From IMG/VR virus record IMGVR_UViG_2537562231_000009, positions 1 to 30,914 of that record: DNA of 30,914 nt; one strand, given 5' to 3'. Below the pieces are notes generated by a model. It was not told the origin of the DNA. It saw only the letters and a list, made by a program, of their open reading frames with translations, and ran no database searches. This document shows positions 1-30,914 of the stretch, one piece after another. How positions within the stretch are numbered: the stretch's first letter is position 1; each line of letters starts with the position of its first letter. The DNA is from a virus (lineage: Duplodnaviria > Heunggongvirae > Uroviricota > Caudoviricetes). A program made the translations under genes and the position numbers.

Positions 1-190
1 GTAATGGCTTTTTTTGCTGGCCCCGTGGCGTTGCAAATGATCGATGCATAGCGATTCAAACAGGTGCTGGGGCAGGCCTTTTTCCATATCGTCTGCCAGT
101 TCTGCCTCTTTCTCTTCACGGGCGATCTGCTGGTAGTGACGTGCCCAGCTCTGAGCCTCAAGACGATCCTGAATGTAATAAGCGTTCATG
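1..190 (-). CDS. Small lambdoid early-left protein, partial (3' end beyond window); begins [60 protein letters not shown]
   Basis: ATG at 190 with AGGAG Shine-Dalgarno 7 nt upstream; frame stays open to the window edge, so absent from the ORF track. Confidence 0.6.
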
Positions 191-375
191 GCTGAACTCC
201 TGAAATAGCTGTGAAAATATCGCCCGCGAAATGCCGGGCTGATTAGGAAAACAGGAAAGGGGGTTAGTGAATGCTTTTGCTTGATCTCAGTTTCAGCATT
301 AATATCCATTTTTTATAAGCGTTGACGGCTTCACGAAACATCTTTTCATCGCCAATAAAAGTGGCGATAGTGAAT

Positions 376-540
376 TTAGTCTGGATAGCCATAAGTGTTT
401 GATCCATTTTTTGGGACTCCTGGCTGATTAAGTATGTCGATAAGGCGTTTCCATCCGTCACGTAATTTACGGGTGATTCGTTCAAGTAAAGATTCGGAAG
501 GGCAGCCAGCAACAGGCCACCCTGCAATGGCATATTGCAT
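376..540 (-). CDS. Small hypothetical protein, 54 aa (MQYAIAGWPVAGCPSESLLERITRKLRDGWKRLIDILNQPGVPKNGSNTYGYPD)
   Basis: ATG at 540 with AAGGAG 6 nt upstream; TAA stop at 376-378. Better supported than the overlapping track ORF 264..533. Confidence 0.5.
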   Translation of the reverse strand: MQYAIAGWPVAGCPSESLLERITRKLRDGWKRLIDILNQPGVPKNGSNTYGYPD

Positions 541-612
541 GGTGTGCTCCTTATTTATACATAACGAAAAACGCCTCGAGTGAAGCGTTATTAGTATGCG
601 GTAACGCAGCGC

Positions 613-981
613 TCAGGCGGCTTTGATAGTCATATCATCTGAATCAAATATTCCTGATGTATCGATATCGGTAATTCTTATTCCTTCGCTACCATCCATT
701 GGAGGCCATCCTTCCTGACCATTTCCATCATTCCAGTCGAACTCACACACAACACCATATGCATTTAAGTCGCTTGAAATTGCTATAAGCAGAGCATGTT
801 GCGCCAGCATGATTAATACAGCATTTAATACAGAGCCGTGTTTATTGAGTCGGTATTCAGAGTCTGACCAGAAATTATTAATCTGGTGAAGTTTTTCCTC
901 TGTCATTACGTCATGGTCGATTTCAATTTCTATTGATGCTTTCCAGTCGTAATCAATGATGTATTTTTTGATGTTTGACAT
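613..981 (-). CDS. Hypothetical early-left protein, 122 aa
   Basis: Track ORF; GAGGA Shine-Dalgarno-like element upstream of ATG 981; co-oriented with neighbouring early-left genes. Confidence 0.55.
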   Translation of the reverse strand: MSNIKKYIIDYDWKASIEIEIDHDVMTEEKLHQINNFWSDSEYRLNKHGSVLNAVLIMLAQHALLIAISSDLNAYGVVCEFDWNDGNGQEGWPPMDGSEGIRITDIDTSGIFDSDDMTIKAA

Positions 982-1120
982 CTATTCATATCCTCATAGA
1001 TAAAAAATCGCCCTCACATTGGAGGGCAAAGAAGATTTCCAATAATCAGAACAAGTCGGCTCCTGTTTAGTTACGAGCAACATTGCTCACATAGCAGACT
1101 CGTAAATCTGCTATAGGCGC

Positions 1121-1279
1121 TTATTCGCATCGCATGACAACATCAAATTTTTCGAGATTACTTTGTCGCAACAATCCTTCTTCTACGCGGTCAGCTTTTC
1201 TATAATTATCAAATTCGAAATGTTTAATTACTTCTTTCGTTTCTCGCTCTATAACTTCAACGATGTATTTCTTATTCAT
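1121..1279 (-). CDS. Small hypothetical protein, 52 aa (MNKKYIVEVIERETKEVIKHFEFDNYRKADRVEEGLLRQSNLEKFDVVMRCE)
   Basis: Its ATG overlaps the TAA stop of the upstream gene (TAATG coupling); below the track size cut-off. Confidence 0.4.
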   Translation of the reverse strand: MNKKYIVEVIERETKEVIKHFEFDNYRKADRVEEGLLRQSNLEKFDVVMRCE

Positions 1280-1575
1280 TACTCATCACCTATGGCTTTT
1301 CTGATTGCTGCGAGACCTTTATTAACAGCTCCATACCATTCTGGATATGTTGTCGTTGTTCTATTTTTGGTTTGCTTAAGTAATAACTGAAGTGCTTCGA
1401 GAAGGTCAGGTGCTGCCGCTATTAGATTGGCATCTTCAATGCATTGAACTTCCTCACAGATTGCAATATACGAACGCCAGCCTGTGCCATTTTCAAGAGA
1501 GTCTGCCTGGATGATTTTAATCTCATCGCCATCCATCATTATTTCCCATTTACCTTCAGTACCTTTAAATTCCAT
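1279..1575 (-). CDS. Hypothetical early-left protein, 98 aa
   Basis: Track ORF; GAGG element 6 nt upstream of the ATG. Confidence 0.55.
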   Translation of the reverse strand: MEFKGTEGKWEIMMDGDEIKIIQADSLENGTGWRSYIAICEEVQCIEDANLIAAAPDLLEALQLLLKQTKNRTTTTYPEWYGAVNKGLAAIRKAIGDE

Positions 1576-1621
1576 GTTAGCCTCTGTTATTTATGCCAAA
1601 AATAAAGGCCGACTATGCGGC

Positions 1622-2092
1622 CTAGTAGAATACCCAATTTTCTGTTTCTTGGTTGTGTCCAAAGTTATATTCAATATCTGGTGTTGATGTATCAATATTT
1701 TTCATCCCATCAACAAGAGTTGATACAACAGCCAAATCTTGTTTTATTCTCATTAAATGGTATTTCTTCCGGCGCAATAAACTTTCAATAGCAAGTTTCT
1801 TCGTTGGGAATGCAAAAGATCTTTCTGCATTTTTTGCTACTTTCTTAATTGCATATCTATTTCTCCTTTGTTTCCATTCCTGTAACCACTGATTTGGTGC
1901 TGGTTTAAAATTAACAATCCAATGCGCAGGAACCAACCATGCATAATGCTCTGTCTGATGAAAAGCTATATATTGAAGTGCGAATATTTTTATCCCATCT
2001 TCTTCAACTGTCGCCTGGAATCTCCAGAAAACAGGCATTCCATCATGTTCAGTTTCTGATTCAGGAAAAGGTACGCTCCATGATTTTGTCAT
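1622..2092 (-). CDS. Hypothetical early-left protein, 156 aa
   Basis: Track ORF; GAGGTGA Shine-Dalgarno upstream of the ATG. Confidence 0.55.
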   Translation of the reverse strand: MTKSWSVPFPESETEHDGMPVFWRFQATVEEDGIKIFALQYIAFHQTEHYAWLVPAHWIVNFKPAPNQWLQEWKQRRNRYAIKKVAKNAERSFAFPTKKLAIESLLRRKKYHLMRIKQDLAVVSTLVDGMKNIDTSTPDIEYNFGHNQETENWVFY

Positions 2093-2150
2093 ATCTCACC
2101 TCAAATAAGTGGTTTGCTGCCTAATTTCATTTTCTGGCGACCAACACAAG

Positions 2151-2534
2151 TCACCTCGCCGTCAGTTGTTTTGATTTCCGGTAGCCTGCCGCGTAAATGG
2201 CTACGTTTGGAAGACATACACCAGTTTCTGGTTGCTTATGTCCAAACTCATTCGCGTACACAATGGCCGCTCGCTCCAGATTGCGTCTGTATTCTTTCTG
2301 TTGCCAGATCACGTCCTGTGCCATGAACTTAATTGGCTTAGCGTCTTCTATGCGCTCAGGCGTTTCGTGAGTACCTTTAGCCTGAATCTGCGCTCTGCTT
2401 AGAGTAGGGCGGTGTAATACTTCTGAACTTATTGCTTCTTCGCGGGCCAGTACGCCGTTAGCTAATGCCTTTGCCTTTAAACGCTCACGACGACGAGAAC
2501 GTGAATTGCCTTTGAACTGAGTTCTGCGTGTCAT
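2151..2534 (-). CDS. N: Antitermination protein N (P22 gene-24 / phage-21 type)
   Basis: N-terminal arginine-rich motif TRRTQFKGNSRSRRRERLKAKA; C-terminus VAIYAAGYRKSKQLTAR resembles the P22 N C-terminus; AGGAGG Shine-Dalgarno; lies downstream of a boxB hairpin. Confidence 0.8.
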   Translation of the reverse strand: MTRRTQFKGNSRSRRRERLKAKALANGVLAREEAISSEVLHRPTLSRAQIQAKGTHETPERIEDAKPIKFMAQDVIWQQKEYRRNLERAAIVYANEFGHKQPETGVCLPNVAIYAAGYRKSKQLTAR

Positions 2535-2699
2535 ATAGACCTCCTGATGAACTTTGGTGGTGTGGTAGGTGGGAGACCCATTTCGACCTGTTTCGGCCTA
2601 CTTCAATTCGGCAATAGTCCCGCAGGCCTCGCCGCTTTACGTGCGACATATTCCCGTCCATGAACCATTCACCACACCCCAAAGTTCACTTTGGTTATT

Positions 2700-2714
2700 G
2701 CGCTTTGTCAGCGC
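2700..2714 (-). promoter_or_regulatory. nutL boxB-like hairpin (GCGCTGACAAAGCGC on the minus strand)
   Basis: Matches P22-type boxB in the leader of N; a near-identical element sits after cro (nutR). Confidence 0.55.
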
Positions 2715-2991
2715 CGTAGATTCATATTCGAATCGTTGTATATTCACCGCCCTGGTGAGTAATGCGTCCTGCTGATGACGATAATAATGAACCAATAGTT
2801 CGACATTATCAAGAACTATTGGTACGAATTTTGGTGATTTATTAACTCTACGAAGTATGATTCTGATATATAAGGAAATTTATTTTTGAAAATGTGGCTG
2901 ATGAAGGTTATGCGGCAGGGATCATAACTGCATGGTTTAGCGAGTTACATCAATAAATACAATTGGTTATGTTTTTTAGGTGGGCGAACGT

Positions 2992-3022
2992 GAGGCAAAG
3001 AAAACCCGGCGCGGAAGCCGGG
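2992..3022 (-). terminator. Rho-independent terminator closing the cI operon
   Basis: Minus-strand hairpin CCCGGC-TTCCGC-GCCGGG followed by TTTTCTTTG, immediately after the stop at 3031. Confidence 0.65.
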
Positions 3023-3030
3023 TTAATGCG

Positions 3031-3651
3031 TTAATGCTGGGGAGTGATTTTTTTGTTGTCTGTTGGCTGGGTATTTTGTGGCGGCGCTTGCAAAGTGGAA
3101 GGCTGTTGCAAAGGTGCGTGGTCTGACTTTAAAGCTGATACCAGCCCGGGAATCGCAACTATTACAGCGATAATGACACTAAAAATGGCTAATCGTATAG
3201 AAATACCCGACTGAACACCACTAATTGCGGTATTAACCCCTGTTATTTGTCCTTGAATTCCTTCGAATCTCCCATTAATTGCTTTTATATCGCCAGCAGC
3301 GCTATCCATCTTTCCATCGATCTTGGACGATAGAGAGCTTATGGCTGCATTAAGTGATGCAAATTGGACATTAACGCTTTCACGAGATAGAGCCATGTCA
3401 GCCCTAATGGAGGAAGCAATAGACTCCATCTCTGCTTTATTAGCAGCTAAGCGAGCATCAAGTTCCTCTCTGCTGATCGTTCCCACTTCTTCCTCCGTTT
3501 GTGGCGGTTTTATGTAATTATTTTGCACCTTGGTGGGAGAATTATCAAATTCAGCCTCAAAATCAGAACCGCCAACAACCTTCAACCTCCGGCTTTCAGA
3601 TATGTTGGTGTCTTGCTTTCCATGATTATTTAAATTACTGTCGTCACTCAT
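3031..3651 (-). CDS. Coiled-coil protein with one C-terminal transmembrane helix, 206 aa (third gene downstream of cI)
   Basis: Track ORF; long heptad-like region (ELDARLAANKAEMESIASSIRADMALSRE...) followed by hydrophobic IRLAIFSVIIAVIVAIPGLVSAL; ATG overlaps the upstream stop (ATGA). Confidence 0.6.
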   Translation of the reverse strand: MSDDSNLNNHGKQDTNISESRRLKVVGGSDFEAEFDNSPTKVQNNYIKPPQTEEEVGTISREELDARLAANKAEMESIASSIRADMALSRESVNVQFASLNAAISSLSSKIDGKMDSAAGDIKAINGRFEGIQGQITGVNTAISGVQSGISIRLAIFSVIIAVIVAIPGLVSALKSDHAPLQQPSTLQAPPQNTQPTDNKKITPQH

Positions 3652-4136
3652 AATAGCTCTACGGTGAAAAATGATTCATTTTTATGAAGTTCATTTTTAG
3701 GGTCTTCATTATCTTGCAATATCCCTATAACACTATACAGCCCTTTAGCTGGGACCCTAATTTCTTTCAATGTTACTATTACCTGTCCGCCAACCCCTGT
3801 TTCAAAATGGCTATCTTTCGTATCGATGAAAAGTGAAACTGATTCCGAAGAGCCGTCAGGGAATTGAATTTCCTCACCTTTTTTTATAATTAGGTGCGCG
3901 GGGATTACCATAATACCCAAATTATATCTTGAATTTGGTTTCAACCCGATCATACCAACCCTGAAATCAATTGATAGCCGCGCAGGAAATTCATTGCATG
4001 TAAAATTAAGCGTCGGTTGGTTGGGTTCTTCGCTGCTATCAAATGGGGTTATAAAAGATATTCTTTCTAAATTAAGTGCCATAAATTCTCCTGCATCGCT
4101 GTATGCTCTACGAGCATCTCTGCGACCATCCATCAT
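3648..4136 (-). CDS. Hypothetical soluble protein, 162 aa (second gene downstream of cI)
   Basis: Track ORF; low-GC coding sequence; translationally coupled to the 206-aa gene. Confidence 0.6.
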   Translation of the reverse strand: MMDGRRDARRAYSDAGEFMALNLERISFITPFDSSEEPNQPTLNFTCNEFPARLSIDFRVGMIGLKPNSRYNLGIMVIPAHLIIKKGEEIQFPDGSSESVSLFIDTKDSHFETGVGGQVIVTLKEIRVPAKGLYSVIGILQDNEDPKNELHKNESFFTVELL

Positions 4137-4152
4137 CCAAACGTCTCTTCAC

Positions 4153-4494
4153 TCATCCGAAGAAGCAGCAATCCGGGTCAGCACGCACAAGCTCAAGCGC
4201 ATCAGTCAGCGAAAGTTCAGTACTGTACTGATGCCATTTCATATCCTTCCGCATCCAATAGATTTTCCATCTATCCAGAGAACGTATGTACTTGATTCTT
4301 GCTGATGGCAGGATGTTTGTTTCACCTGGGTTGCCCTGCCACACGGGGCGCTGTTCGCCGATATCTATCGTTTGGTCATTGATGCTATAAACAATATCCA
4401 GTTCATTGCGGATATGTTCAGGCGGCCTTATGCTTTCAATGAATTGGTGAACTTCTTTTTTGACCGCTTGATATTCAAGGTCAGTGAACGCCAT
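4153..4494 (-). CDS. Hypothetical protein, 113 aa (first gene downstream of cI)
   Basis: Track ORF; GAGGAGG Shine-Dalgarno upstream of ATG 4494; 60 bp after the cI stop. Confidence 0.6.
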   Translation of the reverse strand: MAFTDLEYQAVKKEVHQFIESIRPPEHIRNELDIVYSINDQTIDIGEQRPVWQGNPGETNILPSARIKYIRSLDRWKIYWMRKDMKWHQYSTELSLTDALELVRADPDCCFFG

Positions 4495-4554
4495 CTATCC
4501 TCCTCACCCAAACGTTTCTTCTGGCCACTGGTTACCAGCTATGTGACGATGAAG

Positions 4555-5262
4555 TCACGAACTTTTCAGCCACTCCCTTGCCTCGATGTCATCCAGATGG
4601 CGAGATTGCTTCAGAATACCAGCTACATACTCCACCTTTGCTACTTGATGATAAGGCAACGTTATAGGCCTGTGATCCTGGTTAATGCTTGTAAATTGGT
4701 ATTCTCCATCTCTGTCATAGCCAAGAACCTTAATCATGTTGTGTCCTTCAACGGTTCTGACAAACACCTCATCACCCGGGAATACTTTGGTGTTAGGCTC
4801 AATGAGTACATATTCTCCTGATTTTATTCTGGGCCACATGCTGTCTCCTTTCACACGAAGACCAAAGGCATCTGGATCATCGCTATAAATTTTGAGCCAC
4901 CCATCGCGCTCTTCGGTCATCTCGATGGCACCATCAACACCAAGAATTGCCTCACCAACCACGCGCACTAACCCTTTTTTTAATTTGCCAACAAATGAAA
5001 GAGTATCTTCATCATTCGCTCCATTTAACGAAGTGCCGTGCTGAAGCCAAACAACATCAACGTTTAGAAATTTCGCAAGCGCATTCATTTTTTCCTGACG
5101 CGGTAAAGACTCAGCATTAAACCATTTGCTAACGCCTTTGGACGAAAGAGAAAGGGCACGGGCTATAGCCATTCCCCTACCATGTTCATCAAGACCAGCT
5201 TCTTTACAGGCTTGCGCTAGCCGCTGGGCGAATTCTTTGCGCACTTTTTCATTCTGAACCAT
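4555..5262 (-). CDS. cI: CI-type prophage repressor (N-terminal HTH, C-terminal S24/LexA-like autopeptidase)
   Basis: HTH segment near the N-terminus; C-terminal GDSMWPRIKSGEYVLIEP Ser-Lys dyad motif; divergent from cro across an operator region; no Shine-Dalgarno before the ATG, as for leaderless lambda cI. Confidence 0.9.
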   Translation of the reverse strand: MVQNEKVRKEFAQRLAQACKEAGLDEHGRGMAIARALSLSSKGVSKWFNAESLPRQEKMNALAKFLNVDVVWLQHGTSLNGANDEDTLSFVGKLKKGLVRVVGEAILGVDGAIEMTEERDGWLKIYSDDPDAFGLRVKGDSMWPRIKSGEYVLIEPNTKVFPGDEVFVRTVEGHNMIKVLGYDRDGEYQFTSINQDHRPITLPYHQVAKVEYVAGILKQSRHLDDIEAREWLKSS

Positions 5263-5340
5263 GAGTACGATACTAAAGCACTTGCAAAAACTTTCAGTTC
5301 AACCATAATACGTACTGAAAGTACGAAAAAGGATATTCCT
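5263..5340. promoter_or_regulatory. OR-like operator/promoter region between cI and cro
   Basis: Three related operator-like elements: CGTACTGAAAGTACG, AAACTTTCAGTTCA and a degenerate ACGATACTAAAGCA copy. Confidence 0.6.
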
Positions 5341-5568
5341 ATGCAAAATCTTGATGAGCCGATTAAAGGTGTCGGCATCCCTGAAGTTGCGAAGGCTTGT
5401 GGAGTTAGCGAAAGGGCTGTCTATAAGTGGCTCAAAAACGGCTTCCTCCCTAAGACTGAGTTTTTTGGGAAAACTAAATACGCATCAAAAATCGAAGAGA
5501 TTTCTGGTGGCAAATATCAAGCAAGCGAAATGCTTGAAATAAGCAAAAAGAACCTTCTGGCTGCATAA
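5341..5568 (+). CDS. cro: Cro-like HTH repressor, 75 aa
   Basis: Divergent from cI; HTH IPEVAKACGVSERAVYKWLKNG; AAGGA Shine-Dalgarno. Confidence 0.8.
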   Translation: MQNLDEPIKGVGIPEVAKACGVSERAVYKWLKNGFLPKTEFFGKTKYASKIEEISGGKYQASEMLEISKKNLLAA

Positions 5569-5575
5569 GTAACAC

Positions 5576-5621
5576 CGCTCTTTTCACAATGGACATTCGT
5601 CCTACGTCGCTGACAAAGCGA
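5576..5621 (+). promoter_or_regulatory. nutR-like site (boxA CGCTCTTTT, boxB TCGCTGACAAAGCGA)
   Basis: boxA-like sequence followed about 25 nt later by a boxB hairpin nearly identical to the one in the N leader. Confidence 0.55.
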
Positions 5622-5706
5622 GTCCCAATATATCTGACCAACTAAGGCCATATGCGTTTCCACGCATACCTTTCAACTAGCTATTCACTATTGGAAATCT
5701 TAAGAA

Positions 5707-6003
5707 ATGGAACAAACAAGTTACAGCAAGCTAACACAGCGAGAAATTGATCGCGCAGAAACAGATTTACTCATCAACCTGTCAACGCTTACCCAGCGCG
5801 GTCTGGCAAAGATGATTGGCTGTCATGAATCGAAGATAAGCAGAACGGACTGGAGATTTATTGCTTCGGTCTTGTGTGCTTTCGGAATGGCATCAGACAT
5901 CAGTCCGATTAGCAGGGCTTTTAAGTATGCGCTTGATGAAATCACAAAGAAAAAATCCCCGGTGGCCGCCGGGGACTCTAAGCAAATTGATATGCAATTC
6001 TGA
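5707..6003 (+). CDS. cII: CII transcriptional activator
   Basis: Position after cro; C-terminus ITKKKSPVAAGDSKQIDMQF parallels the lambda CII C-terminus. Confidence 0.85.
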   Translation: MEQTSYSKLTQREIDRAETDLLINLSTLTQRGLAKMIGCHESKISRTDWRFIASVLCAFGMASDISPISRAFKYALDEITKKKSPVAAGDSKQIDMQF

Positions 6004-6035
6004 GGGAATTACTGGATCAATCTACAGGAGTCATT

Positions 6036-6974
6036 ATGACAAATACAGCAAAAATACTCAACTTCGGCAGAGGTAACTTTGCCGAACAGGAGCGTAATGT
6101 GGCAGATCTCGATGATGGTTACGCCAGACTATCAAATATGCTGATTGAGGCTTATTCAGGCGCAGATCTGACCAAGCGACAGTTTAAAGTGCTGCTTGCC
6201 ATTCTGCGTAAAACCTATGGGTGGAATAAACCAATGGACAGAATCACCGATTCTCAACTTAGCGAGATTACAAAGTTACCTGTCAAACGGTGCAATGAAG
6301 CCAAGTTAGAACTCGTCAGAATGAATATTATCAAGCAGCAAGGCGGCATGTTTGGACCAAATAAAAACATCTCAGAATGGTGCATCCCTCAAAACGAGGG
6401 AAGTTCCCCTAAAATGAGGGACATCCCTCAAAACGAGGGAAAATCCCCTAAAACGAGGGATAAAACATCCCTCAAATTAGGGGATTGCTATCCCTCAAAA
6501 CAGGGGGACACAAAAGACACTATTACAAAAGAAAAAAGAAAAGATTATTCGTCCGAGAATTCTGGCGAATCCTCTGACCAGCCAGAAAACGATCTTTCTG
6601 TGGTTAAACCGGATGCTGCAATTCAGAGCGGCAGCAAGTGGGGAACAGCAGAAGACCTGACCGCCGCAGAGTGGATGTTTGACATGGTGAAGACCATCGC
6701 ACCATCAGCCAGAAAACCGAATTTTGCAGGGTGGGCTAACGATATCCGCCTGATGCGTGAACGTGACGGACGTAACCACCGCGACATGTGCGTGCTGTTC
6801 CGCTGGGCATGCCAGGACAACTTCTGGTCCGGTAACGTGCTAAGTCCGGCCAAACTCCGCGACAAGTGGACCCAACTCGAAATCAACCGTAACAAGCAAC
6901 AGGCTGGCGTGACAGCTGGAAAACCAAAACTCGACCTGACAAACACTGACTGGATTTACGGGGTGGATTTATGA
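6036..6974 (+). CDS. O: Replication initiator O
   Basis: N-terminus MTNTAKILNFGRGNFAEQERNVADLDDGYARLSNML is near-identical to lambda O; origin iterons lie inside the gene. Confidence 0.9.
   Translation: MTNTAKILNFGRGNFAEQERNVADLDDGYARLSNMLIEAYSGADLTKRQFKVLLAILRKTYGWNKPMDRITDSQLSEITKLPVKRCNEAKLELVRMNIIKQQGGMFGPNKNISEWCIPQNEGSSPKMRDIPQNEGKSPKTRDKTSLKLGDCYPSKQGDTKDTITKEKRKDYSSENSGESSDQPENDLSVVKPDAAIQSGSKWGTAEDLTAAEWMFDMVKTIAPSARKPNFAGWANDIRLMRERDGRNHRDMCVLFRWACQDNFWSGNVLSPAKLRDKWTQLEINRNKQQAGVTAGKPKLDLTNTDWIYGVDL
6384..6545 (+). repeat. ori-lambda-type replication origin: about six 17-19 bp iterons (ATCCCTCAAAACGAGGGA family) plus an adjacent A-rich tract
   Basis: Direct repeats read in the sequence within O, followed by AAAAGAAAAAAGAAAAGATTATT. 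Confidence 0.75.
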
Positions 6975-7672
6975 AAAACATCGCCGCACAGATGGTTAAC
7001 TTTGACCGTGAGCAGATGCGTCGGATCACCAACAACATGCCGGAACAGTACGACGAAAAGCCGCAGGTACAACAGGTAGCGCAGATCATCAACGGTGTGT
7101 TCAGCCAGTTACTGGCAACTTTCCCGGCGAGTCTGGCTAACCGGGACCAGAACGAACTGAATGAAATCCGCCGCCAGTGGGTTCTGGCTTTCCGGGAAAA
7201 CGGGATCACCTCGATGGAACAGGTTAACGCAGGAATGCGCGTAGCCCGTCGGCAGAATCGACCATTTCTTCCATCACCCGGGCAGTTTGTTGCATGGTGC
7301 CGGGAAGAAGCATCCGTTATCGCCGGACTGCCAAACGTCAGCGAGCTGGTTGATATGGTTTACGAGTATTGCCGGAAGCGAGGCCTGTATCCGGATGCAG
7401 AGTCTTATCCGTGGAAATCGAACGCGCACTACTGGCTGGTTACCAACCTGTACCAGAACATGCGGGCCAATGCACTGACTGACGCGGAATTACGGCGCAA
7501 GGCCGCAGATGAGCTTGTCCATATGACTGCGAGAATTAACCGTGGTGAGGTGATTCCTGAACCAGTAAAACAACTTCCTGTCATGGGCGGCAGACCTCTA
7601 AATCATGTTCAGGCTCTGGCGAAGATCGCAGAAATTAAAGCTAAGTTCGGACTGAAAGGAGCAAGTGTATGA
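6971..7672 (+). CDS. P: Replication protein P (DnaB helicase loader)
   Basis: Lambda P-like sequence; ATGA overlap with the O stop. Confidence 0.9.
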   Translation: MKNIAAQMVNFDREQMRRITNNMPEQYDEKPQVQQVAQIINGVFSQLLATFPASLANRDQNELNEIRRQWVLAFRENGITSMEQVNAGMRVARRQNRPFLPSPGQFVAWCREEASVIAGLPNVSELVDMVYEYCRKRGLYPDAESYPWKSNAHYWLVTNLYQNMRANALTDAELRRKAADELVHMTARINRGEVIPEPVKQLPVMGGRPLNHVQALAKIAEIKAKFGLKGASV

Positions 7673-7959
7673 CGGGCAAAGAGGCAATTATTCATTACCT
7701 GGGGACGCATAATAGCTTCTGTGCGCCGGACGTTGCCGCGCTAACAGGCGCAACCGTAACCAGTATAAATCAGGCTGCGGCTAAAATGGCGCGGGCAGGA
7801 ATCCTTGTCATTGATGGTAAGGTCTGGCGAACGGTGTATTACCGGTTTGCTACCAGGGAAGAACGGGAAGGAAAGGTGAGCACGAACCTGATTTTTAAGG
7901 AGTGTCGCCAGAGTGCCGCGATGAAACGGGTATTGGCGGTATATGGAGTTAAAAGATGA
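7669..7959 (+). CDS. ren: Ren protein
   Basis: MTGKEAIIHYLGTHNSFCAPDVAALTGATVTSINQAAAKMARAG is near-identical to lambda Ren. Confidence 0.85.
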   Translation: MTGKEAIIHYLGTHNSFCAPDVAALTGATVTSINQAAAKMARAGILVIDGKVWRTVYYRFATREEREGKVSTNLIFKECRQSAAMKRVLAVYGVKR

Positions 7960-8018
7960 CCATCTACATCACTGAGCTTGTAACAGGCCTGCTGGTAATC
8001 GCAGGCCTTTTTATTTGA
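7956..8018 (+). CDS. Possible 20-aa hydrophobic peptide (MTIYITELVTGLLVIAGLFI) overlapping the ren stop and terminator hairpin
   Basis: ATG overlaps the ren TGA (ATGA); GGAG 8 nt upstream; speculative. Confidence 0.25.
   Translation: MTIYITELVTGLLVIAGLFI
7984..8016 (+). terminator. Rho-independent terminator after ren
   Basis: Hairpin CAGGCCTGC-TGGTAATC-GCAGGCCT followed by TTTTATTT. Confidence 0.5.
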
Positions 8019-8044
8019 GGAAGAGTAATTGGAGGCTTTAAGAA

Positions 8045-30914: not shown

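Follow-up and report, generated by a model that had tools for sequence, protein, structure and literature searches.

Introduction

RexA and RexB of phage lambda are a protein of 279 aa and a polytopic membrane protein with four transmembrane (TM) helices, respectively. Their genes occupy the interval between cI and N, which is a mosaic hotspot whose occupants include rexAB and bstA (PMC8585504, PMC7067206). The bstA gene of prophage BTP1 likewise lies downstream of the repressor gene, presumably under the same promoter, and its synteny is conserved across diverse prophages (PMC8585504). Stk, another occupant, is reported to be co-transcribed with cI and to abort HK97 infection (PMC3564112, PMC3681748). 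The slot also houses non-defence functions, such as Hex of phage 434, which modulates repressor cleavage (PMC3564112).

Here, a stretch of 30,914 nucleotides from a member of the Caudoviricetes (the window) was analyzed. An initial annotation had described three low-GC genes downstream of its cI as a candidate defence or exclusion module in the rexAB-equivalent position, and had called this position a hotspot. The published descriptions of the cI-N interval bore out the latter, and the position was confirmed by comparison with related phages: the second and third of these genes (B and C) directly follow a lambda-type cI in HK542 and HK244, and the genes L0084-stk lie in the same interval of 933W-type phages.

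Results

Accessory-gene slot downstream of the 933W-type repressor

On the minus strand, the 933W-type cI gene (4555-5262; 235 aa, HTH_3 and Peptidase_S24 domains) lies in a region 99% identical to its 933W/JLK-2012 counterpart and is followed by the co-oriented genes A, B and C and then by a strong intrinsic terminator. The three open reading frames, 4153-4494 (113 aa), 3648-4136 (162 aa) and 3031-3651 (206 aa), and the terminal hairpin were found as annotated initially. The sizes of 113 and 206 aa were retained, and the middle gene was shortened from 162 to 144 aa as described below. The terminator (2995-3024, minus strand) comprises a hairpin at 3024-3003 with a stem of 8 bp, 6 of them GC pairs, followed by UUUUCUUU; its folding energy was -17.3 kcal/mol (z = -3.9 against shuffled sequences). 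It closes the cI-A-B-C unit and is common to 933W-type phages and HK542. No other terminator-like site was detected on the minus strand between cI and this hairpin, and an Rfam scan of 2000-5800 returned no RNA family. The sequence of 3031-4494 was also present, with 100% identity, in E. coli NMBU-W12E19. The cI gene is presumed to be the first gene of a PRM transcript that runs on into genes A, B and C, which probably share the transcript with it.

The GC content was 0.425 for 3031-4494 and 0.375 for gene B, compared with 0.494 for the whole window, which agreed with the low GC noted earlier and is usual for morons. The dN/dS values of genes A, B and C ranged from 0.09 to 0.22 wherever dS was unsaturated, and dN was still low where dS was saturated. 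From these substitution patterns, A, B and C were taken as genuine genes maintained by purifying selection. The interval from cI to the terminator, upstream of pL, is best explained as an accessory-gene ("moron") slot of a 933W-immunity lambdoid prophage, and its genes lie as rexAB does: behind cI, in the orientation of cI and closed by the terminator before pL/N. The comparisons below partly supported the initial interpretation, in that the slot is the rexAB-equivalent one but carries two independent mobile cargo units, namely the DUF3024 gene A and a B-C cassette.

The DUF3024 gene and its separation from B-C

Gene A (4153-4494, minus strand) encodes a protein of 113 aa behind the strong Shine-Dalgarno sequence GAGGAGG. 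Although none of the three proteins had initially been assigned to a family that could be named, gene A matched Pfam DUF3024 (PF11225) with an E value of 2.4e-31 and 108.7 bits (cutoff 24.9) over profile positions 2-112 of 112, and the PADLOC model of the candidate single-gene system PDC-S43 (PDLC05018) with an E value of 7.2e-42 over positions 1-115 of 115. It is thus a full-length, above-threshold member of both families, and it also matched phrog_3467, a group of unknown function. Its homologues were without exception standalone proteins of about 113 aa. PDC-S43 is a computational candidate and stands outside the B-C cassette; the literature searched contained no mention of DUF3024 and referred to PDC-S43 only as a predicted candidate.

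The initial annotation had treated the three genes as one defence or exclusion module. Its slot and co-orientation held, and the single module did not, as B-C and DUF3024 occur apart. A three-component system would agree with the common orientation of the genes, the absence of a terminator between them, the repeated position of DUF3024 as the first gene ahead of variable cargo, and the survival of the whole trio in 18 of the 5426 complete E. coli genomes. However, DUF3024 was present in 253 genomes and B-C in 51. B-C occurred without DUF3024 in HK542, HK244 and most other loci, and DUF3024 occurred with stk, a ParA-like gene, a P63C gene or other genes in place of B-C. Moreover, the duplicated relic of lambda cI described below is a recombination scar that parts DUF3024 from B-C. 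A single system of three components is therefore very unlikely, and DUF3024 is a lone gene that moves separately and is listed by PADLOC as a candidate for defence.

Recombination scars and cassette borders

Between the stop codon of the 933W-type cI and the Shine-Dalgarno sequence of DUF3024, an upstream linker or recombination scar was identified at 4504-4530 (minus strand; CAGTGGCCAGAAGAAACGTTTGGGTGA), which is a non-coding relic of a lambda cI 3' end and reads QWPEETFG followed by a stop; the genuine HK542 cI C-terminus, with which it was compared, ends in ...VIASQWPEETFG and a stop. A second relic of the same kind at 4133-4150 (minus strand; GAAGAGACGTTTGGATGA) reads EETFG and a stop. Positions 4133-4150 and 4504-4521 constitute an 18-nt direct repeat, D1, which brackets DUF3024 with 89% identity and a spacing of 371. 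The second relic is followed by a short linker at 4114-4132 (minus strand; TGGATGGTCGCAGAGATGC), which is common to the window, 933W-type phages and HK542.

The left border of an exchangeable cassette was located at the end of this linker, at 4113/4114, and its right flank is the terminator. By blastn against L001, homology ended at 3025 and resumed at 4114, so that the cargo cassette with genes B and C spans 3026-4113 (minus strand; 1088 bp). In 933W-type phages, a 1694-bp cassette of L0084, stk and a small ORF replaces B-C between identical flanks. Variable cargo at this site, for which the initial annotation had proposed a check of synteny, was thus confirmed: related prophages hold B-C, L0084-stk or other cargo there. 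The cassette borders, a lambda cI 3' relic and a common terminator, account for the way in which such cargo moves among phages that differ in immunity. Together, the terminator and the linker (...GAAGAGACGTTTGG...GTCGCAGAGATGC) could serve as landmarks in searches for other cargo.

Gene B encodes a predicted cytoplasmic beta-sandwich

Gene B (3648-4082, minus strand) most likely starts at the ATG at 4082 and encodes 144 aa, because AGGAG lies 5 nt upstream, every homologue begins there, and the preceding 18 codons overlap the non-coding relic; the 162-aa start was rejected on the same grounds. The protein contained no hydrophobic, TM or signal-like segment. It was modelled as a seven-stranded beta-sandwich resembling Ig, FN3 and CBM folds (pLDDT 70.7, moderate), and B is accordingly a soluble, predicted cytoplasmic beta-sandwich that is proposed as a partner or sensor subunit. 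Scans of Pfam, NCBIfam, PHROGs and PADLOC were uninformative for B, and a PDB sequence search gave only TRPM7, a chance or weak match. An exhaustive profile search yielded only 23 representatives and no annotated relatives.

Gene C encodes a tail-anchored membrane protein

Gene C (3031-3651, minus strand) encodes a tail-anchored membrane protein of 206 aa, which is proposed as the conserved effector. Its start codon overlaps the stop codon of B (ATGA), and this 4-nt overlap was present in all loci of the B family, indicating that B and C are translationally coupled. Four regions were distinguished. Residues 1-59 (3475-3651, minus strand) form a variable N-terminal region that is predicted to be disordered (pLDDT <55) and may bind B. 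Residues 61-136 (3244-3471, minus strand) were modelled as a helix and correspond to a conserved heptad coiled-coil stalk, in which homologues differed by insertions of exactly 7 residues, seen as 7-column alignment indels. Residues 149-174 (3130-3207, minus strand; LAIFSVIIAVIVAIPGLVS) make up the single C-terminal TM helix, with a mean Kyte-Doolittle hydropathy of 2.71, and residues 175-206 (3034-3129, minus strand) a Pro/Gln-rich, presumably periplasmic tail. The overall model of C was poor (pLDDT 58, pTM 0.23).

The matches of C in Pfam, NCBIfam, PHROGs and PADLOC were all sub-threshold, to coiled-coil families (Baculo_PEP_C, NPV_P10) or to alpha-pore-forming toxins, and a PDB sequence search gave only weak or chance matches to trimeric coiled coils and SmhB. 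The ClyA-family toxins SmhB, AhlB, MakE and MakA matched the distal coiled coil and hydrophobic helix of C weakly (E 0.006-0.7). These matches were far under the thresholds: MakE scored 15.7 bits where the cutoff is 360, and SmhB gave an E value of 0.013 across 58 residues. C is tail-anchored and much shorter than these toxins, and composition probably drives the likeness. Assignment of C to this family was therefore rejected. C was also rejected as a holin or XhlA protein, since 22 family members gave no Pfam holin or XhlA match and the locus belongs to the immunity, not the lysis, region.

The tail carries the family motif QP(I/V)IIQVPQ, in which P184 was invariant and I187, Q188 and P190 were kept at 90% or more in the family alignment. 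Single-TM prophage proteins that block DNA entry exist. A conserved tail on a membrane-anchored protein, encoded in a prophage-expressed slot, would also suit superinfection exclusion at the inner membrane, in which DNA entry is blocked without killing, as by HK97 gp15, P22 SieA and T4 Imm. The periplasmic tail would then touch either the injection machinery or the receptor of that machinery in the membrane. However, about 150 of the 206 residues of C and the whole of B were predicted to be cytoplasmic, the motif is degenerate in the C of the window, where it is only partly kept as QQPSTLQAPPQ, and an obligate, swappable cytoplasmic partner is hard to square with a passive blocker. Entry exclusion is for these reasons considered unlikely.

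Obligate pairing and partner exchange across loci

Homologues of C were surveyed in 31 distinct loci from Escherichia, Klebsiella-like bacteria, Citrobacter, Salmonella, Yersinia, Pectobacterium, Cedecea and Leclercia. In all 31, the homologue was the second gene of a pair behind a small partner, so that pairing is obligate throughout the survey, and in 29 the pair stood directly after a repressor gene, with several repressor types represented. The most distant homologues of B had the same arrangement. In L007, L050 and L053, the cassette occupied another cargo site, remote from the immunity region.

At least four partner families, among which no relationship was detectable, occurred upstream of C. 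The alternative partners F12, F13 and F25 were rejected as remote homologues of B, as hmmsearch and hhalign gave no relationship; by the same tools, a 149-aa partner from Salmonella (F87) was a marginal relative, the sole such case among the alternative partners. The normalised similarity of the C core was 0.48 across partner families. The similarity of the C N-terminus was 0.07 (background) between partner families, compared with 0.15 (maximum 0.59) within one. The alignments therefore indicate that the N-terminus of C changes together with the partner family. Adjacent co-inherited genes would co-vary somewhat even without contact.

Two complete E. coli genomes carried an IS1 insertion in the cassette and others carried partial deletions, which may signal a cost. 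Such a cost would fit a toxin-antitoxin-like addiction or prophage-physiology module, in which B neutralises the holin-like membrane toxin C, and which stabilises the prophage or tunes the timing of induction or lysis, with 434 Hex as a possible parallel. The two small, translationally coupled genes with the membrane protein second, the non-defence functions of the slot (PMC3564112) and a 122-aa analogue in L062 that resembles small holin-like tail-anchored proteins are in line with this. Nevertheless, the cassette is freely exchanged among unrelated repressor types and has a second cargo site, which speaks against a function bound to any one repressor or lysis system; the match to a holin or XhlA family is missing, and partner diversification is more typical of arms-race genes. 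This explanation was judged quite unlikely. Pfam, NCBIfam and PADLOC contained no toxin or antitoxin family matching B or C that would mark them as a type II-like toxin-antitoxin pair.

Discussion

Proposed function of the B-C pair

The slot allelism, synteny, translational coupling, modularity, purifying selection and low GC of B-C, the lack of a terminator between cI and the cassette, and the order of a soluble protein followed by a membrane protein as in rexA-rexB, led us to read the pair as a Rex-like phage-exclusion (abortive infection) module composed of a sensor and a membrane effector, to which we assign a probability of about 0.5. From its position and architecture, we infer a defence function. 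In the proposed mechanism, C would be the conserved effector, anchored in the inner membrane by its one C-terminal helix, and its coiled-coil stalk of approximately 75-90 residues would reach into the cytoplasm, probably in oligomeric form, with a trimer predicted by the weak matches. The variable, disordered N-terminal segment would form the tip of the stalk, where B may bind, and B would either hold C inactive or supply the recognition of a component of the infecting phage. Once triggered, C might perturb the membrane by depolarisation or permeabilisation, and the infection would stop.

Several observations weigh against this Rex-like reading. B and C had no homology to known defence proteins in PADLOC, Pfam, NCBIfam and PHROGs, with no Rex match among these, and they resembled RexA, RexB and other known defence proteins neither in sequence nor in fold. 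The structural models are moderate for B and poor for C, the slot has non-defence occupants such as Hex, and the co-variation of B with C could in part reflect their co-inheritance. A lone TM helix offers very little from which to build a pore, and conservation of the motif in the periplasmic tail hints at a role outside the membrane. The literature on HK542 and HK244, DUF3024, PDC-S43, hotspots and tail-anchored abortive-infection proteins, together with the DefensePredictor text and supplements, contained no functional data or phenotype.

Prophage morons include genes of benefit to the host, such as lambda lom and bor (PMC7067206), and C is a predicted envelope protein. B-C could on this basis be lysogenic-conversion cargo unrelated to phages, with for example an envelope or stress function for the host. 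This is highly improbable, as strict association with the position next to the repressor, allelism with two proven systems of exclusion and the fast turnover of partners point instead to phage-phage conflict.

B-C may tentatively be regarded as the first example of a so far undescribed family of defence systems carried by prophages of Enterobacterales, although we hold this broader proposal to be possible rather than probable. The C effector would be conserved, and its N-terminal tip and the upstream gene would be replaced together, with at least four unrelated "sensor" families to draw on, as plug-in specificity modules swapped by recombination inside the effector gene. If B-C is an exclusion system, it would be a tractable model, with small genes, a cultivable phage (HK542) that carries the cassette, and an isogenic allelic series of rexAB, stk and B-C between identical flanks. 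For relatives of Shiga-toxin phages, the cargo of the slot affects which phages superinfect lysogens.

Comparison with known systems

Among known systems, the Stk cassette of 933W is allelic with B-C, sharing the linker (...GTCGCAGAGATGC) and the terminator and standing behind the same cI and DUF3024. It consists of L0084 (153 aa), a Ser/Thr/Tyr kinase (348 aa) and a small ORF, and its proteins are wholly unlike those of B-C. Stk matched the PADLOC PD-T4-6 models (E 1e-37); A-B-C was rejected as a PD-T4-6 or Stk kinase system, since the kinase is found only in the allelic cassette and none of A, B and C has a kinase domain. BstA is one large cytoplasmic DNA-binding protein, with neither homology nor architectural likeness to B or C.

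RexAB resembles B-C in layout. B-C occupies the rexAB position in the lambda-immunity phages HK542 and HK244 (PMC8585504), and both systems comprise two genes presumably carried on the PRM transcript, of which the first encodes a soluble protein and the second a membrane protein. Unlike RexB, however, the membrane protein C has one C-terminal TM helix and a long coiled coil, and unlike RexA, the soluble protein B is a predicted beta-sandwich of 144 aa. If B-C excludes phages, it would represent a new mechanistic type in the classic cI-N slot beside RexAB, Stk and BstA, namely a single-pass coiled-coil effector with exchangeable partner modules.

Gene organization downstream of cI

The left part of the window was the immunity and early region of a lambdoid prophage, with N (2151-2534, minus strand; Pfam N_peptide), the cI repressor gene (4555-5262, minus strand; 235 aa, HTH and Peptidase_S24 domains), and cro, cII, O and P on the plus strand. 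The cI region shared 98-99% identity with phage 933W and its relatives, and the entire interval 3031-4494 was 100% identical to a prophage of E. coli O10:H32 strain NMBU-W12E19. As proposed in the initial annotation, three minus-strand open reading frames followed cI, at 4153-4494 (gene A, 113 aa), 3648-4136 (gene B, 162 aa as the longest frame) and 3031-3651 (gene C, 206 aa), and their GC content (0.425; 0.375 for gene B) was below that of the window (0.494). The predicted terminator was also recovered, as a hairpin at 3024-3003 with an 8-bp stem containing 6 GC pairs, followed by UUUUCUUU. It was the sole minus-strand terminator-like site from cI to pL, and its folding energy of -17.3 kcal/mol (z = -3.9) was matched by 0 of 200 shuffled sequences. 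The middle frame was present and only its length had to be revised: translation almost certainly starts at ATG 4082, giving 144 aa, because AGGAG lies 5 nt upstream, every homologue begins at this position with M-x-N-x-E-R-I-S-F, and the 18 additional codons of the 162-aa version, which was rejected, cross a non-coding relic. The dN/dS values of genes A, B and C were 0.09-0.22 where dS was unsaturated, and elsewhere dS was saturated with modest dN; the three genes are real and under purifying selection.

Downstream of N, the pL operon (600-2100, minus strand) had a still lower GC content (0.35-0.39) and contained several unannotatable ORFs (156, 98, 52 and 122 aa), possibly additional accessory genes. 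An IS3 element was inserted in the corresponding region of JLK-2012.

Gene A is a DUF3024 member found before variable cargo

None of the three proteins had been assigned to a nameable family, which no longer holds for gene A: it was a full-length DUF3024 protein (PF11225, 108.7 bits) that matched PADLOC PDC-S43 (E = 7e-42) and the function-unassigned phrog_3467. PDC-S43 is listed in one genome survey, as a predicted candidate. Every DUF3024 homologue was a standalone protein of about 113 aa, and none carried a fused domain; no relative with a solved structure was found, and the literature search returned no mention of the family.

DUF3024 was repeatedly the first gene before differing co-oriented cargo (loci L001, L017, L018, L060 and L061), including two sites not adjacent to a repressor, and the cargo was the L0084-stk cassette, a ParA-like gene, a 173-aa ORF, a P63C-domain gene or genes B and C. 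It lay behind a Sakai-type cI (L018; 81% nucleotide identity), behind the cI of the Salmonella P22-like phage SE1 and followed by the ParA-like gene (L017), and next to the P63C-domain gene in a Yersinia ruckeri island (L061). In Erwinia aphidicola (L060) it was located at a prophage end beside dinI, again upstream of the L0084-stk cassette, and since DUF3024 there showed 60% protein identity and the stk cassette 75% DNA identity, the two are separate homology blocks. DUF3024 may cooperate with its downstream cargo or may be a mere landing-pad marker. One strain of an O157:H7 panel is reported to be the only one with PD-T4-6 and PDC-S43, which it has together (bioRxiv 10.64898/2026.07.23.740414). 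The 933W-type Stk matched the PADLOC PD-T4-6 models (E = 1e-37), and this joint occurrence would be expected if both calls came from the adjacent stk and DUF3024 of a single 933W-type prophage.

Genes B and C form a discrete cassette in the cI-N slot

The cI-N region is described as a mosaicism hotspot, with rexAB in lambda and bstA in BTP1, in passages of PMC8585504 and PMC7067206 that both cite Degnan et al. 2007. According to PMC3564112 (citing Tyler 2004 and Friedman 2011) and PMC3681748, the 933W kinase Stk shares a transcript with cI and aborts HK97 infection. Our comparison agreed with the earlier view of a rexAB-equivalent slot, and the cargo there varied among related phages: B-C and L0084-stk interchanged after cI, and B-C was also present after a lambda-type cI. 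In 933W, DUF3024 precedes stk, and the window matches 933W at 99% identity between cI and 4114; transcription from PRM would therefore be expected to continue through DUF3024 into whichever cassette comes next.

The three genes had been taken for a single module, which the cassette borders did not support. The 933W-type phage JLK-2012 (L001) was 99% identical to the window over 1689-3025 and again over 4114-8025, and the intervening 1088 bp (3026-4113) with genes B and C was replaced by 1694 bp encoding L0084 (153 aa), Stk (348 aa) and a 54-aa ORF. Phages HK542 and HK244, which have a lambda-type cI and lambda-like PRM/PR, were 98% identical to window 2952-4151, a stretch that takes in B and C together with the terminator and a short linker upstream; they were without DUF3024, and B began 50 nt past cI. 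The occurrence of B-C behind two immunity types, together with the absence of DUF3024 from HK542 and HK244, indicated that B-C is a discrete cassette and that DUF3024 lies outside it. Each was also found without the other: among 5426 complete E. coli genomes, a DUF3024-type sequence was detected in 253, B-C in 51 and all three genes in 18. A true three-gene system is one of several minor readings.

Among the complete E. coli genomes, B-C was interrupted by IS1 in NZ_CP063473.1 and NZ_CP031134.1 and partly deleted (72% coverage) in others including NZ_CP027459.1 and NZ_CP027445.1, which may point to cost or toxicity or may be due to chance.

A relic of the lambda cI 3' end, CAGTGGCCAGAAGAAACGTTTGGGTGA (4530-4504, minus strand), which reads QWPEETFG* and is non-coding here, directly followed the 933W-type cI stop codon, with the ribosome-binding site of DUF3024 immediately next. 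A second copy, GAAGAGACGTTTGGATGA (4150-4133, minus strand; EETFG*), came directly after the DUF3024 stop codon and was followed by the linker TGGATGGTCGCAGAGATGC (4132-4114, minus strand), which was common to 933W-type phages and present in HK542 in a diverged form. In HK542, the sequence of these relics is the genuine end of cI. The two relics bracketed DUF3024 here, where the phage's own cI is 933W-type, and have the appearance of scars left by modular recombination or of anchors for it. On the other side, the terminator and the bases beyond it were common to all three phage types, so that the cargo is bracketed by conserved sequences which, as judged from the sequence, can serve as recombination anchors, with DUF3024 between a duplicated anchor.

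Predicted architecture of the B and C proteins

Gene B has no hydrophobic segment and matched nothing in Pfam, NCBIfam or PADLOC; it fell in the function-unassigned phrog_5893. Its family was tiny, with 12 clusters in a search of 5.8 billion proteins and 23 representatives when 1.84 billion were searched exhaustively; proteins of 136-153 aa made up about 15 of the 23. The AlphaFold model was a seven-strand all-beta fold of moderate confidence (pLDDT 70.7), which looks like a binding domain rather than an enzyme.

For gene C (phrog_5820, function-unassigned), the alignment of 22 homologues and the predicted model agreed in dividing the protein into four: an N-terminal region of about 60 residues that is variable and disordered; a conserved stalk helix (residues 61-136) abundant in heptads, for instance IDGKMDS, VDGDVKA, INGKFEG, IQGQITG and INTAISG; one hydrophobic helix at residues 149-174 (mean hydropathy 2.71); and a tail rich in Pro and Gln whose family motif, QP(I/V)IIQVPQ, is partly degenerate in the window. 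Stalk insertions among the homologues were of exactly seven residues, as expected of a coiled coil. Since the only transmembrane helix is C-terminal and a signal peptide is absent, a cytoplasmic stalk and a short periplasmic tail are predicted. Database matches to Baculo_PEP_C, NPV_P10, trimeric viral coiled coils and the ClyA-type toxins SmhB, AhlB and MakE were all sub-threshold and were attributed to composition only.

Gene C is paired with exchangeable partners

A comparative set of 31 distinct loci was assembled from seven exact-protein look-ups and an IMG/VR scan. The C homologue was the second gene of a pair in 31 of 31 loci, overlapping its partner or at most 18 nt away. The pair directly followed a prophage repressor in 29 loci, with DUF3024 optionally between; these repressors were S24-type cI proteins of at least four sequence groups or short Rac-like HTH repressors with YdaS/YdaT neighbours. 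In the two exceptions and in L007, the pair was instead found at a prophage end, in a different cargo site close to dinI and tail-fibre genes. The cargo of this second site, near dinI and tail-fibre or tail-assembly genes (L007 5695-6699, L050, L053, L060 4001-6130), was of the kinds seen in the cI-N slot, either a partner and C or DUF3024 with the stk cassette.

The partner was not always B, whose family (F3) included a marginal Salmonella relative (HMM E = 1.7e-5). Families F12 (92-97 aa), F13 (98-101 aa) and F25 (112 aa) had no Pfam match and no relationship to B or to each other in HMM and profile-profile comparison. The F25 proteins (L046-L049, e.g. L046 3482-3820) carried two CxxC pairs (ICQICGN … CDHCAH), which suggests a zinc ribbon. 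The median normalised score of the C core was 0.48 across partner families versus 0.52 within the same family. The N-terminal region of C scored 0.07 across families, equivalent to background (0.05 for unrelated partners), and 0.15, up to 0.59, within a family; all C proteins with a B-family partner had the motif L(K/R)V(V/I)GG(S/T)xF(E/D)A there. Since the N-terminus of C tracks the partner family while the core does not, what is exchanged is the partner gene together with the 5' end of C, and it is mainly for this reason that the partner is proposed to bind the N-terminal tip of C.

The pairing extended to distant B homologues. P0050, among the most distant, was located downstream of an S24 cI and upstream of a C homologue (44% identity). 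P0056, the most divergent (L062 3501-4288), followed an S24 cI and preceded a 122-aa protein with no detectable homology to C that had a C-like build: an acidic disordered N-terminus, a coiled coil, and a transmembrane helix at the extreme C-terminus.

Proposed function and relation to known systems

We put at about one half the probability that B-C is a phage exclusion module acting through a sensor and a membrane effector, an analogue of RexA-RexB, whose place it takes. C would be a constitutive effector, presumably oligomeric, that is anchored in the membrane and has its stalk in the cytoplasm, and B or an alternative partner would sit on the stalk tip and set specificity, either as an inhibitor that a phage product releases or as a sensor that recruits the phage product. 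On activation, the membrane would be compromised and the infection aborted. Of this scheme, the gene structure, the coupling of B to C, the borders of the cassette, its allelism with rexAB and stk, the invariable pairing of C with a partner and the joint variation of partner and C N-terminus were shown directly, and co-transcription from PRM, the topology, the B-C contact, oligomerisation, membrane damage and the anti-phage role are inferred. Several points count against exclusion: a single transmembrane helix would be a thin basis for a pore and the models are weak; linked genes co-vary in any case; and the slot also hosts non-defence genes such as 434 hex (PMC3564112). In addition, neither B nor C had homology to any known defence protein in the PADLOC, Pfam, NCBIfam and PHROGs searches. 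Exclusion by B-C at the DNA-entry step is considered unlikely, and the remaining probability is shared by toxin-antitoxin-like or prophage-physiology roles, the three-gene system and non-phage lysogenic conversion. The proposed sensor-effector exclusion by B-C is easily testable, as HK542 can be cultivated and allelic replacements occur naturally.

The slot itself and the idea of defence cargo within it are already well known, and the two genes have been in GenBank since 2007 as hypothetical genes in place of rexAB in HK244 and HK542. The new elements are the delimitation of the cassette, a module boundary falling within gene C, and a conserved, predicted tail-anchored coiled-coil family with at least four exchangeable partner families. 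Compared with known systems, gene A is an ordinary member of DUF3024/PDC-S43, and the Stk/PD-T4-6 cassette is allelic to B-C yet unrelated to it. B-C differs from RexAB in sequence and in predicted membrane topology, but resembles it in its position, in having the gene for a soluble protein ahead of that for a membrane protein, and in its presumed expression.

Follow-up and report, generated by a model that had tools for sequence, protein, structure and literature searches.

We identified behind the repressor gene of a lambdoid prophage two overlapping genes (here A and B) that may form a phage-exclusion cassette expressed by the lysogen, in which an exchangeable cytoplasmic sensor (A) would act on a conserved, tail-anchored membrane effector (B). 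Such a cassette would be similar in design to lambda RexAB without being a member of the RexAB family. We infer this function in its entirety and hold it tentatively, at just under even confidence. The genes lie in a window of 30,914 nucleotides, by which we mean the whole stretch of viral DNA that was analysed, and are the last two in a minus-strand series that runs cI, DUF3024, A, B and terminator, with all four genes co-oriented (Table 1). The hairpin at positions 3003-3024, directly 3' of gene B, has a predicted RNA folding energy of -17.3 kcal/mol (z -3.4), and a terminator-like site was found nowhere else along the coding strand from cI to this hairpin. The terminator region is 91% identical by blastn to the stretch of lambda that directly follows rexB, and its counterpart in phage 933W is annotated as tM. 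Because the genes are co-oriented and the sole terminator-like site follows B, the layout suggests that cI, DUF3024, A and B form a four-gene operon. The initial annotation had assigned the pair to expression from the repressor operon, a proposal that stands as a matter of gene layout (co-orientation and a single terminator). It had also noted that the stop codon of the upstream gene overlaps the start codon of the 206-aa gene in an ATGA, and this is what we read at positions 3648-3651, where the plus strand has TCAT.

Table 1. Coordinates of the repressor operon, of the parts of genes A and B, and of the lysis genes in the window.
Feature	Position	Strand	Evidence
cI-type prophage repressor, 933W immunity type, operon gene 1	4555..5262	minus	Pfam Peptidase_S24 4.4e-16, HTH_3 1.2e-5
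DUF3024 gene, homologue of 933W L0084, operon gene 2	4153..4494	minus	PF11225 2.4e-31; PADLOC PDC-S43 7.2e-42
Cassette-specific DNA, differing from 933W	3026..4113	minus	blastn of the window against 933W
Shine-Dalgarno sequence AGGAG, 5 nt ahead of the ATG favored for gene A	4088..4092	minus	sequence reading
Gene A, putative sensor/adaptor; 144-aa product (start at Met19), an Ig-like beta-sandwich, soluble and cytoplasmic	3648..4082	minus
ATGA shared by the stop of A and the start of B, translational coupling	3648..3651	minus	sequence; 37/37 class-1 loci
Gene B, putative effector; 206-aa product, a coiled-coil protein with a tail anchor in the inner membrane	3031..3651	minus	phrog_5820 1e-76; homologues; AF2; hydropathy and heptads
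B residues 21-36, RRLKVVGGSDFEAEFD, proposed docking peptide for A	3544..3591	minus	co-variation of N-terminus and partner class
B residues 58-150, heptad coiled coil	3202..3480	minus	register test; whole-heptad indels; AF2 helix 61-140
B residues 152-174, single transmembrane helix, IRLAIFSVIIAVIVAIPGLVSAL	3130..3198	minus	Kyte-Doolittle; AF2 helix 149-175
B residues 175-206, tail rich in Pro and Gln, expected in the periplasm	3034..3129	minus	6 Pro and 6 Gln in 32 residues
Rho-independent terminator ending the operon	2993..3024	minus	8-bp GC-rich stem and T run; homologous to lambda timm and 933W tM
Holin	within 20348-20668
Lysozyme	21068-21601
Rz	22595-23062		PF03245 1.5e-39

Comparisons with related phages place the pair in the slot that holds rexAB in lambda. 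The cI, cro and DUF3024 part of the window is 99.4% identical to phage 933W, and blastn homology to that phage stops at position 3025 and resumes at 4114. Here, 1088 bp carrying A, B and the Shine-Dalgarno sequence of A stand in place of the 1694 bp of 933W that hold L0083-stk-L0081; gene A has no similarity to L0083, and a relationship between the two was rejected. The immunity region (2900-5400) is 100% identical to that of E. coli O10:H32 NMBU-W12E19. An equation of the whole window with NZ_CP042892.1 was likewise discarded, since identity was shown only for 2900-5400 and differences were seen in the tRNA set and in the 9-31 kb part. Phages HK542 and HK244 carry the cassette at 99.4% identity behind a different repressor, which is lambda cI itself, and their immunity regions were reportedly deposited by Degnan et al. 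in 2007. The gene order in both phages and in E. coli PK8277 is lambda cI-A-B-PL-N. When lambda was aligned to HK542 by blastn, one stretch of homology ran rightwards from the cI stop and another from nutL/OL/PL up to the rexB stop. Judged by these junctions (the cI stop and the rexB stop/timm), A-B is an exact replacement of rexA-rexB in HK542, HK244 and PK8277. The pair thus has the location of RexAB, between cI and timm and co-oriented with cI. The DUF3024 gene, which matches PDC-S43 of PADLOC, is missing from the carriers with lambda immunity (HK542 and PK8277) and is, therefore, separable from A-B and not part of the pair. The interval between cI and N is a mosaic hotspot where RexAB and BstA are found, and in lysogens it ranks with the most highly transcribed parts of the prophage (PMC8585504); the Stk protein of 933W is an abortive-infection gene product directed against HK97 (PMC6356687).

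Homologues of A and B were recovered at 37-79% identity from other genera (Klebsiella, Enterobacter, Citrobacter, Cedecea and others), with 28 homologue clusters for B. Across eight comparisons, dN ranged from 0.12 to 0.65, whereas dS was undefined in six and reached 1.9 and 3.2 in the remaining two, that is, at or near saturation, so that most dN/dS ratios could not be computed. The presence of homologues in other genera and the low dN relative to saturated dS indicate that A and B are real genes under purifying selection. The pair was present in 51 of 5426 complete E. coli genomes (about 1%), always on the chromosome and in single copy, and prophages that carry it occur in at least 10 enterobacterial genera.

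The 162-aa reading of gene A in the initial annotation is over-extended. The open reading frame at 3648-4136 almost certainly starts at Met19 (ATG at 4082), behind an AGGAG Shine-Dalgarno sequence, and encodes 144 aa rather than 162. This start is supported by the homologues from outside E. coli, which are all 141-150 aa long and align from Met19 on, by a PHROG profile match that begins at residue 21, and by the annotation of HK542 and of strain PK8277, both of which have the 144-aa form. Furthermore, the cassette-specific DNA ends at 4113, so that the long reading frame takes its first 8 codons from flanking sequence of the 933W type. The prediction of a soluble, beta-rich protein is borne out by hydropathy, no window of A exceeding 1.6, and by a confident AF2 model of an 8-strand all-beta domain (pLDDT 88.8, pTM 0.82). 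The model had significant structural matches to Ig-like domains and classifies A as an Ig-like beta-sandwich; on this model, A is a binding-type fold without a catalytic match. A fold search of BFVD with A returned matches to uncharacterised phage proteins only, and no Pfam, NCBIfam or PADLOC family matched the sequence at E<=1. Large proteins that match the A profile (e.g., P0046, in 22 stretches) were set aside as relatives; these are Ig-repeat adhesins (He_PIG, Big_9) that echo A at the level of the fold.

Hydropathy, a heptad test and AF2 modelling agree on the architecture that had been noted for B: a coiled coil, one C-terminal transmembrane (TM) helix and a Pro/Gln-rich tail. The 19-residue Kyte-Doolittle maximum (2.71) falls on residues 154-172, within a TM segment (about I152 to L174) that is the only strongly hydrophobic one in the protein. 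The heptad register of residues 58-150 beat 99.75% of shuffled sequences (p about 0.0025), and the length differences among B homologues are insertions or deletions of whole heptads. In the C-terminal half of the coil, the heptads take the form I-x-G-x-x-x-x and continue directly into the TM helix. The AF2 model, built with 21 homologues, has a disordered N-terminus (1-60) followed by two helices (61-140 and 149-175), at a low overall confidence (pLDDT 57.6), as is to be anticipated when an oligomeric coiled coil is modelled as a monomer. Given the absence of a signal peptide and the single C-terminal TM helix, B would be tail-anchored with its N-terminus inside and its C-terminus outside. The 32 residues that follow the TM helix are 37.5% Pro and Gln. 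This external tail varies among homologues and is probably non-essential, as it is missing from a distant 165-aa B-like protein. A coiled coil with one TM helix also recalls, in outline only, i-spanins and XhlA, yet a function in lysis or in the virion structure (as a holin, a spanin or an XhlA-like protein) is extremely improbable. The window has a complete lysis cassette of its own about 17 kb away, on the strand opposite to A-B (Table 1), the TM helix of i-spanins is N-terminal rather than C-terminal, and no Pfam lysis family matched B at E<=1. The position of A-B in the lysogeny operon, on the strand opposite the late genes, effectively refutes any lysis-related or structural role for the pair.

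The proposal of an exclusion cassette with an exchangeable sensor draws on a survey of 62 loci with a homologue of B in Enterobacterales. In all but one of the loci with complete context, a small co-oriented open reading frame ends between -11 and +18 nt from the start of B. These B partners fall into at least five classes that have no detectable similarity to one another: the A-type (37 loci, with the 4-nt overlap in all of them), proteins of 92-97 aa, proteins of 98-101 aa, proteins of 112-120 aa with two CxxC pairs, and a 149-aa Salmonella protein. The last was kept as a class of its own after an hhalign comparison with the A profile gave a probability of 12.8%, and no similarity was found between the partners of classes 2 and 3. 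While the coiled coil and TM core of B is conserved from 'SREEL.A.L.ANKAE' onwards, the 50-90 residues at the N-terminus vary with the class of the partner. The N-terminus of B proteins partnered by A always has the motif 'R.LKV[VI]GGSDFEAEF', which is conserved only in pairs of the A-type. Distant homologues of A (P0040 and P0043) precede 165-aa B-like proteins that have kept the motif and the first conserved helix and differ in the distal coil and the TM helix. This retention of the motif and the co-variation of partner and N-terminus suggest that the partner most likely binds the N-terminal segment of B. In 15 distinct contexts, an HTH repressor (of the S24 or the short Phage_CI_repr type, which are unrelated) lies directly 5' of the cassette on the same strand, and such repressor-linked pairs were found in Citrobacter, Cedecea, Klebsiella, Enterobacter, Salmonella, Yersinia and Pectobacterium. 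The window differs from these by the one extra gene (DUF3024) between repressor and cassette. Three loci (L053, L055 and L056) had no obvious co-oriented repressor. A scan of the genome contigs returned a single locus.

Natural alleles of the cassette with damage to gene B were found in E. coli. Damaged cassettes occur in 4 of the 51 E. coli genomes, probably from only two independent events: an IS1 insertion that cuts B after about residue 129, with loss of the Gly-heptads and the TM helix, and an in-frame deletion that removes B residues 12-113. Gene A is intact in both alleles. The truncated form of B is also common in the protein database (cluster P0002, with 49 members). The fact that all of the damaged alleles hit B and never A hints weakly that B is the costly component of the pair. 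The same pattern would suit an addiction or toxin-antitoxin-like module that stabilizes the prophage or its immunity region, with B as a membrane toxin and the upstream partner as its cognate antitoxin or chaperone. Tight translational coupling with a putative neutralizer upstream would be in keeping with such a module, and so would the co-variation between partner and B N-terminus, which is as cognate pairs would have it. B, however, far exceeds known membrane toxins in size and complexity, and partners that are structurally unrelated among themselves would be unusual antitoxins for one toxin family. We consider this reading distinctly improbable; it also overlaps with the exclusion reading, many toxin-antitoxin systems being defence systems.

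The interchangeable partner classes, the co-varying N-terminus of B and the loss-of-function alleles that hit B only lend indirect backing to the idea of a sensor and an effector, and a mechanism can be proposed for the exclusion cassette. The partner (here A) would be a cytoplasmic recognition module docked on the N-terminal peptide of B, with 'LKVVGGSDF' perhaps adding as a beta-strand to the edge of the A sandwich. B would oligomerize through its coiled coil, whose Ile/Val-rich a/d positions suggest a trimer, and hold the TM helices inert. Binding of a component of the infecting phage to A would alter the oligomer and thereby let its TM helices perturb the inner membrane, and the infected cell would stop supporting phage growth (abortive infection). 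By exchanging the partner, the cassette would come to sense a different phage. Extended to all homologues, the proposal would make B a new family of tail-anchored coiled-coil effectors of Enterobacterales prophages in a plug-and-play form of abortive infection, with at least five sensors on matching N-terminal peptides and retargeting by swaps, a generalization that we regard as possible but doubtful. Several considerations speak against the exclusion reading itself. The TM helix of B, single and uniformly hydrophobic, would hardly make a classical ion channel, and neither A nor B is similar to known defence proteins in PADLOC, Pfam or NCBIfam. The low confidence of the B model, the small number of independent B-null events and the three loci that lack an obvious repressor count against it as well.

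A wholly hydrophobic TM helix resembles an anchor more than a pore, which would fit a superinfection exclusion that is not abortive. B would then be a tether and its partner would capture a phage component, either incoming or early, and keep it at the inner membrane; alternatively, genome entry would be blocked. In both cases the cell would survive. Candidates for the captured component are an ejected protein, a DNA end, or a replication or assembly protein. The arguments from the slot and from modularity apply equally to this explanation and to the abortive one, the fold of A is purely a binding fold, and the partner class with two CxxC pairs could bind nucleic acid. Yet the tail of B is short, variable and in one case absent, which argues against contact with an injection apparatus in the periplasm, and the recurrent loss of B next to an intact A suggests a cost that is less expected of a passive anchor. 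On balance, we view exclusion without cell death as conceivable but unlikely, and retain abortive infection as the preferred mechanism of the cassette.

Family searches with A, B and the alternative partners against Pfam, NCBIfam, PADLOC and PHROG identified only PHROGs of unknown function (5893, 5820 and 4293) and sub-threshold matches to coiled coils. None of these proteins qualified for a PADLOC-DB v2 family; A had no match, and the matches of B (LmuB, 0.016) and of its homologues (ZorA, PbeC and PDC-S06, 0.001-0.02) are coiled-coil noise. Searches of the PDB with sequence profiles gave nothing significant. The sub-threshold matches of B were to Baculo_PEP_C, CCDC90-like proteins, LmuB, SlaB, MakE/MakA, SmhB, sigma-1 and HA2. 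The overall architecture of B is shared by DUF1640/CCDC90-like proteins, ElaB/YqjD/YgaM and the archaeal SlaB stalk, in which a cytoplasmic or stalk coiled coil ends in one C-terminal TM helix. The score of B against PF07798 (12.6 bits, E 0.12) was below the gathering score of 33.5 bits and places it outside the family, and a distant B-like protein had a precomputed match to PF07798 that was labeled 'weak'. The match to SlaB (E 4.9e-4) reached 19 bits against a cut-off of 700 bits. Both matches are probably compositional, and we know of no protein of the DUF1640, ElaB or SlaB type that is paired with a coupled sensor gene. The Gly-heptads and TM region of B also gave marginal profile matches to the hydrophobic head of ClyA-family proteins (SmhB 6zz5, E 0.015; MakE, E 0.006; MakA, E 0.18), with scores of 10-18 bits against cut-offs of 320-360 bits. 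In contrast to these alpha-pore-forming toxins, B is half their size and is modelled without their helical bundle of tail and head. These matches are a lead and not evidence.

The host proteins ElaB, YqjD and YgaM are C-tail-anchored coiled-coil proteins that tether ribosomes to the membrane, and their outline, a cytoplasmic coiled coil followed by a C-terminal anchor, is close enough to that of B to raise a role in the physiology of the prophage or its host. The pair could modulate lysogeny or induction, or could act in stress or stationary phase as these proteins do. Co-expression with the repressor would fit a role linked to lysogeny, and the lack of a defence-family signal is also consistent with it. 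The resemblance did not extend to sequence, however, for there was no match to the ElaB/YqjD/YgaM families at E<=1. Moreover, all of the characterised occupants of the slot that we considered (RexAB, BstA and Stk) have exclusion functions, and exchangeable, fast-diverging partner classes are typical of genes in an arms race. A physiological role is, in our estimation, improbable, and we return to the exclusion cassette for the comparison with known systems.

T4 rII is among the phages that lambda RexAB excludes, with a loss of membrane potential. The A-B cassette is like RexAB in having the soluble protein first and the membrane protein second, in the same orientation and with presumed co-transcription from PRM. 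The proteins themselves are different: RexA and RexB are 279 and 144 aa long, as compared to an Ig-like A of 144 aa and a single-TM coiled-coil B of 206 aa. Further differences are the 4-nt overlap of the A and B genes and the exchange of the A-B partner among unrelated classes. Membership in the RexA/RexB family was rejected, as neither A matched RexA nor B matched RexB in Pfam, NCBIfam or PADLOC. The analogy to RexA/RexB drawn in the initial annotation holds for the slot, in which the pair replaces rexAB exactly; it does not extend to homology, nor to the membrane protein, with one TM helix in B versus the four of RexB (PMC8585504).

Other exclusion systems share either the place or the plan of the cassette. 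The Stk module of 933W lies in this interval as well, preceded by the same cI and DUF3024 genes and closed by the same terminator, but Stk is a eukaryote-like Ser/Thr kinase and the A-B cassette has no kinase. In the mycobacteriophages Butters and Sbash, gp30/gp31 are a cytoplasmic and a membrane protein expressed by the prophage that act against heterotypic phages. These pairs differ from A-B in their hosts and in having multi-TM membrane partners, and a relation in sequence would not be expected. BstA of the Salmonella phage BTP1 is also encoded downstream of a prophage repressor, with which it presumably shares a promoter (PMC8585504). It differs from A-B in being a single soluble protein that acts at phage replication sites and has an anti-BstA DNA element of its own, and there is no homology. 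An exclusion cassette that combines a soluble and a membrane protein in a repressor operon is of a kind already known; in the databases and literature searched, we have not found a description of these proteins, of an effector built as a single-TM coiled coil, or of a design with interchangeable sensors. Nor did we find a characterisation of the A or B genes in the literature, where HK542 appears only as a test phage.

If A-B is indeed a defence, it would be a mechanistically distinct replacement of RexAB at the classic immunity locus of lambda. Its modular design would offer a simple system for the study of how a sensor is coupled to a membrane effector, a question that, to our knowledge, 60 years of work on RexAB have left unanswered. 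HK542 can be cultivated and has lambda immunity with A-B in place of rexAB, so that an isogenic comparison with lambda (rexAB) is nearly ready-made, and natural B-null alleles are available as well.

The repressor operon that carries the A-B pair (A, a soluble Ig-like beta-sandwich protein; B, a coiled-coil protein with one C-terminal transmembrane helix) also contains a homologue of 933W L0084 with the DUF3024 domain, for which no mention was found in the literature searched. This gene matched the single-gene defence candidate PDC-S43 in PADLOC (7.2e-42). Because it is missing from the lambda-immunity carriers of the A-B pair (HK542, HK244 and E. coli PK8277), it looks like a separate moron sharing the operon. 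On the left of the cassette, the N gene is intact (N_peptide match, 2.1e-15) and no Pfam family was found for the neighboring 156-aa ORF.

The B-like proteins of L067 and L069, two surveyed loci from other genomes, share with B its N-terminal motif 'LKVVGG.D' and its helix 'SR.EL.ALLKANKAE' and differ from it in the distal coil and transmembrane segment, which shows that B, too, is modular. Natural B-null alleles with an intact A were also identified, one interrupted by IS1 past codon ~129 (E. coli CFSAN064035) and the other lacking residues 12-113 through an in-frame deletion (E. coli 90-3040). These alleles are of practical use as ready-made mutants.

Features of the window and of the surveyed loci
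Feature	Coordinates	Strand	Context
156-aa ORF	1622-2092	-	left of N, at 933W L0079 position
N gene	2151-2534
DUF3024 gene	4153-4494	-	between cI and A-B pair
N6_Mtase protein (781 aa), then Methylase_S specificity subunit (364 aa)	13065-16564	+	nin/Q region
tRNA-Met(CAT), Arg(TCG), Arg(TCT), then TerB-domain ORF (17367-17870)	17020-17870	+
617-aa ORF	18450-20303		after tRNAs and TerB-domain ORF
Antirepressor-like gene (P22_AR_N/ORF11CD3)	21872-22441	+	lysis cassette, between lysozyme and Rz
165-aa B-like protein	L067 3429-3926		partner, distant A homologue
165-aa B-like protein	L069 3450-3947		partner, distant A homologue
B-null allele, IS1	L065 2485-2898
B-null allele, deletion	L066 1501-1815

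Identity to NZ_CP042892.1 (E. coli NMBU-W12E19) was demonstrated only for the immunity region (2900-5400). The best match to the late region (9000-30914) among complete genomes was 95.5% identical over 91%, in a strain with a different tRNA set. By these comparisons, the window derives from a mosaic prophage that is without counterpart in the complete-genome collection.

The N6_Mtase protein (with a weak N-terminal VRR_NUC-like match) and the specificity subunit form a type-I-like M+S pair with which no restriction subunit was seen; the pair may have an anti-restriction or epigenetic role in the phage. Across the part spanning the tRNAs, the TerB-domain ORF and the 617-aa ORF, the annotation of the best genome matches includes a SASA family carbohydrate esterase. 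Stx phages have stx at this site; here, none of the ORFs of 110 aa or longer could encode an Stx A subunit.
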